A stretch of 64,000 nucleotides of DNA from Candidatus Zixiibacteriota bacterium (GTDB taxonomy: Bacteria > RBG-13-66-14 > B26-G2 > WVWN01): positions 32,580 to 96,579 of the forward strand of contig WVWN01000064.1 of the NCBI GenBank assembly GCA_011773985.1. The letters are read 5' to 3'. Both the position numbers and the translations under genes were made by a program. Positions 1 to 64,000 of the stretch are shown here, piece after piece. The notes below the pieces were generated by a model. That model was not told the DNA's origin and ran no database searches. It saw only the letters and a program-made list of their open reading frames with translations. Every line of letters starts with the position of its first letter. The first letter of the stretch is position 1.

Positions 1-756
1 TGGGGCGCTGAGCTTCGACCGGTGTTCCCGGCGGCCGCGACGATATCGCCGCGTCCCACCTTCCGGCCTGCGCGGACCTTCAATTCCCGGTTATGGCCGT
101 AGAAAGTGCTATAGCCAGTAAGGCCGTGCTGGATGATGACGAGGCGGCCGTATACGGGGTCCTCCCCGGCGAACGTTACGACGCCCGGCGCCGTCGATGA
201 GACGGGCGTGCCTTCGGGGCACGCGATGTCTACGCCGTTGTGGAAGGAGTAACCTTCGAGGCCCGCATTTTCGGCGAAGCCCCGCGTAACCCAACCTTTT
301 TCCACCGGGTTGCCGTCGGGGGCTTTTAACGCGACGCCTCGGCGCGACGCCACTAGTTCCCGGAATTGTCTGATCCCTTCGGCGACGCTTACAGGCTCGC
401 GGGTTCCCTCCTCGCCCTCTATCGATACGGGAGCGAGTTCCCGCGCGGCTTCGCGTTCGCCCGCCATGACCATTAACTTGTCTTCGACGACCTCGAGTTC
501 GGCGATTTTACGTTCCACCGCGGCGACGCGTTTCACTTCCTCCTTAAGCTGTACGTTCTGGCGTCGGAGCAGCTTGAGTTCGCCGAGTTTGGCCTCGTCC
601 ATAGCTTGGTTTACGACCAGCGCTGCGACCAGTATGAAGAGGACGGAGGCCACGATAACGAGGGCGTAAAAGTGACCTAGTTGCAGGCGGAACGTCAGCG
701 TGCCGGAGCGGTCTTCGGGCGCGATGACGACGTTTATGTGCCTGCGTTTTCCCACG
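1..756 (-). CDS. M23 (LytM) family metallopeptidase with N-terminal TM segment and coiled coil (EnvC/NlpD-like); 3' end cut by window edge
   Basis: Minus-strand translation reads ...GVDIACPEGTPVSSTAPGVVTFAGEDPVYGRLVIIQHGLTGYSTFYGHNRELKVRAGRKVGRGDIVAAAGNTGRSSAP at the window edge (canonical M23 catalytic region); N-terminal part has a hydrophobic helix then a heptad-like coiled coil; probable GTG start at ~756 directly after the moxR stop. Absent from the ORF track because it runs off the window. Confidence 0.75.
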
Positions 757-1740
<984 letters not shown>

Positions 1741-2017
1741 ATTAATTTACGGTCGAAGTTAAAATTATATGTTATCATATGCTATAAAAATCGGCCTGTC
1801 AAGAGCGTTAGCGCCGTGCGGATTGAAATTCCCCCTTTTTGCGCACGCGGGATAGGCGCAGTCCGGGCGAGGTTTTCCGCGATTAAGGGGTGTAGATTAT
1901 TTAAGGTTGCGGCTGCGGAGCGGAGGATTGGTAACTTTACTTACTAACGCCGTTAGCGTTTTTTCGTACAAAGTAAATTTTCCGATGGGCTGTGGCGGCC
2001 GGCCCGGAGGTTGAGAT

Positions 2018-4060
2018 ATGAAACGCTTGTTGGTTATGACGTCGTTAATTGCTGGAATAACGTACGCGACGCCGAAGGTGACGCCCCAACTCGCGGCCCA
2101 CCTCGAGGAGGTTTCGGCCGCCGAGCTCGTACGCATCATAGTCGTGATGGAGGCGCAGATGCCGCCGGGGACGATAACGGCGTTGACGGAGGGCCTGACG
2201 CGCGACGAACGCCGCCTCGTCGTCGAGCAGGAGCTCGGCCGCCTCGCCGAGTCGAGTCAACGCGAGGTGCTCGCGTATTTAAGAGGACGCGCCGCGGCGG
2301 GGTATGCCGCGGAGGTTAAGTCACTCTGGCTCGTGAACGCGGTGACGGCGCGCGCCGATAAGGAGACGATCGAACGCGTATCGACGCTTCCCGGCGTCGC
2401 ATTCGTAGACTGGGACGAGGAGGTCCCGGCCGCGGCGCTCGAGGACGTACTAGAGGGCGTCGCCGACGAAATCGCCTGGGGCGTCGAGAAGATCCGGGCG
2501 CCGGACGTTTGGAAAGAAGGGTACGACGGAACCGACATCGTCGTGTGCGTCTGCGACGGCGGCGTCAATTATAATCACGTCGACCTCGCGGACCACATGT
2601 GGAGCAAGGCCGGCTATCCCAACCACGGTAGGAACTTCGGCGGCGGCGACCCCAACGATACGATGGACTACAACGGCCACGGCACGCACGTCGCCGGGAC
2701 CGTGGCGAGCGACGGCACCGCGGGCTCGCAGTGCGGCGTTGCGCCCAACGCGACGATTATGGTCGCGAAGCTGGGGAGCTGGGAGGGCTCGTGGTTCGAG
2801 GCTTGGCAATGGGCGATTCAAGAGGGCGCCGACGTTATCACGCAATCCTTGTCGATGAAGTATCCCTTCAGTCCGCTTTACGCCCAACACCGCCAGGCCA
2901 GCGAGGGAATCTTGGCCGCGGGCGTCGTCCATGCCAATTCAACGGGTAATCAGGGCCACCAATTGAGCACTCACCCCCTTCCCTTTAACATCCCCGCGCC
3001 GGCGAACTGCCCGCCGCCGTGGCTCCACCCCGACCAAACGCTCCGCGAAGGTAAGGCGGGGACCATGGGCGTTGGCTCCACGGACGACAACGACCTCCGC
3101 GTTTACTCAAGCGGCCGCGGCCCGGCCTCCTGGGATAAGAGCCGCCACGGCAACGTCGCTCCCTACGACGACTACCACTGGGACCCGGGTATGGGCCTCC
3201 TGAAGCCGGACGTAATGGCGCCGGGAAATAATGTCAAGTCGTGCGATTACCAGAACATCAGCGGGTATATTTTCAAGAGCGGGACGTCGATGGCGACGCC
3301 GCACGTCGCGGGCGCCGCGGCCTTACTTTTGGATTATCTGGACACGCTGCCGCCGGCCCAAATCCAAAAGGCCCTCGAGGTTACCGCCAAACCGTGTAAG
3401 GGCCAGGTCAAGGGAAAGGAGAACGACTACGGCTCCGGCCGGATCGACGTCTACGAGGCCCTCCAGCAGCTCAAAAGGTCTGTCGGCATCGACCTTAAGT
3501 ATTTCCGTGCCGCAGGTATGGCGGACCACGTTCGCCTCGCTTGGGATTGCGAGGACGGCACGTACGCCGGCTTCAACGTCTACCGGGGAGCCGAGGGTAC
3601 CGCCGGCCGCGAACGACTCAACGCCGGGTTGATTGCCGGCCGGGCGCCCTTCATATACGAAGACCGGAACGTCAACGCCGGCGTAGGGTATAACTATTGG
3701 CTCGAGGTAATTCCGGGCACGGGGAAGGGCGTGTTATACGGGCCCGCGTCCGCCGCGCCGGGTGCCGAGGAGGCGTACGGTTTCGCTCTCGAGCCGAGCT
3801 ATCCCAATCCGGCAACTACCGAGGCGAATATCAAGTTCTCTTTGCCGGCGGGGGTCTCGGGGGAATACGCTCTCGCCGTGTTCGACCTCGCGGGCCGAAA
3901 GGTCCGGACGGTAGCCGCGGGCGCCGGCGCGCCCGGGGGCTACGAGGTGGCGTGGGACCTCGCCGACGACGCCGGCCGGAAAGTTGCGCCGGGCGTGTAC
4001 TTATGCTGGCTCAGCGCGTCTTGCGGTAGCGCCGGGCGCCGCGTTGTAGTTACGCGCTGA
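2018..4060 (+). CDS. Secreted subtilisin-like serine peptidase (S8) with I9 propeptide and T9SS C-terminal sorting domain
   Basis: Signal peptide; catalytic D (VCVCDGGV), H (NGHGTHVAGT), S (GTSMATPHVAG); C-terminal YPNP...FDLAGRKVRTV...GVYLCWLSA matches the Por_Secre_tail (type A CTD) pattern. Confidence 0.85.
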   Translation: MKRLLVMTSLIAGITYATPKVTPQLAAHLEEVSAAELVRIIVVMEAQMPPGTITALTEGLTRDERRLVVEQELGRLAESSQREVLAYLRGRAAAGYAAEVKSLWLVNAVTARADKETIERVSTLPGVAFVDWDEEVPAAALEDVLEGVADEIAWGVEKIRAPDVWKEGYDGTDIVVCVCDGGVNYNHVDLADHMWSKAGYPNHGRNFGGGDPNDTMDYNGHGTHVAGTVASDGTAGSQCGVAPNATIMVAKLGSWEGSWFEAWQWAIQEGADVITQSLSMKYPFSPLYAQHRQASEGILAAGVVHANSTGNQGHQLSTHPLPFNIPAPANCPPPWLHPDQTLREGKAGTMGVGSTDDNDLRVYSSGRGPASWDKSRHGNVAPYDDYHWDPGMGLLKPDVMAPGNNVKSCDYQNISGYIFKSGTSMATPHVAGAAALLLDYLDTLPPAQIQKALEVTAKPCKGQVKGKENDYGSGRIDVYEALQQLKRSVGIDLKYFRAAGMADHVRLAWDCEDGTYAGFNVYRGAEGTAGRERLNAGLIAGRAPFIYEDRNVNAGVGYNYWLEVIPGTGKGVLYGPASAAPGAEEAYGFALEPSYPNPATTEANIKFSLPAGVSGEYALAVFDLAGRKVRTVAAGAGAPGGYEVAWDLADDAGRKVAPGVYLCWLSASCGSAGRRVVVTR

Positions 4061-4236
4061 CCGTATTTACCGCGGGTGGAGAAGCGGGCCACGCGTACCT
4101 GCTTTTGATTTGGAATTCCGGGCAAATAATTAAGGCCTGCGAGGGCGGAGCTATTCGCGATTAGTACGCCGGCCTGTTATTGAAAAATCTCCGGCGTATG
4201 GAACGGCCGGGGAGAGCGTCGCGCCCTATTATGCTC

Positions 4237-4265
4237 TTGACTTATTGTTAGTATTCAATTATAAT
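4237..4265 (+). promoter_or_regulatory. Near-consensus sigma70-type promoter (TTGACT-N17-TATAAT) upstream of second subtilase
   Basis: TTGACT at 4237-4242, 17-nt spacer, TATAAT at 4260-4265, in an AT-rich island within a GC-rich genome. Confidence 0.45.
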
Positions 4266-4348
4266 TGAACAGGTAATATATAAACCTTAAGGCTCAACCG
4301 GCCTCCGGGTAGGCGTGAAATTCCGGGGGCTTACCAAGAGGACGGGAA

Positions 4349-6397
4349 ATGAAACGTCTATTAATTCTAACGTCGCTGGTAGGTGCCGTGGCGTACGGGT
4401 CGCCCGGCGTCACGCCGGAACTCGCCGCGCATCTGGAGGAGGTCGGCCCTCGCGATCTCGTTCGCGTCCTCGTCGTTATGGAGCAGCAAATGCCCCAGGA
4501 GAGGATTATGGCGTTAACGGATAGGTTAACGCGTGGCGAGCGCCGGACAATCGTCGAGCAGGAATTATCCCGGCTGGCGGACGCGAGCCAGCGCGAGGTG
4601 TTGACCTATCTGAAGGGACGGGCGGCCGCGGGCCGCGCCGCGGACGTCGTGCCGCTTTGGATAGTGAACGCGGTGGCGGCGCGCGCGGACCGAGACACCG
4701 TCGGAGCCGTTTCGGCTTTGCCGGGCGTCGCGTTCGTGCATTGGGATAAGGAAGTTCCAATCGAGGCGTTGCAGGACGTCGTCCCGGCGCCCCAGGATGA
4801 AATAACGTGGAACGTCTCGAAGATCCGCGCGCCCGAAGTTTGGAACGAGGGCTACGACGGCACGGGCATAGTGGTCTGCGTGTCCGACGGCGGCGTCAAC
4901 TACAACCACCGCGACCTCGCCGACCATATGTGGGTCAAGTCGGGTTATCCCAACCACGGCCGGAACTTCAGCGGCGGCGACCCCAACGATACGATGGACT
5001 ATAGCGGTCACGGCACGCACGTCGCCGGGACCGTCGCCTCCGACGGCACCGCCGGCTCGCAGTGCGGCATGGCCCCGAACGCCCAGATAATGATAGCCAA
5101 GTTGGGTAGCCCCTCGAGCACGTGGTTCGCCGCCTGGCAGTGGGCCATAAGCGAGGGGGCCGACGTCATCACCCAATCCTGGTCGAAAAAATATCCGTCC
5201 AGCCCCCTTTACGCCCAGCACCGCCAAGCCAGCGAAAAGATTCTCGCCGCGGGCGTCTTCCACACCAACTCCATCGGCAACCAGGGCAACCAAACCGGTA
5301 CTTACCCCATACCGTTCAACATCGCAACGCCCGGCAATTGCCCGCCCCCTTGGCTCAACCCCAATCAGACGTTGCGCGAGGGCATAGCCGGGACGGTTGG
5401 CGTCGGCGCCACCGACTCGGGCGACAACCTCGCCTATTTCAGCGGCCGGGGCCCGGCCTGCTGGGATAAGGACCGCCATCCCAACATAGCGCCGTACGAC
5501 GACTACCACTGGAGCCCCGGCATGGGCTTATTAAAACCTGACTTCGTAGCTCCGGGTGTCAGCGTTAAGTCCTGCGACTACCGCAACGTCAGCGGCTACA
5601 CGATTAAAAGCGGTACGTCGATGTCCACGCCTTGCGCCGCGGGGGCCGTGGCGCTGTTGTTGGATTATGACGACAAGCTACCGCCGGCACAGGTACAAAA
5701 GGCGCTCGAGCTCACGGCCGTGGACCTCGGGTCGGTGAAGGGTAAAGAGAACGACTACGGCGCCGGCCGTATAGACGTCTATGCCGCCCTCCAGTACCTT
5801 AAGAGTACTAGCGATATCGACCTCAAGTACTTCCGCGCCGCGGCCTTCGACGACCGCGTTCGCCTCGCTTGGGATTGCGAAAGCGGCACGTACGCCGGCT
5901 TCAACATCTACCGCGACGTTAACGGCGGCGCCCCCGCTGGCGGCCGGGTGCGGCTTAACGGCGAATTGATTACCGGCCGGGCGCCGTTCGCGTATGACGA
6001 CGCCGAAGTTAAGGCGGGCGCGACTTACGACTATTGGCTCGAGGTAATCCCGGCTACGGGAAAAGGCCAGTTATTCGGGCCCGCGTCGGCTAAGGCGGGC
6101 GCTAAGAAAGCGTTCGCTTTTGCGCTCGAGCCGAGCTACCCGAACCCGACCGCGACCCAGGCCAACATAAAATTCTCCTTGCCGGCGGGGGTCTCGGGAG
6201 ACTACGCGGTCGCCATATTCGACTTGGCCGGCCGAAAGGTCCGGACCGTTGTCGCGGGCGCCGGCACGCCGGGGCGCTACGAGGCCGTGTGGAACCTGGC
6301 CGACGACGCGGGCCGGAAGGTCTCGCCCGGCGTTTATTTGTATAGACTCAGCGCGTCCTGCGGCAGCGTCGCCCGGCGTTTGGTGGTTACGCGTTAA
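4349..6397 (+). CDS. Secreted subtilisin-like serine peptidase (S8) with T9SS C-terminal sorting domain; tandem paralog of 2018..4060
   Basis: Collinear with the upstream S8 gene along its length (same domain order and many identical motifs); D/H/S triad present; Ser-motif reads GTSMSTPCAAG (Cys in place of the usual His after Pro); same T9SS CTD. Confidence 0.85.
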   Translation: MKRLLILTSLVGAVAYGSPGVTPELAAHLEEVGPRDLVRVLVVMEQQMPQERIMALTDRLTRGERRTIVEQELSRLADASQREVLTYLKGRAAAGRAADVVPLWIVNAVAARADRDTVGAVSALPGVAFVHWDKEVPIEALQDVVPAPQDEITWNVSKIRAPEVWNEGYDGTGIVVCVSDGGVNYNHRDLADHMWVKSGYPNHGRNFSGGDPNDTMDYSGHGTHVAGTVASDGTAGSQCGMAPNAQIMIAKLGSPSSTWFAAWQWAISEGADVITQSWSKKYPSSPLYAQHRQASEKILAAGVFHTNSIGNQGNQTGTYPIPFNIATPGNCPPPWLNPNQTLREGIAGTVGVGATDSGDNLAYFSGRGPACWDKDRHPNIAPYDDYHWSPGMGLLKPDFVAPGVSVKSCDYRNVSGYTIKSGTSMSTPCAAGAVALLLDYDDKLPPAQVQKALELTAVDLGSVKGKENDYGAGRIDVYAALQYLKSTSDIDLKYFRAAAFDDRVRLAWDCESGTYAGFNIYRDVNGGAPAGGRVRLNGELITGRAPFAYDDAEVKAGATYDYWLEVIPATGKGQLFGPASAKAGAKKAFAFALEPSYPNPTATQANIKFSLPAGVSGDYAVAIFDLAGRKVRTVVAGAGTPGRYEAVWNLADDAGRKVSPGVYLYRLSASCGSVARRLVVTR

Positions 6398-6419
6398 ACG
6401 CGATTTAGGCGAACGAAGA

Positions 6420-6444
6420 ACGGTCCCGCGGGGCCGTTTTTTTT
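6420..6444 (+). terminator. Rho-independent terminator (hairpin + T8) after subtilase 2, abutting the convergent ilvC stop
   Basis: CGGTCCCGCGGGGCCG hairpin followed by TTTTTTTT. Confidence 0.45.
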
Positions 6445-7435
6445 ACTCGCGCGGGACTCGCCGGATAATCCTCTCGAACTCCTCGCGCGCGGCCTCGAGG
6501 CGGTCGTTGCGGGCGGCCGCGAGGAACTCTTCGCGACCGCCGAACTTAGCTCTCATCTCCGCGACGAAAGAACCGTCTTCGACGGCACCCAGTATTTCCT
6601 TCAAGGTTTTCTTCGCCTCCGCGCCTACCACTTTCGGGCCGCGGGTCGCCCCGCCGTATAGGGCGGTGGAAGATATACGGCGCCGCATGCCGTCAAGGCC
6701 GTGCTCGTACGTCAAGTCGGCGACGTATTTTATCTCCCGGACGCACTCGATGTAAGCCAGCACCGGCGGGTAGCCCGCCGCCACAAGCGTTTCGAAGGCA
6801 GCCTCGGCCAACGCCGGGAGGCCGCCGCACAGGACCGCTTGTTCCGAGAAGAGGTCGAGTTTGGCTTCCTCGGCGAAGGTCGTGGCTATAACGCCGGCCC
6901 GGCCGCAACCCAGCGCCCGGGCGTACGCCAGCGCGCGCGGCCAGGCTCCGCCCGTGGCATCGCGCGCGACCGCGGCTTTGGCGTTAAGGCCGTGGCCCGC
7001 GACGTAATACTCGCGCAAGAGCCGCCCCGGCCCCATCGGCGCCACGAGCGCTACGTCTACGCCTTCGGGCAACGCGACCTCGCCGAAATGCACGGGCCCG
7101 CCGTGGGCGAAGACGACGACTGCGCCACGTTTTACGTGCGGCGTTACCTCTTGCGCGACGACTTCCCCTTGGACTTCGTCGGGTACGAGGACCGCCACGA
7201 ACGGAGTTTCTTCTACCGCCGCGCCCGGTTCCAAGAGAGTGAAACCGTCTTCCTCGGCACGGGCGCGGCTCGGGCTCCCGGGCCGCAAACCTACGGTCAC
7301 GGCGACGCCGCTGTCGCGGAGGTTAAGGGCTTGCGCGCGCCCTTGGCTCCCGTACCCGATAACGGCTACGCCGGCGTCCTCGAGCGGGGCCGGCGATATG
7401 TCGTCGTCGTGGTAAACTTTGAGGGGTGGATTCAT
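6443..7435 (-). CDS. ilvC: Ketol-acid reductoisomerase (class I)
   Basis: N-terminal GYGSQG NADPH-binding motif, ~330 aa class-I KARI organisation. Confidence 0.9.
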   Translation of the reverse strand: MNPPLKVYHDDDISPAPLEDAGVAVIGYGSQGRAQALNLRDSGVAVTVGLRPGSPSRARAEEDGFTLLEPGAAVEETPFVAVLVPDEVQGEVVAQEVTPHVKRGAVVVFAHGGPVHFGEVALPEGVDVALVAPMGPGRLLREYYVAGHGLNAKAAVARDATGGAWPRALAYARALGCGRAGVIATTFAEEAKLDLFSEQAVLCGGLPALAEAAFETLVAAGYPPVLAYIECVREIKYVADLTYEHGLDGMRRRISSTALYGGATRGPKVVGAEAKKTLKEILGAVEDGSFVAEMRAKFGGREEFLAAARNDRLEAAREEFERIIRRVPRE

Positions 7436-7456
7436 ACAGGTTTATGGCCGTCCGCG

Positions 7457-7918
7457 CTACTCATCTTCCCAGATGAGGATCCGGCCACAGCTTTCGCAGA
7501 ATTCTATGCTGTCCGTGCGACGTATTATGTCGAGGCGCATGGGCGGTATCGTTACGAAGCAACCTTGGCAAACGCCCCCTTTTACGGGCACGATCGCGCG
7601 GTAGTGATATTTTTCGAAGTAACGTTCGTAGAGGGTTCGCAAGTCGTTACGCACTTTATCCAGTTGCGAGACCTTTCCCGTTACGAAACGCTCGAACTCT
7701 TCAATAATGACCTCTATGTCGTCGTCGGTCAGGTCGCCCGCCGATCTTAGTTTCTCGAACGCTGCCTTTAGAGCAACTAAGCTTTTGTCGATATTCCGAA
7801 GTTCGCGCAAGACGTCCAAGTCCCGGCTTGGGTCGTAATTTTTTTCGTCGGCGTTATCGGTAGGCAAACTGAATTCCTCCTCTACGCGGTCATAATGCGA
7901 CGCCCGCGCGGCCGTCAT
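7457..7918 (-). CDS. Coiled-coil plus C4 zinc-ribbon protein (COG1579/DUF164-like)
   Basis: Acidic coiled-coil N-terminus, C-terminal CQGC...CESC zinc ribbon; this family is frequently found next to RNase G/E genes; 4-nt overlap with rng start. Confidence 0.6.
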   Translation of the reverse strand: MTAARASHYDRVEEEFSLPTDNADEKNYDPSRDLDVLRELRNIDKSLVALKAAFEKLRSAGDLTDDDIEVIIEEFERFVTGKVSQLDKVRNDLRTLYERYFEKYHYRAIVPVKGGVCQGCFVTIPPMRLDIIRRTDSIEFCESCGRILIWEDE

Positions 7919-9444
7919 TCGGCGTATTTTCTGGTTCGCCGAAGCGGGTCAACTATTTCGACGTCGTCCAGCGCCAAATCTTCCCGCGAGACTACGTTCA
8001 CGTGTGCGTCGTGTTCGAGCTCGAGGCGGCTGAGGCGTTCCGCGAAGGCCGTTTCCAAGAAATTTTTAACGCGCGGATGAACAACGACCGTGATTTCCTC
8101 GAGCGCGGCGTTGCGCAAGTGGCGCGCGATTTCCCGCTCGACCTTCGCCCCGAGTACGTCCAAGTCCGGCACGCTGCCGCGGCCTCGGCAATACGGGCAC
8201 GCACGGCTCAACGCGGAAACCAAGCTGCCGCGTTGCCGTTGGCGGGTCATCTCAACCATACCCAATTCCGACAGTTCCAGGATTTTACTGCGGGCTCGGT
8301 CGCGCGCCATATGTTCCCGGAGGGCTTCGAGGACCAGCTCCTTATTTTCCGGGACCGTCATGTCTATGAAGTCGATGATTATTATCCCGCCGATGTTTCG
8401 TAGGCGCACCTGCCGGGCGATTTCGGCCGCGGCCTCGAGATTGGTCTTGAGTATGGTTTCTTCGTGGTCGGCGCGGCCCAGGAAACGTCCCGTGTTTACG
8501 TCAACCGCCACGAGCGCCTCCGCCTCGTCAATTACGATGTAGCCCCCGCTCCGGAGCCAGACCCTGCGCCGGAACATACGGTCGATTTCCGCCTCTGCGC
8601 CGTACGCGTCGAGTAAGGGATGGTCGTCTTCGTACAGCCGGACCCGTGGGGCTAACTGCGGCGCGTATTTCTCGGCGAGGGCCGTGACACGTCCGTAGGC
8701 ATCGAGCGAATCTACAATAAAAGTGTCCACGTGGCCCGTAAATTCGTCACGCAGGACCCGTTCCAGTAGGTCCTTGTCTTTATAGAGGAGCGCGGGCGCC
8801 CGCTTTCGTTCGCTTTTCTTTAAAATAAGCCGCCACGTGTCTAGTAAGTCCTCCATATCGCGGAAGATAAGTTCGGACTCGACGCCCTGGGCCGCGGTGC
8901 GGATTATAAGGCCGTGGCTTTGCGGTTTGACCTCGTCGGCGAGGCGCCGCAAGCGTGCGCGTTCCTCCTCGTCATCTATACGCGAGGAGATGTTGACCCG
9001 GTCGACGTAGGGCGTTAGTACGAGGTAGCGCCCCGGGACGGCGACGGCCGTGGTTAGTTTCGGGCCTTTGTCGCCGATGGATTCTTTGGTCACCTGGACA
9101 ATTACGTTCTGGCCGGGTTGGAGTACGTCAGCGATGTCGCCGCGCGCCTTGGGCGAGGGTAGGGTCGCGGCTATGCCCGCCTGCGACAAGAAGAGCTCGT
9201 CTACGTCTTCGATGCCGGTTGTGACCACGTCGGAGGCGTGGAGCAGCCCCCGTTTCTCGTGGCCGATGTTGACGAAAGCCGACCCGAGGCCGGGGAGCAC
9301 GTCTTCTACCCGCCCCTTGAAAATATCGCCCGCATAATGTGTCGCGTCCTCGTGCTCGAGGTATAGCTCGACCAGTTTCCCGTTCTCGACGACGGCGATA
9401 CGTACTTCGCCCAGCGACGTGTCTACCAGGATCTCTTTCTGCAT
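7915..9444 (-). CDS. rng: Ribonuclease G/E family endoribonuclease
   Basis: S1 domain N-terminus (GDIFKGRVEDVLPGLGSAFVNIG), Rne/Rng catalytic core, 509 aa. Confidence 0.85.
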   Translation of the reverse strand: MQKEILVDTSLGEVRIAVVENGKLVELYLEHEDATHYAGDIFKGRVEDVLPGLGSAFVNIGHEKRGLLHASDVVTTGIEDVDELFLSQAGIAATLPSPKARGDIADVLQPGQNVIVQVTKESIGDKGPKLTTAVAVPGRYLVLTPYVDRVNISSRIDDEEERARLRRLADEVKPQSHGLIIRTAAQGVESELIFRDMEDLLDTWRLILKKSERKRAPALLYKDKDLLERVLRDEFTGHVDTFIVDSLDAYGRVTALAEKYAPQLAPRVRLYEDDHPLLDAYGAEAEIDRMFRRRVWLRSGGYIVIDEAEALVAVDVNTGRFLGRADHEETILKTNLEAAAEIARQVRLRNIGGIIIIDFIDMTVPENKELVLEALREHMARDRARSKILELSELGMVEMTRQRQRGSLVSALSRACPYCRGRGSVPDLDVLGAKVEREIARHLRNAALEEITVVVHPRVKNFLETAFAERLSRLELEHDAHVNVVSREDLALDDVEIVDPLRRTRKYAE

Positions 9445-9549
9445 CGTACAATCGGCGGAGCTACCGCGGCGACCACAAAGTGAAATTCTTCTTTTATTAT
9501 TATACCAACCGCGTCGCCGCGAAGCAAAGGAAAAACCGCGCCGCCTGCG

Positions 9550-12084
9550 TCACTTGCCGGCTTCGGCGGTCTCGTCTAAAACTACAGACGTTCTCGTAAC
9601 GCGCGCGGCGCGGCCTTCGACGGGCGAAACGTCCGCCAAGTGCGCTATGAAGTCGAAGAGGGTTCCGACCGCGGCTGCGGCCAAGTCGAATTCCAGCGTC
9701 GCGTTCTCGCGCACCCACGACGTTATTTTCAGAGCGGCGGCCAGCTCTTTGACACCCCGCCGGGTCGGTATTTTAAAGTTGGCGCTTTCGAGCCGCGCGT
9801 CCACTTTATCGACTATGGCGTCGCGGCGTACCTTCAATGACTCGGCCATAGGCGCGAACTCCACCTTGTAACGCGCACTTCGGATAACGACGGCGAGCGA
9901 GGGCGCGGCCAGGTCTACCTCTTGCGCCGCTCGGACCGCGAACGGGCCCTCGCAGTTGACGCGGGCGACGAAGTCCTCGGGCGTTGTTTTCTCGCGAAGG
10001 AAGACGTCCCCGAACTCTTGCTCGGCCGCGACGCCCACGGGTAACGCCGGGGCAAGTACGAGCCGCGGCTGGGGCGAGAATCCGCCGGACGTCGAGAGGG
10101 ACACCCCGGCCCGGCGCAGTTGGGCTACGAACAACCGGTACAGCTCGAGGTGAGATAACCAACGCCACGCTCCGGTTTTGCTATAGGTAAACCTCAGCCG
10201 TTGCCGGCGGGCCGTTAGGCCGTCGTCGGGTGATGGCTCGAGCGGGGGCAGCGACCACGTCGCGAACGAGACCGTCGCGCCATCCTCACAAGCGCCGCAC
10301 AGCCTGCAGGTTTCGCTCGCGCAGCGGGGCGTGCATTCGCCTTTTAAGGCCTTCCTTAGTTCGGCGACTAAGAAGTCCTTGTCGACGCCCGCGTCTATAT
10401 GGTCCCACGGTAGCGGCGCCTCGAGCGGAAATTCCCGGCAAGCGTAAGTTGCCATTTCGAGGCCCGCGGCGGCGAAGGCGGCTTTCCAGGCTTCTTCGTC
10501 GTACCGGTCTCGCCAGGCGTCGAAGCGGGCGCCGCGGCGGTACGCGTCGAGGATTACGGCTCCGAGGCGGCGGTCCCCGCGCGCGAGACAAGCTTCCAGG
10601 ACGCGCGCGCCGACCTCCCCTTCTACCTTGACCTGGCGGGGGGCGTTTCTTTTGGCGAGGGCGATTCGACGCCGGAGTACGTCGGGGGGTGCAAGGCCAA
10701 GCCACTGGAACGGCGTGTGCGCTTGGGGCACGAAGGCGGATATGGCCGCGGATATGTTTCCCCAGCGGCCTAAGCTGTCGCGCAACGCCCGCCGGCAAGC
10801 GGCGATAAGCTCGCCGATGGCCGCGGCGTCGTCGTCCGTCTCGGTGGGGAGGCCGACCATGAAATACAATTTGACGTTCCGGCAGCCGGCGCGGCCCGCC
10901 GCGGCTACCGCGCCCAAGACGTCGTCGTTGCCGAAGTCTTTGTTTATCACCGCGCGCAGGCGTTCGGCGCCGACTTCGGGCGCGAAGGTCTGTTGACTCC
11001 TTTGGTGGGAGACGAGCGCTTCGGATACCTCGCCCCGGTAGGAGGATATTCTCGCCGCAGGTAGCGACAGCTTTACGTCGGGTCGGCACGCGCGGACGTT
11101 TTCGACCAGCGCCTCGAGCGGCGTATAGTCGCATGCGTTGAGGGCGAGGAACGACAGCGCCGAGGCGCCCGTGGCCCGCGTCAGGGTCAACGCCTCGTCC
11201 AGACAGGCCGCGGCCTCGCGCTCCCGCGCGGGCCTCGTTACCATCCCCGCCTGGCAGAAGCGGCACCCCCACACGCACCCGCGCATTATTTCGACGACGA
11301 GGCGGTCGTGCGTGGGAGGCATGTTGGCGACCACCGCGGGCGGCGCCGGTATCCCCCCGGCGCGGGCGAGCAATCGCTTGCGTACGCGCGCCGGTGCAAA
11401 GGGCTTTTTCTTCAGGTTGGCGAATCGGCCTTCCTCGTACGTCGGCTCGTACCAGCCGGGAATATAAACGCCGGCGACGCTGCCGAGACGCCTTAGCACC
11501 TCGGCCCGGGACAGGCCTTCCGCGCGGGCCACGCGCGCCTTTTGCGCGAGCTCGACGATAGTCTCTTCCCCCTCGCCCAACGCCACGGCGTCGAGGAAGT
11601 CGGCCATAGGTTCGGCGTTAAACATAGCCTGGCCGCCGGCGATCACCAGCGGGTCGGCCTCGCCGCGTTCCGCCGCGAGTAACGGTACCCGGGCAACGTC
11701 CAGCATCATCAGCGCGGTGGTGAAGTTGAGCGGCGACGCGAACGAGAAGCCGAGTACGTCGGCTTGGGACAGGGGGAGGCCGGACTCGAGCGCGGCGAGC
11801 GGAATGCCGCGGCGGCCCAGCTCGGCCGCCATGTCCGGCCAAGGGGCAAAGCAGCGTTCGGGCGCGACGTTTGGGACCGAGGCAAGCGTCGCGTAAAGGC
11901 CCAAAAACCCTTTATGGCTCATACCGATTTCGTACACGTCCGGGTAACACAGGACGAAGCGGAGGTCGCCCGCGCCGGGAGGAGGCGCGGCGCCGGTCTC
12001 GCCCCCTATGTAACGGGCCGGTTTTTCGACCAAGGGAAGGACCGTTTCGATGCCGGATTGCATATGCGGTCGGTTAAAATACAA
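9550..12084 (-). CDS. Fused radical SAM protein (TIGR03960-like B12-binding/radical SAM core plus TIGR03936-like 'radical SAM-linked' C-terminal domain)
   Basis: 844 aa; radical SAM Cys cluster (MRGCVWGCRFCQAG); these two families are commonly fused or adjacent and linked to rng/rne in Firmicutes and other phyla. Confidence 0.7.
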   Translation of the reverse strand: MYFNRPHMQSGIETVLPLVEKPARYIGGETGAAPPPGAGDLRFVLCYPDVYEIGMSHKGFLGLYATLASVPNVAPERCFAPWPDMAAELGRRGIPLAALESGLPLSQADVLGFSFASPLNFTTALMMLDVARVPLLAAERGEADPLVIAGGQAMFNAEPMADFLDAVALGEGEETIVELAQKARVARAEGLSRAEVLRRLGSVAGVYIPGWYEPTYEEGRFANLKKKPFAPARVRKRLLARAGGIPAPPAVVANMPPTHDRLVVEIMRGCVWGCRFCQAGMVTRPAREREAAACLDEALTLTRATGASALSFLALNACDYTPLEALVENVRACRPDVKLSLPAARISSYRGEVSEALVSHQRSQQTFAPEVGAERLRAVINKDFGNDDVLGAVAAAGRAGCRNVKLYFMVGLPTETDDDAAAIGELIAACRRALRDSLGRWGNISAAISAFVPQAHTPFQWLGLAPPDVLRRRIALAKRNAPRQVKVEGEVGARVLEACLARGDRRLGAVILDAYRRGARFDAWRDRYDEEAWKAAFAAAGLEMATYACREFPLEAPLPWDHIDAGVDKDFLVAELRKALKGECTPRCASETCRLCGACEDGATVSFATWSLPPLEPSPDDGLTARRQRLRFTYSKTGAWRWLSHLELYRLFVAQLRRAGVSLSTSGGFSPQPRLVLAPALPVGVAAEQEFGDVFLREKTTPEDFVARVNCEGPFAVRAAQEVDLAAPSLAVVIRSARYKVEFAPMAESLKVRRDAIVDKVDARLESANFKIPTRRGVKELAAALKITSWVRENATLEFDLAAAAVGTLFDFIAHLADVSPVEGRAARVTRTSVVLDETAEAGK

Positions 12085-12116
12085 AATATTATAACATCGT
12101 ATTACGTACGGACCGG

Positions 12117-12145
12117 TTGAAATTTAGCAATTTTTAATTTAAAAT
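12117..12145 (+). promoter_or_regulatory. Candidate sigma70-type promoter for ppdK (TTGAAA-N17-TAAAAT)
   Basis: AT-rich island; -35/-10 spacing 17 nt; good GGAGGG Shine-Dalgarno site 6 nt before the ATG at 12210. Confidence 0.35.
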
Positions 12146-12209
12146 ATAAAGATTTTTAGCGACGTTCCTTCTCGACCGCATCTTGCCCCTCACCCTCACG
12201 GAGGGCGTT

Positions 12210-14924
12210 ATGGATAAAAAGTACGTATATTTCTTCGGCGACGGCGCTACGGAAGGCACCGCTAAAATGAAGGACCTGTTGGGCGGCAAAGGGGCCGGCC
12301 TCGCGGAAATGACCAACGTCGGCATCCCGGTCCCTCCGGGCTTTACTATTACCACCGAGGCTTGCGTTTATTACTACCGGAACGGCGATTTCCCGCCCGG
12401 TTTGGAAGAGGAAGTCGAGATCCATCTCGGGCGGGTCGAGCAATCGCTGCAACGACGCTTCGGCGACGTTGACAACCCGCTCTTGTTATCGGTACGCTCG
12501 GGCGCGAGGGTTTCGATGCCGGGTATGATGGACACGGTACTCAATATAGGCCTTAACGATAAAACGGTCGTCGGCCTGGCGCGGCAAATGGGTGACCTGC
12601 GGCCCGCGTACGATTCGTATCGGCGCTTCGTACAAATGTACGGCGACGTAGTCTTGGGCCTTAAACCGGAGGGCGCCGACGACGTGGACCCGTTCGAGGA
12701 GATTATTGAGCGTGTTAAGGAGGAACGCAACGTCAAGGTCGATGTGGAATTGAGCGCCGACGATTTGAAAGGACTGGTCGGCCTTTTCAAGGAGGCGGTG
12801 AGGGAGCGCAAGGGCGTCGATTTCCCGGCGGACCCGCGCGAGCAATTATGGGGAGCTATCCGCTCCGTGTTCGCGTCGTGGGACAACCCGCGGGCGGTCA
12901 CTTATCGCCAGATAAACAACATCCCGGACGAATGGGGGACCGCGGCCAACGTCCAATCGATGGTCTTCGGCAACCTGGGCGAGGACTCGGGGTCGGGAGT
13001 GGCGTTCACGCGCAACCCCGCCACGGGCGAGGCGGGCCTTTACGGCGAATACCTGTTCAACGCGCAGGGCGAGGATGTCGTCGCGGGTATCCGAACGCCG
13101 GAGCCCATCGCGACGTTAGCCGAGACGCAGGCCGAGATGTACCGCCAACTGGCCGAGGCCGCGACGAAGCTCGAGGCGCATTTCCGCGACTTGCAAGACC
13201 TCGAGTTCACTTTCGAGCGGGGGCGGTTGTGGCTGTTGCAGACGCGGGCCGGAAAACGGACCGCGCACGCCGCGCTCACTATAGCCATCGATATGGTTTC
13301 CGAGGGCTTGATGACCAAAGAAGAGGCCCTCCTCTCGATGGAGCCGGAACAGCTCAACCATTTGTTACGGCCGGTGTTCAATTTGGAACAAAAAGAGGCC
13401 GCGGTTAAAGCGGGCAAGGTCGTCGCCCGCGGCTTGAATGCCGGCCCGGGCGCCGCGTCGGGCAAGGTCGTCTTCAACGCCGCGGACGCCGCGGAATGGG
13501 CCGGCCGGGGCGAGAAGGTCATACTCGTACGCGTGGAGACGTCGCCGGAAGATATAAAAGGCATGTCCGCGGCCCAGGGTATTCTCACCGAGCGCGGGGG
13601 AATGACGTCGCACGCGGCCCTCATCGCCCGCCAAATGGGCAAAGTCTGCGTCGTGGGGTCCAGCGACATCCGGATAGATTACAAGAAACGCCAGTTCGTC
13701 GCCGGCGACGTTGTCGTCAAGGAGGGCGACGAGATTTCGGTGGACGGCACGACGGGCGAGGTCTTGCTCGGCGCGTTGGAGACTGAGCCGTCCGAGATAA
13801 GGCGAGTTCTGGTCGACGAGACGCTGGCCCCCGAGAAGTCGCCCATATATCGGCAATACGCGGAGTTCATGTCCTGGGCCGACGACGCGCGGCGGCTCGA
13901 GGTCTGGACCAACGCCGACCAGCCCGAGCAGGCGGCGACGGCGGTCAAGTTCGGTGCCCAGGGCATAGGCCTCTGTCGCACCGAGCATATGTTCTTCGCG
14001 GGCGACCGCATTACGTCGATGCGCAAGATGATCGTCGTAGAGGACGAAGCCGGGCGGCGCACGGCCCTCGAGGAGCTCCGCCCTATGCAGCAGGAGGACT
14101 TCGTCGGCATATTCCGGGCGATGGCCGGCCGGCCCGTGGTCATCCGCACGCTGGACCCGCCCCTACACGAGTTCCTGCCCACTGAGCCGGCGCAAATAGA
14201 AAAACTGGCAAAACGGATGGGGATCCCCGCGCGAGAGTTGGCGGCTAAGGTCGAGACGTTGCGCGAGGTAAACCCGATGTTGGGCCTCCGCGGCTGCCGT
14301 CTGGGCATCATCTACCCCGAGATTACGGAGATGCAAGCGCGCGCCATAATCGGCGCCGCGGTCGAGTGCATCCGCGAGGGTGTCGACGTTAAACCCGAAA
14401 TAATGATACCGCTCGTCAGCCACGTAAATGAATTCTACAACCAGGTCCTCGTCGTGGGGCGGGCCGCGGACGCCATTATGGACGCCGAGGGCGTAACGGT
14501 ACCTTATAAGGTCGGCACGATGATCGAGGTCCCGCGCGCGGCGCTGACCGCGGACGAGATCGCGCTCGTGGCCGACTTCTTCTCCTTCGGCACCAACGAC
14601 CTTACGCAAACGACTTTGGGCATTAGCCGCGACGACGCCGGGCCCTTCCTGCGCTACTACGTCGCCCACAACATCCTCAAGGAGAATCCGTTCGAGACCG
14701 TGGACGTTGCCGGCGTCGGCTTGTTGATGGAGATCACCGTCGAGAAGGGGCGCGCGGCCAAGGCCGAGCTGGAGATAGGTATCTGCGGCGAGCAAGGCGG
14801 CGACCCGGCCACCATCGCGTTCTGCCACAGGATCGGCCTGAACTACGTATCGTGTTCGCCCTACCGCGTGCCGGTGGCGCGGCTGGCCGCGGCGCAGGCG
14901 GCGATAAAGAACGCGCAGGCTTAA
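12210..14924 (+). CDS. ppdK: Pyruvate, phosphate dikinase
   Basis: MDKKYVYFFGDGATEG... N-terminus, phosphohistidine and PEP-utilising domains, ~905 aa; the ORF-track start at 12183 is a TTG upstream extension, the ATG at 12210 with its Shine-Dalgarno site is the likely start. Confidence 0.9.
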   Translation: MDKKYVYFFGDGATEGTAKMKDLLGGKGAGLAEMTNVGIPVPPGFTITTEACVYYYRNGDFPPGLEEEVEIHLGRVEQSLQRRFGDVDNPLLLSVRSGARVSMPGMMDTVLNIGLNDKTVVGLARQMGDLRPAYDSYRRFVQMYGDVVLGLKPEGADDVDPFEEIIERVKEERNVKVDVELSADDLKGLVGLFKEAVRERKGVDFPADPREQLWGAIRSVFASWDNPRAVTYRQINNIPDEWGTAANVQSMVFGNLGEDSGSGVAFTRNPATGEAGLYGEYLFNAQGEDVVAGIRTPEPIATLAETQAEMYRQLAEAATKLEAHFRDLQDLEFTFERGRLWLLQTRAGKRTAHAALTIAIDMVSEGLMTKEEALLSMEPEQLNHLLRPVFNLEQKEAAVKAGKVVARGLNAGPGAASGKVVFNAADAAEWAGRGEKVILVRVETSPEDIKGMSAAQGILTERGGMTSHAALIARQMGKVCVVGSSDIRIDYKKRQFVAGDVVVKEGDEISVDGTTGEVLLGALETEPSEIRRVLVDETLAPEKSPIYRQYAEFMSWADDARRLEVWTNADQPEQAATAVKFGAQGIGLCRTEHMFFAGDRITSMRKMIVVEDEAGRRTALEELRPMQQEDFVGIFRAMAGRPVVIRTLDPPLHEFLPTEPAQIEKLAKRMGIPARELAAKVETLREVNPMLGLRGCRLGIIYPEITEMQARAIIGAAVECIREGVDVKPEIMIPLVSHVNEFYNQVLVVGRAADAIMDAEGVTVPYKVGTMIEVPRAALTADEIALVADFFSFGTNDLTQTTLGISRDDAGPFLRYYVAHNILKENPFETVDVAGVGLLMEITVEKGRAAKAELEIGICGEQGGDPATIAFCHRIGLNYVSCSPYRVPVARLAAAQAAIKNAQA

Positions 14925-15016
14925 TTGCATGCGGCGGGAAGGTTCCGGGCGAGCGCGGGCGTTGGCGGTTAGCGGTTGCCGGGGCTCTAAATAATCGTTT
15001 TGGAGCGAATTGATCT

Positions 15017-15661
15017 TTGTCTCCTGACGAAAGCAACGGTGGCCACAGCGGCGGTTTACGCGGCGAAGGTAACGTCCTCCTGAAGCGCGGCGATTACGGA
15101 GCCGCGCTCGCTACGTTTGAGAGGGCGGTGGCGGGGGACGCCGCCGACGCCGAGGCGCATCATGGCCGGGGCGTCGCGCTCCGCGGCCTCGAGCGCTACG
15201 ACGAGGCCGCCGCGGCGTACGACGAGGCCATAAGGCTCGAGCCGGATTATACCGCGGCCCACTTTAACAGGGCCTTCGTCCTGGATAAGCTCGAGCGTTA
15301 CGAAGAGGCCGCAGCCGCGTACGCCAAAGCTATTGAGCTTGAACCGGACAACGCGAAAGCATATAATAACCGCGGCGTCGCGTTGGCCCGTCTGGGGAAT
15401 TACGACGACGCGCTCGAGGCGTACGACAAGGCCTTAGCGCTTAAGCCGAACGAAGCCAGGTTTTATTACAATCGCGCGTGCACTTTCAGCCTTTGCGGTA
15501 GGCGGGAAGAGTTGCTAGCGGATCTCGCGAAGGCAATTGAACTGGCGGCCGGGGTGAGGAAGTTGATTAAAGCGGACGGAGACTTCCGCGCCTACGAGGA
15601 CGACGCGGCTTTCAGGCGGTTGGCCTATCCCGAGGAGTTCGAGCGGGACGAAGAGGGTTAA
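15017..15661 (+). CDS. TPR-repeat protein
   Basis: Five or six 34-aa TPR repeats (…AYNNRGVALARLGNYDDALEAYDKALALKPN…). Confidence 0.7.
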   Translation: MSPDESNGGHSGGLRGEGNVLLKRGDYGAALATFERAVAGDAADAEAHHGRGVALRGLERYDEAAAAYDEAIRLEPDYTAAHFNRAFVLDKLERYEEAAAAYAKAIELEPDNAKAYNNRGVALARLGNYDDALEAYDKALALKPNEARFYYNRACTFSLCGRREELLADLAKAIELAAGVRKLIKADGDFRAYEDDAAFRRLAYPEEFERDEEG

Positions 15662-15703
15662 CGGCGTCGCGCCGGCGCTCGCGGATAATACGGAGGTTTT
15701 GAC

Positions 15704-17728
15704 TTGCCGACGATAAAAGGAATGCGCGAAGGTATGAAGCCCGTGATGTGGGCCGTTGCGGTGGCGTTCGTGGCGTCGCTGTTCTTCGTGGGCGTAACTA
15801 CGCTCCGAAAGATCCTTCGCGGCGAGAGCCGTGGCCCCGTGGTCGTTGAGATAGACGGCAATAAGATAGGCCAGGAGGACTTCGAGCGTATATTCTACCG
15901 CGAGATGGGCCTCCGCTACCGACACTTCCAGCGCGAATCGAATCGGGCCCCGACCCAGGAAGAGGAACGCGGCCTGCGCGTGACGACGGCCAACGCGGTG
16001 GTGAACCAAATCGTCCTGAAGGAGCTAACGCTGCGCGAAGCCCGGCGGATGGGCCTGCGCGTCACGGACGAAGACGTGCGCATCCTGATCGAGAAGATGC
16101 CCATCTTCCAGACCGACGGCGAGTTCGACCGGCGTAAATACGAAAATGCCGCCTTAGAGGAGGCGGGGATGACGCCGGGCGAGTTCGAGGCCTGGCTGCG
16201 CGATAATATCCTGATGGACCGCGTCTTTACGATGGTGGGTTCCGCGGCGCGGGTTTCCGAGGCCGAAGTTAAGGCCCACTTCGACGAGGAGGGCGAGAAG
16301 GTCCGCGTCGCTTACGCGTTCCTCCCGGCCCCGCCAGAGCCTAAGGCGAAACCTTCGGAGGAGACTTTGAAAGCTTATTACTCCGCTCACCTCGCCAATT
16401 ATCATTTGGGGCGCCGGGTAGGTATAAGGTACGTGCTCGTGGATTTGGCGACGCAACGCAAGGCGGTTAAAGCGAGCGAAGCGGAGGTCAAGGAATACTA
16501 CGAACGGAACAAAAACGTTTACGCGGACGCGGGCCAGATTCGGAGCCGCCATATCCTATTCGCCGTGGCCCCGGGCGGGGACGACCGCGCGTGGGAGGAG
16601 GCCCGGGCGAAGGCGGAGAAAACCGCGGCCCGCGCCCGGGCGGGCGAGGACTTCGCGACGTTAGCCCGGGAGTTGAGCGAGGACCCGGGGAGCGCGCGCG
16701 AGGGCGGCGACCTCGGCTTCTTCCCCAAAGGGCGTACGGACCCCGATTTCGAGGCCGCGGCCTTCGCGTTGAAGGAGGGGGAGATAAGCGGGCCGGTTAA
16801 AAGTATTTACGGTTATCACGTCATCAAGCGCGAACCGGATTTCCCGCCGCTCGAGGAGCAAGCCGACGAGATCAAAGAGATGCTCGAGACGCAGGCCGCG
16901 GAAAATCGGGCGTTGACGCTCGCGACGGACCTTGCGCAGCGCGTGGGGGCGGGAGGCGACCTGGCCGCGGAGGCTTCGGGAGCGGGTTTAAAGGTCGAGG
17001 AGGCGGGCCCCTTCGAGGCCGCGGGCACGGTCGGCGATTTGGGTTGGCAACAAAGCCTTGCCGAGGAGGCGTTTACGCTGGAAGTGGGCGGGACGGGCTC
17101 GGTGTTGCCGGTCGTCGATTTTGACCCCCGGGCGCCGGGCCGCCGCCGCTTACGGGGTTACGTGGTCTATCAGGTGGCCGCGAAGCTCGAGCCGGGGCCG
17201 GCGCCGTTCGGCGAGGTTAAAGAGAGAGTGGCGAGCGATTGGCGGCGGGATGAAGCGCTGAAGGCCGTATCCGCGGCCGCGGGCGACCTTTACGGGCGGG
17301 CGAAGGAGACGGGCGGCTTGGCCGGGGCCGCCAAGGCGGCGGGTGCGGATTACGGCGAGACCGCGCCGTTCAGCCGCCTTACGCCGGCGCCGGAGTTGGG
17401 GGGCAATTACGGCGTCGTGGCCGCGGCCTTCGGTGCGCAAGTGGGCGGGGTCGTAGGGCCGCTGCGGGCACCTTCCGGGTACTACGTCGTCGAAGTACTT
17501 GAGAAGACGCCCGCGGACCCGACGCTCTACGCGACGCGCGCCGACGAATATAGGGCGAGCTTGTTAAACGAGCGGCGCCAGCGTATGCTGGAGGAGTGGT
17601 ACCAAGGTCTCGTCGCGCGCGCACGCATAAAGAACAACCTGAGCGCCTATCTCGGCGCCGAGGAGGAGGAGGAACCCGGCGAGCGCCGCGGCGACTTCGA
17701 TTTGCCCTTTGGCGCACTCGGCTACTGA
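15704..17728 (+). CDS. ppiD: Periplasmic chaperone PpiD-like (SurA N-domain plus parvulin PPIase), membrane anchored
   Basis: N-terminal TM anchor, parvulin rotamase core (IRSRHILF...GGDLGFF), 674 aa. Confidence 0.7.
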   Translation: MPTIKGMREGMKPVMWAVAVAFVASLFFVGVTTLRKILRGESRGPVVVEIDGNKIGQEDFERIFYREMGLRYRHFQRESNRAPTQEEERGLRVTTANAVVNQIVLKELTLREARRMGLRVTDEDVRILIEKMPIFQTDGEFDRRKYENAALEEAGMTPGEFEAWLRDNILMDRVFTMVGSAARVSEAEVKAHFDEEGEKVRVAYAFLPAPPEPKAKPSEETLKAYYSAHLANYHLGRRVGIRYVLVDLATQRKAVKASEAEVKEYYERNKNVYADAGQIRSRHILFAVAPGGDDRAWEEARAKAEKTAARARAGEDFATLARELSEDPGSAREGGDLGFFPKGRTDPDFEAAAFALKEGEISGPVKSIYGYHVIKREPDFPPLEEQADEIKEMLETQAAENRALTLATDLAQRVGAGGDLAAEASGAGLKVEEAGPFEAAGTVGDLGWQQSLAEEAFTLEVGGTGSVLPVVDFDPRAPGRRRLRGYVVYQVAAKLEPGPAPFGEVKERVASDWRRDEALKAVSAAAGDLYGRAKETGGLAGAAKAAGADYGETAPFSRLTPAPELGGNYGVVAAAFGAQVGGVVGPLRAPSGYYVVEVLEKTPADPTLYATRADEYRASLLNERRQRMLEEWYQGLVARARIKNNLSAYLGAEEEEEPGERRGDFDLPFGALGY

Positions 17729-17731
17729 GGG

Positions 17732-18388
17732 ATGGGCGTGGCGGAACGCGGCCGCATAGGCACGGACGAATCCGGGAAAGGCGACTACTTCGGGCCGTTG
17801 GTCGTCGCGGCCGTTTACGTGCGCGACGGCGCGGACGAGGAATTTTTGCGGGGGCTCGAGGTTCGCGACTCCAAGAGGATTTCGGACCGGCGCGTCGCGG
17901 TCCTCGCGGCCGAGGTCGCGAAGAAGCTTCCTCATTCCCGCGTCGCCATCGGCCCCGCGCGCTACAACGAGCTCTACGAGAGCCTGGGCAACCTCAACCG
18001 CATCCTCGCCTGGGCGCACGCGCGCGCGATAGAGAACCTCGCCGCGGCCTTCCCCGCGGCGACGCGCGCCGTGACCGACAAGTTCGGCGACGACGCCTAC
18101 GTCGCCCGGGCGCTGATGAAGCGTGGGCGTGAGCTTGAGCTCGTGCAAAAGGTACGCGCCGAGGAGGACGTCGCGGTGGCCGCGGCGTCGGTAATTGCGC
18201 GCGCCGAATTCCTGAGGCGTCTCGAAAGCCTGTCGAAGAAAGCCGGCACGCCGCTGCCCAAAGGGGCCTCGGCCTCGGTGGAGGAGGCCGCGCGTCGGTT
18301 GGTTAAAAAAAGAGGAGAGGATTCCCTCAAAGAATTCGCGAAGGTTCATTTTAAGACGACGAGCCGCCTTTGTCTGGAAGACGACTAG
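17732..18388 (+). CDS. rnhB: Ribonuclease HII/HIII-family protein
   Basis: GTDESGKGDYFGPLVVAAV active-site motif (DESG); 218 aa. Confidence 0.65.
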   Translation: MGVAERGRIGTDESGKGDYFGPLVVAAVYVRDGADEEFLRGLEVRDSKRISDRRVAVLAAEVAKKLPHSRVAIGPARYNELYESLGNLNRILAWAHARAIENLAAAFPAATRAVTDKFGDDAYVARALMKRGRELELVQKVRAEEDVAVAAASVIARAEFLRRLESLSKKAGTPLPKGASASVEEAARRLVKKRGEDSLKEFAKVHFKTTSRLCLEDD

Positions 18389-18413
18389 GGGCCCAGCGTC
18401 AGGGGGATTCGCC

Positions 18414-19358
18414 ATGGTTCGACGCGTTGGGACCGTATTTTCCGCGGCCGCGTTTTTAGCGCTGGCCTGCTATGAGCCGCCGCCGCCGGAGGAGCGTGCG
18501 CCTATGTGGTTATGGCATCACGGCCCGACGGCCTCGGACTTGTACGACCTTGCGAGCTCCGCGCGCGACGACGTTTGGGCCGTATGCGTAAACGCCAAGG
18601 GCGCGGGCGAGGTTTTAAACTACGACGGGTACCGCTGGGCCTTTGCGGAACTGCCGCCGGTGAAAGTCGGGCCGTTATACGCGGTGGACGCGGTGGCGAG
18701 CGGCGACGCCTGGGCCGCGGGGGGCGGCGACTACTTCCTATACTGGAACGGCAATCTCTGGCGGGACTGGCCTCACCCGGCGCCGGGCAAGAACGTCTAC
18801 GGCCTCGCCATGCTCGACGACCTCAACGGCTGGGCCGTGGGCGAGGGGGGCCTTATTTTCAAGTTCGCGGGTGGCAGGTGGACGCGGCTCGAGTCGCCAA
18901 CGAGGGAGACGCTGCGGCGCGTCCGGTCGCTCTCGAAGACGTCGGCTTGGGCCGTGGGGGACGGCGGGACCGTCCTCCACTACGACGGCTCGAGCTGGCG
19001 GGCGGTCAACTTCCCGCCGACGATGGACCTCTACGACCTCCGTTTCTTCGCCGACGGCGACGGTTGGGTGGTGGGCGCGGTGGCGTCGCTCTACCGCCGG
19101 GAAGGTTCGGAATTCAAGAAATATAAAAGCCCGGACCCGGACATCACTTATCAGTGTTGTGCCTTCGCGGCGAGCGAGCTGGGCTGGGCCGGCGGCAACG
19201 AGATGCACGTCGCCCGGTACGAGGAAGGCGCCTGGAGGCTGGAGCAAAACATGCCGAGCGGCAATTGGCAGCTGGCGGCGATGCACATGGTATCGGCGGA
19301 GGAGGGTTGGGCCGTGGGCGAGGGCGGGACGATGATGCATTATTGCCGGCCGCGCTAA
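18414..19358 (+). CDS. Lipoprotein with Ycf48-like (PSII_BNR-type) beta-propeller repeats
   Basis: Lipobox (LALAC); about seven repeats of a GWAVG(E/D)GGT(I/V/L)L.YDG..W motif. Confidence 0.5.
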   Translation: MVRRVGTVFSAAAFLALACYEPPPPEERAPMWLWHHGPTASDLYDLASSARDDVWAVCVNAKGAGEVLNYDGYRWAFAELPPVKVGPLYAVDAVASGDAWAAGGGDYFLYWNGNLWRDWPHPAPGKNVYGLAMLDDLNGWAVGEGGLIFKFAGGRWTRLESPTRETLRRVRSLSKTSAWAVGDGGTVLHYDGSSWRAVNFPPTMDLYDLRFFADGDGWVVGAVASLYRREGSEFKKYKSPDPDITYQCCAFAASELGWAGGNEMHVARYEEGAWRLEQNMPSGNWQLAAMHMVSAEEGWAVGEGGTMMHYCRPR

Positions 19359-19382
19359 GGCCGCCCGAATTTATGCGATATA

Positions 19383-19414
19383 GAAACGCCGCCTCGCGCG
19401 AGGCGGCTTTTATT
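19383..19414. terminator. Bidirectional intrinsic terminator between the convergent Ycf48-like gene and paralog 1
   Basis: Perfect 20-nt palindrome GCCGCCTCGCGCGAGGCGGC followed by TTTTATT (plus strand) and GUUUCUAU on the minus-strand transcript. Confidence 0.5.
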
Positions 19415-19418
19415 GTCG

Positions 19419-20201
19419 CTAACGATACAGCGCCTTCACCTTCCCCACGGACGCTGGCGCGACGCCCACGACTTCTATGTCTACTTTATAAATATACTGC
19501 GGCTTGTTGCGGTCCGCGGTCCAGAGGTACCCGCCGTCGAACCCAACCGCGGCGCACGAGCCGCCGGGCGCGGCGAACGACGCTACGAACGTGCTGCCCC
19601 CTATGTTCATGCCGTAAACGTAATTGTCCAGGCCGCCGGTCCAGAGCTGGTTGTTGTAATAAGCCGCGTCGGTGCGCCATACCTGCGGCACGGCGAAGGT
19701 CCCCACGAGGGTCCCAGCGGTAGTGTATTTACCGGCTTTCTTATCAACACCCTTGGGGCGCTCGTCGGTCCAGAGGTATTGGCCGTCCCAGCTTACGCTA
19801 ACGCTACTCCAGTATAAGATTTCTGAATGTGCTACGAACGCGCCCGCTTCCGAGCCGGCGGTCGTATATTTAACGTAGTGGTCGTATTTGTTCGTTCCGA
19901 CGGGTTGGTGGAATATGGTCCATAAGTATACGCCGTCGAACGCCAACGCGTACGCGGGGCCCCAACCGTGGTAAGGGAAACCGATCTCTTTTATTACGGA
20001 ACCGGTTTTAGTACACTTGAATACGCCTTTCCTTTCACCGGCTTCGTTATTAAGCCAGATATATTCGCCTTCGAAAGCGATACCGTTAACCCGGTTATAA
20101 GGCCCAGGTCCCTGCCACGAGGCGATTATTTGCCCCATGCCGGCATAAGTTACGGGACCCGACATAGTTATCGTGGTTAAGATCGTAATAACTTTTATCA
20201 T
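19419..20201 (-). CDS. Secreted beta-propeller-like repeat protein, paralog 1 of 3 (function unknown)
   Basis: Signal peptide; five repeats of a G(I/L)AF(D/E)G.Y(I/L)W(T/L) blade-like motif; KYTTAG(S/T) repeats; last 45 aa essentially identical in all three paralogs; AAGGGGGA Shine-Dalgarno site 7 nt before the ATG. Confidence 0.7.
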   Translation of the reverse strand: MIKVITILTTITMSGPVTYAGMGQIIASWQGPGPYNRVNGIAFEGEYIWLNNEAGERKGVFKCTKTGSVIKEIGFPYHGWGPAYALAFDGVYLWTIFHQPVGTNKYDHYVKYTTAGSEAGAFVAHSEILYWSSVSVSWDGQYLWTDERPKGVDKKAGKYTTAGTLVGTFAVPQVWRTDAAYYNNQLWTGGLDNYVYGMNIGGSTFVASFAAPGGSCAAVGFDGGYLWTADRNKPQYIYKVDIEVVGVAPASVGKVKALYR

Positions 20202-20225
20202 TTCATGTCCCCCTTTAGCGCGCGC

Positions 20226-21008
20226 TTAGCGAAACAGCGCCTTCACCTTCCCCAAGGACGCGGGCGCGACGCCCACGACTTCGATATCTACTTTATAAAT
20301 GTACTGCGGCTTGTTGCGGTCCGCGGTCCAGAGGTACTCGCCGTCGAACCCCACCGCGTAAGACGACCCACCGGGCGCCGGGAACGAGGCGACGACGTCG
20401 CCTCCTATAACGCCGCCGAAGACGGTGTCGTACGGGTACGACGTCCCGTACCAGAGCTGGTCGTTGTAGTACGCGGCGTCCGTACCCCATTTTCCGGGTA
20501 CGGAGAAAGTCCCGAGCAGGGACCCGGCGGTCGTATATTTACCGGCTTTCTTATCTACACCCTTGGGGCGTTCGTCGGTCCAGAGGTATTGGCCGTCCCA
20601 GCTTACGCTGACACTAGGCCAGTAAACGACGTCGGGATGCACAGCGAAGCCGCCTGCTTCCGAGCCGGCGGTAGTATATTTAACGTAGTGGTCGCGCCTT
20701 ACGGGCCCTGGTAGCGGAAAGTAAATAGTCCATAGGTACGTGCCGTCGAAGGCGAGGCCGTTAGACGGCCCCGAACCGTGGTAAGGGAAACCTATCTCTT
20801 TCACGACGGAACCGGACGTATTGCATTTCATAACGCTGCCGAATTCGCAATCGCGGTCTTTGAGCCATATATAATCGCCTTCGAAAGCTATGCCGTTTAT
20901 GCCGGTATGCTCGCCCGGCGCGGGCCACGACGTCAATACGTCGCCCATACCGGCATAGACTGCGGCGGCGAACAAAACCGCTACCGTTGTGAGTATTACC
21001 TTTTTCAT
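20226..21008 (-). CDS. Secreted beta-propeller-like repeat protein, paralog 2 of 3
   Basis: Same architecture; a 24-nt intergenic spacer holding the identical RBS arrangement separates it from paralog 1. Confidence 0.7.
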   Translation of the reverse strand: MKKVILTTVAVLFAAAVYAGMGDVLTSWPAPGEHTGINGIAFEGDYIWLKDRDCEFGSVMKCNTSGSVVKEIGFPYHGSGPSNGLAFDGTYLWTIYFPLPGPVRRDHYVKYTTAGSEAGGFAVHPDVVYWPSVSVSWDGQYLWTDERPKGVDKKAGKYTTAGSLLGTFSVPGKWGTDAAYYNDQLWYGTSYPYDTVFGGVIGGDVVASFPAPGGSSYAVGFDGEYLWTADRNKPQYIYKVDIEVVGVAPASLGKVKALFR

Positions 21009-21032
21009 TTCATATCCCCCTTTAGCGCGCGC

Positions 21033-21809
21033 TTAGCGAAACAGCGCCTTCACCTTCCCTACGGACGCCGGCGCGACGCCTACGACTTCTATATCTACTT
21101 TGTAGATATACTGCGGCTTGTTGCGGTCCGCGGTCCAGAGGTACTCGCCGTCGAACCCCACGGCGGCGCACGAGCCGCTGGGCGCCGGAAAGGACGCCAC
21201 TACCGAGCCGTTGAGCGTTACGCCGTATACTAAGCCGCCGCCGCCATAGTACCAAAGCTGCCTTTTGTAATAGGCCATATCCGAACCTACGCCCACCGTC
21301 ATCGGGAACGTCGCGACGAGGGTCCCGGCCGTCGTATATTTTAATTGGCTTTTGAACCGCCCGCCGTCGGTCCAGAGGTATCCGCCGTCCCAGGCTATGC
21401 CCACGCTCCAGTGATAGAGGCCTTGTTCCAAGAAACCCCCTGCGTAAGAACCCGTAGTCGTATATTTGCGGTGGGAGTCGAACGGGCCAGGCGCGTGCCA
21501 CTCTCGGTAGATCGTCCACAGGTATAAGCCGTCGAAAGTCACGCCGTAGGAGTATACGGACGGCGCCGGGTAAGGGAAATTTATCCTATCCACCAACGAG
21601 CCGCCTTTAGTGCATTTTAGTACCCGCTTATCTTCGTATTCCGAGTATTCGTCCTTGAGCCATATATATTCCCCTTCGACGGCGATGCCGTTTATGCGCG
21701 GGTAAGGTAGCGAAGGCACCGGCCAAGACGTCAATACGTCACCCATAGCCGCGTAGGCCGTAGCCGCTAAAATAGTCGCCGCCGCCAACTTCAACGTTAT
21801 CTTTTTCAT
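21033..21809 (-). CDS. Secreted beta-propeller-like repeat protein, paralog 3 of 3
   Basis: Likely start is the internal ATG (MKKITLKLAAATILAATAYA signal peptide) preceded by GGGAGGATAACC; the longer track ORF to 21902 has no RBS and a non-signal N-terminus. Confidence 0.65.
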   Translation of the reverse strand: MKKITLKLAAATILAATAYAAMGDVLTSWPVPSLPYPRINGIAVEGEYIWLKDEYSEYEDKRVLKCTKGGSLVDRINFPYPAPSVYSYGVTFDGLYLWTIYREWHAPGPFDSHRKYTTTGSYAGGFLEQGLYHWSVGIAWDGGYLWTDGGRFKSQLKYTTAGTLVATFPMTVGVGSDMAYYKRQLWYYGGGGLVYGVTLNGSVVASFPAPSGSCAAVGFDGEYLWTADRNKPQYIYKVDIEVVGVAPASVGKVKALFR

Positions 21810-21819
21810 GGTTATCCTC

Positions 21820-21955
21820 CCGAAAAAATAAGCGCGCCCCGGGCAAACGCCGCCGAGGCGCCATCTGGCATTTCTTTTGGGCCGATTTTTTTCTCTCCGC
21901 ACCGGCTCCCCCTCGCAGCCGTCTATAGTTTAAACCCTCGTTCGGTATTTGTCAA
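21820..21955 (-). promoter_or_regulatory. Candidate promoter (TTGACA-N17-TAAACT, minus strand ~21955-21927) plus leader with imperfect hairpin and U7 run (~21865-21820) ahead of the paralog-3 RBS
   Basis: Read on the minus strand: ...agTTTGACAaataccgaacgagggttTAAACTatagacgg...GCGCCucggcggcguuugcccggGGCGCgcuuAUUUUUUcGGGAGGauaaccAUG. Confidence 0.3.
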
Positions 21956-21969
21956 ACTAAAAGTGGGCG

Positions 21970-23004
21970 CTAAGCGGCCCCGGCCCGGGCGCGGCCGCGG
22001 TCCCGCCGCAGCCGGAACGAGAAGTGGTCCCCCACGTTCTCGGCCAGAAGCTGCCAAAAGCCCTTATCTAAGTACGAGCGGATGGCGACGTAGCACTCGT
22101 CGCACTCGTTGTTGGCGGCGAACTCCGCCACGAGCTTGCGCTGCTCGAGGTACTTGCAGAAGTGCATCGAGCACGGTTGGAGGTAGCCGTCCGCGGTGAC
22201 GACGAGGAAGCGCAGCCCCGCGGTGCAGTTCGGCGTCCCGCCGCGCTCGAAATATTTATAGGTATCCTCGAGCGTCGTGCACGAGTTTACGATGCGGCCT
22301 CGCGGGTCGTCCTCCTTGCGCGCGAGCAGGACGTCGAATTGTCGCCGGAGCTCGGCCAACTCGTCGGCCTCGGTTATCATATAGGACATGTCGCCGGTCC
22401 GCCGCGGCGAGTACGCGCTGAACGACACGTTGACGCCCCATTCGTCCGCGAGGTCCGTTATGTCGTTTATATATTTATAATTCTCGCGCGTTATGGCGGT
22501 GTTGAGGACGACGTCGTCGAAGCCGAGCGCGGCGAGGCGCGGCAGGAGCGCCTCGAGGTGGGCGAAGAGGCCGGGGTGGCGGCGGAAGTCGTCGTGGCGC
22601 GCGTCCGGGAAGTCGAGCGATACCGAGAACTGGTCCACGCCCGCGCCGCGCAGCGCCAGGTACTTCCCCTCGGTCATCAGCGAGGCGTTGGTGACGAAGA
22701 CGGTGTAGGGGAGGCCGCCGGCGCGTTGGGCCGCCCGCACGCAATCTACTACGTCGTCGCGGAGGAGCGGCTCGCCGCCGGAGATCTGGATGGCCCCCGG
22801 GTGTAGGACCTTCATCCAGCGGCGGATGCCGTCGGGCGTGATGCGGTTGGGCTCGTCGACCGGGCCGCCGTGGTCGCAGTGGCGGCAGTTGCAAGTGCAG
22901 GCGTTCGTGACCTCGAACGAGACGACGAGCGGCCGGCGCGCGAACCAGTTGGCCGCGCACTGCCCTATGACGAGGCAGGATTCGACGAAAGACGTCCGTT
23001 TCAT
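21970..23004 (-). CDS. Radical SAM enzyme with C-terminal SPASM/twitch-like auxiliary Cys cluster
   Basis: CxxxCxxC as ACTCNCRHC (with an extra Cys), GGEP SAM-binding motif (ISGGEPLL), C-terminal ...PNCTAGLRFLVVTADGYLQPCSMHFC...NNECDECY resembling SPASM/twitch spacing. Confidence 0.75.
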   Translation of the reverse strand: MKRTSFVESCLVIGQCAANWFARRPLVVSFEVTNACTCNCRHCDHGGPVDEPNRITPDGIRRWMKVLHPGAIQISGGEPLLRDDVVDCVRAAQRAGGLPYTVFVTNASLMTEGKYLALRGAGVDQFSVSLDFPDARHDDFRRHPGLFAHLEALLPRLAALGFDDVVLNTAITRENYKYINDITDLADEWGVNVSFSAYSPRRTGDMSYMITEADELAELRRQFDVLLARKEDDPRGRIVNSCTTLEDTYKYFERGGTPNCTAGLRFLVVTADGYLQPCSMHFCKYLEQRKLVAEFAANNECDECYVAIRSYLDKGFWQLLAENVGDHFSFRLRRDRGRARAGAA

Positions 23005-23155
23005 CTCTATATCACCTTACAAGAGCGTAGTAATGAACCGGCGTATTATAACAAAGGCGCGGCGCTTAAATCAACGGCGGCGACATTCCGACGAGGCGCC
23101 GCTTACGAAAAACTAGCCACGGGGGCTAGATATTTTCGGGGGGGTCGGCCGGCGT

Positions 23156-23935
23156 TCACTTCTTCGGCGGGAGCCAGTTTACGACGAAGACGTTCTCGAG
23201 CGCGGCCATGTTCTCCGCGGGCGCCACCTCCACCTCGGCGAACATCGAGTCGAAGGGCCGGTCGACGGCGCGGACGTAGCCGACGATGAGGCCTGGCGGG
23301 TATAGGCGGCTCGTGCCCGCGGTGACGACCAGGTCGCCCACCTTGACCTCGGCGGTGCGGGGCAGGTGGGCCATGTGGCCGCCGCCGTCGGCGTCGGCGT
23401 AATATACGCCCACGGCGCCCGTGGCCGCGTGCGCCGCCGCTACCCGGACGCGCTCGCTCGTGATTAGCTCCACCTCGGCCGCGGTCGGCGTCACGCGCGT
23501 AACGCGACCTACGAGGCCGTCGATGCCGACGACGGGCATGCCCGCGGCGACGCCGTCCCGCCGGCCGGCACCCACGGCCGCCGTCGCGAGCCACGTCTCG
23601 GCCCGGCGCTCGAAAACGCGCGCGTACGTCAGCTCGTACGGCGTCACTATTCCGTAACCCTGCAACGCGCGCAGGGCGTCGTTCTCGCGTTTGTATTGTT
23701 CGGCGCGCCCCAAAAGCATCGAACGCCGCGCGAGGCGCTCGGCGAGTTCGGCGCGCATCTCTTGGCCTTGCTCGAGCTCTTTTATGAACGACGAGAGTTT
23801 ATAGGCCGGCGTATTGGCCAAGACGAGGAGCGCCCGCGCCTCGATGCGGCCCGTCGAGTCCAATACGACGAGCGCGGTTGAAGCGGCCGCCAATGACAGC
23901 GTCGTCAACGCTTTGGAATTAAGGGGGACGCGCAT
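23156..23935 (-). CDS. mreC: Rod shape-determining protein MreC
   Basis: N-terminal TM plus coiled coil, C-terminal MreC beta-domain (…GLVGRVTRVTPTAAEVELITS…PPGLIVGYV). Confidence 0.75.
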   Translation of the reverse strand: MRVPLNSKALTTLSLAAASTALVVLDSTGRIEARALLVLANTPAYKLSSFIKELEQGQEMRAELAERLARRSMLLGRAEQYKRENDALRALQGYGIVTPYELTYARVFERRAETWLATAAVGAGRRDGVAAGMPVVGIDGLVGRVTRVTPTAAEVELITSERVRVAAAHAATGAVGVYYADADGGGHMAHLPRTAEVKVGDLVVTAGTSRLYPPGLIVGYVRAVDRPFDSMFAEVEVAPAENMAALENVFVVNWLPPKK

Positions 23936-23937
23936 AT

Positions 23938-24807
23938 TTATTCCGTCGCGGTTGTCGTGGCCCAGTAACCCCGCGACGTAAGTTCGGCTACGGCCTTTTT
24001 AGCTTTTTCCTCGTCGGCGGCCGGCGTCACGAACGCCCCCCCCGAGCCGCTAAGGCGCGCGGCGTCAAAGCCGAGGTCGACGAGAGCGCTTTTGAGTTCG
24101 TTGAGGAAGCGGAAGGCGCGGCAGGCGGGCGCCTCGAGCGAGTTTTTTCCCGCGGCCCACCACGCCGCGGCGGGCTGCTCGAGGCGAGCAATTACCTCCC
24201 ATAGGGCGGTAGCCTCGCGCACGTATTCGTCGGGCGTTAGCGCGCCGTAGACGCGCGCGGTTGAAACGCTCCGCCGCGGCGCGGCGACTAGCAGGCGTAC
24301 GCCGGCGGGCCCGCGCAAGCGCGTGACGAGTTCGCCCCGGCCGGCCGCGAAGGCCCAGCTGTTTTTAAGGAAGAAAGGCACGTCACTGCCGAGGCGGCGC
24401 GCGAGCCGCCAAAGGCCGTCTTCGCCTAGCGGCCTGCCGAAGTGCTCGTTCAAGGTTTTCAACGTGGCCGCGGCGTCGCTCGAGCCGCCGCCCAGGCCCG
24501 TGCCGACCGGGATTTTTTTCGCGATGTGGATTCGGACCGCGGCCTTTATCTGCGCTGCCCCGAGTAAGGCCGAGGCCGCCTGGCCGGCAAGATTCTTCTC
24601 GCCTTCGGGAACGCCCGCCCCGTCGGAGCTAACGTGGACGCCCCGGCCGCCCTTAACTTGTATCGCCAGCGAGTCCGCGAGCGCGAGCGGTGCCAACACG
24701 GTCGCGACGTCGTGGTAGCCGTCGGCGCGGCGCCCCGCGACGAGAAGGCAAACGTTCACCTTGGCCGGCGCGCCGGTTTCAATTTCCGCTTCCTCAGTCG
24801 CAGCCAT
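23938..24807 (-). CDS. ispE: 4-diphosphocytidyl-2-C-methyl-D-erythritol kinase
   Basis: GHMP kinase motif KKIPVGTGLGGGSSDAAATL; 289 aa. Confidence 0.85.
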   Translation of the reverse strand: MAATEEAEIETGAPAKVNVCLLVAGRRADGYHDVATVLAPLALADSLAIQVKGGRGVHVSSDGAGVPEGEKNLAGQAASALLGAAQIKAAVRIHIAKKIPVGTGLGGGSSDAAATLKTLNEHFGRPLGEDGLWRLARRLGSDVPFFLKNSWAFAAGRGELVTRLRGPAGVRLLVAAPRRSVSTARVYGALTPDEYVREATALWEVIARLEQPAAAWWAAGKNSLEAPACRAFRFLNELKSALVDLGFDAARLSGSGGAFVTPAADEEKAKKAVAELTSRGYWATTTATE

Positions 24808-25636
24808 CGTCCTCCGGCCCCGCAGGCCACGTTTCCAGGATGGTGACGCCTTCGGGCGGCGTCGTCGAGAACGCTTCCTCTTCCATCGGGACGTTCACTT
24901 CGAATTTTCTAACCGAGACTTCCGCGATTTGGTCTTCGGTCTTGATGCTTATTGCGAAGGCCGTCGAGAACCCGGCGTCGTCGCGCCAGTCGTCGTAGGT
25001 AACGTCGAGCGCGATCTCGTCGTCTTCGTAAACGCGCGCGTTCAATACCCGAAGCGGGTCTTGCGCCAACGTCAACCGCTGGAGCAGCCCGCCGTCCGAC
25101 GCCCGGGACCACGTCAGCGCGACCGCCCCCGGACCGGCGGGCGAGACGTTAACGTCGAACGTGCCGGCGTTGACTTCCTCCGCGTATAGCGGCGGCCGAC
25201 CCGCCAACCACTCCAGCCCTTCGCAGAGGTCGCGAGCCGAATCCTCTTCGGGGGAGGCGGCGAAACGTTCTTCAACGTAGGCCCCCCCGACGGCGACTTT
25301 TTCGAGCGGGTAATATACGAGAAAGTCCTCGGCCTGAGCCGTGAGCACCAACAAAGTACCGGCCAGCGGTGCCGAGAGCTCGAGGCGGCTCCGGTCGGGC
25401 AGGACGCGGCCGAAGGCTACGTTGAAAGTGCCTTCGCGGGAGCCGTATAATTTGACGGTAGCACTTCCGCGGAAGCTCGTGACCGCTTCGCGTTGGCCTT
25501 CCAGTAAGGCCGAGTAATCGGCGGCGGTTATCGGCGCGTCGCCGCCCGACGCCGGCAGGGCCGCTGACGTACAGGCGCACACGGCCGCGAGGGCCCCGCG
25601 CGCCAAGCAACGACGTGCGGTTTCAGGGTGTGGCAT
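24794..25636 (-). CDS. Hypothetical secreted or lipoprotein
   Basis: Signal-like N-terminus, no recognisable catalytic motifs; possibly a LolA/LolB-fold lipoprotein (weak). Confidence 0.4.
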   Translation of the reverse strand: MPHPETARRCLARGALAAVCACTSAALPASGGDAPITAADYSALLEGQREAVTSFRGSATVKLYGSREGTFNVAFGRVLPDRSRLELSAPLAGTLLVLTAQAEDFLVYYPLEKVAVGGAYVEERFAASPEEDSARDLCEGLEWLAGRPPLYAEEVNAGTFDVNVSPAGPGAVALTWSRASDGGLLQRLTLAQDPLRVLNARVYEDDEIALDVTYDDWRDDAGFSTAFAISIKTEDQIAEVSVRKFEVNVPMEEEAFSTTPPEGVTILETWPAGPEDDGCD

Positions 25637-25640
25637 CGGC

Positions 25641-26126
25641 TTAGAGGTATTCTACGTCCACGTTCGCTATTTTAACCTCGACTAGGGCTATGCTCGCGCG
25701 CCCCGTGACCCAACCGCCGAGTTCGCCCGGGCATATCACCAACGATTCGCCGTGTTCGACGCGGACGTGGTGATCGTGGCCGAAGGCTATGAGGTCGTAA
25801 CCGGCGCCGACCGCAGCTTCGCGTGCGAGGCGAGGTTTGTGCGTTATAAGCATCGAGAAGCCGTTGAAGGTGAAGCGGTAGGGGTCGGGATTGAGATCGC
25901 CTATGACGGCGTACGCCTTTTTAAGGGCGGGCCGGTCGCCGTCGTTGTTGCCGAAGACGCCGCGGAGGGGGGCGTTGAGTTTGCGGAACGACTCGGCCGT
26001 GAACGGCGCAACGTAATCGCCGCAGTGCACGACGAGGTCGGCGCCCCACCCGTTTATAACGGCGACGGCGCGCTCGATCATGCGGAGGTTATCGTGAGAG
26101 TCGGCTACGACCGCGATACGGTCCAT
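25641..26126 (-). CDS. YfcE/MJ0936-family metallophosphoesterase
   Basis: DxH...GD...GNND...H...GHxH motifs (VVADSHDN, HCGDYV, GNNDGD, GHDHH), 161 aa. Confidence 0.75.
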   Translation of the reverse strand: MDRIAVVADSHDNLRMIERAVAVINGWGADLVVHCGDYVAPFTAESFRKLNAPLRGVFGNNDGDRPALKKAYAVIGDLNPDPYRFTFNGFSMLITHKPRLAREAAVGAGYDLIAFGHDHHVRVEHGESLVICPGELGGWVTGRASIALVEVKIANVDVEYL

Positions 26127-26269
26127 AGGAGAATCGCCAATATGATAATAGGGCTTGGGGCATTAGTCAAGGGGCGCGCGAGGGCGGTCGCGGCGTTTAA
26201 AAGTAAATTGGCTTGCGAGGGCGCAAGGCGTATGTTAGTATGACCAAAATATCATTTACCGAAAGGTAG

Positions 26270-27319
26270 GTGGCCTTGAACGCTTTTTCTAAGGTTCAGC
26301 ATTTCTTCTCTACCGTAACGCCGGATATCGCGATGGACCTCGGCACGGCGAACACGCTCGTCTACGTTCGCGGCCGGGGCATCGTGATAAATGAGCCCTC
26401 GGTGGTTGCGCTGGATCACGCGAAACGCGAGGTCCTCTCCGTAGGCCACGGTGCCAAGGAGATGTTGGGTAAAACGCCCGACTCCATCTTGGCGATACGG
26501 CCCATGAAGGATGGCGTCATCGCCGATTTCCGTCTCGCTGAGGAGATGATAAAACATTTCATTCGCGCGGCGAGAGGGCGGCGGGGCGTTTTCCGCCCGC
26601 GCGTGGCGATATGCGTTCCCAAGGGCATAACGGACGTGGAGAGGCGCGCGGTGCGCGATTCCGCGCTTCACGCCGGCACGCGGGAGGTCATCCTCGTGGA
26701 GGAACCCATAGCCGCGGCCATCGGCGTGGGCCTCCCCATCCACGAGCCGCGCGGCAGCATGGTCGTAGACGTGGGCGGCGGCACGACCGAGGTTGCGGTC
26801 CTCGCGCTCGAGGACATAGTGACGAGTACCTCCATCCGCGTCGCGGGAGACGAGATCGACGAGGCGATAGATAATTATTTAAAAAAAGCTTACAATCTTT
26901 TGGTGGGGGAGCAGACCGCCGAGAAGATAAAGAAGACGGTATGTTCCGCTTACCCGCTGGAGCGCGAGGAGCACATGTCGGTGAAGGGGCGCGACCTAGT
27001 GGCCGGGATTCCCAAGACCTTGACCATCTCCTCGCGGGAAATGCGGGAGGCCATCCGCGAGCCTTTGAGCCAAATAATCGGTGCGGTTAGGAATACCCTC
27101 GAGCAAACGCCCCCCGAGCTGGCCTCGGACATCATCGACGGCGGCGTCGTGCTCTGCGGGGGAGGTTCGCTGTTGCGGGGCCTCGACTTAGCCTTGAATA
27201 AGGAAACGAACCTGACGATGAGGCTCGCCGAGAACCCGTTGACGTGCATCGTGTTGGGGACGGGGAAAGTGTTGGAGGACCCGAAGAAATACGATAAGGT
27301 TATAATCCGCGAAATATAG
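26270..27319 (+). CDS. mreB: Rod shape-determining protein MreB
   Basis: DLGTANTLVYVRGRGIVINEPSVVA actin-fold N-terminus, 349 aa. Confidence 0.9.
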   Translation: MALNAFSKVQHFFSTVTPDIAMDLGTANTLVYVRGRGIVINEPSVVALDHAKREVLSVGHGAKEMLGKTPDSILAIRPMKDGVIADFRLAEEMIKHFIRAARGRRGVFRPRVAICVPKGITDVERRAVRDSALHAGTREVILVEEPIAAAIGVGLPIHEPRGSMVVDVGGGTTEVAVLALEDIVTSTSIRVAGDEIDEAIDNYLKKAYNLLVGEQTAEKIKKTVCSAYPLEREEHMSVKGRDLVAGIPKTLTISSREMREAIREPLSQIIGAVRNTLEQTPPELASDIIDGGVVLCGGGSLLRGLDLALNKETNLTMRLAENPLTCIVLGTGKVLEDPKKYDKVIIREI

Positions 27320-27394
27320 CGGCCGATACTCAGGACGTAAAGGAAAACCCGCCCTCATCGAGGGGCGGGTTTAGCCGCGATTGCCGGTGACTTT

Positions 27395-27784
27395 TTACTT
27401 CGCGATCGCGGAAACGCGCTCGAGCAGTTCCCGTTTGCCGAACGGTTTGGTGATGTAATCCGCGGCGCCCTGCTGGAGGGCGAACATCTTGTCGTAAATC
27501 TCGCCTTTAGCCGTAAGTATAACCACGGGGATGTCGGCGGTCTCGGGATTGGACCGCAAGAGCCTAAGTACTTCCCAGCCGTCGACCAACGGCATCATCA
27601 GGTCCAACAGGATTAAATCAGGGCGGAAGGAATAGACCTTCTCCAGGCAGTCGTCGCCGTCGGCGGAACTCTCGGTCTCGTAACCGGCTTGCTCGAGAGT
27701 AAAGGAGACGACTTGCCGGACGCTCTCCTCGTCGTCAACTACGAGTATTTTTTTCTTCACGCCCCCTATCCTCCGGCCGTTCAC
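27395..27784 (-). CDS. Stand-alone response regulator receiver (CheY-like)
   Basis: KKKILVVDDEESVRQ...PDLILLDLMMP...TAKG motifs; 50-nt overlap with the upstream EAL gene, so the true start is probably the internal GTG (VKKKIL). Confidence 0.75.
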   Translation of the reverse strand: MNGRRIGGVKKKILVVDDEESVRQVVSFTLEQAGYETESSADGDDCLEKVYSFRPDLILLDLMMPLVDGWEVLRLLRSNPETADIPVVILTAKGEIYDKMFALQQGAADYITKPFGKRELLERVSAIAK

Positions 27785-29255
27785 CGACGCGGTCGTTGGC
27801 GCGAGAATAATCGAGGATGTTCGCGGGTTCGCGCGGGAAATGTGGCTCGATCTCTCGACCTGTCTTCGGCCTCGCCAGGAGGTAGCCTTGGCCGAAATCT
27901 ACCCCCGCGCGAGTGAGCGTCTCGAGCTCGCCCTTAGTCTCGACGCCTTCGGCTATTATCCGCGCGTTTACGCGTCGCCCCAATTCTTGGACCGTTGCGA
28001 GGAGCTCTTGTTTGACCCGGTCCCTATCGATATCGCGCACGAGCGCCATGTCGAACTTGAGGAAATCGGGTTTAAGGCGGGCGATGGTGTTTAGGCTGGC
28101 GTAGCCCGCGCCGGCGTCGTCAACCGCGACGCGAATGCCGTGGTCGCGGAAACGGTTGAGGGTGGCTTCAAAGGCCGCCGGGTTGCCGACGGCCGAGCGC
28201 TCCGTTATCTCCAGGACGACCCGCGTCGGCGTCACGCCCCCGTTTTGAAAGAGGTGGCGCAGCGCGTCCTCCCGCGTGCCGAGCTCCTCGACCGTACGGG
28301 GGTCGGTATTTAGAAAGAGCAACGCGTCGCCGAGCCAACGCCGCGCGTTTGCGAAAGCCCGCCGACGGCATGCGCGGTCGAGCTGCGTCGATAGGTCGAC
28401 TTCCTCCGCGAGCGCGAACAGCATCTCGGCCCCCTCGATGTCGGCGCCTCCCATGGGGGTGGAGAGCGCCTCGAAGCCGAGAATGGAGAGGTCGCGGAGC
28501 GAGACTATCGGTTGGTAAAGGACGTCCACTTCTTCGCGTACGATAATACGTTTGAGGATTTCTTTCTGGCGTCGCGTTTCGGTTTCCGCGGCGGCGACCG
28601 CTACCCGATGGGCCTGATCGACGGCGGCGAGGACGAGGCGCTCGGGGCGCGAAAATAGGTTGTGGATTATGCGGGCGGTTGCGGTGAGGAAGGCTACTTG
28701 TTGATGGCCGCGAAAAATGTCCGGGGTACGTTCCGACGCGAGGTAGTTGACGAGTTGGGTCTTGAGCGTCTCGAGGCAGTCGGGGGCGACCTCTTCCGGT
28801 TTGTCGGGGGTCGAGGGCTTTACGAAGACCAGGAATTCAGAGGACTGAGCGTCGCGCGCCACTACCGTGTCCCCCGGTTTAAGGAAGGTCCGGGCGAATT
28901 TAGAGAGGACGGCGCCGACGTCGGCTATGAATTCGTCGTAGTACTGCCAGCCGTAGAGCGTCTCGAGGTCGTCGGCGCGTGGTATGGTAACGTAAACTAA
29001 GCCGATGGCGCCGCACTCCTCGAGGGCGCCCCGGATTTCCGACATCTTCGCGGGCAGCGTCGGCAGCGAGCTTATCTTGTCCGACAAGAGCGTCTGGAGG
29101 CGGAGCCAGAGCGTGCGATTACTCGGCTGCTTGTCGGGTGGCGGACTATCCTTTTCGGCCATGGCGGCGGCCCTTCGCGAAGGCCCAATTTTACAAAAAA
29201 TAATATAATAGCCGCGCAGGTCCGTGTCAACCGAAAACGCGGCCGGGATGTACAA
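27735..29255 (-). CDS. Degenerate-GGDEF plus EAL domain protein (c-di-GMP phosphodiesterase-like)
   Basis: C-terminal EAL domain (…EGVETKGELETLTRAGVDFGQGYLLARP); middle domain has GGDEF-like fold signatures but RDAQSSEF in place of GGDEF. Confidence 0.7.
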   Translation of the reverse strand: MYIPAAFSVDTDLRGYYIIFCKIGPSRRAAAMAEKDSPPPDKQPSNRTLWLRLQTLLSDKISSLPTLPAKMSEIRGALEECGAIGLVYVTIPRADDLETLYGWQYYDEFIADVGAVLSKFARTFLKPGDTVVARDAQSSEFLVFVKPSTPDKPEEVAPDCLETLKTQLVNYLASERTPDIFRGHQQVAFLTATARIIHNLFSRPERLVLAAVDQAHRVAVAAAETETRRQKEILKRIIVREEVDVLYQPIVSLRDLSILGFEALSTPMGGADIEGAEMLFALAEEVDLSTQLDRACRRRAFANARRWLGDALLFLNTDPRTVEELGTREDALRHLFQNGGVTPTRVVLEITERSAVGNPAAFEATLNRFRDHGIRVAVDDAGAGYASLNTIARLKPDFLKFDMALVRDIDRDRVKQELLATVQELGRRVNARIIAEGVETKGELETLTRAGVDFGQGYLLARPKTGREIEPHFPREPANILDYSRANDRVGERPEDRGREEKNTRS

Positions 29256-29316
29256 AACAGTTCTTGACGCCGCGGCCGAGCTTTGCCATGATGTTTATCG
29301 TTAAAGGAGGGATGAG

Positions 29317-29523
29317 GTGAATAAAAAAGATTACGTTCAGCCGTCGCGGCCCTCGCGGGAGCGGCGGTTTTGTTTTCTGGGGCCTCCCCCTGGACAGCTG
29401 CCGAACGCGGCTGCAAATGGTGTAGGGTCGCGTCGGCTTCCCTCGGCCGCGTCAAAACGCTATTCCGATAGTATTACGGTTCACTCGAAAAGCCGCCCGC
29501 GGGGCGGCTTTTCTTGTATTTAA
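29317..29523 (+). other. Self-contained small transcription unit: candidate promoter, perfect Shine-Dalgarno site, 68-codon Arg/Pro-rich ORF (GTG start), intrinsic terminator
   Basis: TTGACG(29264)-N17-CATGAT; AGGAGG-N7-GTG; terminator GCCGCCC-gcg-GGGCGGC plus UUUUCUUGUAUUU at ~29492-29521; could be a small protein or an sRNA. Confidence 0.3.
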
Positions 29524-29567
29524 ACCCGTATCGCGTGAACTACGGCGAGCCCCGCCGCCGTTTTTAA

Positions 29568-29596
29568 TTGCTTTTACAGGCGCCGTTTATTATAAT
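29568..29596 (+). promoter_or_regulatory. Candidate sigma70 promoter (TTGCTT-N17-TATAAT) for the GWxTD-like gene
   Basis: Perfect -10 hexamer with 17-nt spacer, ~45 nt upstream of the ATG. Confidence 0.4.
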
Positions 29597-29639
29597 GAAA
29601 GTTGAGAATGCGGATCACTCGAAAGAAGGTTAAATAGCT

Positions 29640-30722
29640 ATGAGGTTAATAGGATATCTAGCGATTGCCGCGTTACTTGCGGCCGTAGCCGCGTACGCGG
29701 CCGAGGATGCGAAAAAAGTTGCGGTCCTGGATTTTCTGGCCTACGGGACCGCGACGGCCGAGAGCGGGGTTGACGTCGCCGATAACGTGCGCCTTATGTT
29801 CCACGGCGCCCAGGGATATGAGCTGGAGAAGTACGAGCGTATGCATCGGGCGGTTGAGGCCGCGTTGAAGGCCGGCCTCGACCTAACCGCCATGAAGGAC
29901 ATCGTGCGGCTGGGCAAAGCGCTGGGGGATGATTTCGTCGTCACCGGCTCGGTGACGTACGAGGGCGGTAAATATACGGTCCAGGCTTGGGTAAACGACG
30001 TAAAAACGAAGAAGGTGGAGGTGGCGTACGACGCCGAAGGCGTCGACCTCCGGTTGTTAACGGAGAAGCTGATAGCGGGAATGAGCGGCGCGGAGAGATT
30101 CGGCGTCCTTTTCCCGGACGAGGTGCGGGAGTTGCCACGGCCGACGGAGAAGGAAACCCGCCTCGCCTTGGCCTTTATCGCCACCGACGAAGAGCTCGCC
30201 TTGTTCGACATCCTCTCGCCGCGCGGCAAAAGTATGATGCTCGAAAAGTTCTGGGTAAGGCGCGACCCGGACCCGTCGACGGCCGAGAACGAGTACGAGG
30301 CCGAGTTCTGGCGGCGGGTGGACTACGTCCAGAAGCACTTCACGGACCCCATCCGCGAGGGCCTGCGGACGGACCCCGGTAAAGTGTATATCCTCTACGG
30401 GCCGCCGGATGACATCGAGGACCACGCGGGGGGTGTAGCTTCCATCGCCGGCCAGGAGAGGTCCACGTGGTCGACTAAGCCCTATTACGCGTGGAAGTAT
30501 TACAGCGGCGGGCCCGGCGGCCGGCGGATGCTCTTCGTATTCGTAGACGACGTGGGCGACGGCGACTACAGCATCTTCGCCTCCACCGAGCCGGGTTTCG
30601 GCCGCCACATCGCGTCGTTCGCCGAGTTCGATATAAACCGGTTAGTGATCGACGAGGAGGACTGGGGCGATACGGCCGAAACCACGTTCTGGGATTCGCC
30701 GGGCCGTTTCGAGGGCAAATAA
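29640..30722 (+). CDS. Secreted GWxTD-domain-like protein (variant GLRTD)
   Basis: Signal peptide; FWVRRDPDPSTAENEYEAEFWRRVDYVQKHF...GLRTDPGKVYILYGPPD matches the W.+RDP.P.T..NE...E...R / GWxTDRG..YI..G.P pattern of TIGR04514-type proteins, with L replacing W. Confidence 0.55.
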   Translation: MRLIGYLAIAALLAAVAAYAAEDAKKVAVLDFLAYGTATAESGVDVADNVRLMFHGAQGYELEKYERMHRAVEAALKAGLDLTAMKDIVRLGKALGDDFVVTGSVTYEGGKYTVQAWVNDVKTKKVEVAYDAEGVDLRLLTEKLIAGMSGAERFGVLFPDEVRELPRPTEKETRLALAFIATDEELALFDILSPRGKSMMLEKFWVRRDPDPSTAENEYEAEFWRRVDYVQKHFTDPIREGLRTDPGKVYILYGPPDDIEDHAGGVASIAGQERSTWSTKPYYAWKYYSGGPGGRRMLFVFVDDVGDGDYSIFASTEPGFGRHIASFAEFDINRLVIDEEDWGDTAETTFWDSPGRFEGK

Positions 30723-30761
30723 CCGCTTGAGGAAGAAGGTCCCGTTCGCGTACGCGGAGGT

Positions 30762-31418
30762 TTGGAAAGGATGAAGCTCTTTATCGATACCGCCAATTTG
30801 GAGGCCATAAAACGGGTCGCGGACCTGGGCCTGCTCGACGGCGTGACCACCAATCCCACGCTCGTTTCGCGCGAGAAGATGCCCGCCGACAAGCTCTACG
30901 ACGAGATCGCCAAGGTCTGCTCCGGGCCTGTGAACGTCGAAGCCGTAAACCAGGACGCCGACGGCATCGTAAAGGAGGCGCGCGATTTTCATAAACGCGC
31001 GCCCAACTTCGTTACCAAGGTCCCGTGTTTCGAGGAAGGCTTGAAGGCGGTTCGAAGGCTGGCGGACGAAGGTATAACTACCAACATGACGCTCGTCTTC
31101 TCGCCGGCCCAGGCCATTTTGGTCGCTAAGGCGGGCGCGGGTTATTGCAGTCCTTTCATCGGGCGCCTTGATGATATAAGCCATACCGGCATGGACCTCA
31201 TCGAAGACATCGTCACGATTTACGAGAACTACGATTACGATGCCGAAGTCGTCGTCGCGAGCGTCCGCCATCCGCTCCACGTAGTCGAGGCCGCGCGCAT
31301 TGGCGCCGACGTCGTGACGGTCCCGCCGGCGGTTATCGATAAGCTCGTGAAACATCCGCTTACCGACGTTGGCATGAAGAAGTTCCTCGACGACTACGCG
31401 AAGATCCCGAAAGGCTAA
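30762..31418 (+). CDS. tal: Transaldolase / fructose-6-phosphate aldolase family (short TalC/Fsa-type)
   Basis: MKLFIDTANLEAIK...GVTTNPTL...Schiff-base Lys region TKVP; 218 aa. Confidence 0.85.
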   Translation: MERMKLFIDTANLEAIKRVADLGLLDGVTTNPTLVSREKMPADKLYDEIAKVCSGPVNVEAVNQDADGIVKEARDFHKRAPNFVTKVPCFEEGLKAVRRLADEGITTNMTLVFSPAQAILVAKAGAGYCSPFIGRLDDISHTGMDLIEDIVTIYENYDYDAEVVVASVRHPLHVVEAARIGADVVTVPPAVIDKLVKHPLTDVGMKKFLDDYAKIPKG

Positions 31419-31454
31419 TACCCTCTTAACGTTGGGCCGCGGTAAGGAGGGAAG

Positions 31455-32654
31455 ATGCTCGAGTTCAGGTTCAATTTCATAGATATCTTCCGGGCGCCCC
31501 GGCTCGCGTTCAGCGCTAAAAAGATTTGGACGCAGCTTAGGGCGTTGGCGCTAGGCCTTATCCTCTACAACGTTTTCGTTTACCTGGCGTTCGCCGTATC
31601 GGGCGCCGACGTCTATCGGATATGGAGGTCCTATTACCTCTTTCCGCCGGTAGCCGAGGCATTCGGCGCCTCGCCCGTGAACGCGGGCGGCGTCATCCTT
31701 TGGGCGTTGGGCGCCCTCGCCTTTTTCGTGGTCAATTTCCTCGCGATGGCGGCGGTGGCCAAGATCACGATGGAGCAGCTCCGGGGCAATGATTTCTACT
31801 CTCGCCGGGAGGCCGGGGAGTACGTACGGCGGCACTGGCGGGCCGTTATCTTCACGCCGGTGGCGATTCTCGTCTCGTCGGCGGCCCTCTTCGGCGGCGG
31901 TTTGCTCGTCGGCCTCGTCGGCAAGATACCCTGGTTCGGGGACGTCGTGGCGCCGATCTTGTTCGTCGCGTTATACCTCGGGGGGCTCCTTCTCGTCTTC
32001 CTCGCGCTGGTTTTCGTCGTGTCCCTCTGGCTCACGCCGGCGATCGTCGCTAGCACCGGCGGCGACACTTTCGAGAGCTCGTTCGAGCTTTTTTCGACGT
32101 TATCGGGTCAGCCCTGGCGGCTGGTATTGTACGAGCTCCTCTCGCGCGCGCTCACTGTAGTCGGCGGCGCGGTTTTCGCGTTCTTCTCCGCGGCGGCGGT
32201 CGGGGCAGCGTACGCGGCGCTGTATATCCCGATGGGGCCGAAGTTCGGTGTGGCCTTTGCCGCGGCGTGGCGCGTAATGCCGAGCCAGCTACGGGGCGCT
32301 TATCCCGCACCGTGCAATGTGTTGGAGTGGCTTTCCGGCTTGGGTATTCCTTTCATATTCTCTGCCCCTGAGGTTTCGCTGCCGTTGCCTTGGCCGCAGG
32401 CTATCGCGGCGACGCTCATATCTCTCGGGTTGCTCGTGACTTTCGGAATAGTAGTCGCCTACACGGTCAACGTACATACCGTAGGCCAGACGATCATCTA
32501 CACGATACTACGCAAGAAGAAGGACGACGAGAACCTGCTCGAAATGTACGACGACGAGCTCGAGCAAGCTATGGTGGCGTTGGAGCGGGAAAAGGAGGCC
32601 GCGGCTCCGCCCGAAGGCGAGGCGGCGGAGGGGGTCGATGAAACGGGCGATTAA
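31455..32654 (+). CDS. Hypothetical polytopic membrane protein
   Basis: About 8 predicted TM helices, acidic C-terminal tail; no motif recognised. Confidence 0.5.
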   Translation: MLEFRFNFIDIFRAPRLAFSAKKIWTQLRALALGLILYNVFVYLAFAVSGADVYRIWRSYYLFPPVAEAFGASPVNAGGVILWALGALAFFVVNFLAMAAVAKITMEQLRGNDFYSRREAGEYVRRHWRAVIFTPVAILVSSAALFGGGLLVGLVGKIPWFGDVVAPILFVALYLGGLLLVFLALVFVVSLWLTPAIVASTGGDTFESSFELFSTLSGQPWRLVLYELLSRALTVVGGAVFAFFSAAAVGAAYAALYIPMGPKFGVAFAAAWRVMPSQLRGAYPAPCNVLEWLSGLGIPFIFSAPEVSLPLPWPQAIAATLISLGLLVTFGIVVAYTVNVHTVGQTIIYTILRKKKDDENLLEMYDDELEQAMVALEREKEAAAPPEGEAAEGVDETGD

Positions 32655-33021
32655 GGCCGAGGGCGCGCCGGCGGCTATAGGCCCCTACGTCCAGGGGACC
32701 GCGGCCGGGCGTTTCTTGTTCACCGCGGGGCAGATAGCCCTCGAGCCCAAAACGGGCGAGTTAGCGGGTGACGACGCCGCGGCACAGGCCCGCCAGGTTA
32801 TGGCCAATTTGAGCGCGGTGCTGGAGGCCGGCGGTGTGGCGTGGAAAGACGTCGTCAAGACGGAAATTTATCTCGTCGACCTCGCGGATTTCGCCGCGGT
32901 CAACGACGTTTACGCCGAGTTCGTCGGGGGCGAACCGCCGGCACGGGTTACGGTGCAGGTAGCGGCGCTTCCCAAAGGGGCGCTTGTCGAGGTGGCCGCG
33001 GTAGCTTATCTGGGTGAATAG
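32638..33021 (+). CDS. ridA: RidA/YjgF-family reactive-intermediate deaminase
   Basis: AIGPY...G.I.L.P.TG motif, 127 aa, C-terminal ...EVAAVA. Confidence 0.85.
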   Translation: MKRAIKAEGAPAAIGPYVQGTAAGRFLFTAGQIALEPKTGELAGDDAAAQARQVMANLSAVLEAGGVAWKDVVKTEIYLVDLADFAAVNDVYAEFVGGEPPARVTVQVAALPKGALVEVAAVAYLGE

Positions 33022-33025
33022 TTAA

Positions 33026-33976
33026 ATGTTCAAGGGGCGTTTATTTTTAATAATATGCGCGGCGTTGTTGGCGGCCGGCTGCGAGGACGAGACTGTAAAG
33101 GAGCCGGAGTGGTTTTATATCACGGCCGAGGGGAGCGGCCTCCCCGGCAATAAAGTTTACGAAATATACGCCGGTCCCAAAGGCGCGTGGTTCGCGACCG
33201 ATTTCGGCTTGGCTTATAACCACGGCTCGGAATGGGTAGTGTACGATTACGCGCGGGGAATGCCGGCGGACGAGATTTTCGGTTTGGCGGTGTGCCCGAA
33301 CGGCGACGTATGGGTTAGCACGTTCCTGGGCGCGGCGCGCCTCCGGGGCCGAGAAATAAAAATATTCACGGGCGGCGACGGTTTACCGTCCAACTGGGTT
33401 TACGACGTCGAGTTCGACGGGGCCAAACTTTGGTTCGCCACGAGAGCGGGTATCGCCCGCTTCGACGACCCCGGCTTCACCGTCGTTAATGGGGTCTCCG
33501 GCCTCCCCGGCGACGACGTCCGCGACGTTTTTGCCGTGGGCGTCGACCGGATATGGGTGGCGTGTATAGGGGGTGCGGCGTTCTACGACCGGGGTAAGAT
33601 AACCGATTATACGCCCGCAAGTTCGGAGCTGCCTTCGAGCAAAGTTTACGCCGTTGCCGGCCGCGGCGACGACGCTTGGATAGGGACCGATAAAGGGCTG
33701 AGCCTGCTGAGAGACGGAAAGATCGTGAAAACCTACAACAGTTCTAACTCGGCTTTGAAAAGCAACGTTATTAACGACCTCGGCTACGCCGCCGACGGCA
33801 GGCTGTGGGTCGCGACGGCAGGGGGAGGCGCGTCCCGTAGCGTGGGCGAAGGCTTCGAGACCTTCGACGAGACCCGGGGCCTTCTGAGCGACTACGTCCT
33901 CTCGGTGTTCGGCGACAAGTTGGGCTACGTTTGGCTCGGGACCCTCGACAGCGGCGTGAGCAGGTACCACGACTGA
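33026..33976 (+). CDS. Lipoprotein with two-component-regulator propeller (Reg_prop) repeats
   Basis: Lipobox LAAGC; repeated LPSN(K/W)VY..., LPGDDVRDVF, LSDYVLSVF motifs. Confidence 0.6.
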   Translation: MFKGRLFLIICAALLAAGCEDETVKEPEWFYITAEGSGLPGNKVYEIYAGPKGAWFATDFGLAYNHGSEWVVYDYARGMPADEIFGLAVCPNGDVWVSTFLGAARLRGREIKIFTGGDGLPSNWVYDVEFDGAKLWFATRAGIARFDDPGFTVVNGVSGLPGDDVRDVFAVGVDRIWVACIGGAAFYDRGKITDYTPASSELPSSKVYAVAGRGDDAWIGTDKGLSLLRDGKIVKTYNSSNSALKSNVINDLGYAADGRLWVATAGGGASRSVGEGFETFDETRGLLSDYVLSVFGDKLGYVWLGTLDSGVSRYHD

Positions 33977-34021
33977 GGGGGATTACGGCGCGAAAGGACG
34001 CGGCTTCGAAAGCCGCGTTTT

Positions 34022-35263
34022 TTATTGTCGGGCCAACTCCTCGCGCAGGCGCCGGGCCTGGGCCGCGCGCTCTGCAGGCGAGGGCGCCGCGTCCACCAGG
34101 AAGTGGAGGACCGGGTTCGGCTCCGCGGCGACCAGGTTGGCGCGCGCTTCCTTGTAGTAGAGGGTTACGGCGGCGATCGGCTTCCGCGTGAGGGTTATGG
34201 CCTCTTCGTCGGCCCGCAGGCCGAGGTGGCGGCTCCAATAATTGAAGGACGCGAGCGATGCCAGCCATATCGCGACGAAGAGGGCGAAGAAAAGGGGCAG
34301 GTCCGCCGGTGCGCGGGCCGCGGCGTCGCCCCGACGCGCGACGGCCCCCGAAAGCCAGTCCGCGACGAGCAGCGACGCCATAAGTACGACTAACGCCGCG
34401 GCGACCATTAGGCTGTTCTGTTTCGCCTCTGCCCGGGCGATAGCGGTCGCGAGGAAGACCTCCGCCTCGTATCGGCCCAGCGATTCGGCGCCCGCGGAGA
34501 CGACCAAGGCCCGGCGCGCGGGCGACGCGGCGGCGACGATTCGATCCGCGGGGGCTCGCCGCTCGACGGCGACTTCGTACGGCGGTATCTGGTATTGGGA
34601 GTATAGGTACTCGGCCCTTTCTAATAAAAAGTCGCCGGGAGGGGTCGGCGCTTTTCCTGCCGGGGGAAGGGGCGCGAGGAATGCCCGAAATGCGCCGGCG
34701 GCGACGCCGGTTAACGTTATTACGATCCACCACGTACGCGGCCACTGCGCCCGGGCGGCCGCGACGGCGAAGGCCAAAGCTCCCGCCGCCACGCCGTAAC
34801 ATAGAGGTTTGATCAACGACGCGGCCAGCGGCCACTCGCCGCCCGCGCCGCGCAAAAATGCGCCCTTTACGGCGGAGGCGATTAAAAGCAATGAAAATAC
34901 GATTCCGGCCACGGCGCCTGCCATAAGGAGCGAGGTCGGGACGAGGCGCCCGCGGCCGAGTTTGGCGAGGCGGGCGGCGTACGAAAAATGCAACGCCGCG
35001 AGGCAGAGGACGATGAGCAGCGCGGCGGCGACCGCGGTGATTTGGCGCGCCGTCGTGTAGCGGCTTGCCGCGAGTAAGCGAGGGTCGGAGCGGGCCTCTT
35101 TTTCCGGGTGCGGGAGTTCGGGGCCGAGCTCGTAGACGAGGCCGCGCTGGCGCATCGGGACCTGCTCGGCGCCTTCGCCGCGCGAGGCCGCCGCCAAGGC
35201 GACGAACAGCGCCGCCGCGCCTATCATAATAGTCGCCCGGGCCATTATCTTGCAGGATAGCAT
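34022..35263 (-). CDS. Hypothetical integral membrane protein
   Basis: Multiple TM helices; no HExxH or other catalytic motif seen. Confidence 0.45.
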   Translation of the reverse strand: MLSCKIMARATIMIGAAALFVALAAASRGEGAEQVPMRQRGLVYELGPELPHPEKEARSDPRLLAASRYTTARQITAVAAALLIVLCLAALHFSYAARLAKLGRGRLVPTSLLMAGAVAGIVFSLLLIASAVKGAFLRGAGGEWPLAASLIKPLCYGVAAGALAFAVAAARAQWPRTWWIVITLTGVAAGAFRAFLAPLPPAGKAPTPPGDFLLERAEYLYSQYQIPPYEVAVERRAPADRIVAAASPARRALVVSAGAESLGRYEAEVFLATAIARAEAKQNSLMVAAALVVLMASLLVADWLSGAVARRGDAAARAPADLPLFFALFVAIWLASLASFNYWSRHLGLRADEEAITLTRKPIAAVTLYYKEARANLVAAEPNPVLHFLVDAAPSPAERAAQARRLREELARQ

Positions 35264-35307
35264 AAAGGCCGCCGCCGGGTCAAAGAGTATCGGCGCGGGT
35301 CACGAAA

Positions 35308-35336
35308 AACCCCGCCTCCTCGAGACGGGGCTTTTT
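35308..35336. terminator. Bidirectional intrinsic terminator just 3' of tRNA-Val
   Basis: CCCCGCCTCCTCGAGACGGGG hairpin flanked by A5 and T5, so it gives hairpin plus U-tract on either strand. Confidence 0.55.
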
Positions 35337-35409
35337 GGGCGATGCAGGACTTGAACCTGCGACCTCCTGCTTGTAAGGCAGGCGCTCTGGCCAACTGAGC
35401 TAATCGCCC
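35336..35409 (-). tRNA. tRNA-Val (anticodon TAC)
   Basis: Minus-strand sequence GGGCGATTAGCTCAGTTGGCCAGAGCGCCTGCCTTACAAGCAGGAGGTCGCAGGTTCAAGTCCTGCATCGCCCA folds as a 74-nt cloverleaf (7-bp acceptor stem, GTTCAAGTC T-loop, anticodon loop CTTACAA); CCA not encoded. Confidence 0.85.
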
Positions 35410-35419
35410 GTGCGTTTTT

Positions 35420-35449
35420 AGTATAATCAAAAAATGACCTCTCAGTCAA
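35420..35449 (-). promoter_or_regulatory. sigma70-type promoter for tRNA-Val (TTGACT-N18-TATACT)
   Basis: Minus-strand TTGACT at 35449-35444 and TATACT at 35425-35420, about 11 nt before the tRNA 5' end. Confidence 0.45.
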
Positions 35450-35502
35450 CCCAAATCTCAGGCGACGTTGCGGCCCGGTTACGGCCGTGATAAAATATAC
35501 GC

Positions 35503-38136
35503 GTGCGGTGCTGTTTTCGCATAGCGGCCGCCGTTCTCATTTCCGGCGTCGCCGCCTTCGCCGGTTGGCACCCGATGCCGCGCCTCGCCCTCGTCCACGA
35601 CGACGGCGTGAGCGACGACGCCCTCTATAATTACTTCGCCGCGGCGCCGGCCTTCGTCTTCCGCTACGGCGGCGACGTCTACCAGGCGCCGGTGCTGGCC
35701 GACGCCGTCGGCAACGATACGGTAAAGTTTTTTTTTGAAACCTATAAGAAGTACCTCGACGGCCGCGGCGGCCTGAAGCAGCTCGTCGCCGTCGGCGGCG
35801 TGCCCGCGTTGGACGTCGAGTACGCGCGGAAGTATTTCGGCTTGGCGCGAGAGGACGTCTGGGAGATAATCGGGCCGCCGCCCCGCGTCGCGTGCGAACT
35901 GTCGCGGGATTGGGTTTCGAGCGAGTACGTCGTCGTCGCGCCGTACATAGGCGCTCCTACGATTAAAGACGTCGAGAGCGCGGCGAACGCGGTCTCCATA
36001 GCCGCTTACTTGAACGCGCCACTATTCTACGCCGAGCCCTCGGGCCTTTCGCCCGAGACGTTGAGGTTTATTAAATACCTCGCGCCGTCGAAGGCCGTCG
36101 TCGTCGAGATAGGCGACGTACTGCCGCCGAAAGTAAACGCCGACCTCGCCGCTTTGGGGGCTCGCGTGGTCGCCGACCTGAAGTCGGAGCGCGGCGTCGT
36201 AACGTATATCAACGAGCTGACGGACCCGGCGCCGCCGGTGCTGTGTTGTTTCCGGGGGCGGCGGATGGCCGCGCCGGCGGCCGTCGCCGCGGCGCGGTAC
36301 GGGGGCTTCGTCCTCGAGCTCCCCGAGAACATAACGGCGTTGAGTTCTGCCGTCTGGGAAATTATAAAGGCCGAGGTTCCCGAGAGCCGCGAGAAGCTCC
36401 TCGAGCCGTACGTAATGCCCGCGGCGGTATTGGAGGGCGAGCAATCGATAGCGGACCGTTTCTACGCCTGGCTCGAGGGCCTTGGCGGCACGGACCCGGG
36501 CCGGCTCGAGTACGTACTGACCTTCGCGCCGGCCTTCGGCGACGGGAGCGTCTCGTACGCCTTCGACCGGGCGATAATCGGCGATACCGAGACGCCCGAC
36601 GAGCGCGGCGCCGCGCCGGGGCGGTTCGTCAACGCCGCGGCCGAGACCTTGGCCTCGCTGAACTTGACCTCGGCCTACCGCGCGCTCATCTTCGCCAACC
36701 CGCGCCCGGGGCACGTAACGTTCTGCGGCCTCGTCTACATGGCTCACAACGTCGTCTCGTGCCCCCACACGTTCAAAGACAACTACGGCAAACTTCACAA
36801 GGTCAACGAGGTCTTGGGCTGCCGCGGCGGCGGCTTCGACGACCCGGGCGTCTTTACGGATTTCAAGGATAATTTTTACAAACCCGTGGTCCACGACGGC
36901 CGGCAGGCGGGGTCGGGCCGGCACCCGTTCGTACCGGGCGAGGACTTAATCGGCTTCCCGATGGATGTCTACCGCGGCACGGGTTTTTTCTACGCGTCGA
37001 CGCACGGCACGAGAAGCGGTTTTTACCCGTTCATAAAAGACAACGGCATCGCCGAGAACGTCCAGTGGGGCAAGGCGGATTGGCCGGGGGGCCCTTCCGG
37101 GTACGTGAACTTCGACGGCGAGGGTTGTTACTCTTACAACCTTTGGAACAAGATGGGGAACAAGAGCCCGGGCCTGGTCGCCGCTTTCAACGCATGTTCC
37201 GTCGCGGGAGGCGAGATGAACGCCGTCGTGATGCGGCGCCTCGCCGCGGCTTCTATTTCGTCGTACACGGCCGTCGGGGCGCCGGCCTCGGGTTGGTTCT
37301 GGTGTTCGTTCGTCAACCGTATGGTGGAACGCCGATACACGCTGGGCGAGGCGTTGTGCTTCGCGACGGCGCAGGTCTCGGAAATATTCCCGGCTCGCCG
37401 CGGCGGCGTCGATTCGACGATTCGGTACGTCTTGGTGGGCGACCCGTTTATGTTGTATTACAGGCCGGCGTGGCAGCCGCCGACGCCGGCGGCCCCGGGG
37501 CGCAACTACGGCGGCCACCACCCGGGTGGCTCCGGGCCGCTGGCGCGGGAGTTCGGCGCGCGCGCGGGCGAGCGGCGCGTAACGCTCACCTGGCGCAAGG
37601 CAACTAATAGGGAGGTAGTCGGTTGGAACCTTTTTCGCGGCGAGGGGCGGGCCGCGGCTAAGGCCGTGGGCGGCGGCTCGAGCAGCCCCGTTAAAATAAA
37701 CGAGAGGCTTATCGTCGGCAAGGGTTCGTTCGTCTACGTGGACGAGCCGCTGCAGAACGGCGAGGAGTATTATTATTGGCTCGAGGCGGTGGAGGGCAAC
37801 GGGCGCGTTCTATCGCACGGGCCGGTAGGCGCGGTTCCGGAGGCCGACTTCGGCAAGGCGACGTTCGCGTTGGTGCAGAATTACCCCAACCCCTTCCGCG
37901 AGGCGACGACGATCGTCTTCGTCGTTCCGAAAGACGGGGCCGCGACGCTGACGGTTTACGATTTGCGAGGGGCGGCGGTCCGGAGGTTGTGGGACGGCGC
38001 GGCCGCGGCGGGCGGGCACGACGTTTTATGGGACGGCGCGGGCGACGACGGCGCGCCGCTGCCGCCCGGCGTCTACTTCTACCGGCTCGAGGCGGCCGGC
38101 CGGGCGGCCACTAAGAAGCTAGTATTGGTCAGGTAG
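35503..38136 (+). CDS. Secreted clan-CD (gingipain/C25-like) cysteine peptidase with T9SS C-terminal sorting domain
   Basis: His-Gly (YASTHGTRSGF) and Ala-Cys (VAAFNACSVAGG) dyad in caspase-fold order; C-terminal NYPNPFREATTIVF...LTVYDLRGAAVRRL...GVYFYRLEA T9SS CTD; GTG start, signal peptide. Confidence 0.55.
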   Translation: MRCCFRIAAAVLISGVAAFAGWHPMPRLALVHDDGVSDDALYNYFAAAPAFVFRYGGDVYQAPVLADAVGNDTVKFFFETYKKYLDGRGGLKQLVAVGGVPALDVEYARKYFGLAREDVWEIIGPPPRVACELSRDWVSSEYVVVAPYIGAPTIKDVESAANAVSIAAYLNAPLFYAEPSGLSPETLRFIKYLAPSKAVVVEIGDVLPPKVNADLAALGARVVADLKSERGVVTYINELTDPAPPVLCCFRGRRMAAPAAVAAARYGGFVLELPENITALSSAVWEIIKAEVPESREKLLEPYVMPAAVLEGEQSIADRFYAWLEGLGGTDPGRLEYVLTFAPAFGDGSVSYAFDRAIIGDTETPDERGAAPGRFVNAAAETLASLNLTSAYRALIFANPRPGHVTFCGLVYMAHNVVSCPHTFKDNYGKLHKVNEVLGCRGGGFDDPGVFTDFKDNFYKPVVHDGRQAGSGRHPFVPGEDLIGFPMDVYRGTGFFYASTHGTRSGFYPFIKDNGIAENVQWGKADWPGGPSGYVNFDGEGCYSYNLWNKMGNKSPGLVAAFNACSVAGGEMNAVVMRRLAAASISSYTAVGAPASGWFWCSFVNRMVERRYTLGEALCFATAQVSEIFPARRGGVDSTIRYVLVGDPFMLYYRPAWQPPTPAAPGRNYGGHHPGGSGPLAREFGARAGERRVTLTWRKATNREVVGWNLFRGEGRAAAKAVGGGSSSPVKINERLIVGKGSFVYVDEPLQNGEEYYYWLEAVEGNGRVLSHGPVGAVPEADFGKATFALVQNYPNPFREATTIVFVVPKDGAATLTVYDLRGAAVRRLWDGAAAAGGHDVLWDGAGDDGAPLPPGVYFYRLEAAGRAATKKLVLVR

Positions 38137-38212
38137 GGAACCCTTTCGGCCGGTTGTCCCCTACGAAAGAACGTCCCGTCGTACGGAACCCCGGGGTTGG
38201 GGAATAATGAGT

Positions 38213-38614
38213 TTAAAACTCGGAGGCCGACGGTTCGTCGGGCGGCGTCGTTTCCGGTTCGACTTCGGCGGCGGTTGCGTCCGCCCGTCGAGGTAGTAGT
38301 ACTAACCGTTCGACTACTACTTTGAGTTTCGACCTCTTCTCCCCGCCACCGGTTTCCCAGCGATCCTGTTGAAGGCGTCCCTCCAGGAAGGCCGGGCGCC
38401 CCTTCCTAAGGTAATCGCGCGCCACTTCTGCCGTCCGGCCGTAAGCGGTGCAGTCGACAAAGGATACCTCCTCCGCCAATTCGCCGTCGCGATTCCGGTA
38501 CCGGCGGTTGACGGCTAAGCGGAGGTCTGTCACGATGCCGCCCGTAGGCAGGTCGCGCGATTCGGGGTCGGCGGTAAGGTTTCCCAAAAGGAAAACGCGA
38601 TTGTAATTAGCCAC
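38213..38614 (-). CDS. ssb: Single-stranded DNA-binding protein
   Basis: MANYNRVFLLGNLTADPE... OB-fold N-terminus, acidic C-terminal tail ...DEPSASEF. Confidence 0.85.
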   Translation of the reverse strand: MANYNRVFLLGNLTADPESRDLPTGGIVTDLRLAVNRRYRNRDGELAEEVSFVDCTAYGRTAEVARDYLRKGRPAFLEGRLQQDRWETGGGEKRSKLKVVVERLVLLPRRADATAAEVEPETTPPDEPSASEF

Positions 38615-38721
38615 GGTTCCTCCGTTCTATTTGATAACGCCCCATCATATTCCGTTGCGGGGGCGGTGTCAAGGGAATTATCGAGGCATCGGCGGGTTGT
38701 ATTTGAAAAGTCGCGCAGTTT

Positions 38722-39915
38722 TTGGTAAGTTATAATAATCAGGGCGTTAGGACGGTAAAGATGAAGACTTTGGCGATAATAAACGGAATCGTTTACAGGG
38801 GTGGCGACGCGCCGCCGTCGAAGGGGCACGTAATAGTCCGCGACGGCAAGATAGCCGCCGTTGGCCCTAACGTCAAGGTGCCCACGGGGACGGAAGTCGT
38901 CGACGCCGAGGGCCAGGTCGTCACGCCGGGCTTGATAGACGCCCACACGCATGTGGGCAACTACGGCGAGGGGACCGGGCCGCCGGGGTTCGACGCCAAC
39001 GAGGCCGTAGAAGCGGCGACGCCGCACGTGCGCGCGCTCGACGGCATCGACCCGCGCGACCTCGGGTTCGAAGACGCGCGGCGCGCGGGCGTCACGACGG
39101 TGTGCGTTTTGCCGGGAAGCGCCAACGTGATCGGCGGCACGGGCGTAGTTGTGAAGACCGCGGGCGCGGTCGTCGACGAGATGGTGGTCAAGGCCGACGC
39201 GGGCATGAAGGTCGCTTTTGGCGAGAACCCGAAGTTTTCCCACCCGGATAAATCGCGGATGCCGGCTACGCGGATGGGTACGGCCGCGGTACTGAGAGAG
39301 ATGTTGACGCAGGCGGGGGAGTACCGGCGCAAGCGCCGCTTGCCGGCCGCGAAGCGCCCGGACTTCGACCTCCGCATGGAACCGCTGGTAAAGGTCCTGG
39401 CGGGCGAGATGCCGCTGCGGGGCCACGCACACCGCGCCGACGACATCGCGACCGCGGTACGGATAGCGCGCGAGTTCGGTTGTCGGATAGTGTCGGACCA
39501 CTGTACGGAGGGTTATTTAATCGCGGATTATTTATATGAGAATAAAGTGCCGTGCGTCGTAGGCCCCACGCTCATAGGGCGGTTTAAACAAGAGCTCAGA
39601 CGGCGTACGTACGCCGCGGCGGGCATTCTGGAGAAAGCCGGTTGTACCGTCGCCCTGACTACGGACCACCCGTTTTTGCCGATAGATACGTTGGTGACGT
39701 CGGCCGCGGCGGCGGTGCGCGAGGGCATGACGCCGGCGGGCGCTTTCCGCGCCATTACGCAAAACGCCGCGGAAATACTGGGTCTGGGCCGGCGGTTGGG
39801 TAAACTCGCGCGGGGCTGGGACGGCGACGTCGTCGTATGGGACGGCCATCCGCTGGAAGCTCAGGCCAAGGTAGTCGTGACGGTTATCGCCGGCGAGCTG
39901 GTTTACCGGCAATAA
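38722..39915 (+). CDS. Amidohydrolase-superfamily metal-dependent hydrolase
   Basis: TPGLIDAHTHVG metal-binding motif, downstream H.H/D ligands; likely true start at the internal MKTLAIINGIVY (~38761). Confidence 0.7.
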   Translation: MVSYNNQGVRTVKMKTLAIINGIVYRGGDAPPSKGHVIVRDGKIAAVGPNVKVPTGTEVVDAEGQVVTPGLIDAHTHVGNYGEGTGPPGFDANEAVEAATPHVRALDGIDPRDLGFEDARRAGVTTVCVLPGSANVIGGTGVVVKTAGAVVDEMVVKADAGMKVAFGENPKFSHPDKSRMPATRMGTAAVLREMLTQAGEYRRKRRLPAAKRPDFDLRMEPLVKVLAGEMPLRGHAHRADDIATAVRIAREFGCRIVSDHCTEGYLIADYLYENKVPCVVGPTLIGRFKQELRRRTYAAAGILEKAGCTVALTTDHPFLPIDTLVTSAAAAVREGMTPAGAFRAITQNAAEILGLGRRLGKLARGWDGDVVVWDGHPLEAQAKVVVTVIAGELVYRQ

Positions 39916-39924
39916 GGACGGTTT

Positions 39925-41208
39925 ATGGAAGCGGTCGTGCTGTGCGAGGTGAAGTTCGGCGCGGGGCCTATACAGGCCGTCATCGACTATTTGACGGTGG
40001 AGAAACGTTACCGTATTGTCGGCGCGGCGTTAATCGCGCAGGAGATTCCCGAGGGTTTTTCTTTAGAGGTTCCTTTTGTAGTCGAGGCGGACGCCGCGGC
40101 CGCGGTGCGGCGCGCGGCGGAAGAGTTCGCGCCGGGGGCCTTAGTCGATGCTACGCAATCGGACTTGGCTCAGCGTCTCGCCTGGGCGAACGAGGCGCTG
40201 CAGGTGGGCCTGGAGGTCCACGGGGCGGATTTCCGCCTGTGGCCGCCGATTCTAAAACGCGGCGGCCTACCGACGTTGACGTTCGTCGGCGCCGGACCCG
40301 CGGTAGGGAAAACGGCCGCCATCGTACATTTTTTAGAGCAAGTCAAGGATAAGTATAAAGCCGCGGCCGTCGTTTTGGACCTCGGCGGGCCTTCGTACCC
40401 GGAAGTCGTCCGCGTAGGAGAGGGAGCGCTATCGTCGGCCGAGCTGCTCTCCTACCATAAGGATGGCCGCCGCGTCGACGGCGACCACTACCTGATAGCC
40501 GCGGCGACGGGCGCCCCCGCCGTCGGGTGCTCGTTCGCCGGGACCGGCTTGACGGGCATACCGCTTAACTCGGTACTGGGCGACGCCTTCGTCTTCGCAT
40601 CCGAGGCGGGGGGTGAGTTTATGGTGGTCGAAGGTTCGGGAAACGCGATGCCGCCCGTCTCGGGCGCGGTATGTTTCCTCGTGAGCGTACGTGCCGAACC
40701 GGCGTCGCTTCGGACCTTCCCGTTCGCTTATCAGCTACGGCGGGCGAGCGTAGTCATCGCTACGGGTTTCGCCGCGGGCCCGCCCGCAAAGGCCTTGAGT
40801 ACTTTGGGCTCGGAGATAAAGTCGATTAACAAACGTGCGGCGTTCTGTTACGGGAGGTTGGTCGCGGCGGCGGTTGGCCGGGCCGAGTTTGAGAACGCGG
40901 TCGTAGTAACCGCCCGCCCGGGGGGCGAACGCGAGGCCTTATTCGGCCACTGGGGCAAGAAGATCCGCGGCACGGTCGTAGACGTAGTCGGCGCGGATGA
41001 ATTCCCCCCCGGGGCGTCAACGGCGAAGTCGTTGCGCGGCTCCGGAGAGAATACCGGCCTTCTTTTGGATATGGCGGCTGCGAATTTAGGGGGGTGGTTG
41101 GCGTGGGCCGATTCTTGGGGTTTGCCGGTTCACCTGACGTTCGAGACGTTGCGGCCCGCGGAACCGGTGGTGGAACCGCTTTTGAAAAGCGCCCTCGAGG
41201 CGACGTAG
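39925..41208 (+). CDS. Hypothetical protein, possibly of the DUF1611/CpgS-like family
   Basis: 427 aa, Rossmann/P-loop-like LTFVGAGPAVGKTAAIVHF segment; assignment weak. Confidence 0.35.
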   Translation: MEAVVLCEVKFGAGPIQAVIDYLTVEKRYRIVGAALIAQEIPEGFSLEVPFVVEADAAAAVRRAAEEFAPGALVDATQSDLAQRLAWANEALQVGLEVHGADFRLWPPILKRGGLPTLTFVGAGPAVGKTAAIVHFLEQVKDKYKAAAVVLDLGGPSYPEVVRVGEGALSSAELLSYHKDGRRVDGDHYLIAAATGAPAVGCSFAGTGLTGIPLNSVLGDAFVFASEAGGEFMVVEGSGNAMPPVSGAVCFLVSVRAEPASLRTFPFAYQLRRASVVIATGFAAGPPAKALSTLGSEIKSINKRAAFCYGRLVAAAVGRAEFENAVVVTARPGGEREALFGHWGKKIRGTVVDVVGADEFPPGASTAKSLRGSGENTGLLLDMAAANLGGWLAWADSWGLPVHLTFETLRPAEPVVEPLLKSALEAT

Positions 41209-41287
41209 CGGCCACCCAGGAGTCGCGGCGCATTCGGTCGCTTTTCGGTTGGCGCAAGAAGGAAATCGGTTATAATTTGTCCAAGGT

Positions 41288-42454
41288 ATGGAGAGGTCCG
41301 TACTTGATAGAATTGTTGTCAGGCGCGGCCGGTGGCTGCGTTGGTGTGCGGTGGCTTTGGCTGCCATCGCGCTGGCGGCGGGTCGGTCCAAGTTAGAAAA
41401 GATAAAAGAGGACATAAGGCGGCACCAGGCGGACCTCAAGAAGGTAGAAGGCGAAGTAAGTTTATCCGTGGAATCGATCCACGAACTCGACGCGCGATTC
41501 GAGGACATCGATAAAACGTTGGCCGAACTTTCGGCGGAGATAGCCGAGACCTCGGGGCGGATGGCGGCTGTACGGGCGGACCTGGCGGAGGCGGAGAAGG
41601 ACCTCGCAGCGCGGCGCGAGGAGCTCTCCCGGCATTTGCGGCTCGTCTACAAGATGGGCAGGTACCCGATGGTCAGGTTATTAGTAGGCGCCGAGGAGTT
41701 GGGGGACTTCGTCCGCAAGGTCCGCTTTTCGCTGGCAATTGCGAGGGAGGACCGTAGGCTCGCCCGCGCCGCGGCACGGCGGCGGCAAGAGATCCAACGC
41801 GATCGCAACGCGTTGCGACGAGAGCTCGAGTACCTGAGGTCGCTTCAAGAGTTAAAATTGAAGGAGCTAAGCGTAGCCCGCCAAAGGCGGGCGCGTAAAA
41901 AGCGGATATTGGCGGAGGCCAAGGCCCGGCGCGACGTTTTAAGCAAGCGGCTTAAGCAGCTCCGGAAAGAAAAAGCCGAACTCGAGTCGCTCGTAAAGTC
42001 GAAGGCCGGCCGCGGGCGGGGCGTACCGACGAGGGGACGCCAAACGTCGGAACTCCTCGCGCGCCACGGGAAGATAATCAGCCCGGCGCGAGGCCGCCTC
42101 GTCCGGAAATTTGGCCGCATCAAAGACGATCGGTACGGGACCTTTACGCATAACGACGGCGTTGACATAGTGGCGCCGCTCGGCGCCCAGGTGCGCGCGG
42201 TGATGAAGGGGAAGGTCGTCTTCGCGGACTGGTTTCGCGGTTACGGGAAGCTGATGATCGTGGACCACGGCAGCGGCTGCACCTCCATTTACGCTCACCT
42301 GGGCGATTTTGCGGCCCGGGTGGGCGAGCGCGTCAAGGAGGGGCAGAAAATCGGCCTCGTCGGCGACACCGGTTACGTCGCCGCGCCGACCCTCCACTTC
42401 GAGATCCGCCAAGACGGGATGGCGATTAACCCGGAGGAATGGCTGCGGAAGTAA
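41288..42454 (+). CDS. EnvC-like murein hydrolase activator (coiled coil plus M23 peptidase domain)
   Basis: Long N-terminal coiled coil; C-terminal M23 domain (HNDGVDIVAPLGAQVRAV...GYGKLMIVDHGSGCTSIYAHL...GDTGYVAAPTLHFEIRQDG). Confidence 0.8.
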   Translation: MERSVLDRIVVRRGRWLRWCAVALAAIALAAGRSKLEKIKEDIRRHQADLKKVEGEVSLSVESIHELDARFEDIDKTLAELSAEIAETSGRMAAVRADLAEAEKDLAARREELSRHLRLVYKMGRYPMVRLLVGAEELGDFVRKVRFSLAIAREDRRLARAAARRRQEIQRDRNALRRELEYLRSLQELKLKELSVARQRRARKKRILAEAKARRDVLSKRLKQLRKEKAELESLVKSKAGRGRGVPTRGRQTSELLARHGKIISPARGRLVRKFGRIKDDRYGTFTHNDGVDIVAPLGAQVRAVMKGKVVFADWFRGYGKLMIVDHGSGCTSIYAHLGDFAARVGERVKEGQKIGLVGDTGYVAAPTLHFEIRQDGMAINPEEWLRK

Positions 42455-43110
42455 AGGGCAGGGGCGCGCCGCTGCGCATCGGCGTCTTGGCCTCCGGGGG
42501 CGGGACCGATACGCAAGCGATAATAGATGCGTGCGAGGCGGGCCTGGTCGAAGGTCGCGTGGTCGTCGTCGTCAGCAATAATTCCGGCGCGGGCGTCCTC
42601 GAGCGCGCCCGGCGTCACGGCATCCCGGCGCACCACCTCTCCAACCGCCACCACCCGGACGACGCCGACCTCGACCGCGCGTTCGTGGAACTGTTGCGCC
42701 AGTACAGCGTTAACCTCGTCGCTTTCGCGGGGTATATGAAGAAGCGGGGGCCGGCTTTCTTGAGGGCCTTTCCGAATCGTATTTTGAATATACATCCGGC
42801 GCTCTTGCCGGGGCCGCACGGCGGCGAGGGTAAGTACGGCATCCGCGTCCACGAGTCCGTTTTGGCCGCGGGCGATAGGGTTACGGGCGTGTCGGTCCAT
42901 CTCGTCGACGAGGAATACGACCACGGCCCGGTCGTGGCGCGGCGCGAGGTCGCGGTTATGCCGGACGATACGCCGGAGTCGCTACAGAAACGGGTTCTGG
43001 CGGTGGAACACAAATTTTACCCGGCGGTCCTGGCCGCCGTCGAACGCGGCGAAATCGACCTCGACGCGGTCGCGGCGGGTGGGGCGCCCGCGGATATAGA
43101 CGGAGCGTGA
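42439..43110 (+). CDS. purN: Phosphoribosylglycinamide formyltransferase
   Basis: IGVLASGGGT...N-terminus, formyl-transferase HPALLP motif (NIHPALLPG). Confidence 0.85.
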   Translation: MAAEVKGRGAPLRIGVLASGGGTDTQAIIDACEAGLVEGRVVVVVSNNSGAGVLERARRHGIPAHHLSNRHHPDDADLDRAFVELLRQYSVNLVAFAGYMKKRGPAFLRAFPNRILNIHPALLPGPHGGEGKYGIRVHESVLAAGDRVTGVSVHLVDEEYDHGPVVARREVAVMPDDTPESLQKRVLAVEHKFYPAVLAAVERGEIDLDAVAAGGAPADIDGA

Positions 43111-43114
43111 CGTT

Positions 43115-44617
43115 ATGAAGGTGACGCGAGTTTTGCGGATAGTTTACGCCGTGGCGGTCGTGGCGGCGTTCTTGGCCGCGCCCTCGATGTTTTCGCGGGC
43201 TTGGGCCGACGATAATTCCCGGGATTTCGTACGCGAGATACGGCTCTTCGACACCGTCGCCAACTACGTGCGCATGAGTTACGTTACGGAGGTCGACCCC
43301 CAGGAGCTCATTCACGACGCCATCCGCGGCATGTTGTCCGGCCTTGACGTCTATACGGTGTTTTTGGAGGCGGACGATTTCCGCCTCATCATAAACGAAA
43401 CCGAGGGTTCCTTCGGCGGCCTGGGCATCGAGATAGCGGTAACGCCCGAGGACCAGACGCTCACGGTGATGAACGTACTAGAGGGGACGCCGGCCGAGCG
43501 GGTCGGCCTTAGGGCGAGAGATAAAATCGTCGAGATAGACGGGGAGTCGACGAAGGGGATTACGACCCGCGAAGCCTTGCTCAAAATGCGCGGCGAGGCC
43601 GGCACGGACGTGGAGGTCGGTATTGCCCGTAAGGGTTATGCCGATAAATTGGACTTCAAGATAACGCGCGAGGTCATCCACGTCGATTCCGTGCCCTATT
43701 ATTTTATGGCCGCGGACGATGTCGGGTATATCCGCGTCGCCGCCTTCTCCTGCGACGAGGAGCGTAGCACCTCCAAGGACGCCGAAAAGGCCCTGGCGGA
43801 GTTGAAGAAGGCGGGGATGAAGAAACTCATCGTCGACTTGCGCGGGAACCCGGGCGGCCCCCTTGACGAGGCGGTGGCCCTGGCCGGCCTATTTCTAAAG
43901 AAAGGTTCGTTGGTCGTGTACACGGGCGGCCGCGCCGGGCGGTGGGAACAACGAAAATACTTCGTCGAGGACGAACCGAAGTACGGTAAAGAGCCGTTCG
44001 TGGTTTTGGTCGACGGCTCGTCGGCGTCGGCGTCCGAGGTCTTCACGGGCGCTTTGAAGGACCACAAGCGCGCGGTGGTGATGGGGGAGAAGACTTACGG
44101 CAAGGCCTCGGTGCAGACGTTGATACCGTTGACGGCCGCGGCCGACGCGGGCCCGGGCCCGGGCCTCAAGATAACCATTGCCTATTATTATTCGCCCGAC
44201 GGCCACCTCATCGACGGCGAGGGCATAGAACCGGTTGTAGACCTCGAGGCGGAGGAGGTGCCGCTCGTGGTCGGGAAGTTGTTCGTACTCGGTTATTTTA
44301 GGATGTACGCCGAAGCCTACCACGACGCGCACGGCGGCTCGGCGCTGGCCGACTTCGAGGGCGACGCCACGGCCTTCGAGAAGTTCGTCGCGTGGGTCGA
44401 GGAACGGGGGTTCGACTTCTACCCCGAGGGCTACGCGGAGACGCTGCCGGATAACGGCCGCGAGTTCTACGTCGCCGCCATCGAGAAGGAGCGCGAGGCC
44501 GCAATGACGATATTGACGCGCGAGGTAATTCGCGAGGCGGCGGGCGACGCCGAGGCGTACACGTACTGGCGCCGGCACGACCCGTGGGTCGCGAGCGCGG
44601 TCGAGGAATTGTCCTGA
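43115..44617 (+). CDS. ctpA: C-terminal processing peptidase (S41, Ctp/Prc)
   Basis: PDZ domain (GLGIEIAV...), S41 catalytic region (GSSASASEVFTGAL...KTYGKASVQ). Confidence 0.85.
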   Translation: MKVTRVLRIVYAVAVVAAFLAAPSMFSRAWADDNSRDFVREIRLFDTVANYVRMSYVTEVDPQELIHDAIRGMLSGLDVYTVFLEADDFRLIINETEGSFGGLGIEIAVTPEDQTLTVMNVLEGTPAERVGLRARDKIVEIDGESTKGITTREALLKMRGEAGTDVEVGIARKGYADKLDFKITREVIHVDSVPYYFMAADDVGYIRVAAFSCDEERSTSKDAEKALAELKKAGMKKLIVDLRGNPGGPLDEAVALAGLFLKKGSLVVYTGGRAGRWEQRKYFVEDEPKYGKEPFVVLVDGSSASASEVFTGALKDHKRAVVMGEKTYGKASVQTLIPLTAAADAGPGPGLKITIAYYYSPDGHLIDGEGIEPVVDLEAEEVPLVVGKLFVLGYFRMYAEAYHDAHGGSALADFEGDATAFEKFVAWVEERGFDFYPEGYAETLPDNGREFYVAAIEKEREAAMTILTREVIREAAGDAEAYTYWRRHDPWVASAVEELS

Positions 44618-44622
44618 CGGCC

Positions 44623-44905
44623 GAGGAGATAAGGATCGTAGAGGGGTCGAAGGGGCAGGGTTTCAGGCCGGCCCAGAAGAATTAAAACGCGCCGACCTAA
44701 AGGTTAGCGCCTACGGCGAATGACATAGCCGCGGACGGCAAGATCGACGCGCTGGCCTACGAGCTGTATGGTTTGACGGAGGAAGAGATAAAGATCGTCG
44801 AGGCATCGTAGGGGCGACTGGCCAGTCGCCCTTACCGAGCTAACGGCTTAGGAGATAAAGATCGTGGAGGGGTCGTAGGGGCGAATGGCCCGTCGCCCCT
44901 CCCCG
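44623..44905 (+). repeat. Three dispersed copies of a ~35-50 nt unit (GAGATAARGATCGTNGAGG..TCGWAGGGGC plus GC hairpin)
   Basis: Copies at ~44623-44660, 44787-44831 and 44851-44905; copies 2 and 3 carry the palindromes GGGCGACTGGCCAGTCGCCC (perfect, 20 nt) and GGGGCGAATGGCCCGTCGCCCC. Confidence 0.6.
44701..44811 (+). pseudogene. Remnant of the 3' end of an N6-adenine DNA methyltransferase gene (RM/BREX-type), no N-terminal body
   Basis: In-frame stretch ...NDIAADGKIDALAYELYGLTEEEIKIVEAS* matches the stereotyped C-terminus (…LVYELYGLTEEEI.IVEG) of type I/IIG/PglX-class MTases; bounded upstream by TAA at 44698. Confidence 0.5.
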
Positions 44906-44932
44906 GCCACGCCAATGGGTCCCGCAGCCGAT

Positions 44933-44958
44933 GCCGGCCTATCCGTGGGCCGGTTTTT
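44933..44958 (+). terminator. Rho-independent terminator upstream of the tRNA-Asp promoter
   Basis: CCGGCC-tatccgtg-GGCCGG followed by TTTTT. Confidence 0.5.
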
Positions 44959-45011
44959 GACGACGTAGCTTCGGGACGCGTACGCCCGCCGCCACGTTCG
45001 GCGTTTCGGAC

Positions 45012-45040
45012 TTGATGAAGGCGGCGGTTTATGGTATAAA
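45012..45040 (+). promoter_or_regulatory. sigma70-type promoter for tRNA-Asp (TTGATG-N17-TATAAA)
   Basis: Hexamers at 45012-45017 and 45035-45040, about 12 nt before the tRNA 5' end. Confidence 0.5.
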
Positions 45041-45052
45041 TAGCGCCTTAGC

Positions 45053-45127
45053 GGGGCGGTAGTTCAACTTGGTTAGAGCACCGGCCTGTCACGCCGGAAG
45101 TTGCGGGTTCGAGTCCCGTCCGCCCCG
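45053..45127 (+). tRNA. tRNA-Asp (anticodon GTC)
   Basis: GGGGCGGTAGTTCAACTTGGTTAGAGCACCGGCCTGTCACGCCGGAAGTTGCGGGTTCGAGTCCCGTCCGCCCCG; closely resembles canonical bacterial tRNA-Asp; 7-bp acceptor stem GGGGCGG/CCGCCCC; CCA not encoded. Confidence 0.9.
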
Positions 45128-45203
45128 AATCGTCGAGCCCCCCGCGCGCGGGAGGGCGAAAATTTAGCGACGCATGTTAATTTCAATTGGAGGCTGAGAC
45201 CAT

Positions 45204-47036
45204 ATGAGAAAGGCTATAACGATTGCGCTAGCGGCGGCTGCTTTGCTTTGGGTCGGCGCGACGCTAAACGGGTGCGGCGGCTGCGGTTACGACGAGAAAA
45301 GGCCGATCGCGACTATCGACGGTAAAACGACAATCACCGTCGGCGATTTCGTCTACCACTATAAACGCGCCGTCGAGATGGCGCCGCCCCAGGACAAGCC
45401 GGTCATCAATACCTTTGACGACGCGAAGGATTTCCTCGACGACATCGTGACCGCGCGCGTACTCGAGGTCGAGGCCGAAGCGCTGGGCTACGCCGACGAC
45501 GAGGGCCTAAAGAACTCCGTCAAAACTCACCGCTCCAATCTTCTCCGCGAACGGACGCGGCAGAAGATCGAGGATTCGGTTAAGGTCACCGAGGCCGAGA
45601 TCTTAGATCATTTCAATAAGAATAAGGAGTGGCGCCGGGTCTCTTTCATCGTGTGCGACGATAAAAAAAAGTGCGAGAAAGCGTACGCGGAACTTAAGGC
45701 CGGTAAACCGTGGGACGAGGTCGTAAAGAAGTACACGATCCGTGAGGAGAACAAAGACAAGGGCGGCAAGTTTGAGCTAGATTTTTATTACAACGCCGAT
45801 AACGTGAGCCGCGCCGTTTACGAGACCGCGGTCGGAAAGTACACCCCCGTCGTAGAGGGCGAGGGGGGCGACCAGTGGTTCATATTCCGCGTCGACGAAA
45901 AAATCCCGGGCCATAAGGATGAATACGCCAAGGTCAAGGATGAAATCCGCAACGCCATAAAACGTTACAAGGTTGACGTAAAGACGTGGGAATACCTGGA
46001 GAAGCTGCGCAAGGAAACCGACATAAAGGTCGACCGCAAAGTGTACGACGCGCTCATCAAGGGCGATATCGCTGACGCCAAGAAGAAGTACAATCGCAAG
46101 GGCGTAGCCGTGTCGAGCGTGGGCGGCATCCCCGTGTACTTCGAGAGTTGGTACGAGGGCATGTTTCTGCAACTGGGCGTGAGTGAGGAAACGGTAGGCG
46201 AATTTCGGCGGAAGGAACCCGAGCAATACAAGAAGGCTATGGACGAGCGGCTTAAGGCGTTGGAGAACGACGCGTTGCTCGAGTACGACGCGGTCCGGTC
46301 CGGTGTGGATAAAGACGATCAGTTCGTCCGCGACCTGGATAGATTCCGCGCCGGCATGTTGGTCGACCAGATTTACGACGACGTCTTCGTTGCCACTATC
46401 CCCGAGGTAACGGAGGGCGAGATTAGGGAGTACTTCGAAAATCATATCGAAGAGTTCCAGGACCTCGAGCGGGCCGACGTCCACGTAGTGGCATTTCCCG
46501 ACAAGGCGGAAGTCGAAAAGATCCGCGCGGAAGTCGCGGCCGGCGGCGACTTATCGGCCGTCGCGGGCAAACGGGTCGACAAATATTTGGCGGCGATGGA
46601 GGAAAAAGGGGAATTGAAGAAACAACCTACCCCGGAGAAGATGCCGGTTTCGGACTTCTTGACGGTATACAAGGAGGCGGAAGGCGCCAAAGCCGGGACG
46701 GGCACGAGGCCCGGGGGCGCCGAGTTTGCCTTGGCGGATGAACTCAGGCCCCGCGTTTTCAAAACCAAAAAGGGCGACGTAAGCGAGGTCTTCAAGCTCA
46801 AGGACGGCCGCTGGGCGTTCTTCAAGTATTTGGAATATTTCCCCTTCGTTCAACATACGCTGGACGAAGAACAATACCGCAGCACCGCGGAGGACGGCGC
46901 ACAACGCGAAAAAATAGCGAGCCCGGAGGTCGATCGCAAGTGCCAGGCGTGGTTCGGCGAGTTGCGCGCCAAACACGAAATCGACGTCGACGAAGGTGCC
47001 CTTAAAATGGCGTACAAAAAGGTTCAGAAATTATAG
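45204..47036 (+). CDS. SurA-like periplasmic chaperone lipoprotein (parvulin-type domains)
   Basis: Lipobox LNGCGGC; SurA-N-like region and PpiC-type domains; 610 aa. Confidence 0.6.
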   Translation: MRKAITIALAAAALLWVGATLNGCGGCGYDEKRPIATIDGKTTITVGDFVYHYKRAVEMAPPQDKPVINTFDDAKDFLDDIVTARVLEVEAEALGYADDEGLKNSVKTHRSNLLRERTRQKIEDSVKVTEAEILDHFNKNKEWRRVSFIVCDDKKKCEKAYAELKAGKPWDEVVKKYTIREENKDKGGKFELDFYYNADNVSRAVYETAVGKYTPVVEGEGGDQWFIFRVDEKIPGHKDEYAKVKDEIRNAIKRYKVDVKTWEYLEKLRKETDIKVDRKVYDALIKGDIADAKKKYNRKGVAVSSVGGIPVYFESWYEGMFLQLGVSEETVGEFRRKEPEQYKKAMDERLKALENDALLEYDAVRSGVDKDDQFVRDLDRFRAGMLVDQIYDDVFVATIPEVTEGEIREYFENHIEEFQDLERADVHVVAFPDKAEVEKIRAEVAAGGDLSAVAGKRVDKYLAAMEEKGELKKQPTPEKMPVSDFLTVYKEAEGAKAGTGTRPGGAEFALADELRPRVFKTKKGDVSEVFKLKDGRWAFFKYLEYFPFVQHTLDEEQYRSTAEDGAQREKIASPEVDRKCQAWFGELRAKHEIDVDEGALKMAYKKVQKL

Positions 47037-47971
47037 TGGCCACACGTAAATGGTGGTGGGCGGCGGCCGTCGTTTTTCTGTGCGCGGCCGCCGGTTGCCG
47101 TAAAGGGAAGGAAGGCGAAGCCGCGGGAGCGCGCGTGGTGGCGCGCGTCGGCGAGCGGGGCGTTACCGCCGCGGACGTCTACCGCGGCCTTTACCCCCAA
47201 GGTCGCCCGAAAGACGCACGGGTCGACCGCGACGCGGCGCGCCGGGTCGCGGAACAACTCGTCGAACGCGCGCTGATCCTCGCTTGGGCCGAGGAGCACG
47301 GCCTCCGCGTGAGCGACGACGACGTGGAGGCGCGCCTTCGCCTTATAAGGGCCGATTTCAGGGCCCGCGATTTCGCATCCTACCTTAAGTCGCAAGGCTT
47401 GACGCCCGAGAGCTTTAAGGGAATCGTCCGGGACGACGTGGTGGTCGAGGCCGCGATCGAAGCCGCCGTTGTCGAGAAAGTTTCCGTAAGTTACGACGAC
47501 GTCGTCGCCTATTACAGCGTCGGGGCCGACGAGTTCGAAGTACCCGCCGAGTATCACCTTAAGCAGATCATTACGGAGGACAGGGCCAAAGCCAAAGCTT
47601 CGCTCGCAAAACTCAAGTACGGCGCTGCCTTCGAAGAGGTGGCCCGTGAACTCTCGATGTCGCCAGACCGCTATACGGGGGGCGACGTGGGCTATACGAC
47701 GCTCGACGCACTTCCGCCCGAGGTGGGGGCCGTGGTGAAGAAGCTCCCCCCCGGGCGGACCAGCGGCATAATCGAAACGTCGTACGGCTTCGAGGTCGTC
47801 AAGGTCGTCGGCGTTCGCGAGGCCAGGCGCAAGCCTTTGGCCGAGGTTCGGACCGAGATCGAGGACCGTCTCCGGACCGAGCGCGAAGAGGAGGCTTACG
47901 GTCGCTGGCTTGAGGAACTGAAGAAGACCGCGAAAATATCCGTGGACGAAAGCGCTTTGGCAGCGTTATGA
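47036..47971 (+). CDS. PpiC/PrsA-type peptidyl-prolyl isomerase lipoprotein
   Basis: Lipobox AAAGC; parvulin core ...ELSMSPDRYTGGDVGY...; start overlaps the preceding stop. Confidence 0.6.
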   Translation: MATRKWWWAAAVVFLCAAAGCRKGKEGEAAGARVVARVGERGVTAADVYRGLYPQGRPKDARVDRDAARRVAEQLVERALILAWAEEHGLRVSDDDVEARLRLIRADFRARDFASYLKSQGLTPESFKGIVRDDVVVEAAIEAAVVEKVSVSYDDVVAYYSVGADEFEVPAEYHLKQIITEDRAKAKASLAKLKYGAAFEEVARELSMSPDRYTGGDVGYTTLDALPPEVGAVVKKLPPGRTSGIIETSYGFEVVKVVGVREARRKPLAEVRTEIEDRLRTEREEEAYGRWLEELKKTAKISVDESALAAL

Positions 47972-49281
47972 AATTGCTCAAAAGGTTAACGGCTACTTCG
48001 TCGCTCGTACGATTTTCGGGTTGTATTTTATGTATGGCTGCGGGCGCGTGGGCGGCGCGGCGCCCCTTGGACGGCATCGTCGCGGTGGTCAATGACGACG
48101 TTATACTGGCGAGCGAACTCGGCGAGGAGGTCTCGGTTCGTTTGTACCAACTTGGGCCATCAGCTTCGAAGGCGCGCGACGTCCGCGCGTATACCGCCGA
48201 GGTCCTGACGTCGATGATCGACTCCCTTTTGCTCATTCAGGACGCCGACGACCACGACATCGTCGTATCCAAAGAGGACATCAAGCCCTATCTCGACGAG
48301 GAGCTGGCGCGCATCCGCGGCGCTTTCGCCTCGCGGGAGGAGTACCAGGCCGCCCTCGCGCAGTACGGCATGACGGAGAAGGACCTCGTCGTACGATACC
48401 GTAAAAACCTCCGCGACCAGCTCAAGATAAGGCGCCTTACGGACCAGGTCCTTTCCCCTCGCGTCGAGGTAACGGAAGAGGAAATACGCGCCTACTACGA
48501 CACGCACCGCGCCGTGTTGGCCGAGCCCACGCTCGTAACCTTGAGGGAAATCGCCGTCGCCAAGGAGGCTTCTGCGGAGTCGAAGGCCCGCGTAAGGCGA
48601 AAGCTGGAGGACCTCCGGAACGCGGCCCTCGCGGGCGGTGACTTCGCGGCGTTGGCCGAAGCGCTCGCCGCGGAAGAGGGAGGCGACTTCGGGAGCTCGT
48701 TTAAATTCCTTCCCGGCGAGGCCGTTCCGGAGCTCGGCCGCGCCGCGGCCAAGCTTAGGCCCGGCGACGTTTCGCCGGTGACGCCGGGGCCGAACGGATA
48801 TTGGCTCGTGCGGCTCTTGGGAATTGAGAACGACCGACGCGAAGTCCAGTTCGTCCACCTTGAGCTGCGCGTTACCGAGGCGGACATAGAGGCGGCGCGC
48901 GCCAAGGCGAAAGAGGCTTTGGCGGCGCTCGCGCGCGGCGAGCTTTTCGCCGACGTTGCCGCGGAGTTTAGCGAGAACGAAGAGACCGCGGCTCGAGGTG
49001 GCTTGGTCGGCGAGGTTGACATAAACGAAATCGAAGCGGAGATGCCCGGCATTGCCGGAGCGATAGAGCGGCTTTCGCCGGGGGAAGTCACGCCCGTGGT
49101 GGAGCGCCCGGAGGGCTTTTTTATCGTCAAGCTCGAGGAAAGGCGGGAGGGGCGCGAGGTCTCCTACGAGGAGGCGCGCGAACGGATTAAACGGTTGCTT
49201 CAAACCCAGAAGCTGGCCCTCGAGCAGAAGAAGTACTTGCAGGGGCTAAAGGAAAAGTCCTACGTCAAAACATTCGAGTAG
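47968..49281 (+). CDS. surA: Peptidylprolyl isomerase / chaperone SurA
   Basis: SurA N-domain (LDGIVAVVNDDVILASEL) followed by two parvulin domains; 437 aa. Confidence 0.7.
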   Translation: MKLLKRLTATSSLVRFSGCILCMAAGAWAARRPLDGIVAVVNDDVILASELGEEVSVRLYQLGPSASKARDVRAYTAEVLTSMIDSLLLIQDADDHDIVVSKEDIKPYLDEELARIRGAFASREEYQAALAQYGMTEKDLVVRYRKNLRDQLKIRRLTDQVLSPRVEVTEEEIRAYYDTHRAVLAEPTLVTLREIAVAKEASAESKARVRRKLEDLRNAALAGGDFAALAEALAAEEGGDFGSSFKFLPGEAVPELGRAAAKLRPGDVSPVTPGPNGYWLVRLLGIENDRREVQFVHLELRVTEADIEAARAKAKEALAALARGELFADVAAEFSENEETAARGGLVGEVDINEIEAEMPGIAGAIERLSPGEVTPVVERPEGFFIVKLEERREGREVSYEEARERIKRLLQTQKLALEQKKYLQGLKEKSYVKTFE

Positions 49282-49312
49282 GCCGGGGGGCTTTAAGACG
49301 GGAAAAAAATAG

Positions 49313-49341
49313 AGCAGGCTTCTCACGCCTGCTTTTATAAA
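49313..49341 (+). terminator. Rho-independent terminator after surA
   Basis: AGCAGGC-ttctcac-GCCTGCT followed by TTTTATAAAT. Confidence 0.55.
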
Positions 49342-49359
49342 TGCCGCGCCGTCGGCACC

Positions 49360-49722
49360 TCAGTCGAGGTTCGGGACCAGCAAAACGGGTATGTCCGTTT
49401 TCGTGAGGATGTCGCGCGAGATAGCGCTGGATATATCGCCCCGTTCGTCGAGGCCCAAAATAATCAGGTCCACCTCTTCTTCTTGGGCCGTTTTCGCTAT
49501 CGTGTCCGTCAGACGGCCTATGCGGAGGATCGAGCGGATCTTCGGCGTCGTGCGTTGCCGTTGGAATATCGCGAGGGCTTGTTGGCCGTCCTCGTACTCG
49601 TCCTGGCTGTCTACGACGTGCAATACGACGAGTTGGGCGTTGGCCCGTGAGGCGATTTTGACTAGATAGTCTGCCTTTTTCTTGGCCGGGACGCTCCCCG
49701 CGGTGGTAACCATTATCTTCAA
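49360..49722 (-). CDS. Universal stress protein (UspA family)
   Basis: 120 aa, UspA fold motifs (LVVLHVVD..., ...IPVLLVP). Confidence 0.7.
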   Translation of the reverse strand: MKIMVTTAGSVPAKKKADYLVKIASRANAQLVVLHVVDSQDEYEDGQQALAIFQRQRTTPKIRSILRIGRLTDTIAKTAQEEEVDLIILGLDERGDISSAISRDILTKTDIPVLLVPNLD

Positions 49723-49985
49723 GTCGCTTCCTCCTGCGGCGGGTGGCGTTTATTCCGCCATTATTTTATGTTAATAAGGAGGCGCCGTCAAGTGATAACG
49801 TAAAGTACTTCCGGGCGCGCCTTTAGCAATTTGCCTTTTACGGTAAAAGGCCGCCGCGGCCTGCGGCGCGCCGGGTCCGGATTTGCCCCTGGGGCCGACG
49901 GCAAGTGGCTCGCCCGCGATTTTTTCATTATCACTGATCGAGTTTTTGTTATAATAAAAAAAACGCGCCTCGAAGGGAATAGCTA

Positions 49986-50174
49986 ATGATCGAATACCCA
50001 TACCTCCTCGTGGTCCTGCTCGGGCTAGTGATGTTGGTTGGTGGTTTTTGGCTCGGCCAAGCGTCGAAAGTAAAGGCGCTCCGCATCATCGGGCCGCCGG
50101 CCGGGGTTGTCGGCTTAATCGTCATTTTTATCGGCATACTCCTGACCTGCGTTTCCGGGTTCTTTACCGGTTAG
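49986..50174 (+). CDS. Small two-TM membrane protein (hypothetical)
   Basis: 62 aa, two hydrophobic helices; sits between a TATAAT-containing AT-rich region and mtaB. Confidence 0.4.
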   Translation: MIEYPYLLVVLLGLVMLVGGFWLGQASKVKALRIIGPPAGVVGLIVIFIGILLTCVSGFFTG

Positions 50175-50192
50175 GTTTACGCCGCTTCCCGC

Positions 50193-51452
50193 ATGCCCAC
50201 CGTCGCGTTCAAGACGCTCGGCTGTAAGCTCAACCAGTACGAGACCGAAGTCGTGCGCGCCGGCCTTGAGGACGCAGGCTTCCGGGTCGTCGCGTTTGGG
50301 GAGCCGGCCGACTATTACGTCGTCAATACCTGTACCGTAACGGGACGCAGCGACTATAAGTCGCGCCAGCTCGTGCGACGCGTCTGCCGCGAGCGGCCGC
50401 GGTCGCGCGTCGTCGTTACCGGCTGCTACGCCGACCTCGCGCCCCAAGTATTCGCGCCGCTCGGGCCGAACGTCGCCGTCTTTCCCAATCGGCAGAAGGA
50501 AAAAATACCCGCGCTGATAGCCGGGGGACTTACCTCGCCCGAGGCCCCGCCCAGGCGCGTAACTCGCTTCGCCGACCGGACCAGGCTTTTCCTGAAGGTC
50601 CAGGACGGCTGCGACCACGCCTGCGCGTACTGCGCGGTAGTGGCCGCGCGCGGCGCGAGCCACAGCCGCCCGGCGGACGAAGTCGTCGAAGACGTACGCG
50701 CCGCGACGGCCGCGGGCGTAAAGGAGGTCGTCCTGGTCGGCGTAGACCTGGGTTCCTACGGCCGGGACCTCGGCGCGGAGCGTTCGCTGGCCGCGTTGTG
50801 CGGCGAATTGTCGGCGTTACCCGGCGACTTTCGCGTCCGCCTTTCTTCCGTGGACGCGTCCGATTTCGAGCCGGGACTCGTCGACGAGCTGGCCGCGGGG
50901 GGCCGCCTGTGTTCCCACGTTCACCTGCCGCTCCAGTCGGGCGACGATCGCATCCTCCGGCGGATGCGACGGCGCTATCGCGTCGACGGCTACCGGCGTT
51001 TGTGCTTCGAGCTGCTCGCGCGCGTCGTGGATGTCGCGATTGGGGTGGACGTTATGGCGGGTTTACCCGGCGAGGATGCGAAAGCTTTCGGGAGAAGCTG
51101 CGCCTTGTTGGAGGAAATACCCTTCGCCTATTTGCACGTTTTCCCGTACTCGCCGCGCCCGGGGACTGAGGCCGCGGCCATGCCCGGGCAAGTACCCCCC
51201 GAGGAGCGGGAACGGCGGGCGGCCGCGCTACGCGAAATTGCCGCGCGGAAGCGTCGCGCGTACGAGCGGCGGTTCGTGGGGACGGCGCGGACCGCGCTCG
51301 TCGAAGAGAGGCGGCCGGGGGGCGCGGCGGTGGCCTTGACCGATAATTATTTACGTATAGCGTTGCCCGGTTACGTGGGCCCGGGCAACGTTTTCGTAAC
51401 GGCGCGGCTGGTTGCGCACGACGGCCGCGTCGTGGGGGTATCGGCCGGGTAG
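50193..51452 (+). CDS. mtaB: MiaB-family radical SAM methylthiotransferase (MtaB-like)
   Basis: N-terminal MTTase domain (FKTLGCKLNQYETE...NTCTVT), radical SAM core CAYC, C-terminal TRAM-like region. Confidence 0.8.
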   Translation: MPTVAFKTLGCKLNQYETEVVRAGLEDAGFRVVAFGEPADYYVVNTCTVTGRSDYKSRQLVRRVCRERPRSRVVVTGCYADLAPQVFAPLGPNVAVFPNRQKEKIPALIAGGLTSPEAPPRRVTRFADRTRLFLKVQDGCDHACAYCAVVAARGASHSRPADEVVEDVRAATAAGVKEVVLVGVDLGSYGRDLGAERSLAALCGELSALPGDFRVRLSSVDASDFEPGLVDELAAGGRLCSHVHLPLQSGDDRILRRMRRRYRVDGYRRLCFELLARVVDVAIGVDVMAGLPGEDAKAFGRSCALLEEIPFAYLHVFPYSPRPGTEAAAMPGQVPPEERERRAAALREIAARKRRAYERRFVGTARTALVEERRPGGAAVALTDNYLRIALPGYVGPGNVFVTARLVAHDGRVVGVSAG

Positions 51453-51475
51453 TACCGGCGCCGAGGTGATGATGT

Positions 51476-52168
51476 ATGTGGTATCCTTTCTACGCAAGTC
51501 TCGACCCCACTTTCCTTCTTCTAATACCGGTTATACTGTTAGGTTTTTATGCCCAGTGGAAGGTGAGGTCTACTTATAGAAAATACGCCCAGGTACGGGC
51601 GGCGGCCGGCTTGCCTGGGGCCAAAGTGGCTGCGGGTTTGCTGGAGAAGGAAAAACTGGGCGGCGTCGCCCTCGAGGAGATAGCCGGTACGCTGACGGAC
51701 CATTACGACCCGCGCTCGCGGACCCTCCGCCTTTCGTCCGGGGTTGCGCGCAGCTCGAGCATCGCCGCCTACGGCGTCGCCGCGCACGAGGTGGGCCACG
51801 CGACGCAGCACCGCGATCGGTACGGCCCCTTGGCGATGCGGAATGCGATATTGCCCGTCGCCAGCCTCGGCTCGCAATTGCTAATCCCCTTGCTTATCGG
51901 CGGTTTTATTTTCCGGTGGGGATTTTTGATTAACGTCGGGATAATCCTTTACGCGTTCGCGGTGGTGTTCCAGATCGTAACGTTGCCCGTCGAGCTCAAC
52001 GCTTCCCGGCGCGGGCTCGCTATGCTACGCGAGACCGGTGCCGTCGCCCCGGAGGAGGTCGCGGGGGCGCGGCAGGTCCTGAGCGCCGCGGCCTTAACCT
52101 ACGTCGCGGCGACGTTGACCGCGATAACGTGGCTCGTCTACCTGTTGTTGGGGGCGCGGCGAGGTTAA
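51476..52168 (+). CDS. Membrane zinc metallopeptidase (Zn_peptidase_2 / PF04298-like)
   Basis: HEVGH zinc-binding motif flanked by TM helices; 230 aa. Confidence 0.65.
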   Translation: MWYPFYASLDPTFLLLIPVILLGFYAQWKVRSTYRKYAQVRAAAGLPGAKVAAGLLEKEKLGGVALEEIAGTLTDHYDPRSRTLRLSSGVARSSSIAAYGVAAHEVGHATQHRDRYGPLAMRNAILPVASLGSQLLIPLLIGGFIFRWGFLINVGIILYAFAVVFQIVTLPVELNASRRGLAMLRETGAVAPEEVAGARQVLSAAALTYVAATLTAITWLVYLLLGARRG

Positions 52169-52214
52169 GTAAGGGACCGTGGCCGCAGCGTGCCGGGCGG
52201 CGCGCGTCCTTCGC

Positions 52215-53306
52215 TTATTGGTACGAGAGAACGGTCCCGTCGTCGGCGACCGCGTAGACGGCGTCCGGCCCGACGGCGAGGCTCGACGATACGCCCGCCG
52301 GGGCGTCGGCTTCCCAGGCAATGCCGCCGTCGTGCGCCCGGAGGGCGTAAATTTTACCGGCCCCCGTCCCCACGTATACCAGGCCCTGCGCCACCGTGGG
52401 GCTACCCTCGACGGCCCCCGCGACTTCGGCCTGCCATAACCTGGCGCCGTCCACGAGGCGGAGCGCGACGAGTTTACCCTCCCACGTCCCGGCGAAGACG
52501 GCGCCTTTCGCCGCGGCGAGGCCGCTTATGCCTTCGCCCGTTGGGTAGCGCCAAAGCGGCCGGGCGTTAGCCGGGTTTAGGGCCGTGATTTCGCCGTTTT
52601 CCGAGGCCACGACGAGCGTTCCCGCTTCGACGAACGGCGGCGCCGAAAGCGGCCCGCCGGCGTCGTAGCTCCATTTCTGCCGGCCGGCGGCGGCGTCTAG
52701 GCATAGGAGGCGGCCGCGGCGTGACGCGACGTAGATACTCTTATTTGCGAAACAGGGCGTCGTCCAAATAGGCCCTAAGTCTCGGGCGGTCCATTTCAAC
52801 TTGGCGCTTCGCGCGCCCACGGCGAACACGTCCCCCTTTAACGTGCCGAAGAAGACGTTCCCCGCCGCTACCGCCGGGTCAGCGACGATTTTGCTCCCGG
52901 CGCGGAATTTCCACTTAAGGCGGCCGTCGGGTAGGTCGAGGGCGTAGAGGTGGCCGTCCGCGGAGCCGAAATAAGCCGTGGTACCTGCGAGTGCCGCGCC
53001 GCCCGCCACGTCCCCGCCCGTCCGGAAACGGTAGAGGATTTTCCCACGCGCGGCGTCGATAACGTTGAGGTTGTCGTCGTTCGTGCCGACGAGCAGGTAA
53101 CCGCCGGCGAGGACCGGCGAGGAGAATGAGGAAGCTTTCAAGGGGAGGGTCCAGGTCGCCGCGCGCGGCGGGCCGACGAAGTCGGGGCGAAGGGAAGCGG
53201 TACGGCCGGAGGCGCCGCGGTACGTGTCCCAGGCGGGGCGGCAAGCGAATATAAAAAACGTCGTTGCGGCGGCAACGAGTATAGGGTAATGTTTCACGAC
53301 GCCCAC
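52215..53306 (-). CDS. PQQ-like beta-propeller repeat protein (BamB-like)
   Basis: Repeated ...G.LYALD..GK.LW.. blades; 363 aa. Confidence 0.65.
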   Translation of the reverse strand: MGVVKHYPILVAAATTFFIFACRPAWDTYRGASGRTASLRPDFVGPPRAATWTLPLKASSFSSPVLAGGYLLVGTNDDNLNVIDAARGKILYRFRTGGDVAGGAALAGTTAYFGSADGHLYALDLPDGRLKWKFRAGSKIVADPAVAAGNVFFGTLKGDVFAVGARSAKLKWTARDLGPIWTTPCFANKSIYVASRRGRLLCLDAAAGRQKWSYDAGGPLSAPPFVEAGTLVVASENGEITALNPANARPLWRYPTGEGISGLAAAKGAVFAGTWEGKLVALRLVDGARLWQAEVAGAVEGSPTVAQGLVYVGTGAGKIYALRAHDGGIAWEADAPAGVSSSLAVGPDAVYAVADDGTVLSYQ

Positions 53307-53335
53307 GGGCGGGACTATAACACCCGCGTCTTGCT

Positions 53336-54043
53336 ATGTCAACGTTCGCGCGAGCGACGGTAAGCCAGAATTTTTTAGACGACCTATACGGCCGGATCGC
53401 CCGCCGTTACGACCTGGTTAACGTGGTGCAGAGTTTTGGCCTGTTGGGTCTCGTGCGGCGGGCCGTGGCCCGTTGCGTAGCTCGAGGGTTGGTTCTCGAC
53501 GCGGGCGCGGGGAGCGGCCGTTTCGCCGCGGCGTGCCTTGCCGCGGGCGCTTCTCGCGTCGTGTGCCTGGACCGGAGCGCGGAGATGTTCGCGGTGGCGC
53601 GCGCCAAGCTCGCGGCCCACGAAAAAGCCGGCCGGGTTCGTTTCGTTTTGGGCGACGTTACGCGGCTCCCTTTCGCGGACGGCGCCTTCGAGAACGCGGG
53701 CAGCGTTTTCGTCTTCCGGAATATCCCCGGCGTAGACGCCGCCGCGGCGGAAATGCGCCGGGTAATAAGGCCCGGGGGCCGTTTGGCGGTGGCCGATGCC
53801 TTGGCCCCGCCCCCGGGCGTCTTAGGTTATTTTTATAAAATTTATCTAAACGCGGTGGTTCCCCTATGGGGCCGTCTTCTCGCGCGCGACGGGGCGGCGT
53901 ACCGTTACCTGGCGGCGTCGATACAGAAATGTATTTCCGCGCAGGAGTTCGCCCGGCTGTTGGCCGGCGCGGGCTTCGCGGACGTCGCCCGCAAACCCAA
54001 ATTGGGGGGCATCGCTCACGTCGTGTGGGGCCGCGTGCCGTGA
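53336..54043 (+). CDS. ubiE: Demethylmenaquinone/ubiquinone C-methyltransferase UbiE/MenG
   Basis: YDLVNVVQSFGLLGLVRR (UbiE signature YD.MN...S.G.HR.W), SAM motif VLDAGAGSG. Confidence 0.75.
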   Translation: MSTFARATVSQNFLDDLYGRIARRYDLVNVVQSFGLLGLVRRAVARCVARGLVLDAGAGSGRFAAACLAAGASRVVCLDRSAEMFAVARAKLAAHEKAGRVRFVLGDVTRLPFADGAFENAGSVFVFRNIPGVDAAAAEMRRVIRPGGRLAVADALAPPPGVLGYFYKIYLNAVVPLWGRLLARDGAAYRYLAASIQKCISAQEFARLLAGAGFADVARKPKLGGIAHVVWGRVP

Positions 54044-54669
54044 TTAGGGATTATTTAAAATTGGTTCTCGGGATTTGCGCCCTCGCGGGGGCGTGCGCCG
54101 CGCCGCGGCCGGCGCGCGAGACGGCGGCCGCCGCCCCCTACGACGAAGACGCGTTCGCCGCGCGCGCCGCGGCGTTGCAAAAGACGTGCGAGCTGGCGGT
54201 GGTATATCTGGGGGCTGATGACGCCCGCGCCGCGGCCGTGGTCGAGCAGGGGCGCGTCGCCGCGTTGGAAGCGGTGCGGCGCGCCCCCGACGCCTATCGG
54301 GGCGTCGTCTTCGCCCGCGCCTTCGAAAGGCTCGAGGGGGCCGCGGCTGCGCTCGCCGGCGTCGGCGACTACTCGCCGCCGTTGAGCGATTCCGAGTACG
54401 AACGTCTCCGGGCCGAGCTCCTTTCCGCCGCGGACGAGCTCCGGCCGTTGGGTGAGCCGTATTACTTGAAAGTGGCCCGGCGCTACGAGGGCTTGGGGCG
54501 TCGCCGGCGCGTCCAGTGGGGCCCCCGCCCACCGCCCGAGAAGCGAGCCCCTGAGGCCCGACCGGTGCCGGGGGCACCGCGCCCCCCCGAGGAGGCTACG
54601 CCTCCCGAAGAGCCTTCGCCGGAAACGGCTGCACCTCCCCCGCCTGAAACCTCAGGCCCTCGAGAATAA
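54040..54669 (+). CDS. Hypothetical lipoprotein with Pro/Glu-rich C-terminal tail
   Basis: GTG start overlapping the ubiE stop (VIRDYLKLVLGICALAGACAAP lipobox); the track ORF starting at 53866 is an upstream extension inside ubiE. Confidence 0.5.
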   Translation: MIRDYLKLVLGICALAGACAAPRPARETAAAAPYDEDAFAARAAALQKTCELAVVYLGADDARAAAVVEQGRVAALEAVRRAPDAYRGVVFARAFERLEGAAAALAGVGDYSPPLSDSEYERLRAELLSAADELRPLGEPYYLKVARRYEGLGRRRRVQWGPRPPPEKRAPEARPVPGAPRPPEEATPPEEPSPETAAPPPPETSGPRE

Positions 54670-54683
54670 CCGGAGCCTTCTTC

Positions 54684-55865
54684 TTATATTACGCGGTCGC
54701 GCCTGAGCGCCACGATCAGCGCCGCGCCGCCTAAGGTCGCGCCCACGCCGGCCAGGAGCAGGCCGAGCCGGACGTCGGCCCGGTCGACTGCGGCACCTAT
54801 CGCCGGCGCGGCGGCAACGAACATTATACGGGAGGTCAGGTTTTTTATCGAGATCACGGTGGCGCGTTTATCTGACCAAGTGCGGCGGTTTATGTAGTCT
54901 TGGATTACGGGGTGCGAGAAGCCGCGGACGAATTGCGCGAATAGTACGACCAAGAACCCGAGAGGCGTCACGATAGCCGCCATCGCGAAGAGGGATGCGG
55001 CCAACAGGACGGGCAAGGAGGTGAGGGACAGCCGTTTTCCAAGGACGCGTTCCACAGCGAAAGCGATTTTGCCGGAGAAGGCCGCGAAGACGTTGAAGAG
55101 CGCGAAAATTAAGCCAAAATAATGCAGCGGGATGCGGCACAGCTCGAAATAGGGCTGATACAACCAGAAACTTACCGTTCCGAGGCCGTTGATAAGCGCG
55201 GCGAGTAATATGAGCCACCGGACCTCTACGTTCTTATAGAGTGCGAACCGGCCGATCTTGTACAAATAGTGTAGCTCGCCTCGGGGGTGCCTTCCTTTTT
55301 GGCGCGGCGCTTCGCGCAGAAGGAAACCCGCCAAGACCGCCACGGCGAGGGCGATAGCAGTTACGTGAAACGTAAGGCGGAGGCTGGCGACCGCGACGAA
55401 GCCGCCGCCGACCGCCGCCCCCGCGGCCCCCGTCATTCCCAAAAAAGACGCGTGACCTTCAACCTTCTGGTAGTCTCGCTCGCGGCCAAGCGCCAACAAC
55501 TTGTCGTAGAGTAGCGGCGTGTCGGCCCCGGAGATGGGCGACGCGCCGAGGGCCCATAAAATCTCCGCAACCAAGAATTGGCCGAAGCTGTGGCCCGTGC
55601 CGTAGACGACGCACGCCGCCGTTACCGCGCTCGCGCCCAGTAATATACTCTGCCGGTGGCCGACGCGGTCGGCGAAGAAGCCTTAGGGGATTTCTAGGGC
55701 CACGACCGCCAGGGCGAACGCGGTCTGCAGGACCATGACCCGCGTCATCGAGAGCCCCTGGCTCTGGAAGAAAATGACGATGACCGGGACGAAGAAGATC
55801 AAGTTCCCGCAAAAGCGCGCGGCATAAAGGAGCGAAATGTTGCGATTCAGACCTTCGCCGGACAC
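54684..55865 (-). pseudogene. MFS transporter interrupted by a single in-frame TAA (minus-strand codon at 55683-55685)
   Basis: Track ORFs 55683..55865 and 54684..55574 are in one frame (1182 nt = 394 codons); the joined translation ...ALEIP*GFFADRVGHRQ... places the stop inside MFS motif A (G.LaDr.Gr+). Confidence 0.55.
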
Positions 55866-55957
55866 GGAGTATATTTAAGAAAATATTGATGAAATTAAGG
55901 GGCAGCTCGCGCCGCCCCCAAGATATACTTTCGATGGGTTAGGGCCGCTTAACGTCG

Positions 55958-56602
55958 CTACCTTTTGTCACGCTCAGCCCACTTCCGCTTCAACATCTCG
56001 CCGTGCTCGTGTAACTTCTTTTTGATGAGGTCGCCCTTCCATTCCGGTATGGGCTCTTGCGTCGGCGCGGGGCCGGAGATTATTCCCTTGACGGTCGCGC
56101 GAATGGTGCGGATTTGCTTTTTTTTGCCTTTGGCGTCGACGCTCGCCGGGTCGACACCCTCGCTTTTGTCGATTTTCTCTTCGACCCACGTCTTGATATT
56201 TCCGAGGTCAGTTATGGCGTCGTTTATGAAGGTGCGGTTGTGGGTGCCGGGGGTGTAGGCCGGTTGGAGCTCTTCGAAAAGGTCGACGCCCTTGCCGAGC
56301 GTGATGGAGCAGAAGACGTTGTCCCAACCCAGCGTATCCTCGGCCGCGCCCAGGACGTCGTCGAGCATCTTGAGGTTGTCCGCTTTAGTGGGATGGTAGA
56401 CAGGCTGTTCCGGGATAATCCCCTCCTCGGCCTCTTCCGGCGGCGCCGTCACCTCTTCGACCGTAATTTCCTCGAATTCGCCCGTCTCCTTACCGGCCCG
56501 GCCTTTACAACCGAACGCTACGAGCATCGCCGCTATCGCCAGAACGAGCGCCCACCATAGATATTTACTTTTCATAAGGACTGCTCCTTTCCCTGATGGC
56601 AA
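55958..56602 (-). CDS. Hypothetical lipoprotein, paralog A
   Basis: Lipobox LVAFGC; shares ...LDD.LGA.EDTLGWDNV... and C-terminal EPIPEWKGD.IK.K.HE.GEMLKRKWAERDKR with the neighbouring paralog; probable start at the internal MKSKYLWW. Confidence 0.6.
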   Translation of the reverse strand: MPSGKGAVLMKSKYLWWALVLAIAAMLVAFGCKGRAGKETGEFEEITVEEVTAPPEEAEEGIIPEQPVYHPTKADNLKMLDDVLGAAEDTLGWDNVFCSITLGKGVDLFEELQPAYTPGTHNRTFINDAITDLGNIKTWVEEKIDKSEGVDPASVDAKGKKKQIRTIRATVKGIISGPAPTQEPIPEWKGDLIKKKLHEHGEMLKRKWAERDKR

Positions 56603-56780
56603 CGGGAATATGGCTGAAGGTATTTGGTCTTCATTTATATTATAATTTCCAGCTTAAGTCAACGGAAAAGTGCCGCCCGCATTTAACGTCCTCCTTTACG
56701 GAGGGCGAGGCGCGATAGGGGGTTTAAGTAAGAGAGGGGCGGCCCGAAGGCCGCCCGTACAATGGAAACGCATTATGACG

Positions 56781-57431
56781 TTATCTCTTGTCGCGCTCCG
56801 CCCATTTTCTCTTGAGCATTTCGCCCGCTTCGTGTTTCTTCTTTTTGAGCATTTCGCCCGCTTCGTGTTTCTTCCTTTTGATCTCGTCGCCTTTCCACTC
56901 GGGGATAGGCTCCTCTTTCTTCGGCGCGGGCGCGGGGCTTATCATGTCTCTCACGCGGGAGCGGATGCCGCGTATAGATTTCTTCTTGGCCTTGGCTTCC
57001 GTCCCGTTGGGGTCGACCCCCTCTGCCTTGGCGATTTTGTCGTCGAGGAAAGTTTTAACGTTGGTGAGGTCGTTAATAGCGTCGTCGATAAACGTGCGGT
57101 CACGCGAGCCGGCGCCGTAGTGCTCCTGGAGCGTGGTAAGGAGCGCGACGTTCTTCTCGAGCGAGATGGTGGCGTATACGTTATCCCAACCAAGGGTATC
57201 CTCGCTCGCGCCGAGGGTATCGTCGAGCATCCGAAGCGTATCGAGTTTGCTCGGCGTGTAGACCGGGGCCAGCGGCGCTTCAGGTTCCGCCGCGGGTTCC
57301 TCCGCGGGCGGCGCTTCGACGGAAATGGGAGCTTCGGCCGGTTCCCCCTTCTTGGCCTTCGCGCAGCCTAAGATGGCAACGCTTGCCGCCAATACCACCG
57401 CCACTAACCATAAAAATTCTATCTTCCTCAT
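56781..57431 (-). CDS. Hypothetical lipoprotein, paralog B
   Basis: Lipobox AILGC; same family as 55958..56602; carries an extra KKHEAGEMLKK unit. Confidence 0.6.
   Translation of the reverse strand: MRKIEFLWLVAVVLAASVAILGCAKAKKGEPAEAPISVEAPPAEEPAAEPEAPLAPVYTPSKLDTLRMLDDTLGASEDTLGWDNVYATISLEKNVALLTTLQEHYGAGSRDRTFIDDAINDLTNVKTFLDDKIAKAEGVDPNGTEAKAKKKSIRGIRSRVRDMISPAPAPKKEEPIPEWKGDEIKRKKHEAGEMLKKKKHEAGEMLKRKWAERDKR
56812..56877. repeat. Perfect-but-one 2 x 33-bp in-frame tandem duplication inside lipoprotein paralog B
   Basis: TTGAGCATTTCGCCCGCTTCGTGTTTCTTCTTT / ...CTTCCTT on the plus strand; encodes the duplicated KKHEAGEMLKK on the minus strand. Confidence 0.8.
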
Positions 57432-57538
57432 TTACTGTTACTCCTTTCGTGAATCGTTTCTTTGTTAAAAGTCTTTTTAGCGGCCTAGTATAATCGAGGC
57501 CGCGGTCGAAGTCAACATTTAATTTGGGTTACGCCGGT

Positions 57539-59083
57539 TTAAGCCTCGAGCAAGAGGTCCGTACGGCCGCTCGCGACAAAAGGCTTGGCCCGGCGGTCGA
57601 GGCCGTGGAGGACGTAGATACGTACGGGGTCTTTCTTCCCGCGTAAGCGGCTCGGCGGCAATGGCGTCGCGTAAGAGTAATCTTTGATACGGGCGTAGGT
57701 TGTGCCGTCGACTAAAATTTGGCCGCGGTCCGTTTGGCCTTCGATGCGTTGCGCCAGGTTTACCTTGTCGCCGATTACGGTATATTCCATTTTTTTCTCG
57801 GAGCCGATATTGCCCGCGACGACCACGCCCGTCGTGATGCCGATGCCGGCGTAGACGGGCTCTTTTCCTTCCGCGACGCGTTTTTTGTTGAAGGCGCCGA
57901 TGGCGTCCTGCATCTCGAGCGCGGCCAGGGCGCACTTGAGCGGCGCGTGGTCTTGGTCGAGGGGGGCGTTCCAATAGGCCATCACGCCGTCGCCCAGGAA
58001 TTTGTCCAGCGCGCCCTCGTACAGGAAGATTATGTCGATCATGATCGCCAAGTATTCATTCAGGAGGGCGACGACTTCCTGCGGTTCGTGACGTTCCGCG
58101 AAGGGCGTGAACCCCTCGAGGTCGGAAAAGAGTACCGTAACCTCGCGTTTCTCGCCCGCTAGGCTTATCGCGTCTTTTTGGGAGAGGATCTTTTCGGCGA
58201 CCTGTTTGGTTACGTACCTCTTAAAGGTGTTTTTAACGAACTCTCGGTCGCGTAGGCCGTCCGCCATCGAATTGAAGTCGTACGCGAGGCGACCGAGTTC
58301 GTCGCGCCGGCGGAGGGGAATGCGGTAGTCGAAGTCGCCCTCTTGAACGCGGCTCAAGCCCGCGGCCAGGTCTTTGACCGGTTTGGTCCAAGTGACGGAA
58401 ACTGCGACGGCGACGACGAGACCAGCGAGGATGAAGATGCCGGCTACCGCGGCCGCGGTTAATATCTCGCGTTCCACCAGCCGGTTTAGGCCCGCGACGG
58501 AGTAGCCGACGCTTATCATGTAGTGGGCTTTGCCGGTTCGCGGGTCCGTGACGTTGGCGTGGACGCGGCCGAGATTCGGCGCGTCAATCTTGTAGTAGTC
58601 CAACGGCTCGAGCTTGCGGCCCGCGGCGTCCACAACCGGGATGCGGGGATTCGAGGAGGCGACGACGACCTCCTCTTGACCCCGGAGGACGAGGACGTAG
58701 ACGGGCGCGAGGTCGTAATCGGCCGTATTGAGGCGGAGGCGATATATCTCCTTCAGCCATACCTCGAACGCGGCGGGCTCGAGCGTCGTGAAGGCGCGTT
58801 GGATGAGCCCCACCGTCAGGTTCATGCGCGCGCGGGCGTCCTCGTCGATGCGCGCAAGTTGCCGTTGGAGGTGGATGGCCGTAACGGTTACGATGGCGAG
58901 GACCAATATGGCCTCGATAACGAGCGTCAGTTTGAGCGCGAGCGTATTGCGGAATCTTATCCCCTTCGCGGCCATAAGCACTCGCCCGAGTTTAATCGCG
59001 CGCGCGGCCGGTGTCAAGCCGAATTTATGTATTGAGGTATAACGCCGCCGCCGGCTTCGGCCGGGAAGGTTGGGGTTTTGCAC
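57539..59083 (-). CDS. Membrane-bound class III adenylate/guanylate cyclase with periplasmic sensor region and HAMP domain
   Basis: Two TM segments flanking a ~150-aa extracytoplasmic region, HAMP, then cyclase core (VTVLFSDLEGFT...FLGDGVMAYWNAP...); probable start at the internal MAAKGIRF. Confidence 0.75.
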   Translation of the reverse strand: MQNPNLPGRSRRRRYTSIHKFGLTPAARAIKLGRVLMAAKGIRFRNTLALKLTLVIEAILVLAIVTVTAIHLQRQLARIDEDARARMNLTVGLIQRAFTTLEPAAFEVWLKEIYRLRLNTADYDLAPVYVLVLRGQEEVVVASSNPRIPVVDAAGRKLEPLDYYKIDAPNLGRVHANVTDPRTGKAHYMISVGYSVAGLNRLVEREILTAAAVAGIFILAGLVVAVAVSVTWTKPVKDLAAGLSRVQEGDFDYRIPLRRRDELGRLAYDFNSMADGLRDREFVKNTFKRYVTKQVAEKILSQKDAISLAGEKREVTVLFSDLEGFTPFAERHEPQEVVALLNEYLAIMIDIIFLYEGALDKFLGDGVMAYWNAPLDQDHAPLKCALAALEMQDAIGAFNKKRVAEGKEPVYAGIGITTGVVVAGNIGSEKKMEYTVIGDKVNLAQRIEGQTDRGQILVDGTTYARIKDYSYATPLPPSRLRGKKDPVRIYVLHGLDRRAKPFVASGRTDLLLEA

Positions 59084-59187
59084 AACGGACGCTTATACTT
59101 TATAATGGACCATTCCCCGGGCGTTTATTCTATTAAAGGCGGGCCAAATTGGCTTGCCGGGCCGTAAGCGGTGTGGTATTATTATAG

Positions 59188-61482
59188 TTGGAAATGCAGG
59201 AGGATGCGCTCTTCAACCTTCGGCGGTCGGGGTCGGCCCTATCGTTCGCGGCCGCGCTTTTTTTTATGGCCGCGGCGGCGCCGGCCCAGGACGAGCAGGC
59301 GCTCGGCGCCGAGCAGAGCGCCGCGGCCGTCCGGATTCCCGAGGGGCACCTGACGCCCGTTTACGCCGACGTTGCCCCGCGCATCGACGGCGTTCTCGAC
59401 GACCGCTGCTGGCAGGACGCGGCACGGCGCCCTACCGCTACCGCCTCCGGCTTCACCTACCGCGGCTTGCCCTACCTCCTTTGGGCTAAGGAGCAAACCA
59501 CCGCCTACGTTGCCAACGACGAGGAATACCTATACCTCGGCGCCAGGTGCGAGGTGGACAGCGCGGACCACGTCGTCGCTCGCATCCTGATGCGGGACGC
59601 CAATTTATGGTACGACGATATGTTCGAGGTCTTCCTCGATACCTTCCACGACCGCAAGTCGGCCTATTATTTCGCCGTCAACCCGCTCAACACGCAGATG
59701 GACGGTTACTTTTCGGAGGAGGGCGAAGTCGAGAACCGGAATTGGGACGGCGTCTGGTATTCGGCGACCTTCGTGGGTTACGACGCGTGGACCCTCGAGA
59801 TGAAGATACCGTTTCGTTCGCTAAGGTTCGGCCTTTTTAACGGCGAGTGGGGCACGAACTTCGTCCGCTTCCACAAACATACGGGGGACCAGACGGTTTG
59901 GAGGGACCCGGGGGAGAACCTATTGCGCGTTTCGCTCTTCGGCACCATGGACGCGCCCCCGCGGCGCCAGACGCGGCCCGTCGTCGACATCCAGCCGTAC
60001 CTCTCGGGCTCGTACCGCGACCTAGTCAAAACCGAGAAGGGAGAGTTTGACCACAAAGAGGGTTTAGACGTAGCCGCCCGTTTTTTACCGAGCATGAGCG
60101 TCGTCGGGACGTATAAGCCCGATTTCGCCCAGGTGGAAGCCGACCCCTACCGCATTAACCTTACCGACGAAGAGCTTTTCTACCCGGAAAAGAGGCCTTT
60201 CTTCCTCGAGGGACAGGAATATTTCGATACGCCGATATTGGCGTTCTACAGCCGGCGTATCGGCGATATCGAGTACGGCGGCAAGTTTTTGGGCCGCGTC
60301 GGCCCGACCCACCTTTACGTCTTAAGCCTCGACGCCGCGGAATACCTGGAAGACCCGGAGAACCCCGGCGGTCCCCACGATTACAATTTCAGCGTCGCAA
60401 GGGTGAAACAGGATATTACCGAACACGCCTCGGTGGGGGCTACGGGTATCCGGCGGACCGGCCCCACTTGGCGCGACAACGACGGCCTGAGCGCCGACGC
60501 CGCCATCTCTTTCAACGACGAGGTTATTTTCACCGGCCAGTTTGTTCGCGTCCTGGACGGCAAGACGGACCTCGCCGATAATGGCCTCGAGATGTCGCTC
60601 GCCCGCTGGACGTCGGGCCTCTCCTTGGGCGGCGGGTATCGCGACCTCGGCCCCGACCTCGACATCCTCAAGACCGCCTACATCCCTTACGACGACGTGC
60701 GGGGTTATTGGGCGTGGGCCGACTACGACCTTTGGCTCTACCGCTGGGGCATAAAGAAGTTGAATTGGAACGTCGAGCACGAGCGTTACCTCAACCACGG
60801 CACCATCGTCAAGACGCCTTTCGGTAGCGACGACCAAAGATTACAACGTGAGGGCGTCAACGGCGAGTTTGGCGTTTACCTCCAGAACAGGTTAACGTTT
60901 CGGACGTTCGCCGAGGCTAATTACCGCGCGGAGGTTTTTAAAATTTTATACGACCCGCCGCCCTCTGAGCCGCCGTACGCTTTTCCCGTTCGCCTAAACT
61001 TCGAAAACCGTTACTATGCCGGCAGCGTGGGTTATAACTTAGAGGAATGGTCGTCGGTATACGCGTTCTACGAATGGGGAAAACATTTCGACTACGATTT
61101 GAATTACTGGGGCGGCGGTTTTTCCGTCAACCCGTTCTCGCGCTTGACGCTGGCGTACGACGCCGATTACGAACTGCTGGACGGGACCTTCTACAACGAG
61201 GAGGGCCTGGAGGAGGAACATTACGAGTTTATAATCAACCGCCTCCACGCCGATTTGAATATAACCGACGAGCTGGCCGCAAGGTTCTTCGTCCAGTCGT
61301 CGAGCGACCTCGGCCATTACGCGACCAACGCTCTGCTCTCGTACGAGTTCGCGAAAGGCAGCCACGTTTACCTCGTTTATAATGAGAAGCGGCTTTACAA
61401 GGACCACCTGCGAAAAAAGCTCGGGCGACGTTTGCTCGACCAGCTAGTATTTTTAAAGGTGAATTACTTACTGGCGTTGTAG
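59188..61482 (+). CDS. Secreted CBM9-like plus DUF5916 domain protein (probable outer-membrane beta-barrel)
   Basis: N-terminal signal; PRIDGVLDDRCW and DDMFEVFLD CBM9-like motifs followed by ~550 aa typical of DUF5916; ends in an aromatic-rich beta-strand region. Confidence 0.6.
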   Translation: MEMQEDALFNLRRSGSALSFAAALFFMAAAAPAQDEQALGAEQSAAAVRIPEGHLTPVYADVAPRIDGVLDDRCWQDAARRPTATASGFTYRGLPYLLWAKEQTTAYVANDEEYLYLGARCEVDSADHVVARILMRDANLWYDDMFEVFLDTFHDRKSAYYFAVNPLNTQMDGYFSEEGEVENRNWDGVWYSATFVGYDAWTLEMKIPFRSLRFGLFNGEWGTNFVRFHKHTGDQTVWRDPGENLLRVSLFGTMDAPPRRQTRPVVDIQPYLSGSYRDLVKTEKGEFDHKEGLDVAARFLPSMSVVGTYKPDFAQVEADPYRINLTDEELFYPEKRPFFLEGQEYFDTPILAFYSRRIGDIEYGGKFLGRVGPTHLYVLSLDAAEYLEDPENPGGPHDYNFSVARVKQDITEHASVGATGIRRTGPTWRDNDGLSADAAISFNDEVIFTGQFVRVLDGKTDLADNGLEMSLARWTSGLSLGGGYRDLGPDLDILKTAYIPYDDVRGYWAWADYDLWLYRWGIKKLNWNVEHERYLNHGTIVKTPFGSDDQRLQREGVNGEFGVYLQNRLTFRTFAEANYRAEVFKILYDPPPSEPPYAFPVRLNFENRYYAGSVGYNLEEWSSVYAFYEWGKHFDYDLNYWGGGFSVNPFSRLTLAYDADYELLDGTFYNEEGLEEEHYEFIINRLHADLNITDELAARFFVQSSSDLGHYATNALLSYEFAKGSHVYLVYNEKRLYKDHLRKKLGRRLLDQLVFLKVNYLLAL

Positions 61483-61493
61483 AGGAACGGCGT

Positions 61494-62561
61494 ATGAGTT
61501 GGGAATCGATTCTGGACGAGGTGACCCGTTATCGCGAGGTCGACGCAGGCGACGTGGGTTCGCTCGTGCGCGACCTCCCGGAGACGTTGGAGGCGGGCGA
61601 GGCATTGGGCGAGAAAGTCGCCCGGCCTGGGCGCCACGAGGGCGTCGCGCGGGTAGCGTTTTTGGGCGTGGGCGGCTCGGGCGTCGTCGGCCGCGTTTTG
61701 ACGGCGTACCTCGAGGCGCGATGGCCGGTGCCGGTGGGAGTTGTAAGGGAGTTCCACGTGCCCGCCTGGGTCGGCGAGGAGACGCTCGCGCTCGCGGTCT
61801 CTTACTCCGGGAACACGCTCGAGACGTTGGCCGCGGCGGAGGAGGCCACGGCGCAGGGCGCGTCCCTCGTGGCGTTGACCGGCGGCGGCAAGCTGGAGAA
61901 GTTGGCGCGCAAGTCGTCATTCCCCTGTATTAAGGTACCGGCGGGCCGGCCGCCGCGTTGCTCGCTGGGCTACATGGCCGGCGGGTTGATGGGGTACCTC
62001 CGTCGGGCCGGCGTGTTCGAGTTCCCGCGGGCGGGGGTGGTTGCGGGCCACTTGCGCGATTGCTGGCTGCGGTGGGGTTTCGATACCCCGAGCACAGTCA
62101 ACGATGCGAAAAAGCTGGCGCGCGAGCTTTACGCCGCAGGCGGCGCCGCGGTATATGGCGCCGGGCCCCTCGCGGCCGTCGCCGCGGAGCGGTGCCGGAC
62201 CCAACTCGCCGAGAACGCCAAGTACTACGCCTCGGGCCACGCTTTCCCGGAGCTTTGCCACAACGAGCTCGTCGCTTTCGAGGTTCCCAACGCCGTCGCG
62301 CGCGACCTCCATGTCGTCGTCTTCCGGCCGTCGCGCGAGGGCTGCGCCGAAGCCCGCCAGGTGGACGCGGCGCTCGAGCTTATCGCGCCCGTCGTCCGGG
62401 GCGTAACGCAGTTGCGCGCCGAGGCCGAGAACGACCTCGCCGCCCTCTTCGAGCTTATTTACTTCGGCGACCTCGTCTCGTATTACCTGTCGCTTTTGCG
62501 GCGCGTGGACCCGAAGCCGGTAGCCAGCATCGAGAAATTGAAAAGGGCGCTCGCCTCCTGA
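61494..62561 (+). CDS. Bifunctional phosphoglucose/phosphomannose isomerase (SIS-domain, archaeal/bacterial PGI/PMI type)
   Basis: SIS domain (FLGVGGSGVVG), C-terminal bact-PGI_C-like region; 355 aa. Confidence 0.55.
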   Translation: MSWESILDEVTRYREVDAGDVGSLVRDLPETLEAGEALGEKVARPGRHEGVARVAFLGVGGSGVVGRVLTAYLEARWPVPVGVVREFHVPAWVGEETLALAVSYSGNTLETLAAAEEATAQGASLVALTGGGKLEKLARKSSFPCIKVPAGRPPRCSLGYMAGGLMGYLRRAGVFEFPRAGVVAGHLRDCWLRWGFDTPSTVNDAKKLARELYAAGGAAVYGAGPLAAVAAERCRTQLAENAKYYASGHAFPELCHNELVAFEVPNAVARDLHVVVFRPSREGCAEARQVDAALELIAPVVRGVTQLRAEAENDLAALFELIYFGDLVSYYLSLLRRVDPKPVASIEKLKRALAS

Positions 62562-62630
62562 AGGGGCAAGTGCCGAAGCTCGTGGCCGAGCTGTATAATC
62601 GGAAAGCGCTGATTAGAGACGGGGCCGGCG

Positions 62631-63968
62631 ATGAAGGTGTCTCGCAGCGTTGATAGGTCGGCGGATGGTTTGCCGCCGCGGAAGGCCGCGGCCGCGGCGT
62701 TGGCCGCGGTCTGGCGGGGCAGGAAACTGGACGAAGCGCTCGAACGTTCCGTAAGGCGGGGGCTCGAGCGCCGCGACGCCTCTTTCGCCGAAGAACTCGC
62801 CAAGGCGGTCGTGCGTAACCGCCGTTTCATCGACTATCAACTAACCCGGGTTGCGACGCGGCCCCTCGAGAAGTTGCCGCCTGCGGTGGTCGGCATCTTG
62901 CGTCTCGGCGCGGTGGAATTATTTTTAATAAGTACGCCGGCGTACGCCGCGGTGGCGGAAGCCGTCTCGGCAGTCAAGGACTCGCCGTTCGCGGGCCTCG
63001 CCCCCTTCGTCAACGGCGTACTACGTCGGCTCGCCTCCTGGGACGCGCCCGCTGAGCCGGGAGGCGACGATGTCGAAAGGCTCGGCGTCAAGTATTCGCA
63101 CCCGGATTGGCTCGTTCGCTGCTGGCTCGAGCGCTTGGGCCCGGGCGAGGCCGAGGCGTTGTTGGCGGCGAATAACGCGCCGGCCCCTCTCAACGTTTAC
63201 CCTAACCCGACCAGAACCGACCGCGAGGGATTGACCGCGGCCCTACAAGAGGCGGGTTGTCGCGTGGCGCCGGGGCCGCTCGCCTCCCTCGCCGTCGAGT
63301 TGGGGGCAAGGCGGTTGACGGAACTCGAAGCCTTCGCGGAGGGGCTGTTCGTTGTGATAGACCCGGCATCGTCGCTCGGGCCGCGGTGGCTCGCGCCGCC
63401 GGCGGGTTCGACCGCGTTGGACCTTTGCGCCGGCGCAGGGGGTAAGGCCGTGCAATTCGGCTGGTCCGTTGGCCCGGCGGGCAAAGTCGTCGCCGTCGAT
63501 AACGACGGCCGGAAGTTGAAGGCGTGCGCCGCGGCGGCACGGCGCCTCGGCTTAGGGAATATCGAAATACGCCGTGCCGATATACTAAAGGATGAGCTGC
63601 CGCTTTGCGACTACGTCTTCCTGGACGCGCCGTGCACGAACTTGGGCGTCATAAGGCGTAAACCGGACGTTAAGTGGCGGGTTCGGCCCGAGGACGTAGA
63701 GGCCGCGGCCGCGACGCAGGAGGCGCTGCTCGCGCGCGGCGTGGCCGCTCTCGCGCCGGGAGGGAGGCTCGTTTATAACGTTTGCTCGCTCGAGCCGGAA
63801 GAGAACGAGAGGGTCGTGGAGCGGGTTATGGATCGGACGGGGGCGAGCTTAGGTTTTTGCTCAAGGGAGGAATTCGGCCGCTTGTGCGACGGGCAATACC
63901 TCCGCACGTGGCCCCACCGCGACGGGTGCAACGGCGGCTTCGTCGCGATGCTTCGGAGGCGGAATTGA
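62631..63968 (+). CDS. rsmB: 16S rRNA (cytosine-C5)-methyltransferase RsmB/Sun
   Basis: NusB-like N-domain, SAM motif DLCAGAGGKA, catalytic LDAPCTNLGVIRRKPD. Confidence 0.8.
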   Translation: MKVSRSVDRSADGLPPRKAAAAALAAVWRGRKLDEALERSVRRGLERRDASFAEELAKAVVRNRRFIDYQLTRVATRPLEKLPPAVVGILRLGAVELFLISTPAYAAVAEAVSAVKDSPFAGLAPFVNGVLRRLASWDAPAEPGGDDVERLGVKYSHPDWLVRCWLERLGPGEAEALLAANNAPAPLNVYPNPTRTDREGLTAALQEAGCRVAPGPLASLAVELGARRLTELEAFAEGLFVVIDPASSLGPRWLAPPAGSTALDLCAGAGGKAVQFGWSVGPAGKVVAVDNDGRKLKACAAAARRLGLGNIEIRRADILKDELPLCDYVFLDAPCTNLGVIRRKPDVKWRVRPEDVEAAAATQEALLARGVAALAPGGRLVYNVCSLEPEENERVVERVMDRTGASLGFCSREEFGRLCDGQYLRTWPHRDGCNGGFVAMLRRRN

Positions 63969-64000
63969 CGCGGGGCGGCAGCGACGGTGCCGGTAAAGCT

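What the first reader, a model, noticed from the sequence alone, without database searches (positions are those of the whole stretch)
44618..44960. Triplicated remnant of a DNA-methyltransferase 3' end with perfect palindromes, wedged between ctpA and tRNA-Asp
Immediately after the ctpA stop there are three diverged copies of one unit: the coding tail EEI(K/R)IVE(G/A)S, a stop, then a GC-rich hairpin. The middle copy still reads …NDIAADGKIDALAYELYGLTEEEIKIVEAS*, which is the stereotyped C-terminus of N6-adenine MTases of restriction-modification and BREX (PglX) systems. It is followed by a perfect 20-nt palindrome, GGGCGACTGGCCAGTCGCCC. No MTase body, restriction subunit or integrase is present. 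This looks like the scar of a lost (or serially inserted and lost) RM-like or mobile module next to a tRNA gene, a classic integration hotspot. Alternatively a small repeat family in this genome has captured a gene-end-plus-terminator unit.
Basis: partly seen in the sequence, partly recalled or inferred. Interest (0 to 1): 0.55.

Follow-up and report, generated by a model that had tools for sequence, protein, structure and literature searches.

The report
Scar of a lost restriction-modification gene
The three repeats after ctpA are the leftover 3' end of a type IIG restriction-modification gene, together with the small palindromic repeats that had copied that gene's tail; a close relative still carries the intact gene at the same spot, so this is an ordinary but well-documented gene-loss scar.

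Summary
Three direct copies of a ~61-nt unit lie at 44613-44903 and nowhere else in the 64 kb. Each unit is the coding tail LTxEEI(K/R)IVE(G/A)S followed by a GC-rich hairpin.

The middle copy retains about 30 codons that match the extreme C-terminus of type IIG (Eco57I-like) restriction-methyltransferase enzymes. The hairpins are 28-nt GTAG-tagged palindromes of the REP type.

Synteny decides the reading. In the closest relative found (CtpA 94% identical), an intact 965-aa type IIG gene sits directly after ctpA. It is followed by a collinear tail/hairpin array and an IS200-family transposase gene. The window lacks exactly 2,955 bp of that arrangement: the ctpA terminator, a promoter and the gene body. 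A 15-nt repeat, CTGACGGCYGAGGA, bounds the missing segment. More distant relatives have an empty ctpA-terminator-tRNA-Asp spacer, and two others carry different decay or replacement states behind the same promoter.

It is type IIG rather than BREX, and no integrase or tRNA-targeted integration is involved. The triplication fits the known tendency of GTAG REP clusters to reiterate flanking DNA.

Similar tail+REP arrays, some with genes between the tails, recur in other phyla. This is a modest side lead. Interest is low to moderate.

The parts
43115..44617 (+). ctpA-like S41 C-terminal processing peptidase gene (context). Its TGA stop (44615-44617) lies inside the first CTGACGG of copy 1.
   Evidence: ORF list. 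Homologues carry PDZ + Peptidase_S41 domains.
44613..44627 (+). Deletion junction: a single hybrid copy of the 15-nt repeat cCTGACGGCYGAGGA. In relative L078 this repeat flanks the 2,955-bp segment (ctpA terminator + promoter + type IIG gene) that is absent here.
   Evidence: blastn: window 44400-44627 = L078 3629-3856 (92%), and window 44613-44911 = L078 6812-7085. Sequences. Alignment.
44614..44674 (+). Copy 1: tail LTAEEIRIVEGS plus a degenerate hairpin (GAAG GGGCAGGGTTTCAGGCCGGCCC). It corresponds to the lost gene's own 3' end.
   Evidence: Collinear with L078's own tail and degenerate hairpin. Fold -6.7 kcal/mol.
44689..44714 (+). Imperfect second hairpin GCGCCGACCTAAAGGTTAGCGCCTAC, ending in CTAC. 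The same element is in L078 (GCGCCAACCTAAAGGTAGGCGCCTAC).
   Evidence: The fold is no better than shuffles (z -0.30), so the assignment rests on conservation with L078.
44716..44811 (+). Pseudogene fragment: the last ~30 codons of an Eco57I-like type IIG restriction-methyltransferase (…DGKIDALAYELYGLTEEEIKIVEAS*). It is a 'long' duplicate of the gene's 3' end.
   Evidence: PADLOC type IIG C-terminus E 1.3e-6. tblastn with five full-length type IIG proteins hits only 44716-44814.
44773..44835 (+). Copy 2: tail plus the 28-nt GTAG-tagged palindrome GTAGGGGCGACTGGCCAGTCGCCCTTAC (44808-44835). The perfect 20-nt core is at 44812-44831.
   Evidence: DNA fold -10.7 kcal/mol, z -3.6. The Zixibacteria locus L045 has the identical 20-nt palindromic core GGGCGACTGGCCAGTCGCCC; its 3' end is CCTAC where the window has CTTAC.
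44840..44902 (+). Copy 3: a short unit starting at CTAACGG four bases after the preceding hairpin. It has an internal TAG, then tail EIKIVEGS and the hairpin GTAGGGGCGAATGGCCCGTCGCCCC.
44934..44958 (+). Hairpin plus a run of five T (CCGGCC…GGCCGG TTTTT). This is probably the present transcription stop for ctpA, since the ancestral ctpA terminator lay in the deleted segment.
   Evidence: Sequence and fold -7.7 kcal/mol. The consensus terminator scan did not call it, so this part is inferred.
45052..45128 (+). tRNA-Asp(GTC), the right-hand boundary of the variable spacer. It is intact.
   Evidence: ARAGORN. Rfam tRNA 66.8 bits. Conserved in relatives L080, L081, L082.

Best explanation
The region is the decayed 3' flank of a lost Eco57I-like type IIG restriction-modification gene.

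**Ancestral state (shown by relatives).** An ancestor of this Coatesbacteria-related lineage acquired a cargo between the ctpA terminator and the tRNA-Asp promoter. The cargo was a promoter, a ~965-aa type IIG gene, and a downstream cluster of 28-nt GTAG-tagged palindromes (REP-type hairpins). The cluster was accompanied by an IS200-family transposase gene.

**How the tail was triplicated.** As REP clusters do, the cluster had reiterated the DNA next to it, which here was the last 12-45 codons of the gene. The result was three tail(+hairpin) units in the ancestor.

**What happened in the window's lineage.** A 2,955-bp deletion between two copies of the 15-nt sequence CTGACGGCYGAGGA removed the ctpA terminator, the promoter and the whole gene body. 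One copy lay just after the ctpA stop and the other lay at the start of the gene's own tail. This fused the gene's own tail (copy 1) to the ctpA stop codon. The IS200 element and part of the third duplicate are also absent.

**Present state.** What remains is non-coding. It is probably carried along as the ctpA 3' untranslated region up to the hairpin and T-run at 44934-44958.

**Shown:** the repeat anatomy, the homology of the remnant, the collinearity with the occupied allele, and the deletion end-points.

**Inferred:** the direction of change (loss rather than gain), the mechanism of triplication, and the present transcription.
For: **1. Remnant homology.** The remnant matches the type IIG C-terminus in PADLOC. 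tblastn with full-length type IIG proteins hits only 44716-44814 in the whole window.

**2. Occupied allele.** L078/L079 have CtpA 94% identical. They carry ctpA, a terminator, a TTGACA/TATAAT promoter, a 965-aa gene (HSDR_N + N6_Mtase/Eco57I + TaqI_C; PADLOC type IIG E 6.7e-91), the tail/hairpin array, and an IS200/IS605 TnpA (98 bits against a cut-off of 55).

**3. End-points.** Window 44400-44627 aligns to L078 3629-3856 at 92%. Window 44613-44911 aligns collinearly to L078 6812-7085. The 15 nt shared by the two alignments is the repeat at both edges of the missing 2,955 bp.

**4. Polarity of change.**
- More distant relatives have empty spacers of 155-200 nt: L081 (Ca. Coatesbacteria CP070633), L082 and L086.
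- L080 keeps the same promoter and the gene's first codons fused to the tail, which is an internal deletion.
- L092 keeps the same promoter and a 6-codon stub, followed by a different gene.
- Together with the window, that makes three independent decay or replacement states of one ancestral gene.

**5. Nature of the hairpins.** They are GTAG palindromes found widely without any MTase tail. [quoted passage not shown]

**6. Not a genome-wide family here.** There is no other unit and no other GTAGGGGC hairpin in the 64 kb. In relatives these hairpins occur only in this spacer.
Against: - The array is only 68-73% identical between the window and L078, while ctpA DNA is 92% identical.
- The window's copy 2-3 segment is closer to a Zixibacteria locus (L045, 77% over 177 nt) than to L078. 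The array may therefore have been replaced or converted by horizontally acquired DNA rather than inherited vertically from an L078-like state.
- The upstream copy of the 15-nt repeat is partly ancestral sequence: L092 has TGACGGTTGGGCGA and L081 has TAACGGCGACGG. Its origin and the exact mechanism of deletion remain uncertain.
- L078's contig ends before the tRNA gene, so the right-hand side of the occupied allele is not seen.
- The cause of the triplication is not demonstrated.
Confidence: 0.8

Rival explanations
1. The tail+hairpin is a mobile composite repeat. It would be a REP/BIME-like unit whose 5' arm happens to be a type IIG gene end. It transposed, or was copied by a Y1 (RAYT/IS200-type) enzyme acting in trans, to the 3' side of ctpA. 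No type IIG gene would ever have sat here.
For: - Short units begin recurrently at (C)TGACGG a few bases after a preceding hairpin's CTAC in several unrelated contigs: window copy 3, L045, L042, L047, L053, L055, L056.
- Two MAGs carry units on two separate contigs each: L041/L047 and L043/L048.
- In L055 and L049 the unit supplies the in-frame C-terminus of an unrelated membrane protein.
- Tails are about 80-90% conserved between type IIG genes that are about 30% identical overall.
- Y1 transposase genes lie within ~400 nt of tails in at least 9 loci.
Against: - The window's array is collinear, element by element, with the array that follows an intact gene in the closest relative. Copy 1 aligns with that gene's own tail.
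- Copy 2 carries about 30 codons of gene body upstream of the short unit.
- There is no other copy in 64 kb, and there is no Y1 gene in the window.
- Duplication boundaries differ between loci. For example, the 118-nt units of L064 start at CCGTCTGG, which argues against one site-specific process.
- Loci L040-L077 were selected for tail-hairpin adjacency, so the association with Y1 genes is biased.
Confidence: 0.1
2. The repeats are att-site scars left by repeated integration and excision of a tRNA-targeting genomic island or prophage that carried an RM system.
For: The region lies next to tRNA-Asp, and the spacer content varies among relatives.
Against: - No integrase is present in the window's flanks or in any relative's spacer. 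The neighbouring genes are an M23 peptidase, purN, ctpA and rotamases.
- No duplicate of the tRNA 3' end was found.
- The tRNA gene and the upstream motif cttgatgaa...tataaat are conserved in empty and occupied alleles.
- The repeated sequence is the end of the cargo gene itself, not host target DNA.
Confidence: 0.03
3. The array is retained because it now functions. It could stabilise or terminate the ctpA mRNA as stable 3' hairpins. Alternatively it could serve as a homology 'landing pad' that lets new type IIG-linked cargo recombine back in.
For: - The deletion removed ctpA's own terminator, so transcripts must cross the array.
- Hairpins 2 and 3 are stable.
- In other loci, different genes sit between tail copies: AbiGi, a chloramphenicol acetyltransferase, PDC-S16/DUF2188 and IS200.
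- An independent assembly carries the identical array.
Against: - The copies are decaying. Copy 1's hairpin is degenerate, copy 3 has an internal stop, and there is a 46-nt indel relative to L078.
- No expression data exist.
- The identical second assembly probably samples the same population.
Confidence: 0.07

Closest known systems
GTAG-tagged repetitive extragenic palindromes (REPs) and REP clusters/BIMEs, with their Y1 transposases (RAYTs; 'REPtrons') - Nunvar 2010 (PMC2817692), Di Nocera 2013 (PMC3733652)
   Same: - A 28-nt GC-rich palindrome headed by GTAG and located just downstream of a coding region.
- Head-to-tail copies reiterated together with a piece of flanking DNA.
- The stem varies by complementary changes between lineages while the GTAGGGGC…GCCCCTAC ends stay fixed.
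- Y1 HUH transposase genes lie next to such hairpins in related loci.
   Different: - It is not abundant here: two good copies in 64 kb, both at one locus.
- In this lineage the hairpins are seen only inside one variable spacer.
- GTAG is paired with a 3' CTAC/TTAC rather than left unpaired.
- There is no RAYT in the window.
- The transposase in the closest relative is a plain IS200-family TnpA.
[quoted passage not shown]
   Same: - An RM gene is present in one genome and absent at the same site in a close relative.
- Direct repeats sit at the edges.
- No integrase or classical transposon ends are present.
- Other relatives carry different genes at the same site.
   Different: - The repeat at the edges is short (15 nt), and one copy is the gene's own 3' end rather than duplicated host target.
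- The longer duplicates (36-45 codons) lie downstream of the gene and are tied to REP hairpins.
Eco57I-family type IIG restriction-methyltransferase fusion enzymes (HSDR_N nuclease + gamma-class N6-adenine MTase + TaqI_C specificity domain)
   Same: The remnant's sequence matches their conserved C-terminal helix …(V/A)YELYGLTEEEIKIVE. The intact syntenic gene has the full domain set.
   Different: Only the last ~30 codons survive in the window. There are no catalytic motifs, so there is no activity.
Integron attC arrays / clusters of attC sites lacking an integrase (CALINs)
   Same: An array of imperfect palindromes with conserved ends and variable centres. In other loci, single genes sit between the repeats, including a chloramphenicol acetyltransferase in L076.
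   Different: - The ends are GTAGGGGC/GCCCCTAC, not the RYYYAAC/GTTRRRY core sites (consensus recalled from my own knowledge and compared by eye).
- No IntI gene was seen.
- A ~35-nt coding tail is part of each unit.
- Duplication boundaries vary between loci.

Membership tests
Type IIG (Eco57I-like) restriction-modification gene (as a pseudogene remnant) | Sequence homology to the family's conserved C-terminus | tested here: met
   PADLOC REase_MTase_IIG E 1.3e-6 and 1.1e-5, aligned to the last ~30 profile positions. tblastn with five full-length proteins gives 67-81% identity over 27-32 aa.
Type IIG (Eco57I-like) restriction-modification gene (as a pseudogene remnant) | MTase catalytic domain (N6_Mtase/Eco57I) and N-terminal nuclease domain present | tested here: not met
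   tblastn finds nothing beyond 44716-44814 in the whole window. Pfam and NCBIfam find nothing on the remnant. It is a fragment, not a gene.
Type IIG (Eco57I-like) restriction-modification gene (as a pseudogene remnant) | An intact orthologous gene at the syntenic position in a relative | tested here: met
   L078/L079 carry a 965-aa gene with HSDR_N, N6_Mtase, MmeI_Mtase, Eco57I and TaqI_C domains directly after ctpA. Its downstream array is collinear with the window's.
BREX PglX methyltransferase | Scores above the NCBIfam BREX MTase cut-offs, with neighbouring BREX genes (pglZ, brxC etc.) | tested here: not met
   The syntenic full-length gene scores 144.8 bits against a cut-off of 500 (BREX-1), and 84-101 bits against 400-900 for the others. 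No BREX genes are in the L078 locus. The remnant's PglX hit is weak (E 0.012) and falls in the middle of that profile.
GTAG-tagged REP (Di Nocera 2013; Nunvar 2010) | A 20-40 bp palindrome with a terminal GTAG motif, downstream of a coding region | tested here: met
   GTAG+GGGCGACTGGCCAGTCGCCC (44808-44831) and GTAG+GGGCGAATGGCCCGTCGCCC (44875-44898). The same class is widespread: 37 stretches in viral contigs.
GTAG-tagged REP (Di Nocera 2013; Nunvar 2010) | High copy number dispersed through the genome (usually >100 copies) | tested here: not met
   Only the two or three copies at this locus in 64 kb. The rest of the genome could not be searched, so the result is limited to the window.
GTAG-tagged REP (Di Nocera 2013; Nunvar 2010) | A cognate RAYT / Y1 transposase gene flanked by the same hairpins (REPtron) | tested here: inconclusive
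   None in the window. In related loci, Y1 genes adjoin the arrays: L078 is IS200-family, L045 has a Y1_Tnp flanked by its own GTAG palindromes, and L048 is flanked by four or five GTAGGGGCGCACAGCTGTGCGCCCCTAC copies. The RAYT-like proteins score below the NCBIfam REP_Tyr_transpos cut-off (47-53 bits against 80).
tRNA-targeted integrative island | A tyrosine/serine integrase gene and a direct repeat of the tRNA 3' end bounding the insert | tested here: not met
   No integrase in any allele. No tRNA-derived repeat. The insert lies upstream of the tRNA promoter region, which is conserved in empty sites.
Integron cassette array / CALIN | attC sites with RYYYAAC…GTTRRRY cores, and an IntI integrase for a complete integron | tested here: not met
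   By inspection the hairpin ends are GTAGGGGC…GCCCCTAC. No attC covariance model was available, so this rests on the consensus alone. No integrase gene was seen.

The most novel reading that the evidence does not exclude
The conserved ~35-60-nt 3' tail of Eco57I-like type IIG genes, together with an adjoining GTAG palindrome, behaves as a portable docking module.

Across several phyla (the Coatesbacteria-related lineage, Zixibacteria, Chloroflexota and unclassified MAGs), tails are multiplied downstream of the gene. Accessory genes sit between tail copies: an AbiGi-like protein, a chloramphenicol acetyltransferase, PDC-S16/DUF2188, a recurrent Zn-ribbon protein, a recurrent DUF4328-like membrane protein, and IS200/RAYT-type transposases. 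This would make a cassette-like array.

The array would be assembled either by recombination between tails of non-orthologous genes or by Y1-transposase action on the hairpins. The window would then be an emptied array.
Probability: 0.25. Interest if true: 0.55.

Novelty: new member of a known kind. Interest (0 to 1): 0.3.

Why it matters
For this genome the finding explains a puzzling intergenic repeat as the footprint of a lost defence gene. It also marks the ctpA-tRNA-Asp spacer as a variable defence-gene site in a poorly known candidate phylum. Across relatives the site shows an intact gene, an internal deletion, a replacement behind the same promoter, a full deletion, and the empty ancestral state.

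More generally, it is a clean example of REP-type palindromes reiterating the end of a neighbouring gene. If the wider pattern holds up in an unbiased survey, it would describe a simple homology-based route by which accessory defence and resistance genes collect behind restriction-modification genes. That pattern is tail+palindrome arrays with genes between them, behind type IIG genes in several phyla.

Tried and rejected
- **Pfam and NCBIfam on the 36-aa and 29-aa remnants:** no hits. Only PADLOC's full-length type IIG profiles reach the tail.
- **Exact look-up of the window's CtpA:** not on record, presumably because the start codon was called differently. I went through homologues instead.
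- **Rfam on 44300-45300:** only tRNA-Asp. Two sRNA hits at 16-17 bits against a gathering score of 100 are noise.
- **Consensus promoter/terminator scan:** called nothing relevant, and in particular not the 44934-44958 hairpin.
- **Tail-only DNA pattern in viral contigs:** the one hit examined was a chance match; the second could not be read because the script failed.
- **A stricter YGLTxEEI(K/R)IVE pattern in viral contigs:** only 4 type IIG gene ends, all single-copy and without hairpins. This is a useful but very small control.
- **Rare ATA codon argument:** I had considered that a conserved rare ATA Ile codon in the tail proved DNA-level spread. ATA makes up 33% of Ile codons in this window's genes, so I dropped the argument.
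- **Integron attC, Xer/dif-like 11-6-11 sites, DGR target hairpins and tRNA-island att scars:** each was considered as a reading of the palindromes. The integron and tRNA-island readings were set aside for lack of the corresponding recombinase and consensus. The dif-like and DGR readings were only considered and not tested: no recombinase or reverse transcriptase gene was noticed nearby, but none was searched for.
- **Pfam on L092's replacement gene and L080's 185-aa gene:** no hits.
Full report
**1. What is in the sequence**

Between the stop codon of a ctpA-like S41 peptidase gene (43115-44617, +) and tRNA-Asp(GTC) (45052-45128, +) there is a 434-nt spacer. The repeat finder reports three direct copies of a 61-nt unit at 44617-44677, 44776-44836 and 44843-44903. 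Copies 1 and 3 are 62% and 82% identical to the middle copy.

The core GAGATAARGATCGTVGAGG occurs three times in the 64-kb window, against 0.07 expected, and only here. The perfect 20-nt palindrome is at 44812-44831 and a two-mismatch copy is at 44879-44898.

In frame, the middle copy reads RLAPTANDIAADGKIDALAYELYGLTEEEIKIVEAS*.

Four refinements apply:
- Copy 1 begins on the ctpA stop itself. TGA 44615-44617 lies inside CTGACGG.
- Each palindrome is the core of a 28-nt hairpin headed by GTAG, so the TAG stop belongs to the hairpin.
- Copy 1's hairpin is degenerate. Hairpins 2 and 3 fold at -10.7 and -9.2 kcal/mol as DNA, with z about -3.
- A further imperfect hairpin ending in CTAC lies at 44689-44714. 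Its fold is no better than shuffles, and I include it because the same element is present in the relative L078.

In the whole window only three perfect hairpins have stems of 10 bp or more. Two are terminators with T-runs and the third is this palindrome.

**2. What the coding remnant is**

Pfam and NCBIfam see nothing in so short a piece. PADLOC's full-length type IIG restriction-methyltransferase profiles align it to their last ~30 positions (E 1.3e-6 and 1.1e-5). Full-length Eco57I-like proteins collected from other loci hit the window only at 44716-44814, with 67-81% identity. The window contains no other piece of such a gene and no Y1 transposase gene.

**3. Synteny settles the origin**

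CtpA homologues place the organism near Candidatus Coatesbacteria: 76% identity to the CtpA of genome CP070633. I fetched the contigs that encode the closest homologues and found these states of the same spacer:

| Locus | CtpA identity | State of the ctpA-tRNA-Asp spacer |
|---|---|---|
| L083 | 100% | Identical spacer in an independent assembly |
| L078/L079 | 94% | ctpA, terminator, TTGACA/TATAAT promoter, intact 965-aa type IIG gene, tail/hairpin array, IS200/IS605 transposase gene, third long tail copy |
| L080 | 82% | Same terminator and promoter; the gene's first codons fused to its tail (internal deletion); then three small genes, one a PDC-S16/DUF2188 candidate defence protein; another tail remnant and a GTAG hairpin; then tRNA-Asp |
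| L092 | 80% | Same terminator and promoter; a six-codon stub of the gene; then a different gene |
| L084/L085 | 77% | Transposase-less left and right ends of the IS200-like element plus one GTAG hairpin; no tail |
| L081, L082, L086 | 71-76% | Bare spacer of 155-200 nt with the ctpA terminator and tRNA-Asp |

The L078 gene carries HSDR_N, N6_Mtase/Eco57I/MmeI_Mtase and TaqI_C domains, and PADLOC scores it as type IIG at E 6.7e-91. Its downstream array is a tail, a degenerate hairpin, a second hairpin, a long duplicate of the gene's 3' end and a GTAG hairpin. Its transposase scores 98 bits against a cut-off of 55.

A type IIG cargo therefore entered this spacer in an ancestor of the 80-100% clade and has since decayed independently at least three times.

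**4. The deletion that made the window's arrangement**

blastn aligns window 44400-44627 to L078 3629-3856 at 92%. It aligns window 44613-44911 collinearly to L078 6812-7085 (alignment).

The two alignments overlap by 15 nt, cCTGACGGCYGAGGA. This sequence occurs in L078 both just after the ctpA stop and at the start of the gene's own tail. The window thus lacks L078 3857-6811, which is 2,955 bp holding the ctpA terminator, the promoter and the gene body.

It follows that copy 1 is the lost gene's own tail, now abutting ctpA. Copy 2 is the 'long' duplicate already present in L078, and it is 46 nt shorter here. Copy 3 corresponds in order to L078's third tail. In the window, copy 3 begins at CTAACGG four bases after hairpin 2, and it lacks both the IS200 element and the longer stretch of gene end seen in L078.

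The upstream 15-mer is partly ancestral: L092 has TGACGGTTGGGCGA and L081 has TAACGGCGACGG. Deletion by short homology is therefore plausible but not proven.

**5. What the hairpins are**

The pattern GTAGGGGCGAnnGGCCnnTCGCCC occurs in 37 stretches of the viral-contig collection, often several times per contig. None of the 60 nt of upstream sequence printed for each occurrence contains the methyltransferase tail. Across loci the ends GTAGGGGC…GCCCCTAC and the 28-nt length stay fixed, while the inner stem changes in complementary fashion.

This matches the published description of GTAG-tagged REPs. That description includes their position downstream of genes and their association with Y1 (RAYT) transposases. 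[quoted passage not shown] The triplication of the tail is therefore the expected behaviour of such a cluster sitting at the end of the type IIG gene.

In this lineage the hairpins are not a genome-wide family, at least in the DNA available. No other GTAGGGGC hairpin occurs in the 64 kb. In the relatives' flanks they occur only inside this spacer. They appear to have arrived with the cargo.

**6. The wider pattern (a lead, not a conclusion)**

I scanned one genome per species and the metagenome collection for a tail directly followed by TAGGGGC. This gave 9 and 29 loci. They come from Chloroflexota, Zixibacteria and unclassified MAGs.

Many show multiplied tails:
- L045 (Zixibacteria) has four over 1.9 kb. 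The second carries a hairpin with the same 20-nt palindromic core as the window's.
- L046 has three.
- L064 has six tandem 118-nt units after a gene of at least 1,011 aa.
- L061, L069 and L076 have three each.

Genes lie between tail copies. They include an AbiGi-like protein (L061), a chloramphenicol acetyltransferase (L076), a Y1 transposase flanked by its own GTAG palindromes (L045), a recurrent Zn-ribbon protein (L043, L045) and a recurrent DUF4328-like membrane protein (L045, L049, L055). In L049 and L055 the membrane protein ends in frame with a tail unit.

The type IIG proteins concerned are only about 30% identical overall to the L078 protein, but about 80-90% identical in the tail. 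The tail may therefore serve as shared homology for recombination between non-orthologous loci.

Three cautions apply:
- These loci were selected for tail-hairpin adjacency, so enrichment for transposases and hairpins is built in.
- Duplication boundaries differ between loci, which argues against one site-specific mechanism.
- The only control is four type IIG gene ends without hairpins in viral contigs, all single-copy.

**7. Comparison with known systems**

The finding combines two known things. The first is the presence/absence and substitution polymorphism typical of restriction-modification genes, including flanking direct repeats (PMC2853133). The second is GTAG REP clusters.

It is not a BREX remnant. 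The NCBIfam BREX scores of the syntenic gene are far below the cut-offs and there are no BREX neighbours. It is not a tRNA-island att scar, because there is no integrase, no tRNA-derived repeat, and the tRNA promoter region is intact. It is not an integron array, because the core sites are wrong and there is no IntI.

**8. Verdict**

The mechanism I commit to, at about 0.8, has three steps:
- acquisition of a type IIG gene with a REP cluster and an IS200 element;
- REP-cluster reiteration of the gene's tail;
- loss of the gene by a 2.96-kb deletion between 15-nt repeats.

The residue is probably transcribed passively as the ctpA 3' region. Interest is low to moderate. The cross-phylum tail+REP arrays with intervening genes are the only part that might repay a systematic survey.

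Noticed in passing
L092:6560-7095 (JGI Ga0452204_071888; CtpA 80% identical): The same ctpA terminator and TTGACA/TATAAT promoter as in L078. After a six-codon stub of the type IIG start (ATGGCGGCAGCGTTAATAG), a different gene begins (MAVWLTRAGRNGEHEDEAL…, cut by the contig end). It has no Pfam hit. The promoter seems to serve as a fixed entry point for different cargo.
   Followed up: partly
L080:5500-6870 (GCA_036480675.1 JAZGGY010000299): An internal deletion fuses the type IIG start codons to its tail. Downstream lie a 185-aa protein with no family, a 53-aa second tail remnant, a 76-aa DUF2188/PADLOC PDC-S16 candidate defence protein, a further remnant with GTAGCGGCGACCGGCCGGTCGCCCCTAC, and then tRNA-Asp.
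   Followed up: partly
L084:6520-6720 and L085:1730-1920: A transposase-less copy of the IS200-like element's left and right ends (compare L078 7064-7650), plus one GTAG hairpin. It sits in the same ctpA-tRNA-Asp spacer of a relative that has no methyltransferase tail. In both L078 and L084 the left end follows the pentamer CCGAG, a possible target site. The window has CCGAG followed directly by copy 3.
   Followed up: partly
L064:2400-3100 (minus strand; Ga0208695_1000167), also L050 and L067: Six head-to-tail 118-nt units follow a type IIG gene of at least 1,011 aa. Each unit has ~55 nt of the gene's 3' end, GTAGGGGCGTATGGCAATACGCCCCAAC, and ~35 nt of downstream flank. A RAYT-like gene follows.
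   Followed up: partly
L055 (oriented 65-715) and L049 (6296-6943); homologue in L045: A DUF4328-like membrane protein recurs next to tail units. In two of its three copies it ends in frame with tail residues (…PAEEIKIVEGA*, …LTAAETKIIENG*). The repeat unit here supplies the C-terminus of an unrelated protein.
   Followed up: no
L076:1028-1672 and L061:5745-6554: A chloramphenicol acetyltransferase (Pfam CAT, E 8e-40) and an AbiGi-like protein (E 1e-13) each sit between two copies of the type IIG tail.
   Followed up: no
L043:7311-8000 and L045 (minus strand 5933-5145): A 230-262-aa protein with an N-terminal CxxC…CxxC motif (61% identical between two unrelated MAGs) follows a type IIG tail in both. 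It has no hit in Pfam, NCBIfam or PADLOC.
   Followed up: partly
Viral-contig loci L003-L039, e.g. L017/L029/L039 (IMGVR_UViG_3300027899_000038): The 28-nt palindrome GTAGGGGCGACCGGCCGGTCGCCCCTAC is identical across many unrelated IMG/VR contigs. It occurs about 11 times on one 34.6-kb contig and at several places on others. These contigs may be REP-rich bacterial DNA or proviruses rather than phages.
   Followed up: no
window:44708-44878 versus L045:4937-5113: The window's copy 2-3 segment is closer to a Zixibacteria MAG (77% over 177 nt, with the same 20-nt palindromic core) than to the syntenic array of its own close relative L078 (68-71%). This hints at horizontal exchange or conversion of the tail+hairpin module between phyla.
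   Followed up: partly
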